From the NCBI GenBank assembly GCA_044229975.1, contig JBGARZ010000020.1, positions 64,001 to 128,000 of the forward strand: DNA of 64,000 nucleotides. The letters are read 5' to 3'. Made by a program: the position numbers and the translations under genes. Of this stretch, positions 1 to 64,000 are shown piece by piece (positions within the stretch are counted from its first letter, which is position 1; each line of letters starts with the position of its first letter). Origin of the DNA: Polyangiales bacterium (GTDB lineage Bacteria > Myxococcota_A > Polyangia > Polyangiales > Ga0077539). The notes under the pieces are model-generated. The model was not told the origin of the DNA. It did no database searches and saw nothing but the letters and a program-made list of their open reading frames with translations.

Positions 1-3000
1 CCCTTTCCCGATGCGCTGCACAACCGGGTCTTCTTCTCGACGCTCACCGACCCCGCGGTCCGCGATCTCCTCAAGGGCATCTGGACCGCCCCGATGGCCC
101 TCGACCCTTCGTTGCGCGCCGCGAAGGTCACGCGCGAGGTCGCCGTTCACCTCGCCGAGCTCGCCCGGATGTTCGAGGCGAAGTACAAGCCCGAGGACGT
201 CGCGGGCTTCCTCATGCGGTGCATCTTCACGATGTTCGCCGAGGACGCAGGGATGTTCGGGCTCGACAAGAAGAAGCTCCCACGGAAGCTGTTCACCGAG
301 GCCCTGAGAGATGACTGGCTCGATGATCCGAAGCGCTTCCAGCCCGAGGTGGAGAACCTCTGGCGGGTGATGAACGAGGGCGGGTACTTCGGTATCGCCA
401 AGCTGCTCAAGTTCAACGGCGGGCTCTTCGCCGACGCGCGGGCGCTCCCCATCACCGACCGCAAGGTGCTCGACCGGCTCCTCGAAGCAGCGACCTGTGA
501 CTGGAGCAAGGTCGAGCCCGCCATCTTCGGCACCCTCCTCGAACGCGCCCTCGACCCGAAGGAGCGACACCGGCTCGGCGCGCACTACACCCCGCGCGCC
601 TACGTCGAGCGGCTGGTGCGGCCGACGCTCGAAGCCCCCCTGCGGGCGAAGTGGGAAGCCGTTCGCGCCGAGGCGCTCAAGCGCGTCGACGAGGTGGTGT
701 CCGCGCCGGTTCCGGGCGAGGACGCGGCGGCGACGGCGGCCGGGAAGAAGAAGCGCGCGAAGAAGGTGCTCCCCAACACGGTGCACGGGCGGACGCAGGT
801 CGTGAAGGAGGCGCGGGTGCTGGTGAAGGCGTTTCACCAGGAGCTGTGCAAGGTGCGCGTGCTCGACCCGGCGTGCGGCACCGGGAACTTCCTCTACGTC
901 GCCCTCGACGCGATGAAGCGATTGGAGAGCGAGGTGCTGGCGCTCGATGCGCAGCTCGCGGCGAGCGTGGGCATCCCGGTGGACGCGGCCTTCGAGTGGG
1001 GGGCGACGGTGACGCCCGCGCAGTTTCTCGGCATCGAGAAGAAGCTGTGGGCGAAGGAGATCGCCGAGCTGGTGCTCTGGATCGGCTTCCTCCAGTGGTT
1101 CCAGCGGACGCGGCAGAACGACGACGGCTCGGTGCGCTGGGAGGAGCCCGTGCTGCGCAATCTCCACAACATCGAGTGCAGGGACGCCGTGCTCGCGTGG
1201 GATCAGGAGCTTCCGGTGCTCGACGAGAAGGGCAAGCCGGTCACGCGCTGGGACGGCGAGTCCATGAAGAAGAGCCCGGTGACGGGGGAAGACGTACCCG
1301 ATGAGACGAAGCGGGTGCTGGTGACGAAGCTGGTGAACCCGCGGCGGGCCAAGTGGCCCGAGGCGGACTACGTGGTGGGGAATCCGCCGTTTTTGGGGAA
1401 GCTCCATGTGCTCTCGCAGTTTGGTCTGGGCTACACAACGGGTCTGCGGGAGACGTACGCGGGGGACGTTCCAGACAGCGCAGACTTCGTCATGTATTGG
1501 TGGTTTCGAGCGGGTGAGCTCACGCGAGCCAGTAAGGTCGCCCGCTTTGGATTCATCACAACCAACAGTATTTCGCAGACGTTCAATCGGCGCGTAATTG
1601 AGGCCGCTCTGAATGCCGACCCCTCGCTCTCGATCACGTTCGCGATCCCTGATCACCCCTGGGTCGACACCGTCGACGGCGCGGCAGTGCGGATCGCGAT
1701 GACAGTTGGAGTTAGGGGGAGCGTTACTGGAGCACTCAACCGTGTCGTCGAGGAGACGATGCAAAGCGATGGAAGTGCGACGCCTTCCTTCTCGGTCGAA
1801 CAAGGCGTGATTCACGCCAACCTACGGATAGGCGCCAATGTCACGGTCGCGGCTAGCTTGCAGTCGAACCAAGACATCGCCGGTACCGGCCTGATCCTTG
1901 GCAATCGCGGCTTCGTCCTAGATTCCATAGAGGCGGAAGCCCTACGCTCGACGTCTCCAGAAGCTGATTCGATGATCGCGCCGTTGTGGAATGGCAAGGA
2001 CATCACTGAACGCCCAAGGGGTGCTTTCGTGATCGACACCAACGGATGGAAACAGGATGCGCTTCAGGCGCGGGCACCTGCGGTCTGGCAGCACCTGCGC
2101 AAGACTGTGTACCCAGAGCGCCAGACGAACCGAGATCCGAGAGTCAAAGCGAACTGGTGGCTGTTTCGACGAAGCAATGAACAGATTCGTGGCGCAATCG
2201 CCGGGCTGAGTCGCTACATCGCAACCGTAGAGACGGCAAAGCATCGCGTGTTTGTGTGGATGAAAGGGCACTTCAAGCCCGAGCACAAACTCGTCGTTTT
2301 TGGGAGTGATGACGCATCGGTTCTTGGGATGCTTTCATCTCGCATCCATGTCGTATGGGCACTGTCGACAGGCGGCCATCTCGGGGTAGGCAACGACCCG
2401 GTCTACTCGAAGACCAAGTGCTTCGACCCCTTCCCCTTCCCCGCCGCCACGCCCGATCAGGCCGCGCGCATCCGTGAGCTCGCGGAGTCGCTCGACGCCC
2501 ACCGGAAGGCGCGGCAGGCGGCGCACCCCACGCTGACCATGACGGGCATGTACAACGTGCTCGCGAAGCTCCGCGCGGGCGAGGCGCTCACCCCGAAGGA
2601 CCAGGAGATCCACACCCAGGGTCTCGTGTCCGTGTTGAAGCAGCTCCACGACGACCTCGACGCGGCGGTGTTCGCGGCCTACGGCTGGGACCCGGCGCTG
2701 ACCGACGAGGAGATTCTCGCGAAGGTGGTGGCGCTCAACGCGGAGCGCGCCGAGGAGGAGTCCCGCGGGGTGATCCGCTGGCTGCGTCCCGAGTTCCAGA
2801 ACCCCGGTGGGGCGAAGGCGGCGACGCAGGAGACCATGGACCTCGGCGACGAGCCCGACGAGGGCGCCGCGGTGGCGAGCGCGGTGAAGCCCATCGGGCC
2901 GTGGCCGAAGAAGACGTCGGAGCAGTTTGCGGCGGTGCGCGATCTGCTCGCGACGCGGTCGTCGGCGTGGAGCGCGACGCAGGTGACGGATGCCTTCAAG

Positions 3001-3108
3001 GGGGCGTCCGAAGACGACGTTGCGGAGATGATGGCGACGCTGGTGGTGTCGGGTCAGGCGGTCGCGTTTCAGACGCCAGAGGGAACACGCTGGCAGCGGG
3101 CGGGTTGA
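1..3108 (+). CDS. MmeI-like (type IIL) restriction-modification enzyme / N6-adenine DNA methyltransferase, 5'-truncated by the window edge
   Basis: Frame is open from base 1 (PFPDALHNRV...IWTAPMALDPS). Motif I VLDPACGTGNFL, motif IV VVGNPPFLG, GAHYTP, FNGGLF, and a C-terminal CFDPFPFP / LDAAVFAAYGW segment typical of the MmeI family. Confidence 0.88.
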   Translation, partial: PFPDALHNRVFFSTLTDPAVRDLLKGIWTAPMALDPSLRAAKVTREVAVHLAELARMFEAKYKPEDVAGFLMRCIFTMFAEDAGMFGLDKKKLPRKLFTEALRDDWLDDPKRFQPEVENLWRVMNEGGYFGIAKLLKFNGGLFADARALPITDRKVLDRLLEAATCDWSKVEPAIFGTLLERALDPKERHRLGAHYTPRAYVERLVRPTLEAPLRAKWEAVRAEALKRVDEVVSAPVPGEDAAATAAGKKKRAKKVLPNTVHGRTQVVKEARVLVKAFHQELCKVRVLDPACGTGNFLYVALDAMKRLESEVLALDAQLAASVGIPVDAAFEWGATVTPAQFLGIEKKLWAKEIAELVLWIGFLQWFQRTRQNDDGSVRWEEPVLRNLHNIECRDAVLAWDQELPVLDEKGKPVTRWDGESMKKSPVTGEDVPDETKRVLVTKLVNPRRAKWPEADYVVGNPPFLGKLHVLSQFGLGYTTGLRETYAGDVPDSADFVMYWWFRAGELTRASKVARFGFITTNSISQTFNRRVIEAALNADPSLSITFAIPDHPWVDTVDGAAVRIAMTVGVRGSVTGALNRVVEETMQSDGSATPSFSVEQGVIHANLRIGANVTVAASLQSNQDIAGTGLILGNRGFVLDSIEAEALRSTSPEADSMIAPLWNGKDITERPRGAFVIDTNGWKQDALQARAPAVWQHLRKTVYPERQTNRDPRVKANWWLFRRSNEQIRGAIAGLSRYIATVETAKHRVFVWMKGHFKPEHKLVVFGSDDASVLGMLSSRIHVVWALSTGGHLGVGNDPVYSKTKCFDPFPFPAATPDQAARIRELAESLDAHRKARQAAHPTLTMTGMYNVLAKLRAGEALTPKDQEIHTQGLVSVLKQLHDDLDAAVFAAYGWDPALTDEEILAKVVALNAERAEEESRGVIRWLRPEFQNPGGAKAATQETMDLGDEPDEGAAVASAVKPIGPWPKKTSEQFAAVRDLLATRSSAWSATQVTDAFKGASEDDVAEMMATLVVSGQAVAFQTPEGTRWQRAG

Positions 3109-3139
3109 GCGGGCCGCGAGAGAGCGATAGAGGGACGGC

Positions 3140-4462
3140 GTGTACATCGACAGACTGAAGATCGAGAACGTGCGGGGCTTCGGGGCGGGGCAGGTTGACC
3201 TGTCGTTCGATCGCGGTGGCGGGCAATACGCAGGGTGGACTGTGTTGGCGGGACGCAACGGGGCGGGAAAGACGACGCTCTTGCGGGCTCTCGCGCTTGC
3301 GGTGGTCGGACTCAGGGACGCAGACCGTTTGCAGGAGACCTTCCAGGGATGGATTCACCGGGCTGAGGTGAAGGCGAGTGCCAGTGTTCGTCTGGTTGCG
3401 CCCACTAGCTTCAGCGGCGACGAAGCCGCTTCATCGTTGTCCTACTTCGACGCTTCGATGGGTTGGTTCCTGGCTCACACCAATATCGACCCGGACGCAG
3501 AACCGACGACGATTGCAGAGCAAACAAGCCAGTCACTGCCGCTCGACAAAAGTGGTTGGTTTCTTGTCGGCTACGGTCCCTTCCGACGGCTCTCGGGACA
3601 TTCCGTCGAGGCCCAGCGTGTGATGAGCCACTCTCCGGTTTCGTCCGGCCTCGTCACACTCTTTCGCGACGATGCTTCCCTGTTCGACGGTTTCGCGTGG
3701 TTGCGCTTTCTTCGCCTGCGGCAGGCCGATGGCAAGCCAGGTGCGACCGAGCTACTCACCATCGCGTTCAATCTCCTCAACGATGGTTTGCTGCCTGATT
3801 CGTCCGTTCGCGTGGAGCGTTACGACTCCGACGGGCTGTGGGTGTCAACGCCGCGTGGAGGCGTCCGCCCGGTCGGCGACCTCTCCGACGGCTACCGCGC
3901 CGTTATCGCGCTCGTCCTCGACCTCGTCCGCTCTCTCCACCGATGTTACGGCGCGCTCCCCATGAACGGCACCGCCGTCGACCTCCCCGGCGTGGTGCTC
4001 ATCGATGAAGTCGACGCCCACCTCCATGTCAGTTGGCAACAGCGTATCGGCTTCTGGCTCAAGTCCCACTTCCCGCGCATCCAGTTTCTCGTCACCTCGC
4101 ACAGCCCCTTCGTCTGTCAGGCCGCCGACAAGAACGGCCTCATTCTCCTTCCTGAGCCAGGCACCAACGAGAAGGCCCGCGTCGCTGACGACGAGCTCTA
4201 CTACCGCGCCGTCAACGGGCCCGCCGACGCCGCGCTCCTCAGCGACCTCTTCGGGCTCGACCACACGTGGTCCGACGAGTCCGAGAAGAAGCGCATCAAG
4301 ATGGCCCGCCTCGAAGGCCGCATCCTCCACGCGAAGGCGACCGCCGAAGACCGCGTCGAGTACCAGAAGCTGCGCGAGGAGATCCCTCGCAGCCCATTCG
4401 AGACGGCGGACGTCGATCGCGCGCTCCGCACGGAGGACGTCACTCCGCCGGGAACGAAGTAG
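3140..4462 (+). CDS. ABC/AAA_21-type ATPase (PtuA/Septu-like)
   Basis: N-terminal IENVRGF, Walker A GRNGAGKTT, signature LSDGYR, Walker B LIDEVDAHLH, H-loop TSHSP. Confidence 0.85.
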   Translation: MYIDRLKIENVRGFGAGQVDLSFDRGGGQYAGWTVLAGRNGAGKTTLLRALALAVVGLRDADRLQETFQGWIHRAEVKASASVRLVAPTSFSGDEAASSLSYFDASMGWFLAHTNIDPDAEPTTIAEQTSQSLPLDKSGWFLVGYGPFRRLSGHSVEAQRVMSHSPVSSGLVTLFRDDASLFDGFAWLRFLRLRQADGKPGATELLTIAFNLLNDGLLPDSSVRVERYDSDGLWVSTPRGGVRPVGDLSDGYRAVIALVLDLVRSLHRCYGALPMNGTAVDLPGVVLIDEVDAHLHVSWQQRIGFWLKSHFPRIQFLVTSHSPFVCQAADKNGLILLPEPGTNEKARVADDELYYRAVNGPADAALLSDLFGLDHTWSDESEKKRIKMARLEGRILHAKATAEDRVEYQKLREEIPRSPFETADVDRALRTEDVTPPGTK

Positions 4463-4464
4463 TC

Positions 4465-5304
4465 GTGCGGCACCACCCGCGGAGGCCGCTCCCGGCGAGG
4501 GCGCTGGAGGCGTTGCGGCAGTGGCAGGACGCGCTCGACGTCGAGTGGGCGCGCGAGCTGGCCCGACCAGAGACCGAACGTCGCGCCGCGGGCACGGTCG
4601 CAGACGCGCATTGGAGTTCCCACCGATCGGCGACGGCCTTCGATGTCGTCAGGCTCACCCTCCGCGCCATGGCGTCACCGCGCCTTGGGCGTTGCATGTA
4701 CTGCGAGACCGACCGTGGTTCGCAGGTCGATCACGGGCGGCCGAAGTCCCTGGCTCCGGGCCTCACCTTCGTCTGGCACAATCACATCTGGGCATGCGCG
4801 CTGTGCAACCAGCAGAAAACGACTCGCTACGATCCGGCGATGATCGACCCCACGATCGACGACCCGCTTCGATATCTCGACCTCGTTCCATCAGGGCGGT
4901 GGGATCCAGAAGACGATGACGATGACGAAGGCGGACGCGGCCAGGCGACGCTCGACGCGTTGCCCATGCTCAACCACCCGGATCTCGTAGAGGAACGACT
5001 TCAGGGACGCGCTCGATTGCTCCGTCGTCTCTCGGCGTTGGCCGCTCAGGCGAGCGTCTCGACCGAGGCGCTCGACATGCTGCGAGAGGAGGTCACCAAC
5101 GACCCCTTCTCGGACGTGTTTGCCGCGCTCCTCGACGTCTTGAGGCTACCCAACGCCGCCGAGTTCTACCCGCCTGCGGTGGTGGACTTCGTGCGTGCGC
5201 GCCCCGAGATGAACGACTGGCTCGCAGAGTCCGACGAACGTCGCTGGCGCGCCGCGCAAGGCGCCATCGAGGCCCTCGCGCTGACCATCCGCCTCTCGTC
5301 GTAG
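4465..5304 (+). CDS. HNH endonuclease (PtuB-like)
   Basis: CMYCE...VDHGRPKS...WHNHIWACALCNQQK...IDPTIDDP. GTG start lies 2 nt after the ATPase stop. Confidence 0.8.
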   Translation: MRHHPRRPLPARALEALRQWQDALDVEWARELARPETERRAAGTVADAHWSSHRSATAFDVVRLTLRAMASPRLGRCMYCETDRGSQVDHGRPKSLAPGLTFVWHNHIWACALCNQQKTTRYDPAMIDPTIDDPLRYLDLVPSGRWDPEDDDDDEGGRGQATLDALPMLNHPDLVEERLQGRARLLRRLSALAAQASVSTEALDMLREEVTNDPFSDVFAALLDVLRLPNAAEFYPPAVVDFVRARPEMNDWLAESDERRWRAAQGAIEALALTIRLSS

Positions 5305-5305
5305 T

Positions 5306-5520
5306 GCATCGCCCGGAGAGGGGTACCCCCCTCTTTCACCGACACCTCGCATCGCCCGGAGAGGGGTACCCCCCTCTTTCGCCGACACCTCGCATCGCCC
5401 GGAGAGGGGTACCCCCCTCTTTCACCGACGCCTCGCATCGCCCCGAGAGACCCCCACCCCTCTTTCACCAACACCCCGCATCGTCGTGAGAGATCCCCCC
5501 ACCTCGTCCCACCAAAATGC
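5306..5520. repeat. Tandem array of five 43-bp units with an internal palindrome (GGGGTACCCC), decaying 5' to 3'
   Basis: Unit GCATCGCCCGGAGAGGGGTACCCCCCTCTTTCACCGACACCTC starts at 5306, 5349 and 5392; degenerate units start at 5435 and 5478. Confidence 0.92.
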
Positions 5521-5620
5521 CGATCTGGTGTGGTCGACCCTGCGCTTCCTCCATCGACCAGCCGATAGACGGAAGCAGAGGGCGCCGCCCACGTCGGGAC
5601 GCGCCGGGAGGAGAGAGCCG

Positions 5621-6418
5621 ATGGCCCAGCCGTTCGTTCGTGTCGAGGCGTCCAACTACACCAGTGTTCCGAAGGTCAACGCCCAGAGCGGGGTGGCGCT
5701 CGCCCGCGCGCTGATCGTCGCGCTCCCGAAGGACTCCCCGCCGAGCACGCGCCACGCCGCCCGCCAGATGCGCGCCGTCGCCATCACCCTCCAGCGGTCG
5801 GTCGCCGCCAGCCACGCGGCGGAGCCCTCGGGCGAGAAGCGTACGTCCCGCGCGATCGACAACGAGGCCGACGCGCTGCACTCCACCGTGACGCGCCGCC
5901 TCGAAGACCACGAGCTGCTCGCCGCCCACGAACCGGCGAAGGCGCAGCAGGCCGCGACCCTGAAGAAGGCGCTCTACCCGAAGGGGGACGCTCTCTGGCG
6001 GGGCGACATGATGACGCAGTGGCAGGCGACGGAGGACTGGTTCATCGCGCTCGCGGTGGACGGCCGCGAGGCGGCGCTGCGGTCGCTCGTGGGCGGCGGC
6101 TTCGTCGACGCGATCCGCGCGGTGCACGCGGAGTACGGCGAGGCCATCGGGACGACGAAGCCCCGCGCCCCGACGCCCCCGAAGGTCGACCTCGCCGCGC
6201 CGCTCGCCGCGCTCGCGCAGTCGATGCAAGACCTCGCGCTCCAGCTCGTCGCGCTCGCCAACGACGGCAGCGCCAGCGACGCGCTCCGCTCCGCCGCGCG
6301 CGATGCGCTGCGCCCCATCGACGACCACCGTGAGGGCAACGCCCGCCGCACCGCCGCCCGCGCGCCGGACGACGCGCCGGAGCCGACGCCGGACGAGAAG
6401 CCGCTGCCCGAGGTGTAG
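5621..6418 (+). CDS. Hypothetical alpha-helical protein
   Basis: ATG at 5621 after a GGAGGAG RBS; host-like GC3 codon bias; no recognisable catalytic motif. Confidence 0.75.
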   Translation: MAQPFVRVEASNYTSVPKVNAQSGVALARALIVALPKDSPPSTRHAARQMRAVAITLQRSVAASHAAEPSGEKRTSRAIDNEADALHSTVTRRLEDHELLAAHEPAKAQQAATLKKALYPKGDALWRGDMMTQWQATEDWFIALAVDGREAALRSLVGGGFVDAIRAVHAEYGEAIGTTKPRAPTPPKVDLAAPLAALAQSMQDLALQLVALANDGSASDALRSAARDALRPIDDHREGNARRTAARAPDDAPEPTPDEKPLPEV

Positions 6419-6463
6419 CGCCGGGCGGTGGGCGATCGACGATGGCCTGGCAGTCATCGGGGG

Positions 6464-6996
6464 CCACGCCGCGGCGTCAGCGCGGCGCGCACTGGTCAGG
6501 CCAGCAGCGGGCGGGCCCACGCCGCGGCGTCAGCGCGGCGCGCACTGGTCAGGCCAGCAGCGGGCGGGCCCACGCCGCGGCGTCAGCGCGGCGCGCACTG
6601 GTCACGCCCGCAGTCACCGCTGCCACGCCGCGGCGTCAGCGCGGCGCGCACTGGTCACGTCCACAGTCACCGCTGCCACGCCGCGGCGTCAGCGCGGCGC
6701 GCACTGGTCACGCCCGCAGTCACCGGGGGCCACGCCGCGGCGTCAGCGCGGCGCGCGACGGTCACGTCCACAGTCACCGCTGCCACGCCGCGGCGTCAGC
6801 GCGGCGCGCGACGGTCACGTCCACAGTCACCGCTGCCACGCCGCGGCGTCAGCGCGGCGCGCGACAGTCAGGCCCGCAGTCACCGCTGCCACGCCGCGGC
6901 GTCAGCGCGGCGCGCGACAGTCAGGCCCGCAGTCACCGCTGCCACGCCGCGGCGTCAGCGCGGCGCGCGACGGTCAGGCCCACTGTCACCGGGGCC
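6464..6996. repeat. Left REP-like array: 10 units, ~53-bp period
   Basis: Core CACGCCGCGGCGTCAGCGCGGCGCGC at 6465, 6518, 6571, 6624, 6677, 6731, 6784, 6837, 6890 and 6943, with ~27-nt variable spacers. Confidence 0.95.
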
Positions 6997-7477
6997 GATC
7001 GTCGTGGTGTTCGTCGCACACGTAGTCGACTGCACCGCGCACGTCTGACTCGGAGCGCAGGTGTTGCTTGTTGCCATCCCGCGACCACACATCGCGCTCG
7101 CACAGCTCCGGCGCGTTGTTCCGAAGGTGGCGCGTCGCCCAGGCCTTGAGATCGCCGAGAACCTTCTCGGCGCTGGCGGGCGCTGCGACCACCACATGAA
7201 CGTGCTCCCGTTGAACACGCAGAGCATGGAGCGTCCAACCTCGGTGCGAACAGGTCTCCCGCACGGCAGACTCCACGATGTGGCGTTGGAGCGGCGTTAG
7301 CTGAAGCGCGGGGAATCGCATGCGTTCGCGGCAGCGGGCCAGGATGACGGGGTCATGTCCGTGTTGCCCGACGCCGCGTTCGGTCCAGCCGCGTTCGTCG
7401 CCCTGCAGCCAGGTGCCGTAGGTGCGCCAGGAGATGAAGTAACCGACGGGATGGAGGGAGTGACGGTTCGAGCTCAT
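6986..7477 (-). mobile_element. RAYT-like / IS200-family Y1 HUH transposase-nuclease (REP-associated)
   Basis: 163 aa; YFISWRTYGTW at the N-terminus, HUH motif HVHVVV, LKAW, W-x-R-x-G and catalytic-helix AVDYV; flanked by REP arrays. Confidence 0.85.
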
Positions 7478-7541
7478 GGTCGCTCATCGGTTCGTGGCGG
7501 CCGTGGTTGCGTGCTCCGACACTTTTTGTCGCTATTGGCGG

Positions 7542-8490
7542 CTGCGAACGTGAGCGTTGCGCGCCGCGCTGACGCCGCGGCGTAGGCGCCGATGACTGCG
7601 GAAGTGAGCATTGCGCGCCGCGCTGACGCCGCGGCGTAGGCGCCGATGACTGCGGAAGTGAGCATTGCGCGCCGCGCTGACGCCGCGGCGTAGCAGCGGT
7701 GACTGCGGACGTAGCCGCTGCGCGCCGCGCTGACGCCGCGGCGTAGGCCCGCCTGCTGCGGACGTGACCGTTGCGCGCCACGCTGACGCTGTGGCGTAGC
7801 AGCGGTGACTGCGGACGTAGGCGCTGCGCGCCGCGCTGACGCCGCGGCGTGGGCCCGCCTGCTGCGGACGTAGCCGCTGCGCGCCGCACTGACGCCGCGG
7901 CGTAGCGCCGGTGACTGCGGGCGTGAGCGTTGCGCGCCACGCTGACGCTGTGGCGTAGCAGCGGTGACTGCGGACGTGAGCGTTGCGCGCCGCGCTGACG
8001 CCGCGGCGTGGGCCCGCCTGCTGCGGACGTGAGCGTTGCGCGCCGCGCTCACGCCGCGGCGTGGGCCCGCCTGCTGCGGACGTGAGCGTTGCGCGCCGCG
8101 CTGACGCCGCGGCGTAGGCCCGCCTGCTACGGACGTAGCCGCTGCGCGCCGCGCTGACGCCGCGGCGTGGGCCCGCCTGCTGCGGACGTGACCGTTGCGC
8201 GCCGCGCTGACGCTGTGGCGTAGCACCGGTGACTGCTGGCCTGACCAGTGCGCGCCGCGCTGACGCCGCGGCGTGGGCCCCGGTGACTGCTGGCCTGACC
8301 AGTGCGCGCCGCGCTGACGCCGCGGCGTAGGCCCGCCTGCTACGGACGTAGCCGCTGCGCGCCGCGCTGACGCCGCGGCGTAGGCCCGCCTGCTGCTGGC
8401 CTGACCGTTGCGCGTCGCGCTGACGCCGCGGCGTGGGCCCGCCTGCTGCGGACGTAGCCGCTGCGCGCCGCGCTGACGCCGCGGCGTGGC
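7542..8490. repeat. Right REP-like array: 18 units, ~53-bp period, inverted relative to the left array
   Basis: Core GCGCGCCGCGCTGACGCCGCGGCGTRG at 7559, 7613, 7667, 7720, 7773, 7826, 7879, 7932, 7985, 8038, 8091, 8144, 8197, 8250, 8304, 8357, 8410 and 8463. Confidence 0.95.
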
Positions 8491-8578
8491 CCTGGGGACC
8501 GGTGCGGCCTCGCTCCCACCAGGTGGGCCATTTCGCGGCACTCCGCGGTCGCCGATCGGGGCCGCGCGATGTGGCAGC

Positions 8579-10102
8579 ATGCGCTCGCGCCCGATGCCCA
8601 GCCGCCTGCGATCACTCCTGCCGTCGCGTTCGCTCACCGCGCAGGTGTCGTTGCTGCTGCTGGTGCCCATCGTGGTGCTGCTCACGCTGCACGGGTGGGT
8701 GCGCCTGGAGATGCGCCGCGACGAGATGCGCGCCGGCGCCATGCGCAGCATGCGCAGCCTCGGCAGCGTGGTGGGCGCCTCGCTCAACACCATCCTGCGC
8801 GATCGTCGCCTCGACGAGCTGCAGGAGCTCACCGAAGACCTCGCGGGCGCCGAACAGCTCTACGGCGTCCTGGTCTACGACACCGCTGCGGCCCAGGTCA
8901 GTCGGTCGCGCTCGATGGCCTCGCCCGACCCGACGCTCGCCACGATGGCGCGTCGTGTCCTCGTGGGAGCTGCTCCCTTCGCCCGCACCATCCGCGCGCC
9001 GGGCGGGGGCGGCGAGATGCTGGCGTACGCGTTCGTGATCCGACCGGGGTCGGGCGGCCCGGCGCGCGGGGCGGCGGTGATCGTGCGCGACCTGCGGCCC
9101 ATGGAGGCCCGCCTCGCGGACTTCAGCCGGGAGGTCACCCTGCTCGGCCTGGTGCTCGGCGTCATCCTCACGGCCATCACCCTCCTCGGTCTGCGGAGCG
9201 CGGTCATCGAGCCCATCGGGGTGCTCGTGAAGCACGTCGAGCGCGTCGCCGCGGGCTCCCTCGACGACGCCGTGGACACCGACCGCCGCGATGAAGTGGG
9301 CCGCCTCGCGCTCGCCTTCGACGACATGCTCCGCTCGCTGCGCGCCGCTCGCGCCGACCTCGACGCCCAGCACGAGGCCGCCCGCTCGCTCGAACGCCGC
9401 CTCCAGCACGCCCAGCGCCTCGCCCTCATCGGTCAGCTCTCGGCCAACGTCGCGCACCAGGTGGGGTCGCCCCTCAACGTGGTGCTCGGGCGCGCGCGGT
9501 ACGCGTTGCAGCAGGGCGTCGCGGAGCCGCGGGTGGAGCGCCACCTGAAGGAGATCGAGGCCGGGGCCGTGCAGATCTCGCAGGTCATCGAGTCGCTGCT
9601 GTCGCACGCGCGGCGGGTGCGCGGCCGCACCGAGCCCGTCGCCCTCGGCGAGCTGGCGACGGCGACGGTGAGGTTTCTGGAAGCCGAGTGCGAAGCGCAA
9701 GGCGTGCGGGTGGAGGTCGACGTGGCGGAGGAGGTCTTGGTGGAAGGATCGCGGCCCGAGCTGGAGCAGGTGATGCTCAACCTGCTCATCAATGCCATCC
9801 AGGCGCAGCCCGAGGGCGGGGCCATCCGGGTGCGCGTGCGCGCGGTGACGCGGGACGGGCACCCGACGGGGGAGTTCAGCGTCGACGACGCGGGGCCGGG
9901 CGTGCCGGAGGCGGAGCGGGCGAAGGTGTTCGAGGCGTTTTTCACGACGAAGGCGGCGGAGGGGACGGGGCTGGGGTTGTCCATCAGCGACGAGATGGTG
10001 CGACGTCACGGCGGGGTGCTGAGCGTCGAGGACAGCGCACTGGGCGGGGCGCGCTTCGTGGTGCGGCTGCCGCGCATCGAGACCGAGAAGGCGGAGGCGT
10101 AG
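8579..10102 (+). CDS. Membrane sensor histidine kinase (HAMP-HisKA-HATPase)
   Basis: Two TM helices, HAMP (DEVGRLALAFDDM), H-box VAHQVGSPL, N-box NLLINA, DDAGPG, FFTTK, GTGLGL. Start could be 8579 or 8594. Confidence 0.9.
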   Translation: MRSRPMPSRLRSLLPSRSLTAQVSLLLLVPIVVLLTLHGWVRLEMRRDEMRAGAMRSMRSLGSVVGASLNTILRDRRLDELQELTEDLAGAEQLYGVLVYDTAAAQVSRSRSMASPDPTLATMARRVLVGAAPFARTIRAPGGGGEMLAYAFVIRPGSGGPARGAAVIVRDLRPMEARLADFSREVTLLGLVLGVILTAITLLGLRSAVIEPIGVLVKHVERVAAGSLDDAVDTDRRDEVGRLALAFDDMLRSLRAARADLDAQHEAARSLERRLQHAQRLALIGQLSANVAHQVGSPLNVVLGRARYALQQGVAEPRVERHLKEIEAGAVQISQVIESLLSHARRVRGRTEPVALGELATATVRFLEAECEAQGVRVEVDVAEEVLVEGSRPELEQVMLNLLINAIQAQPEGGAIRVRVRAVTRDGHPTGEFSVDDAGPGVPEAERAKVFEAFFTTKAAEGTGLGLSISDEMVRRHGGVLSVEDSALGGARFVVRLPRIETEKAEA

Positions 10103-11458
10103 ATGGAGACGAGGGACGAGCGGGCCGTGGGTCGGGTGCTGGTGGTCGACGACGACGAGGGGCTCGCGCGCTTCGTGGTGGAGGTGCTCGCCGACGCGGG
10201 CCACCACGCCGAGGCGGCGCCGAGCGCGGCCGTCGCGCGCCGCCGCATCGAGGCCGGCGACTTCGACGTGGTGGTCACCGACCTCCGCATGCCGGGCGAG
10301 TCGGGCCTCGACCTCATCGCGTGGCTGCGGAAGTACGACCCGCGCATCGCCGTGCTCGCGGTGACGGCCTTCGGGTCGCTGGAGACCGCCGTGCAGGCCA
10401 TTCGTCTCGGCGCGGCGGACTACATCCCCAAGCCCTTCGAGCCGTCGGCGCTGCTGCTGGCGGTGGACAAGTCGCTGCGCGCCCACGCGATGCGCTCGGA
10501 GATCGAGCGGCTCCGCGGCGAGGTGCAGGCGCGCTACGGCTTCGACGCGATCGTGGCCCGCAGCGCCGTGATGCAGGAGCTCGTCGCCTTCGCGCGGCGC
10601 ATCGCCGACAGCCCGAGCGGGGCGCTGCTCCAGGGGCCGCCGGGGGTCGGGAAGGAGCTGATGGCGCGGGCGATCCACCACGCGTCGCGACGGCGGGCGC
10701 GGCCCTTCGAGGTGGTGAATTGCAGCGCGACGCCCGACCACGCGCTGGAGGCCGAGCTCTTCGGGCGGCCGAAGGGCGTCGGGCCCGACGCGCTCGATCA
10801 CTCGGCGGGCGTTCTGGCCGCGGCCGACGGCGGGACGGTGCTGCTCGACGAGGTGGGCGACCTGCCGCTGGCCGTGCAGCGGAAGCTGGTTCGGCTCTTC
10901 GAGGGAGAGGGCCCGGACGTGCGGATCATCGCGACGTCGCAGCGCGACCTGCGCCAGGCGGTGGCCGCGAAGACCTTCAGCGAAGACCTGTTCTATCGCC
11001 TCTCGGTGCTGGAGATGGGCATCCCTGCGCTGGCCGACCGCACCGACGACGTGCTGCCGCTGGCGGAGCATTTCCTGCGGGTGACGAGCGCGCGCCTGGG
11101 GCGCCCGGTGAAGGGCTTCTCCGCGGCGGCGTCGCACCTGATGAGCGGCTACGGGTGGCCGGGCAACGTGCGTGAACTGCAGAGCGCCGTCGAGCGCGGG
11201 GCCAACGTGTGCGCGGGCGACGAGGTGACGCCGGACGACCTGCCGCCGACGCTGCGCCGACCGCGCGGACACGACTTCCTCGACGAGGCCGCGGCGCGGG
11301 GCATGACCGTGAGCGAGCTGGAAATCGCCTTCGCGCGGCGCGTGCTCGTGAAGAACGGCGGCAACAAGAAGAAGACCGCGCGGCTGCTGGGCATCGACCG
11401 CCGAACGCTCTACCGCTGGCTCGGCGAGAGCGAGCCGACGGAGCCTGACGAGGGGTGA
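10103..11458 (+). CDS. NtrC-like response regulator (receiver + sigma54-activator AAA + Fis HTH)
   Basis: VLVVDDD, TDLRMP, KPF; Walker A GPPGVGKE; LDEVGDL; FSEDLFYRL; WPGNVREL; C-terminal HTH TARLLGIDRRTLYR. Confidence 0.9.
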   Translation: METRDERAVGRVLVVDDDEGLARFVVEVLADAGHHAEAAPSAAVARRRIEAGDFDVVVTDLRMPGESGLDLIAWLRKYDPRIAVLAVTAFGSLETAVQAIRLGAADYIPKPFEPSALLLAVDKSLRAHAMRSEIERLRGEVQARYGFDAIVARSAVMQELVAFARRIADSPSGALLQGPPGVGKELMARAIHHASRRRARPFEVVNCSATPDHALEAELFGRPKGVGPDALDHSAGVLAAADGGTVLLDEVGDLPLAVQRKLVRLFEGEGPDVRIIATSQRDLRQAVAAKTFSEDLFYRLSVLEMGIPALADRTDDVLPLAEHFLRVTSARLGRPVKGFSAAASHLMSGYGWPGNVRELQSAVERGANVCAGDEVTPDDLPPTLRRPRGHDFLDEAAARGMTVSELEIAFARRVLVKNGGNKKKTARLLGIDRRTLYRWLGESEPTEPDEG

Positions 11459-11483
11459 CGGACCCAACGCTGATCGAGGCTGT

Positions 11484-11723
11484 GGCCGGGGTTCACGGTG
11501 CAGGCTCTGCGTCCGCCGTGCGCCGTTCACCCCGGGCAATGGTAGGTGGTCACCCCATCGCTGCGCGACGGGGTTGCAGCAATGGATTCTGTTGAGGCCG
11601 CTGACTGAAGTCTTCGAGAGACGCCTCTTGCAACCCCATCGCGCAGCGATGGGGTGACCACCTACCATTGTCCGGGGTGAACGGCGCACGGCGGACGCAG
11701 AGCCTGCACCGTGAACCCCGGCC
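11484..11723. repeat. REPIN-like long inverted repeat (~95-bp arms, 50-bp spacer)
   Basis: Arm 11484-11578 (GGCCGGGGTTCACGGTGCAGG...GGGGTTGCA) is a near-perfect reverse complement of 11629-11723; lies between convergent stop codons. Confidence 0.92.
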
Positions 11724-14700
11724 TCACACCGGCTCGGCGTAGCGCCCGACGAGGTCGCGCATGGGCTCGTCGTCGAGGGCCGTGTCGCAGCAGGCGCGGT
11801 AGACGTCCGGGGCGCTCCCCTCGGGGCGGTCGACGAAGGCGCAGGGTTGCCGACGGCCGGTCGGGTTGAGCGTTCCGAGCACGCAGTGGCGGCGCTCCAG
11901 GGGCATCACCTCGGCCTCGATCGCGGCGCGCACCCGGCGCTCGAAGTCCTCGATGGTGACGAGGCCGCGGCCGTCGTCCGCGCGCGACGCGCGAACCCAC
12001 TCCAGCGCGAGGCGGGCGCGGCGGCAGCCGCCGGCGATGGCGGCGTTTTGCAGCCGCAGGTCGAAGCCGAGCGCCGGACTGAACGCAAACGCATGCGCAT
12101 ACCCCGGCTGCGCGGGCGCGATGTGGATGAAGTCCGCGCAGATGGCCGGGCGCACGTCGGCGACCGCGCTCTCGGGGTGACCCGCCGCGCGCATCTCGCG
12201 GGCCTCGCGGCGTAGCTGCGGGTTGGCGTACTTCGCGACGCGGTTGATCTGCTGCTGGGTCACCAGCGTGCGATGCACCTTGTCGGCCTCGGCGGTGATG
12301 CGCGCGCGGCGGTACACCGCGACCACCGACGGGTCCGTCGGGTCGCCGCCGGGGACGCGCGGCGGCTCGGTGAGGCTGAGCAGCAGCACCCGATGACGGT
12401 GCTCGGAGAGCCACTCGGCCCCGGGGCGACTGGCGAGCGCGCGGAGGTACGCGAAGGCCGAGTCGCTGGGGAAGTTGTTGAGAATCCCGCCGTCGGCGTA
12501 GAGGCTGCCGACGCCGCTCCCCTCCGGCCGACCGACGCCGAAGAGCTCGCGCTGCGTTCGTAATCTGAACGCGAGCGGAAACGATGACGCCGCCAGCGGG
12601 GCCTGCATCGCGAGGGGCCAGCGCGCCGCCGTGGGCTCCCCGTTGACGGCGTGCGGCCCGGCGCCGAAGTGCACCAGCACCCCGCGGTCGTGGTCGGTCA
12701 CGGTGAAGAGAAACCGCGTCCGCGCGCGCCGCGCATAGGCGTCGAGGTCGACGGTGGCGCCGTCGGCGGAGAAGACCATCGCGCGCAGCTTCTCCTCGAT
12801 GCGGTCGAGGCCGAGGAGCTCGGGCATCGCCCCGTCGCGGCCGCGCAGCGCGAGGCCCCACGCCTCGGCGCGATCGTCGAGCAGCCCCACCACGTCGACG
12901 AAGCGTCCTCGCATGAGCGCGCGCAGGCTGTCGCGGACCTCGGCGCGACGTTCGGGGGAGAGGCCCAGCGCGGCGGCGACGGCCGGCCACGGCGGCGCGT
13001 CGCTGTCGCCCGCGAGCGCCGCAAGGAGCGCGGCAGGAGAGAGGGCCCGCAGCTCGGTGCTCTCTGCCCACAGGCGCGTGAGACGGCTCGCGAGCTCGTC
13101 GACGCGGCCGCCCCCGCCATCGGCCGCGCGGTCGAACCACTCGGGAACGGTCTGCATCAAGCGCACGGCCTCGAAGAGGGTCTTCGGGCTGCTGCTCGAT
13201 GCGTGGAGGAGGTACGAGAAGATGGTTCCGACGGAGGCGCCGGCGTAGAGCCGCGGGGCGAGCTCGTAGTCGTTGAAGGCCGCGATGGCCCCGACCTGAA
13301 ACACCCCGCGAAACACGCCCCCCGCGGGCACCACGATGTCGAGCGGCCCGCGCCCCTCCGGCGCGACCTCGATGGGGTCGGCCCGGTCGACGGACTCGCT
13401 GCTCACATGCCCGTGGCGCTCGACCACCGGGGCCGCGCGCAGTCGCCCGGTGCACCCCGCGCACACCGCCTCCACCGGTCGCAGGTACCCATCACTCCGC
13501 GGAACCCCCTTGCCCGCGAGCGCATCGAGCAGCGCAGCGCAGGACACCGCGCCGTCACCCTCGGCGAGCTCGCGCAGCGTGACGGCGTGCAGGGCTTCGA
13601 GCGTGGCGCGGCAGCCCTGCGCCATGGCGTGGGCGTACTCTGCGCGCGTCGGCGCCGAGAGGGCCTCCATGGGAAGGAGGTCGTCGGGCGCGATGGTGGT
13701 GCAGTCCACGGGGACGGCCGGGTGCCCGCTGCGGTCGAGCAGCGCGTCGTCGGGCGGCGGCGTCGGGGACTTCTTCGCGCGGCGCACGGCGCGGATCATC
13801 TGCGTGATGAGCGACACCACGCGAGCGTTGAACTGGAGGTCCTCCTGGCCCCAGAGGCGGAGGCTGCGGAGGGCGGCCTCGAAGAGCGCGGGCGGCGGGT
13901 CGTCGGGCCCGCGGTGCACCGCCGTCACGTCGCGCGGCCCCGTGTAGACCACGAAGAGCCGGTGCGCGGGGATGGTCCACGGGTCGTCGCCGCGGCGCTC
14001 GCCTCGCCACACGTTGAGCACCTGCGTGAGCGGCGCGTGCTGCACGTGACCCGCGTCGACGAGCAGGTCGTCGGGCACGCACCCCGCCGGCGTCTCCCCG
14101 AACGGAAACACCGCGCGCACCCGCTCCGGCGGAAACATCGGCAGCGTCGCGCACGCCGCGCGGATGGCGGGCCAGAGCCTCGCTTCGCCGTCGAGCAGCA
14201 CGATGCGCGGCGCCCGCAGGCCCTCGTCGAAGGAGCTCACGTTGGCCGCCTCGAACACCAGCCGCGAGCGCACGAGCGAGCGCATCGGCAGCTCGCCGCG
14301 GCCCGGCAGCGACGAGCGCAGCAGCGGCGCGAAGGGGCTCGCGTCGAGGGTCTTCTGCGACAGCGACTCGCGCATCCCGAAGGCGTCGAGCGCCACCTGC
14401 GCCACGTCCGCGGCGCCCTCCGGGAAGAGCACCGACCCGAGCGTCTCGTCGCCGTGACGAAACGCCGGGTCGCCCACCTCCGCGCTCACCCGCCGCGCGA
14501 TCCTCCGCCACGCGTGCCGCGCGAACGATCGCAGCAGCGCCCGGCGGTGCCTCGACGGGAGCCGCGCGAGCAGGCGTGCGCCCCACCACGCGCGGGCCAT
14601 CGTCGAGCGGGCGCGGGCGATGCGGGCGAGCTCGTCGAGGCTCCGCGGGAGGGCGACGAGCGCGTCGATCATCTCGCGCAGCGGGGCGCCCTCCCCAAAC

Positions 14701-15086
14701 AGCACCGACCACGCCGCGCCGCCCGGATCACCGTCGAGCCATGTGCCGATGTACCGCTCGACGAGCGCGCGCCGCTCGGATTGGTCATCGCACTCGGCGG
14801 CGAGCGCGAGCACCGTCCCGGCGAGGCAGCCGACGCTCGTCCCCGCGATGGTGCGCGGGTAGTAGCCCGTCATCACGAGGGCGTGCACCACCCCGGCGTG
14901 GAAGCTCCCCTTGGCCCCGCTGTCGCCGAGCGCGATGCCTGCCAGCGGGTCGCGCACCGGGAAGCCATGGTCGAAGGGAAACGCGAAGGGCTGTGCCCCA
15001 CGCGGGTTGTCCGGGTCGTCGAGCAGCCAGCGCTCCTCGAACGTCCCCCTCCTCGCGTCTCCCATCGACCGCGATGGTACCCGCAT
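11724..15086 (-). CDS. Large protein with two tandem patatin-like phospholipase domains
   Basis: Domain 1: GDSGAKG, GTSVG, DAG. Domain 2: AGGVFRG, GASVG, DGGILNN. Confidence 0.8.
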   Translation of the reverse strand: MRVPSRSMGDARRGTFEERWLLDDPDNPRGAQPFAFPFDHGFPVRDPLAGIALGDSGAKGSFHAGVVHALVMTGYYPRTIAGTSVGCLAGTVLALAAECDDQSERRALVERYIGTWLDGDPGGAAWSVLFGEGAPLREMIDALVALPRSLDELARIARARSTMARAWWGARLLARLPSRHRRALLRSFARHAWRRIARRVSAEVGDPAFRHGDETLGSVLFPEGAADVAQVALDAFGMRESLSQKTLDASPFAPLLRSSLPGRGELPMRSLVRSRLVFEAANVSSFDEGLRAPRIVLLDGEARLWPAIRAACATLPMFPPERVRAVFPFGETPAGCVPDDLLVDAGHVQHAPLTQVLNVWRGERRGDDPWTIPAHRLFVVYTGPRDVTAVHRGPDDPPPALFEAALRSLRLWGQEDLQFNARVVSLITQMIRAVRRAKKSPTPPPDDALLDRSGHPAVPVDCTTIAPDDLLPMEALSAPTRAEYAHAMAQGCRATLEALHAVTLRELAEGDGAVSCAALLDALAGKGVPRSDGYLRPVEAVCAGCTGRLRAAPVVERHGHVSSESVDRADPIEVAPEGRGPLDIVVPAGGVFRGVFQVGAIAAFNDYELAPRLYAGASVGTIFSYLLHASSSSPKTLFEAVRLMQTVPEWFDRAADGGGGRVDELASRLTRLWAESTELRALSPAALLAALAGDSDAPPWPAVAAALGLSPERRAEVRDSLRALMRGRFVDVVGLLDDRAEAWGLALRGRDGAMPELLGLDRIEEKLRAMVFSADGATVDLDAYARRARTRFLFTVTDHDRGVLVHFGAGPHAVNGEPTAARWPLAMQAPLAASSFPLAFRLRTQRELFGVGRPEGSGVGSLYADGGILNNFPSDSAFAYLRALASRPGAEWLSEHRHRVLLLSLTEPPRVPGGDPTDPSVVAVYRRARITAEADKVHRTLVTQQQINRVAKYANPQLRREAREMRAAGHPESAVADVRPAICADFIHIAPAQPGYAHAFAFSPALGFDLRLQNAAIAGGCRRARLALEWVRASRADDGRGLVTIEDFERRVRAAIEAEVMPLERRHCVLGTLNPTGRRQPCAFVDRPEGSAPDVYRACCDTALDDEPMRDLVGRYAEPV

Positions 15087-15304
15087 CGCCGCCGACCCGG
15101 TGTTGACTCCAGAGCGCGCCTCTCGACCCCACTGTGCGGGGCGAAGACCACGGGCATCGGTCGTCCCGGTGGCACCTCAAGACCTCGGCTGGACAAGCCT
15201 TGTGCAATCGCGACGCGGCTGGGTGTGGTCGCCCGTGAGGCATGGCGCCGCACTGGTTGGCATCATCCTCGCTAAGCGCGCCGGGCACCTTGAAAGGCTC
15301 CCCG

Positions 15305-16309
15305 ATGCAATTGCTCCCTCATTCCTCCCATCAGGCCAACCTGCGCGAGCAGGAGGCGAAGATAGACCGGCTCTTTGTTCGCCTTGGTTCCCTCGATTTC
15401 TACTCGTTGCTGGGCGTGCCGCGCGACGCCGAGCCGCCGCTGATCCAGCGGGCCCACGCGCTGCGTCGAATGCTCTACCAGTCGCTCGTCACGGGCTCTC
15501 AGCCGCCCGCGGGCCACGCCAAGGTTCGCGCCATCGTCTCCGCGCTCGACGTCGCCTGGGACACCCTCGGCGACACCACCCGCCGCGCCGAGTACGACCT
15601 CCGCATCGCGGCTTCTCCCGTCTCCTCCACCACCCCGCCGCGCGAGCCCGCCGAGACCCCCGCGCCGCCGCGTCGCCCCAGCATTCCGCCGCCGGTCGGC
15701 GTGATGCCCGCGCTCACCGAGCTGGTGCTCAACCCGCCCTCCGCGACGCCCAACGCGCGCGCCGAGACCCCGACCATCCGTCCGCCGTCGATGCCCCGCG
15801 CCCCCGCGGACAACACCGACGACGTGATGCGCGCGCCCCGGGCTCCGACCCGCCCGAGCCCCGGCCTCGTCGGCGACCTGCCCGCCCGCCCGCAGTCCTC
15901 GCACCTCGACCCCTGGGAGGCGTCCTCGTCGGCCCTTCCGAGCGCGCGCGATGACCTGGCCACGCTCTGTTCCGCGGTCCAGATCACCCTCGCGGCGCTG
16001 TCCGAAGAGCGCCCCTACGACCGCCTCATCGTCGACGCCCGCGAGCGCGTCGCCGAGGTGCAGGCCCGCCACTGTGTCCAAGGCGCCCACGAGCAGGAGC
16101 TGCAGGGCCGCTGGTCGCACGCCGCCCGTTCATGGATGCAAGCCGCCCGCTGCATGCCTGAAGACCCGTGGCTGCTCGCGCACGCCGCTCGCGCCCTGCT
16201 CTTGTCCAACGCTCCCTCCAGCGAGACCGTCGAGGTCGCCCGTCAGGCCCTCGCGATCGACCCCGCCAACTCCCTCGCCAGCACCGTCATCTGGCGCACT
16301 CAGGGGTGA
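15305..16309 (+). CDS. DnaJ-like (J-domain-related) protein with Pro-rich linker and C-terminal TPR
   Basis: DFYSLLGV...AWDTLGDTTRRAEYD; TPR-like ARQALAIDPAN; no HPD motif. Confidence 0.65.
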   Translation: MQLLPHSSHQANLREQEAKIDRLFVRLGSLDFYSLLGVPRDAEPPLIQRAHALRRMLYQSLVTGSQPPAGHAKVRAIVSALDVAWDTLGDTTRRAEYDLRIAASPVSSTTPPREPAETPAPPRRPSIPPPVGVMPALTELVLNPPSATPNARAETPTIRPPSMPRAPADNTDDVMRAPRAPTRPSPGLVGDLPARPQSSHLDPWEASSSALPSARDDLATLCSAVQITLAALSEERPYDRLIVDARERVAEVQARHCVQGAHEQELQGRWSHAARSWMQAARCMPEDPWLLAHAARALLLSNAPSSETVEVARQALAIDPANSLASTVIWRTQG

Positions 16310-16373
16310 CCGCCGCCGCCGTCGCGGCATCAGCCCCACGCCGGGCGCAACGACTTTGATGAGGGTCAACCCC

Positions 16374-17135
16374 TCACACCCGCGACAGCGCCCGCACCCT
16401 CGCCGACCACTCCCGCTCCCGCTTCGGAACCATCGCCAGGAAGGTCTCGCTCCCATGCGCGACCTCCGTGAGCCCGGCGTCGCGCACGATGGCGCAGTCC
16501 TCTTCGCGTTGCAGCGCCGTCCACTGCTCGCCCGATGCGCGCAGCACCGCGCACGGCATCCCCGCCGTCGCCCACTGCCCGAACGCCTCGGCCTCCCGCG
16601 CGCCAAACGCGTGCGCGCCCAGCAGCACCGCGTGCCCGATCTGCGCGGCCATCTTCCCGACGCGCATCGACACGTCGCCGTTGAGCACGAACACCATCAC
16701 CGGCGCGTCGCCCTCTACCGCGACCGCGCGCGACGGCAGCTCGGTCACCTCGGCGACGTACGCCTGGAGCGCGATCAGCAGCTTCGAGCGATCGCTCTTG
16801 CGCTGTGGTGGCAGCGCGCGCACCACGACCACGCCCGCGTCTGATCCTTCGCCCGAGTCGAGCGCGGACACCTGCGGCCAGTGCTTCTCGTTGGCGCGCA
16901 GGCACACCTTGCGAAACGAGCGCGACGACCACTCGGCGAAGGCGTCGCGGTAGCGCGGGTCGTCGGCGTAGCGCGCCGTCACGTCGAAGGTCGCGCGCGC
17001 CGCCGCGACGAGGAGACCTTCGAGCGAGGCCGGGTGCTCCTTGCGCACGACGAGGTACATCACCCACGGGTCGTCCTGCGCGGCGCGGGCGTCGACCGAC
17101 TCGGGGTGATCCTTGTCGTGCTCGTAGACGGGCAT
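16374..17135 (-). CDS. Peptidyl-tRNA hydrolase, PTH2 family (apparent duplicated domain)
   Basis: MRVGKMAAQIGHA and IVRDAGLTEVAHGSETFLA are PTH2 motifs; the N-terminal half (MYLVVRK...FRKVCLRANE) is also PTH2-like. Confidence 0.75.
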   Translation of the reverse strand: MPVYEHDKDHPESVDARAAQDDPWVMYLVVRKEHPASLEGLLVAAARATFDVTARYADDPRYRDAFAEWSSRSFRKVCLRANEKHWPQVSALDSGEGSDAGVVVVRALPPQRKSDRSKLLIALQAYVAEVTELPSRAVAVEGDAPVMVFVLNGDVSMRVGKMAAQIGHAVLLGAHAFGAREAEAFGQWATAGMPCAVLRASGEQWTALQREEDCAIVRDAGLTEVAHGSETFLAMVPKREREWSARVRALSRV

Positions 17136-17139
17136 CAGG

Positions 17140-18642
17140 TCAGCGGACGTAGATGGGGCTGGTGTAGATCCAGACGACGTCGCGGATGAGGCGCTCCAGG
17201 CCCGGGAGGTAGGGTCGCGCGTGGTTGGGCATCATGCGGACCTCGGCGCGGTACACGCCCGCCGTCGTGGGCGTAAACGACAGGTCGCCGGTGTCGGCCG
17301 TCGCGACCTCGGTCCACTCGCCGGAGGTCTGCGCGCGCAGGATGCGCAGGCGCGTGGTGGGCACCGGCAGCGTCGCGTTGAGGTTGTTGACCGTCGGTCG
17401 CGTCACGCGAAGAACGGGCGCGCCGGTGAGCATCACCTCGGAGCCGATCTCGCTGACCGTGCCGCCCGACGTCGAGGTGTAGCTGAAGCCGACGGGCGTC
17501 CCGTACGCTTCGAAGGCGACGAAGTTGCGGCTCTCGCGGAGTGCTTCGAGGGCGCTCTCGCGGGTGAGCTCGCCGCGCACCAGCAGCTCGTTGGAGAACC
17601 ACCGGAACACCCGTCGGTAGCTGTCGCCGCGCTCGCCGTCGCCGAGCGGAACAGGGAGGACGTTTTCGTGCGCGTCGCTGCCCGCGATGCCGGGGATGCG
17701 GCGACCCTCGGCGAGCAGCGTGGCCCACTTGCGCAGGTCGTTGGTGTTCTCCGTGAACCACGTCAGGAACAAGAACTCGGGGTCGAGCGCGGGCCTCCGC
17801 TGGAACTGGAGGATGTCCGCGAGCGCGGGCCCGACGTTGAAGCCCAGGTGCGGACCCGCGATGCGCGGGTCGAGGTTGGCGTGGACGTTGTAGATCTCGA
17901 CGATGTCGGGCTGCACCTCGCGGAGGTACTCGATGGAGCGCTGCTCGACGTGGGGGATGGCCACCATGGCGCCGGCCGCCCGGAAGCGCGCGGCGGCCTC
18001 GGGGCCGTCGGCGTTGTAGGCGTTGTTGAGGCTGCCCCCGACGAGGTCGGGGTGGCGCCGCAGCGCGATGGGCATGAGGTCGTTTTCGGCGCCGGGGAAG
18101 AGCAGCACGCGGTGCCCGTCGGCGCACCCGATGCTCGACCCGACGACCTGTCCGCCCTCCATCACGGGCATGTCTCCGGGGCGCATCTGGAGCACCGTCT
18201 CGTAGGGCACCGAGGCCATGCGGTCGTCGTGCTCGGTGAGGAAGATCACGTCGAGGTTGGAGCGGCACAGGGCGCGTCGCCAGCTCTGGAGGCACGGCTC
18301 GTTGGGCCCGCCGTCGACGTAGGGGTTGCCGTCGCACGCGTCGTGCGAGTGCACCGAGTGCGAGTGGATGATCGCCCGCACGGTGCGGTACCCGCGGGCC
18401 TCGCCCATCACCCGCGCGCTCACGAGCTCGCGCGGCCACGTCGGCGGCGCGGGGACGTCGGGCAGCGTCACGTCGGGGAGCTCGTCGACGTCGTCGACGG
18501 TCCCGGCATCGGCGCCGAGGTCGGTGGTGCCGAGGTCGTTGACCTGACCCGCGTCGGGGGTCGGCGTGGGTGTGTTGGTGGATTCGCACCCGAGGGCGAG
18601 GGCGACGGAGAACGCGAGCGGAGCAAGGGCGGGCTTCATCAC
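17140..18642 (-). CDS. Lipoprotein with a PHP-like metallohydrolase domain (CehA/McbA-like)
   Basis: Lipobox ALGC; HSHSVHSHD, LTEH, EIYN and GSDAH metal-binding motifs. Confidence 0.75.
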   Translation of the reverse strand: MMKPALAPLAFSVALALGCESTNTPTPTPDAGQVNDLGTTDLGADAGTVDDVDELPDVTLPDVPAPPTWPRELVSARVMGEARGYRTVRAIIHSHSVHSHDACDGNPYVDGGPNEPCLQSWRRALCRSNLDVIFLTEHDDRMASVPYETVLQMRPGDMPVMEGGQVVGSSIGCADGHRVLLFPGAENDLMPIALRRHPDLVGGSLNNAYNADGPEAAARFRAAGAMVAIPHVEQRSIEYLREVQPDIVEIYNVHANLDPRIAGPHLGFNVGPALADILQFQRRPALDPEFLFLTWFTENTNDLRKWATLLAEGRRIPGIAGSDAHENVLPVPLGDGERGDSYRRVFRWFSNELLVRGELTRESALEALRESRNFVAFEAYGTPVGFSYTSTSGGTVSEIGSEVMLTGAPVLRVTRPTVNNLNATLPVPTTRLRILRAQTSGEWTEVATADTGDLSFTPTTAGVYRAEVRMMPNHARPYLPGLERLIRDVVWIYTSPIYVR

Positions 18643-18827
18643 GGCGGGTACCTATACCGCAACGTCGGCGGAGAGGATCTGTTCGTCTGTTCACGACGCG
18701 CTACGTCAGCGTGGAGAGCCGGTCGCGGACTCCAAAACCCGGTGATAGTCTCCGCGCCGGAACGACCACCCACGGACCGAGGAGGCTGTCTTCGGGTTGA
18801 GGTGGTCACAGACACGGAGAGTCAGTG

Positions 18828-20612
<1,785 letters not shown>

Positions 20613-20623
20613 GCCGCGCTCAG

Positions 20624-20661
20624 GTCGCTGGGGTTCGGGCGATGGCCCTCACCCCAGCGAC
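20624..20661. terminator. Hairpin between convergent genes (possible bidirectional terminator)
   Basis: GTCGCTGGGGT...ACCCCAGCGAC 11-bp stem with an inner GGGC/GCCC stem; no U-tract. Confidence 0.5.
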
Positions 20662-20662
20662 G

Positions 20663-21583
20663 TCAGCGAGTCGCCTCTGTCACGCAACGAAACCCGTTGT
20701 TGGAGAACGCCGCCCGCGCCTCCGCATGGCCGCGGTACCACAGCCCGTAGCCCTCGCAGGTACACGTCGCGCACCACCACGATCCGCCGCGCAGGACGCG
20801 GCGCTCCACGACGCCCGCGTCGGTCGGCGCGCCGTCGTCGAGCGGGCGCGCGTAGGCGTCGGCGCGGTAGACGTCAGCGGTCCACTGCCAGACGTTGCCC
20901 ACCGGGTCGTAGAGGCCCCATGCGTTGGGCGCGAACGCCCGCACCGGTGAGACGTAGACGTGCCCGTCGCGGCGGTCGTTGTGGGCGTGCGAGGCGCCCT
21001 GCCAGAAGTTGAGCCGGAGGTTGCCCGCCGCGTCGGTGGGCTCGTCGCCCCACGGGTAGCGCGTGCCGTACGAGCCCGCGCGCATCGCGTACTCCCACTC
21101 GGCTTCGGTGGGCAGGCGGCCGTGGCGCCAGGAGCAGTACGCGACGGCGTCGTGCCAGGAGACCATCACGACGGGAGCGTCGTCGCGGAGGAAGGCGCGG
21201 GTGTCGGCGTCCTCCGCGCGGAAGGGACGGCGCCAGTCGCCGTGGGGGACGCGGCGCCAGGCCCAGTCGTCCATGCCCTCGACGGACTCGATGCCGTAGC
21301 CACTGCGCTCGGCCGTGGTGACGTGGTGGGTGGCGGCCACGAAGCGCGCGAAGTCGGCGCGCGTGACCAGCGTGCGGTCGATGCAGAACGGCGCGACGGA
21401 CACCGGATGGGCGGGGCGTTCGTCGCGGCGGGGCGTTCGGTCGCGGCCCTGCGTGAAGGTCGCGGCGGCGAGGCACACGCGCGCGGCGTCGGAGGACGGA
21501 AGCGGCTGGGCGGAGGCGCGGGAGAGCGCGGAGAGCAACGCGAGGAGGAGCGCTGCGGGGCGTCTCCCCGGACGGCGAGTCAC
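20663..21583 (-). CDS. Formylglycine-generating enzyme (FGE/SUMF1) family protein, secreted
   Basis: RLPTEAEWEYA, PNAWGLYD..GNVWQW, RGGSWWCATCTC, GFRC; GTG start overlaps the upstream TGA. Confidence 0.85.
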   Translation of the reverse strand: MTRRPGRRPAALLLALLSALSRASAQPLPSSDAARVCLAAATFTQGRDRTPRRDERPAHPVSVAPFCIDRTLVTRADFARFVAATHHVTTAERSGYGIESVEGMDDWAWRRVPHGDWRRPFRAEDADTRAFLRDDAPVVMVSWHDAVAYCSWRHGRLPTEAEWEYAMRAGSYGTRYPWGDEPTDAAGNLRLNFWQGASHAHNDRRDGHVYVSPVRAFAPNAWGLYDPVGNVWQWTADVYRADAYARPLDDGAPTDAGVVERRVLRGGSWWCATCTCEGYGLWYRGHAEARAAFSNNGFRCVTEATR

Positions 21584-22281
21584 GGAGTGCAGGGGCCGCG
21601 CGCCGCGAGGGAGGCGACCTCGCCCGGCGGGAGTGCGCGGTCGTAGACCCTGACGTCGTCGATCGTTCCGACGAAGTACTCGTCGGTGGGGTTGCCCGGG
21701 ACGGCGCGCCCGACGAAGAGCGACTGGCCCATGGTGATGAGCATGCGTGTCTCGGTCCCGTCGGGCGTTCCGTCGACATAGAGGCGCGCGATGGTGCCGT
21801 CGTAGGTGGCCACGATGGAGTGCCAGACGTTGTCGTTGGTGGGCCGTGAGCCGTTGAAGCCGTAGGTCGACGACGCGCGCCCGCACCGGTCTGCGTCGAG
21901 GGCGGCACCGGCGACGACGCCGCCGGGGGCGCCCGTTCCGCTGGAATCGTTGGCGTTGCCGTCGAACGCGTAGTGGGCGATCAGGCCGACCGTGAGGGGG
22001 TCGATGCCAGCGTCGGTTCCCACATCGACGACGGTAGGAGCGTCGGCGGTGGGTACGTCGACAGACCCCGCGTCGACGACGTCAACTTGATCGGAGGTGG
22101 TCACGTCCGCGAGAGCGACGTCGCCCGGAACGTCCTCCGCCGAGGCATCGATCGGGGCAGGCAACAGCGCCGCCGGGCGACACCCCGACGCGATGGTGAC
22201 CAGCCCCGCTAACACCGCGCGCCGCATCCGCAGCCATCGCGTCGGTGTGGTGAGTCGGAGCCCCTCTCTCATGCGGCGCAT
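21580..22281 (-). CDS. LamG/concanavalin-like domain lipoprotein, apparently with an internal deletion
   Basis: Lipobox ASGC; AHYAFDGNANDSSG, WHSIVATYDG, LYVDG, GTIDDVRVYDRAL; the central strands seem to be missing. Confidence 0.65.
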   Translation of the reverse strand: MRRMREGLRLTTPTRWLRMRRAVLAGLVTIASGCRPAALLPAPIDASAEDVPGDVALADVTTSDQVDVVDAGSVDVPTADAPTVVDVGTDAGIDPLTVGLIAHYAFDGNANDSSGTGAPGGVVAGAALDADRCGRASSTYGFNGSRPTNDNVWHSIVATYDGTIARLYVDGTPDGTETRMLITMGQSLFVGRAVPGNPTDEYFVGTIDDVRVYDRALPPGEVASLAARGPCTP

Positions 22282-22378
22282 GCTGCCTTCGCTCGTCGTC
22301 GGGCGTCAAACGTCGCTCTGGATCGGCAGCGTTCCAAGTCGAGGCCAAGCGTCCCGGGTTGAGACCCACGATGCTCGC

Positions 22379-22420
22379 GCCGGGGTTCACGACGCAGGGC
22401 CTGCACCGTGAACCCCGGCC
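22379..22420. repeat. Short palindrome sharing its termini with the 11484-11723 element
   Basis: GCCGGGGTTCACGACGCAGGGCCTGCACCGTGAACCCCGGCC; the right half matches 11702-11723. Confidence 0.85.
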
Positions 22421-22431
22421 TATTGCCAACG

Positions 22432-24522
22432 TCAGAGCAACGGCGGCCGCGCGAGGCACGACTCCACCGACGCGCCACCGCCCTGGCCCGCGCCCACCGC
22501 CGCGAAGGCGCCCTCGATCTGCCGCCGCTGTCCCGCCCACCGCGGCGACGTGAAGTGCCTCCGCATCGCCCCGCGCGCCGCATCGTCGAGGAACCACGAC
22601 GTCGGAATACGCGACAGCTCCGTCGGCGGCATGTCGACGAGCACGCAGCCGAAGCGCACGCCGAACTCCGCGGCGAGGCGCGTGATCATCAGCCGGTGCA
22701 GCATCTGACCGCGGCCGACCTCGGCGCCCTTCAACGCCGACATGATCTCCCACTCGCCGGGCAGCGCGCTGTGGGCCTCCGTCGCCGACGCGTCGAGCAC
22801 CACCAGCAGCACGCCCCGGCGGCGGAGCTCCTCGCGCTCGTGCAGCAGCAGCGGATACAAGCCCTGCACCCCGGAGTTGAGAAACACACCGCCGTCCGTG
22901 ATGCGCGTCGAGCGCTGGTCGGTGAGGTGTTCGTGTCCCGTGAGCGGGTGCAGCGCCGTCACTGGAATCAACGGAAAGGCCAACGGGAAGTTGGCCGACG
23001 CGCGCGCCGCGCTGAGCAGCGGAACGTCCATCCCCGGCGCGATCTCCTGCAACGTGTGGGAGGCGTCACGGTCGCACACCCACGCTTCGCCCAGGCCGCG
23101 GGCCTCGCGGCAGACGCTGCGGTCTTCGGCGTCGAAGACGCGCGACGCGAAGGGGCTGAGCAGCACCGGGTGGCCGAGCATGTCGGCGGAGTTGAGGATC
23201 GGGACGGGGAAGCGGGTGTCGCCTGAGTTCCAGGAGCGGGCGAGCGAGGCGAGGGTGACGCCCTGGAGCGAGAGCCGCGAGCGCCACTCCGACTCGACGG
23301 CGGCGGCGCGGTCGTGGTGGGTTCCGATGGCGCGCAGCAAGGGCCAGACGTAGTCGGTCTCCATCGCGGCGCGGTAGCCCGCGGGGGTGACGCGGCCGAG
23401 GCGCAGCGCGACGTAGCCGGACATCGCGAGCGATCCGCCCGACACGCCGCTCACCGACTCGATGGCGGCCGACACGGCAGGCAGCTCGCGGTCGATGGCG
23501 AGCAGCGACGAGGCCGCGAAGGTCGCCGCGCGCGACCCGCCACCCGAGGCCGCGACGACGACGATCGGGCCCTCACCGGAGCGGGGCCAGCGGTCGGCGG
23601 TGATCCAGGGTGCGCGAGCGGGGGTGGAGGTGTTGGTGGCGTGCGCGGGGTCGTCGGGCAGCGCGAGCCACGGGGAGTCCGGCGCGTAGCCGAGCGCGCC
23701 CCACACGGCGAAGGCGCCGACGATGGCGGCGATGAAGCGGATGGGCCGCGGGTCGAAGTAGTCCCAGGTGTCGAGCCCGTGACCGACCATGAGGATGAAG
23801 CACAGCCCCGTGGTGACGACGAAGGGCGTGCGGAAGGTGGTGTCGGAGGGAGCGACCAGCAGGATGACGGCGAAGGCGATGACGAAGCCGACGAGCAGCG
23901 TGGCGAGGCGGAGCAGCACCTGTCGCACCGCGGCGGCGGGCGGCCACGCCTTCACCCACTCGTCGGGCGGCAGCGCGCGCGGACTCCAGAACGACGCGAC
24001 GCCCAGCGGCCGCATCCCGAAGACCACCGCCATCCCGACCACAAAGAACGCCACGAAGGACCACAGCCCCGCCATCGACTGGAGCACCACGCTGCGGACG
24101 ATCGCCGAGGTGAAGATCAGCGCGAGGACGAGCAGCCCCGAGGCGATGGTGAGCGAGAAGCGCTGGGCCATCTCGGTGATGCGCTCCAGCGTCCAGTAGA
24201 AGCGCGTCGCGCGGTTGTGGCCGATGGCGGCGTCGAGCAGGTCGTGTGAGCGCGCGGCGAGCTCGGTGATGGGTTCAGCGCGGGCGTCGTCGTCGGCCGT
24301 GGAGACGCGGGCGACGGCCTCGGCGACGGCGTCGACCGCGGCGAGCGTGGGCCCCGGCTGGCTGACGGCGCGGGCTTCGGCGAGGAGGGTGGAGATGGTT
24401 CGGGTCGCCCAGGCGGTGATCGCGTGGCGGGCGGCGGCGGAGCTGTTGTGGCCGCGCAGGCCGGAGGCGAAGAGCGCGAAGTAGAGGATCTGGCGGGCGA
24501 GCGCGACGAGCCGGAGGTTCAT
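22432..24522 (-). CDS. Multi-pass membrane protein with a C-terminal patatin-like domain
   Basis: Several TM helices, then ASGGGSRAA, GVSGGS, ASANFP, TDGG. Confidence 0.75.
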   Translation of the reverse strand: MNLRLVALARQILYFALFASGLRGHNSSAAARHAITAWATRTISTLLAEARAVSQPGPTLAAVDAVAEAVARVSTADDDARAEPITELAARSHDLLDAAIGHNRATRFYWTLERITEMAQRFSLTIASGLLVLALIFTSAIVRSVVLQSMAGLWSFVAFFVVGMAVVFGMRPLGVASFWSPRALPPDEWVKAWPPAAAVRQVLLRLATLLVGFVIAFAVILLVAPSDTTFRTPFVVTTGLCFILMVGHGLDTWDYFDPRPIRFIAAIVGAFAVWGALGYAPDSPWLALPDDPAHATNTSTPARAPWITADRWPRSGEGPIVVVAASGGGSRAATFAASSLLAIDRELPAVSAAIESVSGVSGGSLAMSGYVALRLGRVTPAGYRAAMETDYVWPLLRAIGTHHDRAAAVESEWRSRLSLQGVTLASLARSWNSGDTRFPVPILNSADMLGHPVLLSPFASRVFDAEDRSVCREARGLGEAWVCDRDASHTLQEIAPGMDVPLLSAARASANFPLAFPLIPVTALHPLTGHEHLTDQRSTRITDGGVFLNSGVQGLYPLLLHEREELRRRGVLLVVLDASATEAHSALPGEWEIMSALKGAEVGRGQMLHRLMITRLAAEFGVRFGCVLVDMPPTELSRIPTSWFLDDAARGAMRRHFTSPRWAGQRRQIEGAFAAVGAGQGGGASVESCLARPPLL

Positions 24523-24562
24523 CGACGCCGGAGGCTACACCGCGTCGGGCGGAGGGCGAGCG

Positions 24563-25027
24563 TCAGCCGTTGTCGCGGAAGCCGCCGTTGACCCAGCGCT
24601 GCGCGCCTGCCGGGGAGAGCTTGTAGCTGGGCGGCATCCGCACCTTCGCGACGCACTCGTCGGACTCGTCCCACGCCGTCAGGAAGGCGTGCGGATCATC
24701 TTCATCAGGGGCGATGTCGAGGTCGACGCGCACCCGCCGCCCGTCGCTGTTGGTGACGGTGGTGCTCTTGTGGAGCTGCGCGCGGCGCTGGTGGGCGTGT
24801 CGCTGCAACACCTCGGTGGCGGTCTTCACCAGGGTGTTGAAGGCGTTTTGATCGAGGGGCTTCGGGTTCTTCTTGTCGCGGCCCATGGTCCACGGGCCGA
24901 CGAGCGCGGGCTCGGGCTCGCCGTCCTGGATCATCTCCACGGCCCAGCCATCATCGCTGTCGTTCTTGATGACCTTGGCGGTCCATCCATCGGCGATCCA
25001 GAGGCGGGGGTCTTGCTCGGTGGGCAT
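24563..25027 (-). CDS. Conserved-looking hypothetical protein
   Basis: Good codon bias; GPWTMGRDKKNPKPLD motif; start taken at MPTEQ. Confidence 0.7.
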   Translation of the reverse strand: MPTEQDPRLWIADGWTAKVIKNDSDDGWAVEMIQDGEPEPALVGPWTMGRDKKNPKPLDQNAFNTLVKTATEVLQRHAHQRRAQLHKSTTVTNSDGRRVRVDLDIAPDEDDPHAFLTAWDESDECVAKVRMPPSYKLSPAGAQRWVNGGFRDNG

Positions 25028-25113
25028 GTCCGTCGTGTACCCGTCGGCCCTCATAGCGTCCAGCGAAGGCGTGACATTCGCTGTCCGACTCGCGCTATAG
25101 CGAACGCCCGACG

Positions 25114-25884
25114 ATGAGCACCTCACCTTCCCTGCGCGCGTGGCTCCGAGAGGGGCCGTTTACCCTGGCGATGTCGTCGGGCTTCTTCGGGTTCTATGTT
25201 CATGCGGGGGCGCTGACGACGCTGGTCGACGCGGGCTTCTCGCCCAACGCCGCGACGGGGTCGAGCGCGGGCGCGCTGGTGACCGGGATGTACGCGGGCG
25301 GCGTCACGCTCGACGCGATGCGAGAGCGGCTGGCGACGCTGCGACGGGAGGACTTCTGGGATCCGGCGCCGGGCGCGGGGCTGCTGCGGGGCAAGCGGTT
25401 TCGCGCGCTGTTGGAGGAGATGATCCCAGTGGCTGACATCGGCGATGCGCCGGTGGCGTACGCGCCGAGCGTGTTCGACCTCGGGTCGCGACGGACGGAG
25501 GTGCTGCGAACAGGGAGCGTGGCGGCGGCCATCCACGCGTCGTGCGCGCTGCCGGTGTTGTTTCAGCCGGTGCGCATCGGCGGGCGGTTGTACAGCGACG
25601 GCGGCATCGCCGACCGACCGGGAATCGCAGGCGTGAAGGAGGGCGAGCGGGTGCTGTACCACCACCTGGCGTCGCGCTCTCCGTGGCGGAGCGTCGGGTC
25701 GATGTCGATGCGGGTTCCGCGACGGGAGGGATTGGCGGCGGTGTCCATCGAGGGGCTGCTGCGGGTGAATCCGTTCGCGCTGGAGCGCGGGATGAAGGCG
25801 TTTGCGATGGCGGAGAAGGCGATGCGGCGGGCGCTGGAGATGCCGATGCGCGATGGGCTCGTGGCGCTGGATGCGGTGGGGTGA
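25114..25884 (+). CDS. Patatin-like phospholipase
   Basis: SSGFFGFYVHAG, GSSAG nucleophile, ASCALP, DGG. Confidence 0.85.
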   Translation: MSTSPSLRAWLREGPFTLAMSSGFFGFYVHAGALTTLVDAGFSPNAATGSSAGALVTGMYAGGVTLDAMRERLATLRREDFWDPAPGAGLLRGKRFRALLEEMIPVADIGDAPVAYAPSVFDLGSRRTEVLRTGSVAAAIHASCALPVLFQPVRIGGRLYSDGGIADRPGIAGVKEGERVLYHHLASRSPWRSVGSMSMRVPRREGLAAVSIEGLLRVNPFALERGMKAFAMAEKAMRRALEMPMRDGLVALDAVG

Positions 25885-25886
25885 CG

Positions 25887-26294
25887 TCAGTCGTCGAAGG
25901 TCGGCGCCGCGTACTGAAGCACTTCGTTTCTACCCATCGAGCGCCGCCCGTTTGTGGGTGGAGCCGGTTTCACCTTTTCAACTTCTCCCACTGTCTGAAC
26001 AGCGCCGAGGTACTCCTCCAGCGCGTCCAGGGCTCCGACGACGTCGTGGAGTTCCTTCTCCAGGAGCTCATCGATCAGGTCGCCTTCCCACCAGTCTTCG
26101 ATCGCGACTCCCAGTTCGCCCCGTTCCACCCTCGCCCTGCGCTCTCTCAGCGCGTCCAACAACCCTCGCGGACCCAGGTCGGCAATCAGGGCATGGGACA
26201 ACCAGAACGATCGGTTGGGCGCGTAGTGGACCCCTCCTTTGTAGGCCCACCCCACAGCCACGAGCCTCCTAAAAACCTCCTCCGCGTCCATCAT
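25887..26294 (-). CDS. Small hypothetical protein, lower GC
   Basis: ORF starting MMDAEEVF just downstream of the enoyl-CoA hydratase. Confidence 0.5.
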   Translation of the reverse strand: MMDAEEVFRRLVAVGWAYKGGVHYAPNRSFWLSHALIADLGPRGLLDALRERRARVERGELGVAIEDWWEGDLIDELLEKELHDVVGALDALEEYLGAVQTVGEVEKVKPAPPTNGRRSMGRNEVLQYAAPTFDD

Positions 26295-26305
26295 GCGCGT
26301 CGGTA

Positions 26306-27103
26306 TCAATCGTCGAAGACCGCCGCCCGCTTCTGCATCACGGCCATCACCGCCTCCATCTGCTCGGCACCGCCCAGCAGCGTCCGTTGCAGATCGGACT
26401 CCAGCCGCAGCGCCGCGCCCACGTCGAGCCCGCGCGATTCGCTGAGCAACCGCTTCGCCGCTCGCACTGCGCGGGGCGCCTGCGCCGCGATGGTGCGCGC
26501 CGTCTCCAGCGCCGCTGCGATCGGGTCGTCGCACGATCGCGTGGCCAGACCCATCGCGACGGCTTCTTCGCCCGACACGCGGCGCCCGGTGAAGGTCAGC
26601 TCGCGCGCCACATCGGGCCGCACGAGGCCCGGTAGAAAGGTGCTCAGACCCATGTCGGGGATGAGCCCGTAGCGCACCTCCATCACCGAGAGCTGCGTCG
26701 CCGGATGCACGTAGCGGAGGTCGGCGCCGAGCGCGATCTGCAAGCCTCCACCAAAGGCCACGCCGTGCACCGCGGCGATGACGGGCATCGGCAGCTCGGC
26801 CCACACCCGCGACACCTGCTGGGCGAGGTTGGCGGTGCGCCCGACGGGTCGATCGAGCAGCCGCGTCGCCGCGTCGGCGCCGACCTCCATGAACGCCGGC
26901 CAGTCGAGTCCCGCGCAGAACACCGGCCCTTCACCGGAGAGCACCACCGCGCGCACGCCGCGCTCGGCGGCGAGGCGATCGCCCGCGGCGACGATGCCTT
27001 CGAACATCGCGAGGTCGAGCCCGTTGCGCTTCTCCGGGCGGTTGAGGCGCACGTGCGCGACGTGTTGTTCCACGGTGACGAGGACACGATCAGTGGTGGT
27101 CAT
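26306..27103 (-). CDS. Enoyl-CoA hydratase/isomerase (crotonase) family protein
   Basis: LNRPEKRN, FCAGLD, VIAAVHGVAFGGG, EVRYGLIPDMG. Confidence 0.92.
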   Translation of the reverse strand: MTTTDRVLVTVEQHVAHVRLNRPEKRNGLDLAMFEGIVAAGDRLAAERGVRAVVLSGEGPVFCAGLDWPAFMEVGADAATRLLDRPVGRTANLAQQVSRVWAELPMPVIAAVHGVAFGGGLQIALGADLRYVHPATQLSVMEVRYGLIPDMGLSTFLPGLVRPDVARELTFTGRRVSGEEAVAMGLATRSCDDPIAAALETARTIAAQAPRAVRAAKRLLSESRGLDVGAALRLESDLQRTLLGGAEQMEAVMAVMQKRAAVFDD

Positions 27104-27160
27104 GGGAGCGGGACGATACGCGAGCGCCGACGCCGCGACGACCCCGCGCCCGCGGGCGCT

Positions 27161-28417
27161 TCATGGCCTCGGTGCGGCCATTCCTTCGGGCGCGACCCAG
27201 TACACGCCGCCGCCCTGGTCATCGCTGAAGAACAACCTTCCATCCGGCGCAAAGGTCACGTCCGTGATGCGCCCCACGATGCCTTCGCTGCGTCGCCCCC
27301 ATCCCGTGATGAAGTCCTGCCACTGCCCGTTGGGTCGACCCTGCGCGTCGAGCGGGCACCAGATGACCTTGGTGTCCTGCCAGGTCTCGAAAGCACCGTG
27401 CAGGCCCACGAAGAATCCGTTGCGCCACGGCGCCGGCCAGCGACCGCGCTCGAAGTCGATGCCGAAGGGCGTGTCGTTGAGCGGCCACGAGGTGAGCTCC
27501 TCCGCGACGCTCGCGCAGTTGGCGCCGTTGGCTCGTCCGGGCGGCGCCATGTCGTTGCGCCCCGCGCAGCAGGGATAGCCGTAGTTGCCGGGGCCCGCTC
27601 CGAGGCGCACCAGCTTCTCGCGACCGCGCGTTCCGGTAGCTGGGTCCCACGAGTCGTCGGAGAGCTCGGCGGCGTAACACTCGGTGCCCGCGGGGTCGCA
27701 CCGCAGGTACATCGGGTTGCGCATCCCCGACACGACCACCGCGGGTTCGAGGCTCCCCGGGACGAGCCGAAAGACGGCTCCCGCTCGCGGTGTTCCTGGG
27801 CACGTGTAGCTCTGGTACTGGCCCTGCGAGACGTAGATGGTTCCGTCGGCGGAGCGCGCGAGGGTGTGCGTCCAGCGGGCGGCGGGCGAGAGGCCCACCA
27901 TCGACGCGACCTGCTCGGGCGCGGTGGTCCCGATGCGACGCTGACCGGGCGCGTAGGGAACGCGAAACACCCCGGTGCTGCGGGTGTAGTAGAGCCACCC
28001 GTCGACGAAGAGCAGGCCGTGCACATCGGACAGGTTGCCCGCGAACTCGGTCACCTCGGCGATGCCGTCGCGGTTGTCGTCGGTGAGCACGGCGATCTGC
28101 CCGGTGCCCGGCGGAGCGAGCCCTGGCGTGCGCAGAGAGGGCGACGCCACGAAGAGGTCGCCGTTGGGAGAAAACGCCATCACCCGCGGCGCGGCGATGT
28201 TGGTGAAGCGCCTCACGCAGAACCCATACGGGTGCCCCGATCGGGTCACATCCGGCGCAGGGAGATCACAGAAGTAGGTCTCACCAGGCTGTCGATCGAG
28301 CGGCGGTCGCTCGGGATGAACGACCCCCGAATCAACCCCCTCCGGGCTGCCCGTACAGCCGACGAAGACGAGGGCCGTGACGGCGACGAGGCAGCTCCGA
28401 AGGGACAGCGCGCGCAT
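27161..28417 (-). CDS. Glucose/sorbosone dehydrogenase-like beta-propeller lipoprotein
   Basis: Lipobox FVGC; PRVMAFSPNGDLFV, GMRNP, NYGYPCC, DGRLFFSDD. Confidence 0.75.
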   Translation of the reverse strand: MRALSLRSCLVAVTALVFVGCTGSPEGVDSGVVHPERPPLDRQPGETYFCDLPAPDVTRSGHPYGFCVRRFTNIAAPRVMAFSPNGDLFVASPSLRTPGLAPPGTGQIAVLTDDNRDGIAEVTEFAGNLSDVHGLLFVDGWLYYTRSTGVFRVPYAPGQRRIGTTAPEQVASMVGLSPAARWTHTLARSADGTIYVSQGQYQSYTCPGTPRAGAVFRLVPGSLEPAVVVSGMRNPMYLRCDPAGTECYAAELSDDSWDPATGTRGREKLVRLGAGPGNYGYPCCAGRNDMAPPGRANGANCASVAEELTSWPLNDTPFGIDFERGRWPAPWRNGFFVGLHGAFETWQDTKVIWCPLDAQGRPNGQWQDFITGWGRRSEGIVGRITDVTFAPDGRLFFSDDQGGGVYWVAPEGMAAPRP

Positions 28418-28434
28418 GGGGGTTGTCCGGTGGT

Positions 28435-29922
28435 CTACCAACCGCGCGGGCGAGACGGCAACCCGCGGCGCCTCCGACGCGCCCCGATCATCAACGCGGC
28501 CACCGCGAACAACGCACCACCCCGACCGTCGCGCGCCCCGACCACGCGACACCCGCAGCTCTCGACTGTGGGCGGCGGCGCCGCGGGCCCACGATCGGCA
28601 GCAGGCGTCCCGGCATCCATCGCGACGTCGACGGTGACATCACGCGCGACGGTTCCGCGGTCGGTGCTCATCACCGGAACATCGAACGCCACATCCGCGG
28701 TCGGCAGCAGGCACCGCATCCCCGCGGCTCCATCCGTCACGGTGCCCGCGTCGATGCTCGCGTCGGGGAAGGTCGGCGTGCGCGGCGCGCTCGCGTCGAT
28801 GCCACGCAGCAGAAGCGTCTGGCCGTTCCAGAGCGAGCCGCACACCCGGCTGACCTCGGTGGTGCTCCCGCAGGCGGGCGCGCTGCCGTCGAGCAGCCGC
28901 AGCGAGAGCAGCGGGTCGATGGTGTCGCCGCCGTCGCGCGAGCGGCCGAGCGCATAGCCGTCCACCGCCTCATCGGCGCACACGAACAGCAGCCCCGCGT
29001 GGTAGCGCAGGCACCGCACGCTCACCTCCGCGGCGGTGCGCACCCACGGCCCGCAGCGCGTCGATCGCTGGATGCCTTCGGCGCGGTCGGCGCTGCCGAT
29101 CCACACCGTCTCGCCGTCGTCCGAGAGCGCGAAGCCCACCATCTCCGCGCGCGTCGCACCGACGACCCGCAGCGTCGCGCCGCCGTCGTCGCTGCGCAGC
29201 AGGAGCGTTCCGGCGCCGCGGATGGCGCGCACGTAGAGCACGTCGGCGCTGCGCGGATCGACCCCCGCCAGGTACACGCCACCATCGGCCCCGGCGAAGT
29301 CGCGGGACACCTCGCGCACGCTTCGTCCACCGTCGTCGCTGCGCAGCATCATCGGGCGCCCGTTGCTGTCGTAGCCCGTGACGTACACCCGGTTGGGGTC
29401 GTTGGGCGCCACGTCGGCGGTCTCGGTGAAGTACCCCGCGAGCGACGCGCCGGCGGTCCAGGTGCGCCCGCCGTCGTTCGAGAGCACCAGCGCGTTGTCA
29501 CCCGTCGGCCCGACGAGCGCGACCATCGAACGCCCATCCGCCGTGTGCGTCACATCGGCGAAGCCGCGGGTGGGCGACGGGCCGTTGACCTGGCTCCATT
29601 CGCAGTAGGCGGGGTCGCTGCCGTAGAGGCCCGTGAAGGTCGCGAGCACGAGGCGCCCGTCGAAGCCGATGGACACCGACGGGTCGCCGCCGGTGGTGTC
29701 GAAGGCCTCCTCGCAGGCCCACGCCCACGACCGCCCGGCGTCGCGCGAGATCATCAAGCCGAAGGTGGTGCGGAGCGTCAGCACGTCGTTGGTCGAGCCG
29801 GGGCCCGCGACGAAATAGTTGGCCGTGGGAAAGCGCCCGTTGGCCTCGGCGCGACCCTCCATCACGAGCGCCGTCACGAGCGCCAACCCTCCGATCACCC
29901 ATCTCTGTCCGCGTGCTGCCAT
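28435..29922 (-). CDS. Secreted BNR/Asp-box beta-propeller protein with a MYXO-CTERM-like tail
   Basis: Signal peptide (AEA/NGRFP); repeated S-x-D-G-G-x-T/S boxes; C-terminal SCGCRVVG + hydrophobic stretch + RRRRR. Confidence 0.8.
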   Translation of the reverse strand: MAARGQRWVIGGLALVTALVMEGRAEANGRFPTANYFVAGPGSTNDVLTLRTTFGLMISRDAGRSWAWACEEAFDTTGGDPSVSIGFDGRLVLATFTGLYGSDPAYCEWSQVNGPSPTRGFADVTHTADGRSMVALVGPTGDNALVLSNDGGRTWTAGASLAGYFTETADVAPNDPNRVYVTGYDSNGRPMMLRSDDGGRSVREVSRDFAGADGGVYLAGVDPRSADVLYVRAIRGAGTLLLRSDDGGATLRVVGATRAEMVGFALSDDGETVWIGSADRAEGIQRSTRCGPWVRTAAEVSVRCLRYHAGLLFVCADEAVDGYALGRSRDGGDTIDPLLSLRLLDGSAPACGSTTEVSRVCGSLWNGQTLLLRGIDASAPRTPTFPDASIDAGTVTDGAAGMRCLLPTADVAFDVPVMSTDRGTVARDVTVDVAMDAGTPAADRGPAAPPPTVESCGCRVVGARDGRGGALFAVAALMIGARRRRRGLPSRPRGW

Positions 29923-30066
29923 GACGCGGTCACCATCGCACGGTCGCGCTCGCGATGACCTGCGTTGTCGCGGTGCGGAGTGTTCGCCCGTCATGGTCAC
30001 CACCGCCCCACCACTGGACCTGAGCGCCGCGACTGAGGCAACCTCCGCCCCGGAGATCCCCCGCGA

Positions 30067-33000
30067 ATGCGTACCCTCTTGCTTCGTTCAGCTGCGCTCT
30101 TGATGTTGTGCCTGGGAGCGGCGGCCTGTGCCGGCGGCCAGGTCGCCGAGATGGACGGCTCGACCCCGACCGACGACTTCACCGTCGCCGACGACTTCGG
30201 GAAGAAGGACCTCGACGCCCCCAACCCCGACTCCCCGCCCGACCCCGGTCGCTGCGGCCAGGCCAGCCAGCGGTGCTGCGGCGGCACGGCCTGTGAGCGC
30301 GGCCTCGACTGTCGCGAGGGCGCGTGCTGTTCGTTGCCCGCGGCGACGTGCACGGCCCCGGGCGAGTGCTGCGACGGGATGCAGTGCATGACGGGTCGCT
30401 GCTGCCACGCCATGGGCGACCGCTGCGAAAACAGCGCCGACTGCTGCGAGGGCACCACCTGCAACGGCGGCACCTGCATGGCGTCGTCGCCGGGCTGCGG
30501 GGCGATGGGCCAGGCGTGCTGCCTGGGCGACACCTGCTCGGCGGGCTTCACCTGCAACGGCGGCATGTGCGCCGTCTGCGGCGGCGCCGGTCAGGCGTGC
30601 TGCCCCGGCGCCACCTGCACGGGCACCCTCGCGTGCATCTCCGACACCTGCCAGATGCCCACCGCGTGCGGCGATCGGCTCCAGCCGTGCTGCGCGGGCA
30701 GCTCGTGCAACAGCGGCCTCACCTGCGACAGCGCGGGCGCTTGCAGCCCGGCCCCCGCGGCCTGCGGCGGCGACGGACAGATGTGCTGCGGCACCGCGTG
30801 CAACCCGGGCCTCGCGTGCAACTCGGGCACCTGCGCGACGCCCGTCGGCGGCGGCGCCTGCGGCAGCAGCGGCGAAGCCTGCTGCGGCGGAACGGCCTGC
30901 AACAGCGGCCTCACCTGCACCAGCGGCCGCTGCATGACGACGTCGGGCGGCGGCAGCGGGGCGTGCGGCGGCAGCGGTGAGACCTGCTGCGGCGGGACGG
31001 CCTGCAACAGCGGCCTGTCGTGCATGGGCGGCTCGTGCTCGGCGACGATGCCCGGCGGCGGCAGCGGGATGATGGGCGGCGGGACGCCCGGCGCGTGCGG
31101 CGCCATCGGTCAGCCGTGCTGCGGGTCGGCGGCGTGCAACATGGGCGCGGTCTGCGCGAGCGGCGTGTGCCGCGCGTCGACGCCGGGCGGCAGTGACGGC
31201 GGGGTGATTCCGGTGGTCGACGCGGGCCCCGGCGGCGGGGCGTGCGGCGGCGACGGCGAGACCTGCTGCGGCGGGACGGCCTGCAACAGCGGCCTCACCT
31301 GCACGTCGGGTTCGTGCACCGCGGGCTCGGGGATGATGCCCTGCGGCGGCGACGGCGAGGCGTGCTGCGGCACGGCGGCGTGCGAGTCGGGGCTCACCTG
31401 CAACACGTCGACCCGGCGCTGCGGCGCCAGCACGACGCCGGTCTGCGGCGGCGACGGGCAGCGGTGCTGCGCGATGGATGCGTGCACCAACCCGGCGTTC
31501 AACTGCGTGGGCGGGTTCTGCCGCAACTGCGGCGCGTCGGGTGCGGCGTGCGGCGCGGGCAACGCCTGCTGCTCCGGCCTCACCTGCTCGGGGACGACCT
31601 GCACCAGCGGCACCACCCCGCTCCCCGCCGGCTCGACCTGCACCCCGGGCGCGATGCCCGGCTGCGCGACCGGAACCATGTGCGCCGACGCCAACGGCAC
31701 CGACCGCTGCTGCCGCGCCGAGACCGGTCGCTGCACCCGCGACACCGAGTGCTGCGGCGAGCTCACCTGCCGCTCGGGCACCTGCCAGCGCAACATGGCC
31801 GGCGGCGGTTGCAGCAGCAACGCCGACTGCACGTCGGGCAACACCTGCCAGAGCGGCGAGTGCCGCCCGATGGCCGAGCCCTGCGTGATGGGCGGCGCGG
31901 CCTGCACCTCCGCGGGCGCGCGCTGCTGCGGCTCGCTGAGCTGCAACGGGACGGGCTCTGCGGGCCGTTGTTGCAGCAACGCGGGCTCGTCGTGCACGGG
32001 CTCGGGCGACTGCTGCAACGGCCTCTCGTGCACCGGCGGCATGTGTGCGTGCCGACCCGCGGGCCAGGCCTGCTCGGCGAGCTCGGACTGCTGCGGCAGC
32101 GCCACCTGCGTGGGCGGGATGTGCCAGTGCCGCGCGCGCGGCCAGAGCTGCTCGGCCAGCAGCGACTGCTGCTCGGGCATGTCGTGCAGCGGCGGCGTGT
32201 GCTCGATGTGCGCGGCGTCGGGCACCACCTGCACGCCCGGCATGGGGACGGCCTGCTGCTCCCCGGCGCAGTGCCGCTCGGAGATCACCACGACGTTCTG
32301 CTGCGTGCAGCAGAACGAGGGCTGCACCCGCGACATCGACTGCTGCGGGTACATGCTCTGCGAGAGCGGCCGCTGCACCTGCCGCAGTGAGGGCCGCGGC
32401 TGCCGCGAGAACAACGAGTGCTGCACGGGCCTCGCGTGCCAGAGCGGCGCGTGCCGACGCGTCGCCATGGACGGCGGGACGGGGGGCGGCGACGGCGGCC
32501 TCAGCATCGACCTGCCGCGCACCGACGGCCCGCGCACCGACGGCACCACCGGCGACGGCGGGATGTGCATCGCGGGCGGCCAGGCGTGCGTGCAGGGGTC
32601 GAGCACCTGCTGCGGCGACTACTCGTGCGCGCAGGAGCCTGCGGGCACGCTCTGCTGCCACCCGGCGATGGGCTCGTGCCGCAACTCCCTCGACTGCTGC
32701 GGGCAGATGCTCTGCAACATCCCGTCGGGCCAGACCATGGGGAGCTGCGTGTGCCGGCGCCGCAACGAGGTGTGCCTCAACAACCTCGACTGCTGCGGCG
32801 GCGCGACCTGCAACCGCCCCGACGGCGGCACCTCGGGCACCTGCGCGTGCAGCCGCGAGTTCGAGACCTGCACCTCCAGCGAGGGCTGCTGCGACGGCCT
32901 CACCTGCCGCAACGGCCGCTGCCTCACCGAGGGCTGCTTCGCGCCGGGCGAGCGCTGCGACAACAGCGACGCCGGGAGCTGCTGCGGCGGCTACGCGTGC

Positions 33001-33324
33001 AACCTCCAGCCGAGCGGCCAGAGCACCTGCTCGCGCGGCCCGGCGCTGGTCGAGAGCGACCCGCCGACCACCTGCATGATGGGCTCGGAGTGCGCGGGTA
33101 GCGTGCTCTGCACCGGCGGCGTGTGCGTGTGTCGGCGCGGCGGCGAGTCGTGCTTCTACTCCAACGACTGCTGCGGCGCGATGCTCTGCATCCGCCCCGG
33201 CGGCGCGCTCATGGGCATGGGCACCTGCCAGTGCCAGGCGAGCGGCAACGGCTGCCGCATCGGCGGGAACGACTGCTGCTCGGGCGCCTGCCGCTCGACG
33301 CCGACCGGCGACCGCTGCCCCTGA
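30067..33324 (+). CDS. Giant cysteine-rich repeat lipoprotein
   Basis: Lipobox AAAC; dozens of 6-Cys modules such as CGGDGETCCGGTACNSGLTCTSGSC and CRARGQSCSASSDCCSGMSCSGGVC. Confidence 0.88.
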   Translation: MRTLLLRSAALLMLCLGAAACAGGQVAEMDGSTPTDDFTVADDFGKKDLDAPNPDSPPDPGRCGQASQRCCGGTACERGLDCREGACCSLPAATCTAPGECCDGMQCMTGRCCHAMGDRCENSADCCEGTTCNGGTCMASSPGCGAMGQACCLGDTCSAGFTCNGGMCAVCGGAGQACCPGATCTGTLACISDTCQMPTACGDRLQPCCAGSSCNSGLTCDSAGACSPAPAACGGDGQMCCGTACNPGLACNSGTCATPVGGGACGSSGEACCGGTACNSGLTCTSGRCMTTSGGGSGACGGSGETCCGGTACNSGLSCMGGSCSATMPGGGSGMMGGGTPGACGAIGQPCCGSAACNMGAVCASGVCRASTPGGSDGGVIPVVDAGPGGGACGGDGETCCGGTACNSGLTCTSGSCTAGSGMMPCGGDGEACCGTAACESGLTCNTSTRRCGASTTPVCGGDGQRCCAMDACTNPAFNCVGGFCRNCGASGAACGAGNACCSGLTCSGTTCTSGTTPLPAGSTCTPGAMPGCATGTMCADANGTDRCCRAETGRCTRDTECCGELTCRSGTCQRNMAGGGCSSNADCTSGNTCQSGECRPMAEPCVMGGAACTSAGARCCGSLSCNGTGSAGRCCSNAGSSCTGSGDCCNGLSCTGGMCACRPAGQACSASSDCCGSATCVGGMCQCRARGQSCSASSDCCSGMSCSGGVCSMCAASGTTCTPGMGTACCSPAQCRSEITTTFCCVQQNEGCTRDIDCCGYMLCESGRCTCRSEGRGCRENNECCTGLACQSGACRRVAMDGGTGGGDGGLSIDLPRTDGPRTDGTTGDGGMCIAGGQACVQGSSTCCGDYSCAQEPAGTLCCHPAMGSCRNSLDCCGQMLCNIPSGQTMGSCVCRRRNEVCLNNLDCCGGATCNRPDGGTSGTCACSREFETCTSSEGCCDGLTCRNGRCLTEGCFAPGERCDNSDAGSCCGGYACNLQPSGQSTCSRGPALVESDPPTTCMMGSECAGSVLCTGGVCVCRRGGESCFYSNDCCGAMLCIRPGGALMGMGTCQCQASGNGCRIGGNDCCSGACRSTPTGDRCP

Positions 33325-33395
33325 TCGCAGCGCGCTCCCACGCCTCGTCGCCGGTCCCTTGATGCGGCGGCGAGGTCGCTGGTAGCGTCCGCGCG

Positions 33396-34013
33396 ATGAA
33401 CGCCCCCACCCGTCACCTCGTCGCTCTCGTCATCGCCGGCAACCTGATGGGCTGTCAGCTCATCAAGAAGTTCACCGACCGCAACCGTGACTCCGGCACC
33501 GTCGCCCCGACGGGCACCACCGTGGTGACGCTCGACGGCGGCATGGTGGTCCCGGTGGTGGCGTACGACGCCGCGATGTGGGGCGACGCGGCCGGTGCCA
33601 TGGCCGCCGCGATGGCCAACGCCGCCGACGCGCAGGCGATGGCCGCGCAGGCGATGGCCAACGCGCAAAACGCTCTCGCCGACGCGGGCGTCCCCGCGGC
33701 TCCCGGCATGGCGCCGGGCGTCGCTCCCGCCGCCGATCCGACCGCTGCTCCCGCGGCTCCGCCTCCCGTGGCCGCCGCCGATCCCGCTGCTGCTCCCGCC
33801 GCACCGCCTCCCGTCGCCGCGGCTGACCCTGCGCCCGCCGCGCCCCCGCCCGCGGCCGACCCCGCGCCCGCTGCGCCCGTCGCTGCCCCGGCGGACGAGC
33901 GCCACCACCGCAGCAGCGGCAGCGACTTCTGCCGTCGTCACCCCGGCGAGTTCAACCAGCGCACGGGGCAGATCTGCCCCAACGCCCTCGGCTCCCACAA
34001 CCTCGGGCGCTGA
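33396..34013 (+). CDS. Ala/Pro-rich lipoprotein
   Basis: Lipobox LMGC; repeated AADPAAAPAAPPPV; C-terminal Cys pair. Confidence 0.7.
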   Translation: MNAPTRHLVALVIAGNLMGCQLIKKFTDRNRDSGTVAPTGTTVVTLDGGMVVPVVAYDAAMWGDAAGAMAAAMANAADAQAMAAQAMANAQNALADAGVPAAPGMAPGVAPAADPTAAPAAPPPVAAADPAAAPAAPPPVAAADPAPAAPPPAADPAPAAPVAAPADERHHRSSGSDFCRRHPGEFNQRTGQICPNALGSHNLGR

Positions 34014-34016
34014 CCG

Positions 34017-34568
34017 TCAGTCCGCGGCGGCGAGGTCGACGCGGATGGCGTCGACCAGCGTCGCCAGCCGTTCAAAGCCGAGGCCCGCGTGACGCGCGAT
34101 GACCTCCAGGGTCTTGAGCTCCACCTGGCTCAGGCCCTCCGAGGCGCACGCCACGCCCGCCGCGAGATAGACGCCCGCCTCGGCGACGTCGTTGGCCCGC
34201 AGCACCTTGCCCACGGCCTCGCAGCGCGCGGCTGCTCCGTCGCGGGACAGCGACGCCGTAAACCCGCTCATCATGGCGTCGACGTCGTCGGCCAGGATGC
34301 CGTCGTCGGAGAGCGCGAGCAGCGCCCGGTGCAGGTGGGCCCGCTCGGCGCGGTCGAAGCGCCCGTCGGCCTTCGCGATGAGGTACGCCGCCTCGAACAC
34401 CGCGCAGAACAACTGCGCCGACGCGGGGTCGAGCCGCGACAGCCACGGCCGCGCGTCGAAGCCCGCCACGAACCCGCTCACACCCCCGACCGCGTCCATC
34501 TGCGGCGCGTGCGAACGGAGGTGCTGCGCCAGCGGTCGCAGTCTCTGGAGCAAGCGTTGAAAGCCCAT
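34017..34568 (-). CDS. TerB-like domain protein
   Basis: YLIAKADGRFDRAER and VACASEGLSQVE, both TerB-type motifs. Confidence 0.7.
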   Translation of the reverse strand: MGFQRLLQRLRPLAQHLRSHAPQMDAVGGVSGFVAGFDARPWLSRLDPASAQLFCAVFEAAYLIAKADGRFDRAERAHLHRALLALSDDGILADDVDAMMSGFTASLSRDGAAARCEAVGKVLRANDVAEAGVYLAAGVACASEGLSQVELKTLEVIARHAGLGFERLATLVDAIRVDLAAAD

Positions 34569-34596
34569 GAGCGACCTCTCGGGACGCCCCGCGGCG

Positions 34597-36048
34597 TCAG
34601 TGCGGGAGCACCTTCACGTACAGCCCGACGCCCACGCCCACGAGCAGCAGCACGGCGACGACCGCGAGCAGCGCCGCGGGAAACTTCTTCGCGTCACCGC
34701 CGGTGGTGGGCGGCTGTTCGAGCTGCGTGTACGTCTGCACGCGCGGCGCGGCGGGCCGCACCTCGGGAGCCTTCGGGGCGACCTCCGGGGCGTCGCCTTC
34801 GAGCTCGTCGGCGAGGTTGCCCGCGGCCGACGTCGCTGCCCCGGAGTCGGAGTCTCGCGGCGCCTCCCAGGCCGCGCCCACGCGGCTCGGGCGGCCGTCG
34901 TCGTCGAGCATGTTGGCCCACTCGCCGACGTTCTCGAACTCGCCCGCGTCGAGCGGTCGCGCGCCGTCGTCGCTGGGGTTGACCCCGCTGGCGTTGCCCT
35001 TCGCGGCGGGCGACGGGCTGTGCGGATCGTCGAGCGACGTGAAGCGCAGCAGCTCTTCCTGGATGAGCTGGTCGATGACCGAGCCGTCCTTCTTGCTGCC
35101 GACCACCGTCGCGTTGCGCGAACGCTCGGCGACCACCTCGCCCACGGCCCGCGCGAGGTCGCCGGCGCCCACCCGCATCTTGTTGGAGAAGATGAAGTCG
35201 AGCAGCGCCTCGCTGAAGGCCGCCCCGTCGGCGAAGCGCGCCTTCTTGTCCTTGGCGAGCGCGACCCCGATGAGGTCTTCGAGCTCCTGCGGCACCGCGG
35301 GGTTGAGCGAGCGCAGCGACGGGATCACCGCCTGCTGCACCAGCTTCACGGTCTGGAAGTCGGTCTCGCCCTGGAAGAGCTTCCGCCCCGCGAGCATCTC
35401 CCAGAGCATGATGCCCACGGCGAAGATGTCGGCCTGCGGATCGGCCTCCTGCCCCATCGCCGTCTCGGGCGCGAGGTAGCTGAACTTCCCCTTCACCACG
35501 CCCGGCTCGGTCTTCTCGACGGAGTGCGCGGCCTTGGCGAGACCGAAGTCCACGATCTTCACCTCGCCCTGTCGCGAGATGAGGACGTTGGGCGGAGAGA
35601 TGTCGCGGTGGACGACGTGCAGGTGCTGCCCGTCGGAGTCGTGCAGGTTGTGGGCGTACTGCAATCCCTCGCAGACCTTGATGGCGATGTGACACGCCAG
35701 GGCCATCGGGAAGGGCTGCTTCTTGTGGCGGATGTTCTCGATGAGGTGCTTGAGGTTCACCCCGTCGATGAACTCCATCACGATGAAGTAGGTGTTTTCG
35801 ACGCGGCCGATGTCGAACACCTGCACGATGTTGGCGTGCGAGAGGCGCGCGCTCAGCCGCGCCTCATCCAGGAACATCCGGATGAACTTCTCGTTGGACG
35901 CCAGGTGCGGCAGCACGCGCTTGATGGCGACGAGCTTCTTGAAGCCCGCGACGCTGACGGCCTCCCCCCGGAAGACCTCCGCCATACCGCCGGATTCAAG
36001 GCGTTCGGTGACTCGATAGCTGCTCTGCGCCCGTGCTTCGGAGGCCAT
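34597..36048 (-). CDS. Hanks-type Ser/Thr protein kinase with a C-terminal TM helix
   Basis: GGMAEVF, VAIK, HRDISPPN, DFG, GKFSYLAPE, DIFAVG. Confidence 0.95.
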   Translation of the reverse strand: MASEARAQSSYRVTERLESGGMAEVFRGEAVSVAGFKKLVAIKRVLPHLASNEKFIRMFLDEARLSARLSHANIVQVFDIGRVENTYFIVMEFIDGVNLKHLIENIRHKKQPFPMALACHIAIKVCEGLQYAHNLHDSDGQHLHVVHRDISPPNVLISRQGEVKIVDFGLAKAAHSVEKTEPGVVKGKFSYLAPETAMGQEADPQADIFAVGIMLWEMLAGRKLFQGETDFQTVKLVQQAVIPSLRSLNPAVPQELEDLIGVALAKDKKARFADGAAFSEALLDFIFSNKMRVGAGDLARAVGEVVAERSRNATVVGSKKDGSVIDQLIQEELLRFTSLDDPHSPSPAAKGNASGVNPSDDGARPLDAGEFENVGEWANMLDDDGRPSRVGAAWEAPRDSDSGAATSAAGNLADELEGDAPEVAPKAPEVRPAAPRVQTYTQLEQPPTTGGDAKKFPAALLAVVAVLLLVGVGVGLYVKVLPH

Positions 36049-36196
36049 GGGGAGGGATTACGATCCGATCGTGGAGAGAAGGGCAACTTCGGGGCTGAAA
36101 GGGACTAGCAACGACAGTGCCCCGACGCGGCGAGGGGTGTCAAGCCGCCGGGGCGTTGACCCGATCGCGGTGCGCGCGGTAGGTGCCTCGCCCGCA

Positions 36197-38770
36197 ATGA
36201 ACGGCCATCGCGCCTGCTCCCGGGGACATCGTTGTGGCGGGCGCGTCCCCGCTGATCCGTCGAGCGGCCCGCGGCCCTTCGCGTTGCCCGGCGACCCCGA
36301 GCACTACCGTCGTCCGCGACCCTTCGACGTCACGCACCTGCACCTCGCCGTGCACCTCCGCGTCGCCACCCGCTCCGTCGAGGCCGTCGCCTCGCTCACC
36401 ATCGCGCGACGCGACCCGACGGCCCGCGTGCTCCCGCTCGATGCCGTGGGCTTCACGGTGGAATCTGTCTCACTCGTGGCAACCGGCGACACGCTGCCCT
36501 TCGCCTACGACGGCGAGACACTCCAGGTGACCGTCGGCGAGCTCACCACTGGTGTCATCAAGGTTCGATACAGCGCCACCCCGCGGCGCGGTCTGTACTT
36601 CCTCGCGCCCGACGACGACGCGCCGAAGCGCCCCGCGCAGGTGTGGTCGCAGTGCCAGGACGAAGACGCGCGCCACTGGTTTCCCTGCCACGACGCGCCC
36701 GACATGCGGATGACCACCGAGCTGGAGGTGCACGCCCCGAAGGGATGGACGGTGCTCTCCAACGGCGCGCTCGTCTCGCGCTCGCCCGCCGGGTCCGACG
36801 AGCAGTGGCACTGGCGCCACGATGCTCCGCACCCGAGCTACCTCGTCACCCTCGTCGCCGGAACCTTCTCCGAGCTCGACGCCACCCGCGACCCGGCGCT
36901 GCCCGTTCGCTACTACGTCGACCCCGACCGCGAGGCCGACGGGTGGCGCTCGCTCGGCCGCACGCCCGACATGATCGAGCACTTCGCGGCGCTCACTGGC
37001 GTCGCGTATCCGTGGGCGAAGTACGACCAGGTGACGGTTCACGACTTCACCTTCGGCGGCATGGAGAACACCTCCATCAGCACGCTCACCGAGCGCTGCC
37101 TCGTCGACGAGCGCGCCGCCCTCGACGCGACCGCCGACGACCTCGTCGCGCACGAGCTCGCGCACCAGTGGTTCGGTGATCTCGTGACGTGCCGCGACTG
37201 GTCGCACGCGTGGTTGAACGAGGGCTTCGCGACCTTCTTCGAGCACCTCGACATGGAGCGGAAGGAGGGACGCGACGCGTACCTCTTCAACCTCAAGCAG
37301 CACGCCGACGCGTACTTCGGTGAGGACGACCGCTACCGTCGCCCCGTGGTGTGCGCGACCTGGGGCGCCCCCATCGACCTCTTCGACCGGCACCTCTACG
37401 AGAAGGGCGGTTGGGTGCTCCACATGCTGCGGAGCGAGCTCGGCGACGAGACCTTCTGGGCGGGAGTGAAGGAGTACCTCACGCGCCACCGCGGCCGCTC
37501 GGTGGAGACCCGCGACCTCGAACGCGCCTTCGAAGACGTCTCCGGTCGCTCGCTCGGCGGCTTCTTCCAGCAATGGATCTACCGCGCGGGTCACCCGGAG
37601 ATCGAGGCCGACGCGCGCTACGACGCCGAGACCTCGCTTCTGCACGTCACGCTGCGACAGACGCAGACCGTCGATGCCACCACTCCGTGCTTCCGCCTCG
37701 CGGTGCGGGTCGTGGTGGTTCCCTTCGCGGGCGAAGAGCGCACGTACACCCTCGACCTCGACGAGCGCACGCGCACCTTCGCGCTGCCCTGCCCGCTGGC
37801 GCCGCAGTGGGTGGCCGTCGACCCCGAAGGAACACTGCTGGCGAAGCTCACCCTCAAGCTCCCGGCGGTGATGCTGCGCGCGGCGCTCGCGGGCGATCCG
37901 CGCGCGGTGGTGCGCTGGCGCTCGGCGGCGGCGCTCACGCAGCACGACGACGAGGCGACCGTCGCGGCGCTGGAGAAGGCCGTGCGCGGCGACGCGTTCT
38001 GGGGCGTGTCGACGGAGGCGGCGCGGGCGCTGGGCGAGCTGCGGGGGCGGGCGGCGTGGGGCGCGCTGGCGCTCTCCATCGACCACGCGCACCCGAAGGT
38101 GCGGCGCGCGGTGGTGCGGGCGCTCGGCGAGTTTCGCACCGAAGCATCCGCGGCTTTGTTGCTGGCGCGGATGGCGCTCGGCGACGCGAGCTGGCTGGTG
38201 GAGTCGGAGCTGGCGCGCGCGGCGGGTCGCACCCGTCGGTCGTCCGCGTACGAGCCGCTCGTGGCGCAGCTCACGCGCGAGAGCTGGCGCGACGTGGTGC
38301 GCTGCGGCGCCATCGACGGGCTCGGTGCGCTGCGCGACGAGCGGGCGATTCCGGCGGTGCTGGCGCTGACGTCGCCGCGGTCGACGGCGGCGGCGCGGCG
38401 CTCGGCGGTGGGGGCGCTGGCCGAGCTCGGCGAAGACCGGCGCGACGTGCGCGAGGCGCTGGAGCAGATGCTCGACGAGCGCGACCCGTACCTGGTGCCC
38501 GAGGTGCTGCGAGCGCTCGGGCGGCTGCGCGACGCGGCGTCGACGGAGGCGGTCTCGCGGGCGCTGCGGGTGACCGACGACGGGCGCGTGCGGCGGGCGG
38601 CGCGAGAGACGCTGCGAGCGCTCCAGACGCGCGATGGCGGCGACGAGCTGCGGCGGCTGCGCGACGAGATCGAGGCGCTGCGCGACGAGCTGCGGGGCGT
38701 CCGCGATCAGGTCGCGGCGGCGGCGGCGACCCGGCAGACCGACCGACCGGGACCCAGGCGCAAGCGCTGA
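36197..38770 (+). CDS. pepN: M1 family aminopeptidase with C-terminal HEAT repeats
   Basis: GGMEN, HELAHQWFG...WLNEGFA, YEKG; HEAT repeats and a coiled-coil tail. Confidence 0.9.
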   Translation: MNGHRACSRGHRCGGRVPADPSSGPRPFALPGDPEHYRRPRPFDVTHLHLAVHLRVATRSVEAVASLTIARRDPTARVLPLDAVGFTVESVSLVATGDTLPFAYDGETLQVTVGELTTGVIKVRYSATPRRGLYFLAPDDDAPKRPAQVWSQCQDEDARHWFPCHDAPDMRMTTELEVHAPKGWTVLSNGALVSRSPAGSDEQWHWRHDAPHPSYLVTLVAGTFSELDATRDPALPVRYYVDPDREADGWRSLGRTPDMIEHFAALTGVAYPWAKYDQVTVHDFTFGGMENTSISTLTERCLVDERAALDATADDLVAHELAHQWFGDLVTCRDWSHAWLNEGFATFFEHLDMERKEGRDAYLFNLKQHADAYFGEDDRYRRPVVCATWGAPIDLFDRHLYEKGGWVLHMLRSELGDETFWAGVKEYLTRHRGRSVETRDLERAFEDVSGRSLGGFFQQWIYRAGHPEIEADARYDAETSLLHVTLRQTQTVDATTPCFRLAVRVVVVPFAGEERTYTLDLDERTRTFALPCPLAPQWVAVDPEGTLLAKLTLKLPAVMLRAALAGDPRAVVRWRSAAALTQHDDEATVAALEKAVRGDAFWGVSTEAARALGELRGRAAWGALALSIDHAHPKVRRAVVRALGEFRTEASAALLLARMALGDASWLVESELARAAGRTRRSSAYEPLVAQLTRESWRDVVRCGAIDGLGALRDERAIPAVLALTSPRSTAAARRSAVGALAELGEDRRDVREALEQMLDERDPYLVPEVLRALGRLRDAASTEAVSRALRVTDDGRVRRAARETLRALQTRDGGDELRRLRDEIEALRDELRGVRDQVAAAAATRQTDRPGPRRKR

Positions 38771-38787
38771 GGCAACGGGAGGGGCTG

Positions 38788-38815
38788 TTGACGGCGGAGA
38801 CGCGGCGCGTATCCT
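38788..38815 (+). promoter_or_regulatory. Possible sigma70-type promoter for the RRM gene
   Basis: TTGACG-N16-TATCCT about 120 bp upstream of ATG 38938. Confidence 0.35.
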
Positions 38816-38937
38816 CCGCCCCCGTTGCGCTCCGATGAGTCATCGGGCGGCGCACAATCCTTTCCATTCCCTCCCACCACGATCCGTTCGCGGACGAATA
38901 CAAGACCCCATAAAAGGCGATTCTGGAGAACCATCGG

Positions 38938-39879
38938 ATGTCGAACGAAGACGCGCGCAAGCTGTTTGTAGCCGGACTGCCGGACAGCGTGACGGAGGAG
39001 GATCTGCGCGGCCTCTTCCTCGAATCAGGAGCACAGTCGGCGGAGCTCACGCTTCCTCGTGATCGGATGTCGGGACGGCCGCGAGGGTTCGCCTTCGTTC
39101 GTCTGGGCAGCGAAGAGGAGGCCGACCGCGCCCGCTCGGTGCTCGATGGGCGAATCGTCGACGGGCGAACCATCTCGGTGCGACCGTTTCAGGCCGAGCC
39201 TCCGGCGCGGGGCGAGCGCCCGGCGGGCGGCTTCGGTGGTCCGCCCGGCGGGGGCGGTGGCTTCGGTGGTCCGTCCGGCGGTGGCATGGGTGGTGGTGGC
39301 TACGGTGCTCCGCGGGAAGATCGTCCGCGGCGCGACATGGGCGGCCCCGCGCCCGACCGCACGCTCTACGTGGGCAACCTCCCGTACGACGCGACGCAGG
39401 AGGAGATCGAGGTGCTGCTCAACGAGCTCGGCGCGGGCCCCGTGGCGCGCGTGCACCTGCCCCTCGATCAGGACGGCCGCAAGCGCGGCTTCGGGTTCGT
39501 GACGCTGGCGACGGCCGAGGCCGCCAACGCCGCCATCGACCAGCTCAAGAACGCCGAGCTCCGCAGCCGTCGGCTCATCATCAACCTGGCGCACCCGAAG
39601 GGCTCCCCCGGGGCCCCGATGGGCGCTGGCGGTCCGGGTGGTTTCACCGGCACGGGCGGCGATCGTCCGCCCCCGCGCACGTTCGGCGGTCCGCCGAGCA
39701 GCAACTTCGGTCCGCCGTCGCCTCCGGGTGGCCGCACCGCGCTCGGCAACCAGCGCAAGCGCAAGGAGGGCGAAGGCGACGGCCGCGGCCGTCCGGGCGC
39801 CACCGGCACCGCGCCGGGCGGCAGCGGTCGGCGCGACCGCGAAGAGCGCAACTGGCGCGGCGACGACGACGACGAGTAA
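38938..39879 (+). CDS. RNA-binding protein with two RRM domains and Gly-rich linkers
   Basis: RNP2 LFVAGL and LYVGNL; RNP1 RGFAFV and RGFGFV. Confidence 0.92.
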   Translation: MSNEDARKLFVAGLPDSVTEEDLRGLFLESGAQSAELTLPRDRMSGRPRGFAFVRLGSEEEADRARSVLDGRIVDGRTISVRPFQAEPPARGERPAGGFGGPPGGGGGFGGPSGGGMGGGGYGAPREDRPRRDMGGPAPDRTLYVGNLPYDATQEEIEVLLNELGAGPVARVHLPLDQDGRKRGFGFVTLATAEAANAAIDQLKNAELRSRRLIINLAHPKGSPGAPMGAGGPGGFTGTGGDRPPPRTFGGPPSSNFGPPSPPGGRTALGNQRKRKEGEGDGRGRPGATGTAPGGSGRRDREERNWRGDDDDE

Positions 39880-39909
39880 GCCCTCGTCGGCTGTGCTAAG
39901 TCGCCAGGA

Positions 39910-40719
39910 ATGTCTTCCTGGCTCGATCGCCTCGATCGCCGCTTCGGGCGGCACATCCCGCAAAACCTCACCCTCGGACTCGTCGGAGCGCTGGGCCTCA
40001 ACTGGGGCCTGGAGCATCTCCATCCGGGGTACACGTCCTACCTGACGCTCGACGTCGCGAAGGTGCTGCGGGGCGAGGTCTGGCGGCTCGTCACCTTCGT
40101 CACGATGCCTCCCGAGACGTCGCCCATCTGGGTGTTCTTCGCGCTCCTGTGGACGCACTTCCTCGGCACCATCGTCGAGAGCGAGTGGGGCGGCGCGCGC
40201 TACCTCGCCTACTGGGTCATCGGCATGCTCGGGACGATCGCGTTGGCGTTCGTCTTCGGCGTGACGGGCACCAACACGTCGCTGATGCTGTCGCTGCTGC
40301 TCGCTGCTGCGACCATCGACCCTGATCGTCAGGTGACGATCTTCTTCATCATCCCGGTGCGCCTGAAGTGGCTCGCGTGGTTGGGCGTCGCGGGCCTCGC
40401 CATCCAGATGTGGCAGCTCGACGGGTTGAGGCGGTTGTTCCCGGTGGTGGCGCTGGTCAACTACCTGGTGTTCTTCGGTCCGACGGCCTGGGCGTGGTTG
40501 AGGGGTCGGCAACGCAAGGCGGCCTACGTCGTCGAGGCCCACCGCGCGGCGCAGGTGCCGAGCGTCGTGAGCGAGCGGCAGTGCGCGACCTGCGGCGTGA
40601 CCGACGCCGACCGCGCGGTGGAGTTTCGCGTCTGCACCTGCGACCGCTGCGGCAAGCCCACCAACTTCTGCCTCCCCCACGTGCGCGAGCACCTCGCCGC
40701 CGCACCCGAAGGCGCGTAG
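39910..40719 (+). CDS. Membrane protein (rhomboid/derlin-like fold) with a C-terminal Zn finger
   Basis: GEVWRLVTF, about six TM helices, C-terminal CATC...FRVCTCDRC...FCLPH. Confidence 0.7.
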   Translation: MSSWLDRLDRRFGRHIPQNLTLGLVGALGLNWGLEHLHPGYTSYLTLDVAKVLRGEVWRLVTFVTMPPETSPIWVFFALLWTHFLGTIVESEWGGARYLAYWVIGMLGTIALAFVFGVTGTNTSLMLSLLLAAATIDPDRQVTIFFIIPVRLKWLAWLGVAGLAIQMWQLDGLRRLFPVVALVNYLVFFGPTAWAWLRGRQRKAAYVVEAHRAAQVPSVVSERQCATCGVTDADRAVEFRVCTCDRCGKPTNFCLPHVREHLAAAPEGA

Positions 40720-40723
40720 CGGA

Positions 40724-42298
40724 TCACTCCTCGTCGGTGGGCGGGTCTTCGTCTTCGGGGTGTCGAAAAGGCTGCGCCGCGCGGATGACCTGCACCTGCG
40801 TGGTGGGCGCCACGACCGGCGGTGCGGCGACGGGTCGTGACACCACGAGCTCGGGGATGTCGATCTCCTCGACCAGCGTGAGGGTGCGGTTGACCGTGAA
40901 TCGCAGGTGCAACTGCCGCAGCGCCGCGGGGAGCTGCACCCCGGCGGTGTAGCGCCCGCGCGGCTCGACCTCGCGCAGTGGTTCAACGGCGACGCCCGGG
41001 TCGGCGGCGACGTCGACGGCGGCGAGGGAGACCGGTCGCCCCTCGGCGTCGTGGAGGTCGATGGTGATGGTCGTGGTGGCGGCCGGGCTGCCCATGGTGG
41101 CGGTGGGCGCGCCCACGCGAACGGAGTGCTCCACGGGGCCGACCTGCTCGGCGGTGAGCGTGGTGGCGCGGGCGTCGTGGCCGTCGGCGGCGGTGCCGCA
41201 GCGGAGGGCGTAGGCGCGCGCCGGGTCGAGCGGTCGCGGGCGATCGGAGGTGCTGAACGGCGCGCCGTCGAGGCTGCAATAGAAGCCCGGCGGGATGACG
41301 AGCGAGGCGCGACGGCCCGGTCGGGTGGCGGTGGCGAGCTCGCCGGGGTCGACGCGGGGCGCGGCGATCTCGATGCGCGCGACGGACGACGGGAGGCTCT
41401 CGAAGCGGTCGCCGTCGACGGAGAAGAGGCGGATGTACCAGGTGCCCGGGTTGAGCGAGCGGAACCGCAGCAGCGTCTCGCGCGGGCCGAGGGTCTGCTC
41501 GCCGAGGCGCTGGCGGAAGCGCTCGTCGCGCGCGATGTCGACGCGGTAGCCCGTCACGGCGGAGCCCGCGGGGCCGCGGCGGCCGGGGCCGAAGGTTCCT
41601 TCGACGTCGACGGGTTCGCCGAAGGAGAGGGCGCGGGTGTTGGGCTGGCGGCGCCACTCGGGGGCGCGCGGGAGCACACGCATCACCGCGGGCGGACGGC
41701 CCTCCTCCTCGCGAACGGCGTGGAGCGGAGGGAGCAGGTACTCGTTGGTTCCGAAGCGCACGCGGAGGCGGCCGCGGGTGTTGGCGACGCGGGTGATGTG
41801 CCCGCCGAGCTCCGCGCTGACGACGGCGTCGGCGCGCCCGGTGAACACCGTGAGCGCCTGCGTGGCGATGGGGATGGACTCCGCGCGGGCGGCGGGCGGC
41901 GCGGTGACGCGAACGGTGCCGCGAGTGAGGGTAGTGGTGGTCGACGGCGGAACACCCGGCGGCGTGACGGCGGGGCTGCCGAAGAGGGTGAGCAACGACT
42001 GCGGATCGAGCGCGAGCGTGACGCCATCGGAGAGGGTGAGCTCGGCGCGGCCGTCTCCGGTGCGAACGCGCGTGCCGCGGGCGAGCACGGTGTCGGCGAG
42101 GGCGGGTGCGAAGGTGCGGGTGCCCGGGAGCATCACCTCGACGCGACCCGTGACGACGGTGAGTCGCACCTCGGGCGCCGGGGCGGCGACGGGCGCGGGC
42201 TGCGCGTGAACCTGCGCGGGCGCGAGGGCCGAGACGAATCCGAGGATCACGAGAGCGATCCAGGGAAGTCGGTTGGGTCGCGCGGGCGTTGGCAGCAC
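40724..42298 (-). CDS. Secreted FecR-domain protein
   Basis: Signal peptide; VRTGDGRAELTLSDG FecR motif; FN3-like segment. Start uncertain. Confidence 0.7.
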   Translation of the reverse strand: MLPTPARPNRLPWIALVILGFVSALAPAQVHAQPAPVAAPAPEVRLTVVTGRVEVMLPGTRTFAPALADTVLARGTRVRTGDGRAELTLSDGVTLALDPQSLLTLFGSPAVTPPGVPPSTTTTLTRGTVRVTAPPAARAESIPIATQALTVFTGRADAVVSAELGGHITRVANTRGRLRVRFGTNEYLLPPLHAVREEEGRPPAVMRVLPRAPEWRRQPNTRALSFGEPVDVEGTFGPGRRGPAGSAVTGYRVDIARDERFRQRLGEQTLGPRETLLRFRSLNPGTWYIRLFSVDGDRFESLPSSVARIEIAAPRVDPGELATATRPGRRASLVIPPGFYCSLDGAPFSTSDRPRPLDPARAYALRCGTAADGHDARATTLTAEQVGPVEHSVRVGAPTATMGSPAATTTITIDLHDAEGRPVSLAAVDVAADPGVAVEPLREVEPRGRYTAGVQLPAALRQLHLRFTVNRTLTLVEEIDIPELVVSRPVAAPPVVAPTTQVQVIRAAQPFRHPEDEDPPTDEE

Positions 42299-42561
42299 GG
42301 GGGGGACGTTGATGGATAGCACCCTCCCGGGGGCGCCGTGAACGCGCGTGGGTGTCAACGCGCGTTGGGACTGTCGGGTGTCGGCCGTGGGGCGCGATCG
42401 GGCGGTGACAGGTGTGAACGAAGACGGGGATTGCCCGCGAAAATCGCTATGAAACAAGGTGCGTAGGTCGGCGCTCGGGCGAGCGGGGGTGGGCATCGGG
42501 GGTGGTACGTCGGCTGCTCAGTGGACGATCTACCGACTGACGACTTCCAGGGAGGTTCTCC

Positions 42562-44088
42562 ATGACCCACCGCATGACGCTCCACACGATGGCCTTCGCG
42601 ACGGTTCTTTCGACGCTCGGGTTCTCGGTCACCGCCCACGCGCAGCACCGGCGTGAGCAGGTGGGGGCGCATGTTCCGGCGGGCGATGGTGCGGCGCGCA
42701 TCTCCATGGACGGCCGCCTCGGGCGGCGCGACCAGGCGGACGAGGAGGGGCGTCGGCAGCGTGGGCAGACCGTTCGGCTGCGCCGCGGTGATCGGGTGCG
42801 CTTCGCGGTGTCGTCCGAGGCGATGGACGTGATGGCGCGGGTCGAGGGCCCCAGCGGTCAGCACTGGGAGGACGACGACGGCGCAGGCGGAACCAACGCG
42901 CGCCTGGTGTTCACGGCCCCGGCGGACGGGACGTACCGCTTCATCGTGACGACCTACGAGGCGGGCGAGACCGGCGCGTACGAGGCCGAGGCGGTGATCG
43001 GCCACGGCGGCGCGGCGGTGGACGACGACGACGACGCGCAGGCGAACGACGGCGACGGCCGCGCCGACGCGCAGGACGACGACAGCGCGCAGGACGACGA
43101 CAGCGCGCAGGATGACGACGCGCAGGACGACGCCCCCGTTGCTCCGACCGCGGCTGCCGCGACGGGCGCTGGGACGACCTACGGCATCTTCGTGGGCATC
43201 TCGCACTACGGCGGCGACAACCACGACCTGCCGGGCGCGGCGTCGGACGCGGTGCAGCTCGCGCGGGCGTTTCAGCAGGCGGGCTGGATGCACCGCGGCA
43301 ACGCGGTGGTGCTGACCGACGCGGAGGCGACGGCGGGCGGCATCCGGCAGGCGTTCCAGACGCTGGCGCCGCGGGTGCGCCCCAACGACACGCTGGTGTT
43401 CTTCTTCGACGGCCACGGCAACCGCTCGGAGATCGACCTCGTCGGCCCTGACATCTCGCGCCGCGAGCTCGGTCAGATGATGGCGCAGGTTCACGGTCGC
43501 CAGCTTCTGGTGCTCGATAGCTGCGAGGCGGGCGGCTTCGCGCCGCTGGTGCAGGGCCATGGCGACCGCGCGGGTCTCTTCTCGTCGAGCGCGACGCAGA
43601 GCTCCTCGACGGCTCCTGAAGTCGGTGCGGGCGGCTGGCTGGCCTACGCGTTTCGCGAGGCGGTCGCGGGCGGTGTCCGTCGCCGCCCCGACGGAACCAT
43701 GGACTTCAACGACGTCACCTCGTACGTGCGTCGTCAGTACTCGCAGCACCACGTCACCGATCAGACGCTGGTGGCGGTCAACGATCGCTCGCAGGGCTTC
43801 GCGCTCGGCGGAAGCGGCGGCGCGGTGACCAACGTCCCGGCCGATACGGCGGTGGCGGCGCGCAACCCGACGCGGCGACCCGACGTGGCGATGGTGCCTT
43901 CCATCGCGCCGTGGACGGGGATGATCCCGGGGATGCCCTCCGCGGGCGCCGCGAGCGACGACGCCGATGACGACTCGGCCCAGGGAGCTGGCAACGAGGA
44001 GCTCTTCGGCAACCACGACGCCTTCGCGCAGATCCTCGGCGCGGGCGTCGGCGTGGCCGGCCAGGTGCTCAACTCGCTGGTGAAGTGA
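42562..44088 (+). CDS. Secreted caspase-like (peptidase C14) protein with a PPC-like domain
   Basis: Signal peptide (AHA); DDDGAGGTNARL PPC-like segment; catalytic dyad FFDGHG / LDSCEAG. Confidence 0.8.
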   Translation: MTHRMTLHTMAFATVLSTLGFSVTAHAQHRREQVGAHVPAGDGAARISMDGRLGRRDQADEEGRRQRGQTVRLRRGDRVRFAVSSEAMDVMARVEGPSGQHWEDDDGAGGTNARLVFTAPADGTYRFIVTTYEAGETGAYEAEAVIGHGGAAVDDDDDAQANDGDGRADAQDDDSAQDDDSAQDDDAQDDAPVAPTAAAATGAGTTYGIFVGISHYGGDNHDLPGAASDAVQLARAFQQAGWMHRGNAVVLTDAEATAGGIRQAFQTLAPRVRPNDTLVFFFDGHGNRSEIDLVGPDISRRELGQMMAQVHGRQLLVLDSCEAGGFAPLVQGHGDRAGLFSSSATQSSSTAPEVGAGGWLAYAFREAVAGGVRRRPDGTMDFNDVTSYVRRQYSQHHVTDQTLVAVNDRSQGFALGGSGGAVTNVPADTAVAARNPTRRPDVAMVPSIAPWTGMIPGMPSAGAASDDADDDSAQGAGNEELFGNHDAFAQILGAGVGVAGQVLNSLVK

Positions 44089-44935
44089 CCCCGGCGCGCG
44101 GCACCACGATCGCGTGCGGGTACGGCTCCCGCTCGTGGAGCGCCACCTCGTAGCCCGTACCCTCCGCCAGCGCCTCGATCTCCCCCGCGCTGTACCGCTG
44201 ATAGAACCCCGCCCCCGCCACAAACCCCGCCCCATCCGCCGCGCTCGTCCGACCGAGCACCCTCGCGAGCGCCTGTCGCAGCGGCACCCGCAGCGCCTCG
44301 ACCCGACCGTTGGCGCGCCCGTCGTCGTCCGGCCCGAGGTAGCTCAACAACACCGGCGCGTGCGGCGCGATCGTCCGCAACGCCTCCAACAAAGCCACTC
44401 GCGCGCCTGCATCTGTCACGTGCGACAGGCTCGCCCAGCCCAGCACCACGCCGTCGAAGCCGCCGCCCACCGCGCCCGCGAGCGGTCCTCCGTCGCCGCG
44501 CGCCGCGCGCACCAGGTCGCCATACGAACCCTGGTAAGCCGTCGCTCTCGCGTGCCCCACTGCCACCTGTCCGAGCGCTTCGGCGAGCCCCGGCGCCGGC
44601 TCGAAGGCCACCACCTCGTAGCCCAGCGCGCAGAGCCCGGCGAGCTCGCGCCCACCGCCTGCACCACCGAGCAGCAATCGACCCGACGACGGAAACGGTG
44701 ACGTGGCGAGCGCGGTGCGTTCCCACCCGAAGAGACCTTGCGAGAAGGCCGGGCCGCCCGGTGAGTAGGTGTCCTCCGCGGAGAAGACCGCGGCGTTGAC
44801 GGCCTCGCGCTCGTCCTCCGAGAGCCCCGCGAGGAGCAGCTCGGTGCGAACGAGCGCGGCGAGGCGCACCGTCGAGTGCACGGCGCGATCGGCGAGGAGG
44901 AGGGCGCGCGCCCAGGCGGGGATGGTCTTGGACAT
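44069..44935 (-). CDS. Class I SAM-dependent methyltransferase
   Basis: LLLGGAGGGRE, VVAFEP, FDGVVLGWASLSH. Confidence 0.75.
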   Translation of the reverse strand: MSKTIPAWARALLLADRAVHSTVRLAALVRTELLLAGLSEDEREAVNAAVFSAEDTYSPGGPAFSQGLFGWERTALATSPFPSSGRLLLGGAGGGRELAGLCALGYEVVAFEPAPGLAEALGQVAVGHARATAYQGSYGDLVRAARGDGGPLAGAVGGGFDGVVLGWASLSHVTDAGARVALLEALRTIAPHAPVLLSYLGPDDDGRANGRVEALRVPLRQALARVLGRTSAADGAGFVAGAGFYQRYSAGEIEALAEGTGYEVALHEREPYPHAIVVPRAGVTSPAS

Positions 44936-44964
44936 CGGGTCGATGGATACCCGATGCGGAGGCG

Positions 44965-46257
44965 CTACGGGGAGAGGCCCGTGGTGATGAGCGAGCCGTT
45001 GATCACGCACTGACCCGCGCCCTGGTTCATCGGGAGGGTCACGGCGTTGAAGGTGACGTTCATGCGGCCCTCGGCGGGCGCGAACTCGGTCGCGGTGACC
45101 GTGCCCGACACGCTGCGCCCGGTGTTGATGAACACGCTCGGGCCGACGCCCACCTGGAGGTTCTGCTGACAGCGACGGCCGATGGCGCAGACGTCCACGG
45201 TCTGCCCCGGCGTCACGTCGCCGAGCTTCACGAAGAGGCGGTTGAGCGTCGTCCCGACGATGGCCACCACGTTGATGGCGCCCTCCGCGGGCATCACCCG
45301 GGTGACACCCTCGGGGAGCTGGAGCGCCGCGCAGTCACCCGTCAGCGTGAGCGTCGAGGTGACCAACGAACCACCACCGCCACCACCACCCGGGGCCGCC
45401 GGGACCATGCCCGGCGTCGGCGTGGCGCCCATCGGGGCGTTCATGGTCGTGGGAGGAGCGGTCGGCACGGGCGGCGGCTCGGGCGCCTTGGTGAGCTGAC
45501 CCACCACGGAGAGGATCACGCCGAGCGGAGCCGCGACGGCGCCGATGATGAACGCCTTCTTGGAGAGCCCGACGGAGCCCGCGAGCAGCTCGTCGCGCGA
45601 CTTGTCCATGATGAGCAGCGAGGCCCAGCTCGGTGACGAGATGGAGCCGTCGTCCTGGAGCTTGCCGTTGACGTAGAACGGCCCCTTTGGCTCAAGAAAC
45701 TGCTCGCTCACGAAGTAGTTCGCCGTGACGGGGACCTCGATCATGCGGCCGAGGGGGTTCTTCACCTGCACGCTCGCGGGGATGGAGAACCCGGGGGTGA
45801 CTTCGAGGGGCTTCGACCCGAGCGACGCGAGCAGTCCGCGGCTGAACTTCTTCCGCTCGAAGGGCTTCGTCACGCAGAACTCACCGCCGCGCTTGGCGTC
45901 GATGGAGACCACCGCGGGCCCGCTGCCGTCGTTGACTGCGAAGGGGACGGCCTGCGCGTCTTCCATCACGGTGTACTTGTTCTCGACGTTGTCTTCGCTC
46001 CACTCGACTTCGAGCTTCCACGAGAAGTAGACGCACGGCGCGCCGCTCACCGGCGACGTCAGGACGTGCTGCGTCTGCACCTGTCCCTGCGTCGACAGGG
46101 CGCCCTTCGCGTTGGCGATGGAGCGCCCCTGCGCGCCCACCTGTCCCGACGGCGCGAAGGGCGTCTCACCCAGGCGCCCCGCGCGCATTTTCTGAACGAC
46201 ACCACCCGCCAGCGCCATCACGCCGATGAGAAGAAGAATTGCTCCGATTGCGATCAT
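44965..46257 (-). CDS. GIDE-domain-like membrane protein with a C-terminal extra domain
   Basis: N-terminal TM, SPVSGAPCVYF...VPFAVNDGSG, second TM, Pro-rich linker. Confidence 0.6.
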   Translation of the reverse strand: MIAIGAILLLIGVMALAGGVVQKMRAGRLGETPFAPSGQVGAQGRSIANAKGALSTQGQVQTQHVLTSPVSGAPCVYFSWKLEVEWSEDNVENKYTVMEDAQAVPFAVNDGSGPAVVSIDAKRGGEFCVTKPFERKKFSRGLLASLGSKPLEVTPGFSIPASVQVKNPLGRMIEVPVTANYFVSEQFLEPKGPFYVNGKLQDDGSISSPSWASLLIMDKSRDELLAGSVGLSKKAFIIGAVAAPLGVILSVVGQLTKAPEPPPVPTAPPTTMNAPMGATPTPGMVPAAPGGGGGGGSLVTSTLTLTGDCAALQLPEGVTRVMPAEGAINVVAIVGTTLNRLFVKLGDVTPGQTVDVCAIGRRCQQNLQVGVGPSVFINTGRSVSGTVTATEFAPAEGRMNVTFNAVTLPMNQGAGQCVINGSLITTGLSP

Positions 46258-46421
46258 CGACCGGTCCCTCCGTCACGTGTCCACCCCGAGTGGCCACCGC
46301 CGCTCGGATTAGGTGAAGCACTCTACGGGTGTCGAGCGATTTCACGCGATTTCGTGACGGACGGCCGACACCACGCGTGCACGCGCGCTGCGTGCGGTGT
46401 CGCGAGACATGTCAGACCGAG

Positions 46422-46841
46422 CTATTTCGAGCGCATCCGGTTGTTCTTCGCGAGGTGCTCCACCTCGGCGAGACCGAGCACCTCCAGCACCGGCGGTACA
46501 TACATCCCGAAGCGCCCGCGCAGCCCCTTCTTCAAGCCGTACCAGCCGCCCACCGGGTTGCTCTCGGCGCGACCCCACGCCTCGACGGTCCCCTCGGCCG
46601 CGGGCTTCTGCTCGTCCGCGCTGCCGAGCGCCATCCAGTCGCCGTGCTTCTTCAGCATCGCGTGCAGGTCGTCGATGCAGCGAAGGTGGTACCGCAGCTG
46701 CGTCGACCCGACCTGCACCACCAGCGCGGGCGGGTCGAGCGTCTCGTCGCGGTACGCCGTGTACTCGCTCGTGCCCGGCGGCGTCTTTAGCGCCCAGGGG
46801 TTGTCCTTCGTCCCGGCCTCGCCACTCTTCTTCGTCACCAT
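46422..46841 (-). CDS. Conserved hypothetical protein (DUF6855-like)
   Basis: PWALKTPPGTSEY...NPVGGWYGLKKGLRGRFGMY; family name recalled from memory, not searched. Confidence 0.7.
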   Translation of the reverse strand: MVTKKSGEAGTKDNPWALKTPPGTSEYTAYRDETLDPPALVVQVGSTQLRYHLRCIDDLHAMLKKHGDWMALGSADEQKPAAEGTVEAWGRAESNPVGGWYGLKKGLRGRFGMYVPPVLEVLGLAEVEHLAKNNRMRSK

Positions 46842-46951
46842 GATCAGCTCTCCTCGGCGCGCTTCATGAGGCACGCCGCGAACCCGTCGAAGGCCGGCTG
46901 AAGATCAGGGATGGCCTTCGTGAATTTCTTCACGGTCGCGTTGGTAACACT

Positions 46952-47392
46952 TCAGTTACCACCCGCCAAGGTTCCGGCGGCTCTCGCGAGCGCCGGCAGG
47001 ACGACGCCCCACGACGCCGCATAGCGCGGCGCACGCGCTTGAAACAGCGCCTCGCTGGCGGCGGTCGCCCGGTGCGTGACGGTCACGCGGGTGCCGTCGC
47101 CTTCAGCGCGGAAGGCCACCTCGACCTCCGTCGGGTGCTCGGGGTCGGTGCCCGGGTAGAAGTCGAGGAGCAGCCGCGAGGGTGGCTCCCACGCGCGCAC
47201 CCGGCCGAGCTCCACCTCGCGCCCGTCCGTCGCCCGCTCGTAGAAGCGCCCCGACTCCAGCAAGAACATCTCCGCTTCCGCGTCACCCGTATGGCGCCGC
47301 TCAGGTGGCCACCAGGCGCCAACCTCCCTGGTCAACAGGGCGAACGACCGCTCGACGGCACACGGCAGCCACACCGACTTCTCGATGGTCAC
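46952..47392 (-). CDS. SRPBCC/AHSA1-like (START fold) protein
   Basis: WWP, GRVRAWEPPSRL, TEVEVAF...GTRVTVTH; coupled to the ArsR gene. Confidence 0.8.
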   Translation of the reverse strand: MTIEKSVWLPCAVERSFALLTREVGAWWPPERRHTGDAEAEMFLLESGRFYERATDGREVELGRVRAWEPPSRLLLDFYPGTDPEHPTEVEVAFRAEGDGTRVTVTHRATAASEALFQARAPRYAASWGVVLPALARAAGTLAGGN

Positions 47393-47691
47393 TTCGCCTC
47401 CTTCTCGCGCTGGGCGAGCTGTTCGAGGCGGGCGAGGGCCACGTCCCAGAAGCCGTCGAGGTAGGCCCGCACCGGCGCCAGACCTTCGAGGCGGATCGCA
47501 TAGAGCGTTCGCGCCCCGCTCGACCGCGCCGTGACGAGACCCGCCTCCTGCAACACGGCGATGTGCCGGGAGATGGCGGGGCGGCTCACCGGGAAGCGCG
47601 CGGCGATCTCGCCCACCGTCGCCGGACGGGCGCGGAGGCGGACCAGGATCTCACGTCGAACAGGGTTTCCGAGGGCGTCGAGCGCGTGCAT
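47389..47691 (-). CDS. ArsR/SmtB family transcriptional regulator
   Basis: ALGNPVRREIL, SRPAISRHIAVLQEAGLV. Confidence 0.88.
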   Translation of the reverse strand: MHALDALGNPVRREILVRLRARPATVGEIAARFPVSRPAISRHIAVLQEAGLVTARSSGARTLYAIRLEGLAPVRAYLDGFWDVALARLEQLAQREKEAK

Positions 47692-47708
47692 GGATGGTAA
47701 CCGAGACG

Positions 47709-48983
47709 TTACGCCTTCCGCGGCCGGTACAAAAGCATCCCCAGCGCCACCACGGCGAGCGAGAGCAGCGTCGGCCGCGGCGACCCCTTCGCGAAGCCCG
47801 CCAGCATCGCGATCGTCACCAGCAGGAAACCCCGCTCCGTCCACGGCGACCCCGGCACGCGGAACGGTCGCTCCAGCGCGGGTTCATTCCGGCGCAGCCG
47901 CAGCGTGGCCCACGCGCCCAGCGCATAGAACGGCCACGCCCCCACCACGAACACCTGCGCGAGCTGACCGAACACCGACACCCGCGCGTACGCGAGCGCC
48001 AGGCCCACCGTCACCAGTGTTGCGACGGCCGGGACTCCACGCGCATCGAGTCGTGAGAGCGCGCCGAGGCGAGGGGCGTCGTCGCCGAGCGCGGCGACCA
48101 CGCGCGTGCCGGAGACGAGCCCGATGAGGCAACCGCCGAAGGTCGATGAGGCCACCAGCGCCACCAGCAGACGGGCGCCGCGGACGCCGTCGAGGCGAGC
48201 TCCGAGCGCGGCGGCGGGAGCGGTGGCGTGGGCGAGGCCCTCGGTGGAGAGCGCCCGGTGGAAGGCCACGACCACGAGCAGGTAGAGCGCCGTGACTGCG
48301 ACGACGCCTGCGATGAGCGCGCGCGGAATGGTCCTCCCGGGAGCGCGAACCTCGGCGGCGAGGGAGGTGATGTCGATCCAGCCATCGAAGGCCCAGAGCA
48401 CGGGGACGAGCGCGGCGATGAGCGCCGCCCACGACACGGGTGCAGTGGGAACTGGCAATGAGGGAGCGGGTGGGAGCACGAGCGCGACGACGGCGACGGC
48501 GGCGAGGGCGAGGACGCGCGCGAGGGTGACGACGGACTGGAGGCGCGCGGCGGGCTTGAGGCCGAGGAGGTTGACCGCGCCGACGGCGACGATGACCAGC
48601 GAAGTGAGCGTGGGGACGCGCCAGGGGATGACGGCGGCGAGGTGTTCGGCGGTGACGCTCGCGAAGAACGCGACGGACGATGGGACCAGGACGAGGGTCA
48701 TGGTCCAGCCGAAGGCGAAGGCGGCGCGACCGCCGAAGGCCCGGCGGAGGATGGCCGTGAGGCCACCGCGCTCGGGCAGGGCGGCGCCGGGTTCGGCGAG
48801 GGCGAAGGCTCCGAGGAGCGAGAGGGCGGCGCCGGCGGTCCAGACGGCGAGGGCGAGGTCGAGGCGGTGGACGGCGCGGGCGACGAGGGCGGGGGTCGCG
48901 AAGATGCCGCTGCCGACCATGGCACCGACGGTGACCAGGGTGGCGTCGACGGTTCCGAGCACGCGGCGCTCGGTCGCGCTCAC
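47709..48983 (-). CDS. APC family amino acid permease
   Basis: VGAMVGSGIF, WAFDGW, RPFRVPG; many TM helices. Confidence 0.9.
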   Translation of the reverse strand: MSATERRVLGTVDATLVTVGAMVGSGIFATPALVARAVHRLDLALAVWTAGAALSLLGAFALAEPGAALPERGGLTAILRRAFGGRAAFAFGWTMTLVLVPSSVAFFASVTAEHLAAVIPWRVPTLTSLVIVAVGAVNLLGLKPAARLQSVVTLARVLALAAVAVVALVLPPAPSLPVPTAPVSWAALIAALVPVLWAFDGWIDITSLAAEVRAPGRTIPRALIAGVVAVTALYLLVVVAFHRALSTEGLAHATAPAAALGARLDGVRGARLLVALVASSTFGGCLIGLVSGTRVVAALGDDAPRLGALSRLDARGVPAVATLVTVGLALAYARVSVFGQLAQVFVVGAWPFYALGAWATLRLRRNEPALERPFRVPGSPWTERGFLLVTIAMLAGFAKGSPRPTLLSLAVVALGMLLYRPRKA

Positions 48984-48987
48984 GGCG

Positions 48988-49422
48988 TCAGGCGCGGACG
49001 CGGCGGACGGCGTCGCCGACGTCCTTGCCCTGCACCACGGAGCCGGTGGTCTTGAGGTGCTTCATCGCGACGCCGGTGGCCTGGCCATCGTTGGCCGCGG
49101 CGCGGATGGCGTCGCGCACGGGCTCGAGCAGCGCCACGATGCCGTCGACGTCGAGGGACTTCGGGAGAAGTGCTTCGAGGACGGCGATCTCCTTGCGGAG
49201 GGTCTCCTGCTGGGCCGCGTCGGTGGCGAGCGCGAGGGTGTCCTGGTTGGACTTCACCAGCTTGCGGAGAATGGCCTGCACGGGCTCGTCGCCGAGGGTC
49301 CCGCCCGCGCGCTCGACCGCCATGGAGAGCTCGCCGAGGGCCACGCGGAGGATCTCCTTGGTGACGGTGTCGTGGGCCTTCATCGCGGCCATCATCTGAC
49401 GCTTGATCTCGTCGAGCAGCAT
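48988..49422 (-). CDS. GatB/YqeY domain protein
   Basis: IKRQMMAAMKAHD...EIAVLEALLPK...GVAMK...VQGK. Confidence 0.85.
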   Translation of the reverse strand: MLLDEIKRQMMAAMKAHDTVTKEILRVALGELSMAVERAGGTLGDEPVQAILRKLVKSNQDTLALATDAAQQETLRKEIAVLEALLPKSLDVDGIVALLEPVRDAIRAAANDGQATGVAMKHLKTTGSVVQGKDVGDAVRRVRA

Positions 49423-49725
49423 AGGGGTCCGTTGGGCTACGCCCCGGGGACGTGAGGCGTCAAGGCACTCATGGGCCGCCCGACGCGGCGCGGTGTCCGC
49501 TACGCCGCGCGTCACGATCGTTGACCCGTGACATTCCGCGTCACGCAATCTTGAAAGAAACGTTGCAAGCCCGAAAGGCTGTGATAACCCTCTCTCCCGT
49601 TGATCTGGCGGGCACCGGATCACTCTGCGCTTTGACCTCGGCGTCAAAGCGTCAGACCACACCGACCCGAACGCCCCGAAAACCAGCCAACACGCCACGT
49701 CACCGGGGGAGCTTCGACACTTCAC

Positions 49726-50163
49726 ATGATGATCCAACGCAACAAGAACCTCTTCGCCCAGCGCTTCCGCGTCGTGCTCATCGGCGACGATGACCGCTTC
49801 ACGCACGCCCTCGGCGAGCTCCTCCAGAGCGCCGGCTACGTCGTCGCCGTCACCACCACCGCCGACCAGTGCCTCGCCGAGCTCGACCGCCCCGGCCGCC
49901 GGGTGCTCATCGCCGACCTCGCCGCCACCCAGATGCAGGGCGTCGAGACCGTGCTCAACCTCCGCGATCGCCGCATGACGGTCCCCACCGTCGCCATCTC
50001 CTCGATGCCCAACATCGCGCAGCACTGCGCCGCCCTCGGGGTGCGCCATCACCTGGCGCAGCCGTTCCGCTTCGGGCAGCTCATCGACCTGCTCGAAGCC
50101 GTCGCGCGCCCGACGGTCTCCCCGGCCACCACCGGCGCCGTCAGCCTCGCGCTCGCCGAGTAG
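49726..50163 (+). CDS. Stand-alone (atypical) receiver-domain protein
   Basis: VVLIGDDD, LIADL, AISS; QPF in place of KPF. Confidence 0.7.
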   Translation: MMIQRNKNLFAQRFRVVLIGDDDRFTHALGELLQSAGYVVAVTTTADQCLAELDRPGRRVLIADLAATQMQGVETVLNLRDRRMTVPTVAISSMPNIAQHCAALGVRHHLAQPFRFGQLIDLLEAVARPTVSPATTGAVSLALAE

Positions 50164-50256
50164 TCCCGCCCCTCCCCGTCTCCCTGCTGCACAAAATCAC
50201 TGTCCACCGTCACAACGGTGTAGCCTCCCGCTCACCAGGGAGGCTCCGTACCAGCC

Positions 50257-51297
50257 GTGGCGTCATTCCTTTCCATCCTCGGTCTGCTCGGGATGCCGGT
50301 CGGCATCTACCTCATCACCCTCTGTGCACGCGGGGCCACCACCCCGTGGGCCTGGGCCTGGATGGTGACCTACGTCCTGCTCGACCTCGGGTGCTTCTCC
50401 CTCGTCGGCAACCCCCGCCGGGGGCGCATCCTCCTCGGGCTCGGCACCGTCCTCCTCGCCGCCATCGTCGGCCTGCGTCACATGAAGAGCTACCCCACCG
50501 GGCTCGGCTCCAACGTGCGGCTGCCCGCCAACACCCCCGGCCGCTGGATCAACCGCCTCGCCGAAGAGGCCGACATCGGCCCGATGATGCTCACCGCCTT
50601 CGGTGACTTCGGCGCCTTCCCCGGCGACGACGTCAAGCGAGCCCGCCCGTACATCAAGCGCTCCTACCGAACGCTCCGCAATGACCCGGAGTTCGCCCCG
50701 GTGCCGTCCACCGTCGCCGCCAACATGCTCGGCATGACCTCGACGGCCGCGACCGAGACCCTGGTGTTCAACCCGCCGCCCGAGGGCCGCGCCGACCGCG
50801 CCATCATCTTCCTCCACGGTGCGGGTCCGCTCTTCAAGCTGCCGTGCTGGATGCTCGCGCGGCGCATGCCCGACGCCATGATCGTCTGTCCCACCGTCGG
50901 CCTCCGCGGCGAGTGGACCCACCCCAACGCCGCGGCGACGTTCCAGAGCGTTCTCTCGTGGACGCGGCAGCGCGCCTCGGCCGTGTACGCCATCGGCTGG
51001 GGCACCGGCGGCCACGCGCTCTTGCGTCAGCTCAACAGCAACGCCCTCGGGCACGTCTCAGGGATGGTGCTGGTCTCGGGCTACGACGAAAACTACTTCG
51101 ACGACGTGCGCCGCTCGGGCCTGCCCATCCTCATCCTGCGGGGCGACGCCGATCAGCGGACGCCGGCCTTCCGCGTCGAGGGGCTCGCGGGCCTCGACCG
51201 GGTTCGCAACCTGGAGATGCCCGGCGACCACTTCGTGTTCTATGAACAGGAAGAGCTCGTGCTGGAGGAGCTGGACTCCTTCTGCGGCGCACACTGA
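50257..51297 (+). CDS. Membrane-anchored alpha/beta-hydrolase-fold protein
   Basis: Three N-terminal TM helices; IFLHGAG, IGWGTGG, LILRGDAD, GDH. Confidence 0.7.
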   Translation: MASFLSILGLLGMPVGIYLITLCARGATTPWAWAWMVTYVLLDLGCFSLVGNPRRGRILLGLGTVLLAAIVGLRHMKSYPTGLGSNVRLPANTPGRWINRLAEEADIGPMMLTAFGDFGAFPGDDVKRARPYIKRSYRTLRNDPEFAPVPSTVAANMLGMTSTAATETLVFNPPPEGRADRAIIFLHGAGPLFKLPCWMLARRMPDAMIVCPTVGLRGEWTHPNAAATFQSVLSWTRQRASAVYAIGWGTGGHALLRQLNSNALGHVSGMVLVSGYDENYFDDVRRSGLPILILRGDADQRTPAFRVEGLAGLDRVRNLEMPGDHFVFYEQEELVLEELDSFCGAH

Positions 51298-51315
51298 TCC
51301 CGGAGAACGTCGACG

Positions 51316-52008
51316 ATGGCCGCGCGCAGCGAGAACGGGTTGAATCCAGAGGCTGACGCCACGTCGAAGGCCCAGGATGCTGCCCGCGCCCGACAACGAG
51401 ACCGTGACCTCATCGACCGCGCGGCGGCGGGAGACCTCCGCGCCTTCGAAGAGCTGGTCCGCCACCACCAGCGCCGCGCCCACGCCGTGGCCTACGGCAT
51501 CGTGCGCAACCCCGAAGACGCCCGCGAGGTCGCGCAGGACGCCTTTCTTCGGGTGCACCGACATCTCAAGGATTTCGAGGGCGGCGCGAGCTTCAGCACC
51601 TGGCTCTACCGCATCGTCTACAACCTCTCCATCGACCTCCTGCGCCGCCGGTCGCCCGGCCGCGCCATCGAGCTCGAAGACCACACCGACCTCGACGGCG
51701 CGCCCGACGAGTGGCTCCCGTCGCGCGGCGAGTCCAACCCCTTCGCGGCGCTCGACCGCACCCGCCTCGTCGAGGCCATGCAGCGCTGCCTCGACGAGCT
51801 CCCCCCGCACCACCGCACGGCCATCCTGCTGCGCGAGGTCGAGGGGATGTCCTACGAGGAGATTGCGGAAGCCATGGAGGTGCCCAAGGGCACCGTCATG
51901 TCGCGCCTCTTCCACGCGCGTCGCAAGATGCAACGCATGCTGCGCGAGCACTTCGGCGAAGAGGTTCCCAAGACCGCGGACGAGCGAGACGCCGAGGAGG
52001 CACCGTGA
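51316..52008 (+). CDS. ECF RNA polymerase sigma factor
   Basis: AFEELV, QDAFL, FSTWLYRI, GMSYEEIA, GTVMSRLFHAR. Confidence 0.93.
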   Translation: MAARSENGLNPEADATSKAQDAARARQRDRDLIDRAAAGDLRAFEELVRHHQRRAHAVAYGIVRNPEDAREVAQDAFLRVHRHLKDFEGGASFSTWLYRIVYNLSIDLLRRRSPGRAIELEDHTDLDGAPDEWLPSRGESNPFAALDRTRLVEAMQRCLDELPPHHRTAILLREVEGMSYEEIAEAMEVPKGTVMSRLFHARRKMQRMLREHFGEEVPKTADERDAEEAP

Positions 52009-52673
52009 CCGCGCGCGATGACCACGACCCGCGGCTCACCGAGGCGATGGCGCTCTGGGCGGAGACGGCCGTGCCGGCGCTGCCCGACGACTTCACCGCA
52101 CGGGTGATGGCCGACGTGGCCGCGGCGCAGGCCGTGACGGCGTGGGCGGACGAGGCCGTGCCCGAGTTGTCCGACGACTTCACCGCGCGGGTGATGGCCG
52201 ACGTGGCGGTGGGGCGCGCGGTGGGCGCGTGGGAGGAGAGCGTCCCCGAACTGCCCGATGACTTCGCGGCGACGGTGGCGGCCAGGGCGGCGCGGCCGAA
52301 GCTCCAGGTGGTCGACGGCGGAGGCGGGAAGCCGGCCACGAAGACCGTCGAGGCGGCGCCGCGGTCGGGGCGGGGATGGCTGTGGCCGGTGGTGGCGGTG
52401 GCGGCCGCGGGGCTGCTGGCGCTGTGGACGTCGCGAACGCCCGCGCCCGGTGAGCACCACGACGTGGTGGCGCAACACATCAACGCCGATGTGCCGACGG
52501 TGACGCCGGTGGTGGAGCCGGTGCTGGTGGCGATGGCCGAGGTGACGCGGGTCGACGTGGTGGGGGTGCAGAGCGTCGCGGTGATGTCCGTCGCGGGGGA
52601 GGGCGGGGGCGTGGCCTCGCCGGTGGTGTGGATCACCGACAAGGACGAAGACGACGGGACGAGGATGCAATGA
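52005..52673 (+). CDS. Putative membrane anti-sigma factor
   Basis: GTGA overlap with the sigma gene; three PDDFTARVMA repeats; single TM; C-terminal VVWI. Confidence 0.7.
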   Translation: MTARDDHDPRLTEAMALWAETAVPALPDDFTARVMADVAAAQAVTAWADEAVPELSDDFTARVMADVAVGRAVGAWEESVPELPDDFAATVAARAARPKLQVVDGGGGKPATKTVEAAPRSGRGWLWPVVAVAAAGLLALWTSRTPAPGEHHDVVAQHINADVPTVTPVVEPVLVAMAEVTRVDVVGVQSVAVMSVAGEGGGVASPVVWITDKDEDDGTRMQ

Positions 52674-53158
52674 GGGCGCGGGCTTGGTGGGGCGTAGCGT
52701 TGGCGGTGGCGATGGTTCCGGCGGTGGGCGCGGCGGTGCCGCGGAGGCATCCATCGACGGTCGCGGGTGATCAGCGCGCGGCGCAGCAGCCCGCGGTGGG
52801 CACGCAGGTCGAGGTGCTGGTCATCGACGCGGGCCCAGGGACGGGGGGCATCGATCCGGGTCTCGCGCGGCTGTCGCAGCTGCGGCGGGCGCCGTTCAAC
52901 ATGTTCACGGCGATGCGGCTGGTGAGCCGGTCGACGCTCGCGCTCGGGACGACCCCGGCGCGGGCCGAGCTGCCCGACGGGTCAGCGACGGTGTCGCTCG
53001 TGTCGCGCGAAGGCGGGCGGTACACCTTCCAGGTGGCGCTGTCGCAGGGCTCGCGCGGCGGCAACATGACCTTCGTCGCCAGCGCCGGGGAGCCGGTGTT
53101 CACCGTGCGTTCCAATCGCGAAGGCCGGGCGATGATCCTCGGGTTCATCGTCCGCTGA
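52670..53158 (+). CDS. Secreted hypothetical protein (third gene of the ECF operon)
   Basis: ATGA overlap; signal peptide. Confidence 0.65.
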   Translation: MRARAWWGVALAVAMVPAVGAAVPRRHPSTVAGDQRAAQQPAVGTQVEVLVIDAGPGTGGIDPGLARLSQLRRAPFNMFTAMRLVSRSTLALGTTPARAELPDGSATVSLVSREGGRYTFQVALSQGSRGGNMTFVASAGEPVFTVRSNREGRAMILGFIVR

Positions 53159-53170
53159 GGGAGCGGCGCG

Positions 53171-54835
53171 CTACCCGTTCATCGAGAAGCCCGCCCGTCG
53201 CGCCAGCATCAACATCCGCGCGTGCTCCGGCACCTTCCCGAAGAACTCCTCCCGCGCCGCCGACCGCAGCCGCGCCGCCCGCGCCAAAAGCCGCGCCCAC
53301 GCCCACGCCAGCGCCGCGTCGGCCCGCGCGTCGTCGCCGCCCGCCCGCAGCGCCTCGGTGTACGCCACGCCCAGCAGCGCCTCGCCCTCCTCCACCGCAC
53401 CCACCGCACCCAGCACCCGAACGCCCTCCTCCGCGGCCTCCAGCGCCTCCATCCGGTGACCGCCGCGCAGCATCGCCGTCGCCCGTATCGCCAGCCCCAG
53501 CACCCGCGCTCCCGGCTGTCCCTCCAGCGCCGGTAGCGCCTGCGCCACCGCGGTCAGCGAGCCCGGTCCGTCGCCCGCCGCCAGCAGCACCCGACCGAGG
53601 TACAGCCGCGCCATCGCCGCGAGCTGCGCGTCGCCCTGCGCCTCCGCCTCGTGGATCACCGCCCGCTCCGTCGCGATCGCCTCCGCGTGCCGACCGAGGA
53701 GCATCAGCGCCAGTCCGCGGTTGTGACGCGCCGCCGTCGCGATGCGCCCGAGGTCGCGCGTCGCAGCCTCATCAATCACCCCTTGCAGGGCACGCAGCGC
53801 CGACTCGCCGTCGCCCAGGGAGATGTGGGCGAAGCCGACGTTGTTCCAGTGGAGCAGGGCGAAGCGGGGCTCGCTCAGGGACTCGTACGAGCGCGCCGCG
53901 CGGCTGCTCTCCTCCAGGTAGCCCACCGGGTCGTTGCCGTAGAGCGCCCGTAGCGCACGCGCCGCGTACACCCGCGACGGGTATGTCGGCTCCGGGTGCT
54001 CACCCGACGCCAGGATCTCCTCCAGCCGCGCGATCACCACCTCCGCCAGCGCGTGCTGACCCGTCTGCAACAGCGGAAACACCGCCAGGGCCAACGCCCC
54101 CGCCGCGATGCCCGGGTCGCGACGTTCGAGCGCGCGGCGGATGGCCGGGCCCAGCTCGCGAAACGGATCAGGCAAGAGCCGCCGCACTGCCAGCACCGCC
54201 AGCGACGAGGCCGCGCGGTACCACTCCATTCCCCCTTCGGGGGCGATGCGCCACGCTTCGCGGGCGCTGCGTTCGGCCTCCTCGATGGCGCCGCGCGCGT
54301 CGTGAACGCCCGTCTCGATCATCCGCATCGACGCCTCGGTGGTGGCGTCGACCCCGAGCGTCACCGCATGCGCCGCCCACGTGAGCGCCGCGTCGTAGCG
54401 ACCCTCTCGCAGCGAGCGGCGAGCGGCATCCGCGCACCACGGTCCGGCGGGTGCGGGTTCGTCGGTGGCCAATGGTGGTGGCGGTGTGATGGAGGCGCCG
54501 CGCTCGCGCTCCTCCTGAAACCACGCGGCGGCCTGGCCGTGCGCTCGCGCCCGCTCGGTGGGCGGCAGCACGGCCTCGATGGACGCAGCGGTGTCCGGGT
54601 CGGTGAAGGACCAGGTGTCTCGGCCCGCCGTCGAGCGCATCAGAACGCCATCGGTCGCAAGGCGTTGCAGGGCGGCGTCGACCGACGGCGCGTCGACGTC
54701 ACGAACGGCGGCGCGCAGGCCCTCGGCGGGGAAGGTGGTTCCGAAGACGCTCGCGGCGCAGAGCACGCGCGCGGCGTCGGGGCCGAGGGAGTTGAGCCAG
54801 GCGGTGATGTCGCCGGGGGTGATGGAAGGGCGCAT
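53171..54835 (-). CDS. TPR-like helical repeat protein resembling the C-terminal part of myxobacterial kinase/AAA-ATPase proteins
   Basis: ARVLCAASVFG, NNVGFAHISLG, HNRGLAL, FFGKVPEHAR. Confidence 0.6.
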   Translation of the reverse strand: MRPSITPGDITAWLNSLGPDAARVLCAASVFGTTFPAEGLRAAVRDVDAPSVDAALQRLATDGVLMRSTAGRDTWSFTDPDTAASIEAVLPPTERARAHGQAAAWFQEERERGASITPPPPLATDEPAPAGPWCADAARRSLREGRYDAALTWAAHAVTLGVDATTEASMRMIETGVHDARGAIEEAERSAREAWRIAPEGGMEWYRAASSLAVLAVRRLLPDPFRELGPAIRRALERRDPGIAAGALALAVFPLLQTGQHALAEVVIARLEEILASGEHPEPTYPSRVYAARALRALYGNDPVGYLEESSRAARSYESLSEPRFALLHWNNVGFAHISLGDGESALRALQGVIDEAATRDLGRIATAARHNRGLALMLLGRHAEAIATERAVIHEAEAQGDAQLAAMARLYLGRVLLAAGDGPGSLTAVAQALPALEGQPGARVLGLAIRATAMLRGGHRMEALEAAEEGVRVLGAVGAVEEGEALLGVAYTEALRAGGDDARADAALAWAWARLLARAARLRSAAREEFFGKVPEHARMLMLARRAGFSMNG

Positions 54836-54960
54836 GGAGGAAGAGCCGCGGCAGTCTACGCGGCTCGCGCGCCGGAGCGACGGTTCGTTGTTGGGCGCGC
54901 GTTGACGAAGGCGCCCGGCGCCTTCACACAGTGGACCCGCACAGGAGTAGACGAACCCCC

Positions 54961-55413
54961 ATGAGCAACGACCGATCGGCTTCCGGCTACGACGTGGCGC
55001 GCCTCCCCCCGGCGACCATCGAGACACTGGCCCAGACGCTCACGCCCGAAGAGCGCCGCATCGTGCTGGCGCAAGGCACCGAGCGGGCCTTCTGCGGCAC
55101 GCTGCTCGATAACAAGAAGAACGGCACTTACGTCTGCCGCCTGTGCGCGCTGCCGCTGTTCAAGTCGACGGCGAAGTTCAACTCGGGCACCGGGTGGCCG
55201 AGCTTCTTCGAGCCGTACGACCCGAAGCACATCGAGGAGATCACCGACGAGAGCCACGGCATGGTGCGCGTCGAGATCCGCTGCCAGCGCTGCGGCGGCC
55301 ACCTCGGGCACGTCTTCCCGGATGGGCCGCGGCCGACGGGGCTGCGCTACTGCCTCAACTCGGCGTCGCTGGAGTTCGCCGAGGACGGTTATCCCCTCCC
55401 GCAGAAGGTGTGA
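54961..55413 (+). CDS. msrB: Peptide-methionine (R)-S-oxide reductase
   Basis: GTERAF, CxxC, KFNSGTGWPSF, GHLGHVFPDGP, RYCLNS. Confidence 0.96.
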   Translation: MSNDRSASGYDVARLPPATIETLAQTLTPEERRIVLAQGTERAFCGTLLDNKKNGTYVCRLCALPLFKSTAKFNSGTGWPSFFEPYDPKHIEEITDESHGMVRVEIRCQRCGGHLGHVFPDGPRPTGLRYCLNSASLEFAEDGYPLPQKV

Positions 55414-55658
55414 GCTTGCGGGTCGGAGTTCGCGGGACCCCATCGCAGGTGCGTGCAGTCGCTCACTCCGGGCTATTTCACGCGGTCACCTCGCTGCGCG
55501 AGGTTGCAGGGGCTCGCGACTGACGATGAGCGAGTCGATGGCTTGTTCGTTGAGACCAGTGCTGCAACCTCGCGCAGCGAGGTGACCGCGTGAAATAGCC
55601 CGGAGTGAGCGACTGCACGCACCTGCGATGGGGTCCCGCGAACTCCGGCCCGCAAGCT
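55413..55658. repeat. REPIN-like long inverted repeat (~97-bp arms, 52-bp spacer)
   Basis: 55413-55509 is a near-perfect reverse complement of 55562-55658; abuts the stop codons of convergent msrB and SDR. Confidence 0.92.
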
Positions 55659-56500
55659 TACCCCGCCGTCCACGCCTCGCTCTTCTCCCACAGGGTCTTC
55701 GCCAGCGCGGCGTCGTCGCCCAGCTTCGCGGGCGTCTTCTCGCGGCACTTGTCGTAGTAGCGCCCGTCGTGGTCGGCGACCTCCGGCGACGTGGCGCACC
55801 AGAGCTGCGTCCGCGCCCCCTCCTCGTTCGTCAACATGAACAACTTCATCAGGTGCCGAACCCCCCACGGCACCTCGCGCCACACGTCCGTCGCGACCCC
55901 GCCCGGGTGCAGCGAGTACGAGCGCACGCCATCGCCCGCCTTCCCCCGCGCGAGCTCCTTGGTGAAGAGCACGTTGCACAGCTTGCTCACGCAGTACTCG
56001 GGGAAGCCCGTGGTCGTCGCGGTGGGCTTGCGCTGCGCGTCCCAGTCGATGCCCGGCGCGCGGTAGTGCCCCTGGCTCGACACGTTGACGATGCGCGCGG
56101 GCTTCGACTCCCGCAGCCGCGGCAACAGCAGCGTCGTGAACAGAAACGGCCCCAGGTGGTTGGTGCCAAACGTGATCTCGAAGCCCTGCTTCGTGAGCCC
56201 GTGCGCGCCCGCGAGGCCGGCGTTGTTCATGAGCACGTGCAGGGGTTCGCTCGTCGCCAGAAACCTCTCGGCCGCCGCGCGCACCGAGTCGAGGTCGGCC
56301 AGGTCGAGGTGCAGAAACTCCGCGTCGCCGCCCGTCGCGCGGATGGCCTCGATCACCGGCCGCGTCTTCTCCTCCGAGCGACACGCGAGGTGCACCCGCG
56401 CGCCGCGGCGGGCGAGCTCTTCGGCGCTCACCCGGCCGATGCCCGTGTTGGCGCCTGTCACGATCATGGTCTTGCCCGCGAGGTCCCTCGTGCTGCTCAT
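55658..56500 (-). CDS. Short-chain dehydrogenase/reductase (retinol dehydrogenase-like)
   Basis: TGANTGIG, NNAG, NHLG, YCVSK, HPGGV. Confidence 0.92.
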   Translation of the reverse strand: MSSTRDLAGKTMIVTGANTGIGRVSAEELARRGARVHLACRSEEKTRPVIEAIRATGGDAEFLHLDLADLDSVRAAAERFLATSEPLHVLMNNAGLAGAHGLTKQGFEITFGTNHLGPFLFTTLLLPRLRESKPARIVNVSSQGHYRAPGIDWDAQRKPTATTTGFPEYCVSKLCNVLFTKELARGKAGDGVRSYSLHPGGVATDVWREVPWGVRHLMKLFMLTNEEGARTQLWCATSPEVADHDGRYYDKCREKTPAKLGDDAALAKTLWEKSEAWTAG

Positions 56501-56593
56501 GGCAGGCGCGACGCTACCACGGCCGTAGCAGCGCAACGCCCGATGGGCGGAGCGTCCCTTGTGCGTCGCGACGCACGCGGTATCGATTGATCC

Positions 56594-57743
56594 ATGAACC
56601 GATGGGTGTGGTTGGGGCTCCCGGCGGTCTGCGGGCTCGCGTGTACCGGTGATGGCGGCGGCAGCGGGCGTTGCCGGTTTCAGAGCATCGTCCAGTAGCG
56701 GGGGGCTGTGCACCCTTACGCTCAACTGCGGCGGCGGGTCCGTCGGCCTCTCGTGCGATGACACCGACTGCGTGTGCGTCGACGACGGCCGCGGGGGGAC
56801 GCGCTTCGACATCGCCGGTGCCTGCGGCATGTCCACCGAGACGTTGACGTCGGTCTACGAGGCCCGCTGCGCGCCGGCGGTCGTGGACGCGGGGGCAGGG
56901 GCCGACGCGGGACCGCACGATGGTGGAGCCCCGGATGTTCCGCCCGTCGTGACGCCGTGCGTGAGCTCCGGGGCGGTCGACCTCCTCTTCGTGATCGACA
57001 ACTCCAGCTCCATGGCGGCCAACCAGGCCACCCTGGCGCGCAGCATCTCGGGCCTCTTCAACGGGCTCGTGAACCCGATCTCCGCCCGTCACCAGCCTGC
57101 ACGTCGGCATCATCTCGACCGACCTCGGAACACCCGGCGCCACCATTCCGTCGTGCGCCAACAGCGACGTCGGCGACGACGGGTTTCTCAACCCCATCCG
57201 CAACGGCGCCGCGATTCGCGCCCATCAGCCGTGGGCCACGGCTCCTTCGGGGACGCGCCCCTCCCGCTGCCAGTCCGACCCGACGCAGTACCCGAAGCTT
57301 CCTTCACGTCGGTCAAGCCGGGGCGGCCGGGCAACGTGGTGTTCGCGGCGCTCGCAGGCGTGCCCATCCAGTTTCCGCAGACGGGGAGCGGCGACGTCGA
57401 CTGGGAAGCGCTGCTCGGGAGCAACCCCGACGGCTCGGACGGCTACACCGGGATGTCGCCCGAAGGCCCCGTCTCCATGCGGCAGCGCAACATGGACCCG
57501 AGCTGCTCGACGCGGGTGGTTCCCGCCTGCCGCCACGAGGGGAGCTCGTACGACCCGATGCGCCCGCCGTGCAGCACCGACCAGCAGTACTTCGCGCTGC
57601 CGTCGCGGCGCGTCGCCGAGGTCGCCCGCCGCTTCGCGGCCACCTACCAGACCGGAACGGTGAGCTCCATCTGCCGCAACGACTACGGTCAGGCCCTGGA
57701 CGGGGTCGAGCGCCTCATCGGGTCGCGCCTCTGCGCGCGGTAA
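56594..57743 (+). pseudogene. Frameshifted, internally deleted myxobacterial VWA-type lipoprotein
   Basis: Lipoprotein signal (MNRWVW...GLAC) ends in an early stop; VDLLFVIDNSSSM is in one frame, SLHVGIISTDLG in another, then the frame returns to VVFAALAGVP...SSIC. Confidence 0.7.
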
Positions 57744-57821
57744 CTGAGCCGCGGTCGCCGTCGTCGCTCTCCCGATAGTTTCCATCCCCCTCGCTGAACC
57801 CCGTCGGTATCGTCACCGTCC

Positions 57822-59801
57822 ATGGCGCCACCGCTCGACCTCCTGGCCAAGAGCCCGATCTTCTCCGTCTTCACGGGCCCCCAGCTCGAACGCTTCGTCA
57901 ACCACTTCACCCGCGTCGACGTCGCGCCCAACACCGAGATCATCCGCCAGGGCGACCCCTCCGACGCCCTCTACCTCATCGAGTCCGGCGCCGTCGGCGT
58001 GCACCTCCGCAACCCCGCGCACTCCGTCCCCACCATGGTCACGGTGCTCGAAGCCCCTGAGGTCTTCGGCGAGGCCGGGGTGCTCACCAAGCAGCCGCGC
58101 AGCGCCACCTGCATCGCCCTCGAATCCACCGTCGTGCACCGCCTCTCGTCCGAGGTCGCGCGCTCCATCGCCGAGCAGATGACCCTCTTCTCCTTCGCGC
58201 TCGCGCGCCTCGTCGCCGACCGCATGCAGCGCAGCAGCGTCGAGCGCGACGTTGCCTGGGTCAGCCTCGCGGGCCGTCGCTTCGACGCGCGGCTGTGGTC
58301 CATCGCGCCCGACACCACGCTGCGCCGCGGCCGCATGATCCCGCTCGACCTGTCGGGCAACACGCTCACCGTCGGCATGGTCGACCCGCACGACGCCGTC
58401 GCCCGCGACTCGCTCGTCCGCGCCGTCCCCGACCTCCGCCTCAAGGTCGTCGCCGTCAACCTCGACGACTGGCAGCGCCTCGTCGAGCCCACCGCCGCCA
58501 CCTCGCGCTCGGGCCGCTCGTCGCTCCCGCCCGAACCGCCCGCCACCATCTCGTACCTCGAAGACGACGAGACCCGCGCGTCGCGCATCCCGCCCGCCAA
58601 CGCCACCAACTCCACCGGGCCGCAGATCGTCTCGCTCGTCGACGAGATCATCGCCAAGGGCCTCACCCTCAACGCCTCGGACATCCACGTCGAACACGAC
58701 CGCCGCGGCCTGCTCGTGCGCTACCGCGTCGACGGCGCGCTCCAGAGCAGTGGCGGCTTTCTCCCCGGCGAGTACGGCAAGGCCGTGGTGAGCCGCATGA
58801 AGCTCCTCGCGCGCCTCGACATCACCGAGACCCGCAAGCCCCAGGACGGACGCATCTCGCTGCGCGTCGGCGCCCGCATGGTCGACCTGCGCCTCTCCAC
58901 CATGCCCGCCAAGCTCGGCGAGAAGATCGTGCTCCGCATCCTCGACGCCGAGGCCAACATCACCGACCTGAAGACGTTGTTTCCCGTCGAGCGGATGCTC
59001 CAGGTCTTCACGCAGGTCATCGGTCGCCCGCAGGGTCTCGTGCTGGTGTCGGGGCCCACCGGGTCGGGCAAGACCACGACGCTGTACAGCGCGCTGCACG
59101 CCCGCCGCCGCCCCGAGCTCAACGTCGTCACGGTCGAAGACCCCATCGAGTACCACCTCGACGGCGTCACGCAGGTGCAGGTGCAGCACGACATCGGCGT
59201 CACCTTCGCCACCGTGCTCCGAACCCTGCTGCGGCAGGACCCCAACGTCATCATGGTGGGGGAGACCCGCGACACCGAGACGGCGCGCATGGCCGTCGAG
59301 GCGTCCATGACGGGTCACCTCGTGCTGACGTCGGTGCACACCAACGGCGCGCTCGAAGCCGTCGGGCGCCTCGTCGACCTCGGCATCGAGCCCTACGCCA
59401 TCGCCAACGGGCTCATCGGCGTGCTGCACCAGCGGCTCGTGCGACGCATCTGCGCGGCCTGCGCGGAGCCCTTCGAGTACCCGCCGCAGACCGTCGAGGC
59501 GCTGCACCGCGTCGGCGCGCTGCTGCCCAACGAAAACCCCGTGCTGCGCCGCGGCCGCGGCTGCACCACCTGCGCGAGCACCGGCTTCAAGGGCCGCATC
59601 GCCCTCTACGAGATGGTCGTCGTCAACGAGGCCATGCGCGAGGCCATCACCAACACCAGCGACACCGCGACCCTGCGCGCCGCGGCGCGTGCGAGCGGCG
59701 CCATCATCGAGATGCCGCGCTACGCGGGTGTGCTCGTAGCCGCCGGGCTGACGGCACCCGGCGAGGTGCTGCACCTGCTCCAGCGAGCGACCGGAGCGTA
59801 G
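57822..59801 (+). CDS. GspE/PilB-type secretion ATPase with an N-terminal cyclic-nucleotide-binding domain
   Basis: cNMP: IIRQGD..LYLIESG..FGE..PRSAT. ATPase: ASDIH, PQDGR, GPTGSGKTT, EDPIE, LRQDP, GETRD, CxxC...CxxC. Confidence 0.9.
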   Translation: MAPPLDLLAKSPIFSVFTGPQLERFVNHFTRVDVAPNTEIIRQGDPSDALYLIESGAVGVHLRNPAHSVPTMVTVLEAPEVFGEAGVLTKQPRSATCIALESTVVHRLSSEVARSIAEQMTLFSFALARLVADRMQRSSVERDVAWVSLAGRRFDARLWSIAPDTTLRRGRMIPLDLSGNTLTVGMVDPHDAVARDSLVRAVPDLRLKVVAVNLDDWQRLVEPTAATSRSGRSSLPPEPPATISYLEDDETRASRIPPANATNSTGPQIVSLVDEIIAKGLTLNASDIHVEHDRRGLLVRYRVDGALQSSGGFLPGEYGKAVVSRMKLLARLDITETRKPQDGRISLRVGARMVDLRLSTMPAKLGEKIVLRILDAEANITDLKTLFPVERMLQVFTQVIGRPQGLVLVSGPTGSGKTTTLYSALHARRRPELNVVTVEDPIEYHLDGVTQVQVQHDIGVTFATVLRTLLRQDPNVIMVGETRDTETARMAVEASMTGHLVLTSVHTNGALEAVGRLVDLGIEPYAIANGLIGVLHQRLVRRICAACAEPFEYPPQTVEALHRVGALLPNENPVLRRGRGCTTCASTGFKGRIALYEMVVVNEAMREAITNTSDTATLRAAARASGAIIEMPRYAGVLVAAGLTAPGEVLHLLQRATGA

Positions 59802-59910
59802 GCAGGCTTCTCCCGCGGGCTCAACGCGTCCGACCTGCTGGCCCAACGGGTTTCTCCCGCTGGCCCAACGGGTTTCTCCCGCTGGCCCAACGGGTTTCTC
59901 CCGCTGGCCC
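59802..59910. repeat. 22-bp tandem repeat
   Basis: GCTGGCCCAACGGGTTTCTCCC at 59837, 59859 and 59881; partial copy at 59903; degenerate copies from 59802. Confidence 0.88.
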
Positions 59911-60122
59911 TCCGGGATCGATCCACGAGGTCGCTGGACTCGACGCGCTGACCTCCCGCGACCCACCTGTCGGGGCGCCGAAGAAAAATCGCGACGACGC
60001 GAAACAACCCCCTGACCCGCTCCCGACAAGAGCGCGCCAGTCACGAACGTCTCCATCACCGCCCCGACGTTTCGGAGCGGAGAGACGTCCGTCGACCCAC
60101 TGGCGCCAGACGGGGTTTCGCC

Positions 60123-60641
60123 ATGAAGAAGTCCATTGTTCCTATGTATTTCGCCGACCTCTCGGACGCGTCGTTCGAGGAGGCCACCGCGCGCATCGCC
60201 AGCGCGCTCACCCTCGCCGAGGGGTCCCTCACGGGCCTCCAGGTGCTCTTGACCAGCGAGCGCGGCAGCATCGACACCGTCGTCCGCGACGGCGAGCGCG
60301 AGGCCATCCTCGCGGTGCTCGGTGCTGCCGAGGCCGCCCCCACGGTCGTCGTCCCGCTGGGCGACCGCTTCTCCCCCGCGCGCCTCCGCACCCTCCTCGA
60401 TCGCCGCGAGGCCCTGCTCGCGCTCGCCGCCCGCGCCGAGGCCGTCGCCCTGCGCTTCGCCGACTCCGCCCGCGTCACCGCGCGCACCGTGAAGTCGGCG
60501 ACCTCCGACGCCTACGAGCTGCTCAAGCCCGTCACCCAGTACGACCCCGAGGTCGCCAGCCGCCTCGCCCCCGCCATCGACTTCTACGCCAGCGTCTCGC
60601 GGCGCTCGAAGCCCGTGACGCCGGTCGATCCGGTCGGCTGA
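60123..60641 (+). CDS. Hypothetical alpha-helical protein
   Basis: 172 aa, host-like codon bias; no known motif. Confidence 0.7.
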   Translation: MKKSIVPMYFADLSDASFEEATARIASALTLAEGSLTGLQVLLTSERGSIDTVVRDGEREAILAVLGAAEAAPTVVVPLGDRFSPARLRTLLDRREALLALAARAEAVALRFADSARVTARTVKSATSDAYELLKPVTQYDPEVASRLAPAIDFYASVSRRSKPVTPVDPVG

Positions 60642-60672
60642 CGCTCCGCCCCCTCCCTCCGCCTCCCTTGAC

Positions 60673-62184
60673 GTGACGGCCCGGCTGCCCAAGCCAGCGA
60701 CGACGTCAGGACGCACTCCGGAGACCCCTTTGATCGGCCCGCCCCGCTCCATCCGTCGCCGACTCATCCTCGGGAGCCTGGTCATCCTCGGCCTCCCGCT
60801 GCTGATCTTCTTGAGCGCGACCAGCTCGCTGCTCTGGCGCTTCTACCTGCAACAGATGGAGACCAACCTCGCGTCGCAGGCGCAGCTCCTGGCCGACACC
60901 GTCGCCCCCTCGCTCGCCGATCCGTCGTCCGAGGCCGTGCGCCCGGAGACCGTCGCCCAGCGGTGGCGTCACCAGTCCATCTCGCGGGTCACCATCGCCG
61001 ACGCGCGCGGCGTCGTGCGGGCCTCCTCCTCAAACGAGGGCGTCGGCGCGCCCATCAACGACACGCGTCGCCCGGGGATGAAGGCCGCGCTCGCGGGGCG
61101 CAGCAACGCGACGGTCTGGCGCTCGCCCAACTTCGCCTACGAAGACACCATGTACGTCAACGTGCCGGTCTGGCACGACGGGCAGATCGCCGGGGTGGTG
61201 CGCGTCGCCCACACGCTCACGATGATCCAGCACAGCGCGGCGCGCGTGCGCTCGGCGCTGCTGGTGGCCGTGCTGCTCTACGCGCTCGTCATCGGGGTGC
61301 TCACCGTCGCCTTCTCCGCGACCATCGTGCGCCCCGTAGAACAGCTCCAGCGCGACGCCCGGCGCATCGCCGCGGGCGACCTCGCCCACCGGCTCGCGCT
61401 CGCCGGGCCCGACGAGATCTCGCAGCTCTCCGCGATGCTCAACCACATGACCTCGCGGCTGGAGGTGCTCGAAGGGCTGCGCCGCCGCTACGTGTCCGAC
61501 GTCTCGCACGAGCTCCGCACGCCCCTCACGGCGATTCGCAGCATGGCCGAGACCATCCTCCAGTACGGCGACAGCGACCCCGAGCTGCGGCGGCGCTACC
61601 TCCCGCGCATCCTCACGCAGACCGACCGCCTCGCCCGCATGGTCACGCAGGTGCTCGACCTCGCGCAGATCGAGCGCGGCAGCTACGCCCCGGCGCTCAC
61701 CCCGCTGCCGCTCGTCGAGGTGCTGGAGGAGGTGTCGCTCACCAACGCGGCGCGCGCCCGCGAGCTCGGCGTCGCGCTGGAGGTGAGCGTGTCCGACCGC
61801 GCGCTCTCCGTCCGCGGCGACCGCGACCGGTTGATCCAGGTGTTCATGAACCTCGTCGACAACGCCCTGCGCCACACGCCGAAGGACGGCGCGGTGACGC
61901 TCGCAGCAATCGCGACGCGGGGTAGGGTGGAGGTGACGGTGACGGACACGGGGCAGGGCGTCTCGGCCGAGCACCTGCCGCACCTCTTCGAGCGCTTCTA
62001 CCGGGTGGAGACGGCGCGCTCGCCGCTCGCCGGTGGGACGGGGCTCGGCCTCGCGATCGTGCGGCAGATCGTGGAGGCGCACGGCGGGCACATCCGCGTG
62101 ACGAGCACGCCGGGCAAGGGCACGCGCTTTCTCATCGAGCTGCCGGCGGCCGACCCGCCGCGCGCGACCGGAGACGAACCATGA
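60673..62184 (+). CDS. Membrane sensor histidine kinase (HAMP-HisKA-HATPase)
   Basis: VSHELRTPL, NLVDNA, DTGQG, FERFYR, GTGLGL. Confidence 0.93.
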   Translation: MTARLPKPATTSGRTPETPLIGPPRSIRRRLILGSLVILGLPLLIFLSATSSLLWRFYLQQMETNLASQAQLLADTVAPSLADPSSEAVRPETVAQRWRHQSISRVTIADARGVVRASSSNEGVGAPINDTRRPGMKAALAGRSNATVWRSPNFAYEDTMYVNVPVWHDGQIAGVVRVAHTLTMIQHSAARVRSALLVAVLLYALVIGVLTVAFSATIVRPVEQLQRDARRIAAGDLAHRLALAGPDEISQLSAMLNHMTSRLEVLEGLRRRYVSDVSHELRTPLTAIRSMAETILQYGDSDPELRRRYLPRILTQTDRLARMVTQVLDLAQIERGSYAPALTPLPLVEVLEEVSLTNAARARELGVALEVSVSDRALSVRGDRDRLIQVFMNLVDNALRHTPKDGAVTLAAIATRGRVEVTVTDTGQGVSAEHLPHLFERFYRVETARSPLAGGTGLGLAIVRQIVEAHGGHIRVTSTPGKGTRFLIELPAADPPRATGDEP

Positions 62185-62567
62185 CGCAAGAATCACCGAC
62201 GATCCTCGTGGTGGAAGACCAGGAGGAGGTCAACGAGCTGCTCCAGTACAACCTCCAGCGGGCTGGCTACCGGACGCTCGCGGCCTACGACGGCCGCGTG
62301 GGCCTCGCGACGGCGCGAGGAGAGCGACCGGACGTGGTGCTGCTCGACGTGATGCTACCGGGCATCGACGGGTGGGAGATCTGTCGCGCGCTGGCGGACG
62401 ACCCCGCGCTGCGGGACATCCCGGTGATCATCTTCACCGCCAAGGGGTCGCGCGAGGACTTCGACCACGGCCACCGCTTCGCCAACGTGGTCGGCTACTT
62501 CGTGAAGCCGTACGCCACGTCGGACGTCATCGAGCACCTGCGCCGCGTGCTCGCGACGCACTCATAG
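62181..62567 (+). CDS. Single-domain response regulator
   Basis: ILVVED, LLDVMLP, FTAK, KPY; ATGA overlap with the kinase. Confidence 0.9.
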   Translation: MTQESPTILVVEDQEEVNELLQYNLQRAGYRTLAAYDGRVGLATARGERPDVVLLDVMLPGIDGWEICRALADDPALRDIPVIIFTAKGSREDFDHGHRFANVVGYFVKPYATSDVIEHLRRVLATHS

Positions 62568-62618
62568 CCCCGTCCCTTTCAAGGTCGTCGCATCCGCTCG
62601 CGACCAACCCCGGTCTGC

Positions 62619-63353
62619 CTACCCGCGCGGCTGCTTGTCGAGCTCCCGACCGACGACCACGAAGGCGGCGGCGAAGCAGAACGCCACCCACAGACTGGCC
62701 ACCGTCGGCCAGTACGCGCCGAGGTCGGGGATGCGCAGCGCCATCAGCACGATGGGGAAGTTGCACGCCCAGTGGGCCGCCATCGCCGCGAGCACGCCGA
62801 CCGCGAAGCCGTTGTCCCAACGCCGCAGCGCGAAGGACGTGAACGCGCCGTGGAGGAAGCCCACCAGCACCCGCTCGCCGATGAAGCCGCCGAACATCCA
62901 GAACGGGAGCGAGCGGTACGGCGGGTGTTGATGGATGAGCGCGGCGAGGCCCCACACCTCGCTGAGCCCGAAGCCGAGCCCGAGCGCCAGTCCCACACGC
63001 ACCAGATTGGTGTCCTTCAAGCGCGCGCGAAACATCGGGAGCAGCAGCGGCCAGAGCTTGGCGGGCTCCTCCACGAGCGGCGCTTCGAGGGACTTGGGGA
63101 GCAGGTACGCCGCCGTCGCGCGGAGCTGCGCGAGCGGAAGGTCGGGGTGGAAGAGGCGCGCGAGGCGGACGATGAGCGCGTCGGTGAAGGGCAGCCGCAC
63201 GCCCCACAGCGCCACGGCGAACATCGGCAGCGTGAGGGCGCCCGCGACGAGCAGGAAGCGGCGCTGCGCGGGCGGGGTCGCGTTGCGGATGAGCCCGCCC
63301 CAGAGCAGGAGCACGAGCGCGCTGGTGATGGCGGCGGCGATGTAGATGCCCAT
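62619..63353 (-). CDS. PrsW/YhfC-like intramembrane glutamic protease
   Basis: EEPAKL, GLGFGLSE, LH, HWACN motifs within TM helices. Confidence 0.7.
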   Translation of the reverse strand: MGIYIAAAITSALVLLLWGGLIRNATPPAQRRFLLVAGALTLPMFAVALWGVRLPFTDALIVRLARLFHPDLPLAQLRATAAYLLPKSLEAPLVEEPAKLWPLLLPMFRARLKDTNLVRVGLALGLGFGLSEVWGLAALIHQHPPYRSLPFWMFGGFIGERVLVGFLHGAFTSFALRRWDNGFAVGVLAAMAAHWACNFPIVLMALRIPDLGAYWPTVASLWVAFCFAAAFVVVGRELDKQPRG

Positions 63354-63357
63354 CGGG

Positions 63358-63999
63358 TTACTCCGTTCGGTAGACGCCGAGCGCGGCCATGGAGCGGTCG
63401 TGCGCGCGGCCCAGCAGCGGCAGCGCGACGGCGGCGCCCACCAGCGCCAGGAACATGTCCCACTGCGCGTCCCACACATCGCCCTGCGAGCCGAGGAAGG
63501 CGGTGCCCGTGTCGCCCGCCACGACGAGCGTGGTCCACCACTCGACGAGCTCCCAGAAGGCCCCGATGGCGAGCACCACCGACAGCACGAGGAAGGTGAG
63601 CCAGCCGCCGCGCTGGAGCGGCGTCTTGCGCAGCAGCACCTCGCGGATGGTCAGCGCCGGGAAGAACCCGAGCGCGAAGTGACCGATACGGTCGTAGTGG
63701 TTGCGGTGGAGGTGAAACGCTTCCTTGGCCCAGTTGCCGAGCGGCGTGAGGGCGTACGTGTAGATGCCGCCGTAGATGAGGATGAGCACGTGGACGAAGA
63801 TGCCGACGGCCACGAGGCGCGAGATGGGGAAGCGCCTCCAGCCGGCCGCGAGCACGGCGATGTACGCGAGGCCGGGGACGACTTCGAGGCACCAGCTGGT
63901 GCGACCGGCGGGCGGGTTCCAGACGGTGGCGATGCAGATGAGGGTGAGCGCGGCGATGAGCGCGAGGTGCGTGCGACCGAGCGCGGCGGTGCCCTGGAC
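63358..63999 (-). CDS. DUF2238 (YjdF-like) membrane protein, 5'-truncated by the window edge
   Basis: RNHYDRIGH, ELVEWW, FLGSQGDVWDAQWDM; frame stays open to the window end. Confidence 0.85.
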   Translation of the reverse strand, partial: VQGTAALGRTHLALIAALTLICIATVWNPPAGRTSWCLEVVPGLAYIAVLAAGWRRFPISRLVAVGIFVHVLILIYGGIYTYALTPLGNWAKEAFHLHRNHYDRIGHFALGFFPALTIREVLLRKTPLQRGGWLTFLVLSVVLAIGAFWELVEWWTTLVVAGDTGTAFLGSQGDVWDAQWDMFLALVGAAVALPLLGRAHDRSMAALGVYRTE

Positions 64000-64000
64000 G

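Follow-up and report, generated by a model that had tools for sequence, protein, structure and literature searches.

Class 3 of the TnpA-Y1 proteins is defined in Table 1 of Quentin 2018 (PMC6006769) by the motifs NHVH and Y----Q, and its genes are described there as bordered by atypical hairpins that have CnGA as foot and may number up to ~600 in a genome. The class 3 hairpins given in Table S1 of the same work consist of an outer GC stem, an internal loop, a 2-bp stem and a GTNA loop. The text of that study likens the class to both IS and REPtrons and presents it without experimental testing, and our literature search found no experimental or biochemical work on class 3 TnpA-Y1. For REPs more generally, a model of excision, re-insertion and amplification that includes capture of flanking genes has been proposed (Ton-Hoang 2012, PMC3333891), REP singletons or dimers are described as reiterated in tandem with flanking DNA (Di Nocera 2013, PMC3733652), REP arrays and clusters have been found adjoining RAYT genes (Bertels and Rainey 2011, PMC3116915), and foot-directed choice of the cut site has been shown for a group 3 enzyme (PMC8266576).

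The locus compared with these systems here lies within a window of 64,000 nt (the whole stretch of DNA analysed) from a Polyangiales bacterium, and is very probably a REPtron, in which a single-copy class-3-like TnpA-Y1 gene stands between arrays of GTCA-loop hairpins that read inward. The gene (6986..7477, minus strand) was assigned from a Pfam Y1_Tnp match, motifs and a fold model as a 163-aa RAYT-like HUH tyrosine nuclease/transposase, and occurs once in the genome. The downstream array (6464..6994, plus strand) comprises 10 head-to-tail units, each made up of a foot, a GTCA-loop hairpin and a 25-26-nt linker, and the upstream array (7533..8489, minus strand) comprises 18 such units with a partial innermost linker; both read towards the gene with a period of 53 or 54 bp (TRF scores of 711 and 1100). 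Unit mapping and TRF therefore confirm what the preliminary description had reported, namely 10 and 18 units, head-to-tail within each array, in two arrays inverted about a Y1/HUH gene. The gene takes its stop codon from a linker, that of the innermost repeat unit on the left. A scan for promoters and terminators, which is not informative for this organism, gave no match. None of the public contigs matching the locus spans either array, as might be expected if the array length were an assembly artefact, but this reading is extremely improbable, given that the units differ mosaically (20 of the 28 linkers are distinct), that exact multi-unit array pieces are present in sequencing runs of three studies (e.g. 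8343-8475 with 0 differences, X3), that a 263-nt public piece in X4 connects the gene start with the first array units, and that the contig carrying the locus measures 172 kb in an assembly of 39 contigs.

The 163-aa ORF scored 29.7 bits against Pfam Y1_Tnp (cut-off 23) and fell below the cut-offs of the NCBIfam models for REP-associated transposases (NF047646, 32.9 vs 80) and IS200/IS605 (NF033573, 32.7 vs 55). Its HUH motif is H92-V93-H94 (7196..7204, minus strand), with H92 and H94 conserved in 46/46 rows and, in a larger alignment, in 96/97 and 97/97 rows, respectively, and the predicted catalytic tyrosine, Y152, is found in 96/97 rows. Between Y152 and H157 (7007..7024, minus strand) the protein has the C-terminal signature YVCDEH instead of Y----Q, with H replacing the Q of the family at Y+5, a position occupied by Q in 77 and by H in 5 of the 97 rows. 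A PDB sequence search returned nothing relevant, but a fold search did give matches: an AlphaFold model built from a 46-row alignment (pLDDT 92.4) had E. coli TnpA-REP 4ER8 (YafM) as its best match (E 5e-6, rmsd 3.1), followed by IS200/IS605 TnpAs (IS608, ISDra2). An HUH motif, a single putative catalytic Tyr and a modelled Y1 transposase fold place the protein in the TnpA-Y1 superfamily, and, taken with the Y1_Tnp match and the genome-wide dispersal of the repeat, uphold the earlier proposal of an HUH enzyme of RAYT/TnpA-REP-like type that is linked to the hairpins on either side of its gene. Decay as an explanation for H157 was rejected because four relatives also carry H at this position. 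In terms of HUH chemistry, His may substitute for Gln as the third metal ligand.

Homologues were found mostly in Planctomycetota and Acidobacteriota and carry NHVH and Y----Q. The window protein nests among these proteins at 35-53% identity, the nearest homologue being 53% identical, and the loci L030, L084 and L095 bear a hairpin identical in kind to the Solibacter class 3 REPs of Table S1. The motifs of its homologues and the Table S1 hairpins of their loci thus suggest, indirectly, that the window protein groups with class 3. It has the extended N-terminal conservation of the class and an atypical hairpin with a short apical stem and GTNA loop; as Q157H and an altered 5' foot, (C/G)YYA in place of CnGA, depart from the class definition, we file it as a class 3 variant and not as a plain member. 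The Y----H signature is common to the window protein, P0002, L006, L015 and L043, which group as a single branch (SH-aLRT 97) in a quick tree with SH-aLRT support alone, in which long branches were flagged for the paralogue clade and L010. No member of this Y--D-HH subclade was detected in 400 genomes of the class searched with a five-row alignment (E<=1e-20).

The repeat is exemplified by the copy at 6463..6487 (plus strand), with its foot at 6463-6466 and, at 6467-6487, a predicted fold with a 6-bp stem, a single purine bulge, a 2-bp stem and a GTCA loop. Over 187 genomic copies the bulge is the only strongly variable hairpin position (G 106 / A 79), two units show a compensatory double change and loop variants are of the GTNA type, while the foot positions read C150/G30, C172, C141/T45 and A186; feet at other homologous loci also vary (CTAA, CCAA, CAGA and GCAA). 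The preliminary description had read the repeat on the other strand, as a hairpin core ending in a GTAG/GTGG tag, and neither its polarity nor its tag is retained here. On the opposite strand, the repeat reads as a class-3-type hairpin with a GTCA loop, a strand assignment that follows from family homology, as wobble-type changes, judged by eye, do not settle the strand. The GTRG tetramer, found 3' to the conserved hairpin, corresponds to the foot region read in reverse complement and appears as GTAA in 12/187 copies. GTRG was also considered as the 5' tag of a second hairpin and was ruled out on conservation, which is 40-67% past 4 nt beyond GTRG at outer ends.

The linkers, described previously as CRISPR-like variable spacers, are instead mosaic variants of one sequence: 18 of the 26 inner linkers are distinct, with a mean pairwise identity of 67% (38% when shuffled), and they combine few alleles of three short blocks, with alleles common to both inverted arrays. 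Adjacent identical units are present within the arrays, and the linker consensus of the arrays also borders dispersed copies elsewhere in the genome. The unique, non-repetitive spacers of CRISPR arrays are therefore lacking, and no cas genes were found among the scanned neighbours on both sides, the 265-aa left neighbour being without a family match. A strict period and the presence of R-M and Septu genes about 1.2 kb away are consistent with arrays that yield, on processing, guide or decoy RNAs or ssDNAs of ~53 nt with a role in defence, but such a function is highly improbable, given linkers that vary on a single consensus, at dispersed copies as well, the absence of a second effector gene between or beside the arrays, and the location of 79/81 repeat clusters elsewhere. 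Searches of the locus against Rfam (E<=1) gave no match and blastn against a phage collection gave a single weak one (E 4e-3, 73%), the class-3-like genes with arrays in relatives lie in unrelated contexts, and nothing on guide arrays with HUH enzymes was found in the literature search. The guide or decoy idea is abandoned here in favour of a dispersed REP, whose inverted arrays recur without the gene at 10 other sites.

The genomic neighbourhood differs from that described previously, in which the locus was placed inside a defence island. Genes of this kind lie on the left, one gene away, where an MmeI-like type IIG restriction-modification gene and a Septu-like PtuA/PtuB pair (94-5304) are separated from the REPtron by the 265-aa gene (5621-6418); to the right lies a host sensor kinase/regulator pair that is conserved across the genus. 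Six relatives have another gene in front of the kinase gene, one that is on contig C23 in the source genome, and orthologues of the 265-aa gene have other right neighbours. In one relative (G002, L125:2343-2639), the orthologue of the 265-aa gene is directly followed, at the position of the REPtron, by inverted arrays of another class-3-like repeat, which have a 45-bp unit and no gene, and on this sequence comparison the spot looks like a repeat landing site and not a component of a defence module. Upstream of the 265-aa gene lies a separate tandem repeat of 4 copies with a 43-bp unit (5306-5483); its core has no other site in the genome, and 42-43-bp tandem repeats precede homologues of the 265-aa gene in L125, L126, L130 and L134 and adjoin one in L127. 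The window also contains a 1120-aa ORF with two patatin-like stretches (11724-15086, minus strand).

Counting the core across the genome, as the preliminary description had suggested, revealed an abundant dispersed REP, an outcome which that description had listed as speaking against its own reading. A search with the 22-nt core, allowing as many as 3 mismatches, returned 193 matches, of which 187 were kept after removal of 6 that lacked a foot and had 2 or more mismatches. These 187 copies form 81 clusters, 79 of them away from the window locus, comprising 48 singles, 13 one-direction runs (two of which are the window locus), 10 inverted doublets and 10 gene-less inverted arrays, with the foot outward in 20/20 inverted clusters. 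None of the 187 copies lies inside a called gene (our own codon model; 7,622 genes, 88% coding). The gene is thus flanked by its own hairpin repeat, which is also dispersed in intergenic DNA, as in a REPtron. The exact 22-nt pattern has 122 matches in the source genome and 0 in 40 relatives, and the gene with this repeat is likewise absent from these 40 relatives. One doublet centre occurs at both C27:126509 (3+3 units) and C28:43736 (4+10 units), and a second family of doublet centres is found at five sites with differing unit numbers, suggesting that the doublet is copied and that its arms then lengthen or shrink. The hairpin of this REP was also seen, with a different, shorter linker, in a run of 36-bp period (G000:C19:482034-482178). 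The other three Y1 genes of the genome and a paralogue have their own repeats and are 66 kb or more from any REP copy. These three genes, L001 (C23:67598), L002 (C23:54594) and L003 (C34:47434), have the Y---Q--HH signature of subclass 1.2, for which Table 1 of PMC6006769 gives no REP, and each has a repeat of its own, which flanks the gene in long inverted copies of about 60-130 nt.

Arrays beside the gene are not restricted to the window. Among 80 loci with flanks at least 500 nt long, tandem repeats were present on both sides in 12 (2/12 being the window locus), on one side in 20 and on neither in 48; leaving out the window locus, arrays on both sides were found at 10/78 genome loci, and they were found at 7/47 metagenome homologue loci. 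Of nine class-3-like loci of the same genus, six are bordered on either side by tandem arrays, built in each case from a unit particular to the locus (34-47 bp). Other examined loci, most from more fragmented assemblies, have at most about 8 copies per run, and L006, L015 and L043 of the Y--D-HH subclade have 1-3 spaced copies, with no long arrays seen. A strict class-3 hairpin pattern gave 88 matches within 500 nt of the genes, at 33/95 loci, and 11 matches in more distal DNA, of which there was 2.7 times more. Hairpin orientation at genome loci was 74 inward vs 14 outward (16 from the window locus), and at metagenome loci 22 vs 19, with no inward bias. Shorter inverted arrays flank many homologues, whereas the preliminary description had named their absence as a finding that would speak against its reading, and the array layout is therefore a family trait rather than the mark of a new system.

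We favour, as the likely explanation of the whole locus, a REPtron whose enzyme spreads its hairpin and amplifies it head-to-tail. By analogy with IS608 and TnpA-REP chemistry, the enzyme would fold on the hairpin of one strand, binding and cutting the GTCA-loop hairpin as single-stranded DNA. Base pairing with the 4-nt foot would determine which dinucleotide is cut (TG or TA with CYYA as foot; GT in a YYAC register), Y152 would form a 5'-phosphotyrosine, and strand transfer would excise or re-insert unit-length pieces. The inverted doublet with its centre is likely to be the dispersing unit, with local re-copying adding units outward, most strongly beside the gene, and exchange inside linkers yielding the mosaic, so that the arrays would be a by-product and substrate of the cycle and not a memory or guide store. 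Iterative HUH-driven amplification, raised in the preliminary description, is plausible in that it matches the published BIME model (PMC3333891).

Array growth was probably driven by the enzyme and was not passive. Replication slippage or unequal recombination between hairpin-bearing units, with the enzyme seeding doublets only, would be an unlikely source of the long arrays, albeit one that fits several observations: adjacent identical units and mosaic linkers are as expected of tandem turnover, a 14-unit cluster without a gene is present on another contig, and breakpoints are not concentrated. Partial units end at points scattered along the linker: 11 of the 105 outer ends share one GT and two places each account for 12 of the 105 inner ends, peaks too mild for a cut site to be read from them. 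Enzyme-driven growth is instead favoured, though not decisively, by the two longest single-orientation runs (18 and 10 units), which adjoin the gene (one 10-unit run at C28 ties), by linker alleles common to both inverted arrays, and by the amplification of unrelated units of differing periods beside different class-3-like genes.

A different possibility is a mobile element of IS200/IS605-like type, with stuttered ends, that comprises the entire 2 kb, transposes in one piece and may carry other genes. The likening of class 3 to both IS and REPtrons (PMC6006769), the absence of gene and repeat from the 40 relatives and the inward REP pairs that enclose single genes, one of them with an empty site in 4/5 relatives, are consistent with such an element. 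It is nonetheless quite improbable, as the gene is single-copy in the genome, rearrangement of the neighbouring genes in the relatives left no definable empty site of the REPtron among them, and both flanks carry the same hairpin, inverted. The left and right ends of IS608 are, by contrast, distinct and on the same strand. For the same reasons of copy number and inverted identical hairpins on both sides, the locus does not fall within IS200/IS605 (subclass 1.1).

The enclosed genes and the paralogue also allow a broader proposal. The paralogue (L018, G000:C13:212969-213430; about 30% identity) belongs to a long-branched Y---RH clade common in the genus, and its hairpin family numbers 73 copies in 46 clusters, with a unit that has about half of the window linker. 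Three clusters of this family touch window-family clusters (0.20 expected under uniform placement; 3/2000 permutations), and two of the three are in-register hybrids 48 nt apart, at C32:37929 and C34:420897. Nine pairs of clusters lie within 2.5 kb of each other, 7 of them purely inward including the window locus, compared with uniform expectations of 1.4 and 0.2, respectively, although uniform placement ignores insertion hot spots. The other six inward pairs enclose one ORF in five cases and a doublet of another Y1 gene's repeat in one. In the latter (L106:1530-2030; C19:491511-492026), two arrays of the window REP enclose an inverted doublet of the L001-type repeat, which indicates that later insertion is a further way for centres to be filled. 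At C32:823505, a REP-DUF1801-REP block is missing between the same two genes in 4/5 relatives, which are too distant for base-level junctions, and the fifth is rearranged; the DUF1801 cassette takes its stop codon from the linker, as does the enzyme's own gene. Empty-site comparison at L105 and L110 found one flank syntenic only. Single ORFs inside inward REP pairs were observed at L102, L103, L104, L105 and L107, several with lower GC3 (0.79-0.86); L103 and L104 have similar lipoprotein-like N-termini, L103 has an FGE-sulfatase domain and L107 is DUF1801. A literature search on RAYT cargo gave mostly unrelated work. A modular ssDNA cassette system, in which two paralogues share a linker scaffold with swappable hairpins and inward REP pairs capture and move single genes, is a rather doubtful proposal; if true, it would imply an integron-like gene-shuffling role, a retargetable foot and an all-histidine metal site.

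For the in vivo copying and amplification of REPs this locus offers a test case: an intact-looking enzyme together with a young, genome-specific repeat found in states from the singlet to the 18-unit run. The changed foot leads to a sharp cut-site prediction, and the second enzyme-repeat pair in the same genome provides a specificity control.

Set against known systems, the locus resembles CRISPR arrays in its fixed period and palindromic conserved part, and differs from them in lacking unique spacers and adjacent cas genes, in having two inverted arrays and in the genome-wide distribution of its repeat. With the E. coli REPtron (TnpA-REP YafM, 4ER8, BIMEs; PMC3333891), which supplies the best fold match, it shares a single-copy gene, variable numbers of flanking repeats and dispersed intergenic repeats, and that work also proposed that repeats are amplified in tandem, that linkers become mosaic and that neighbouring genes are captured. 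However, the window locus has neither the GT[AG]G foot directly 5' of the hairpin nor the Y---NP motif of canonical RAYT or class 2 TnpA-REP proteins, whose NF047646 cut-off it also does not reach, and its units are head-to-tail and not alternating inverted REP pairs. Pseudomonas REPINs and tandem REPs, as described in PMC3116915 and PMC3733652, are comparable in their inverted doublets as the likely dispersing unit, in their singlets, in the tandem reiteration of singletons with flanking DNA and in a cluster by the cognate gene, whereas the enzyme class and hairpin are different and, at the window locus, arrays lengthen each arm of the doublet outward. The locus also resembles class 3 TnpA-Y1 as presented in PMC6006769, with an extended conserved N-terminus, HVH and W motifs, a catalytic Tyr and a length of about 160 aa, flanking hairpins with an outer GC stem, a small internal irregularity, a 2-bp stem and a GTNA loop, high hairpin copy number and several paralogues per genome. 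The window protein differs from this class in Y----H for Y----Q and in E for N before HVH, the repeat differs in a (C/G)YYA foot for CnGA and a single purine bulge for a 2x2 loop, and the arrays consist of 10 + 18 head-to-tail units, the word 'tandem' being absent from the main text of PMC6006769 (figures apart). The locus is a good test case and not a new kind of system: it is an unusually long REPtron of a class-3-like subclade.
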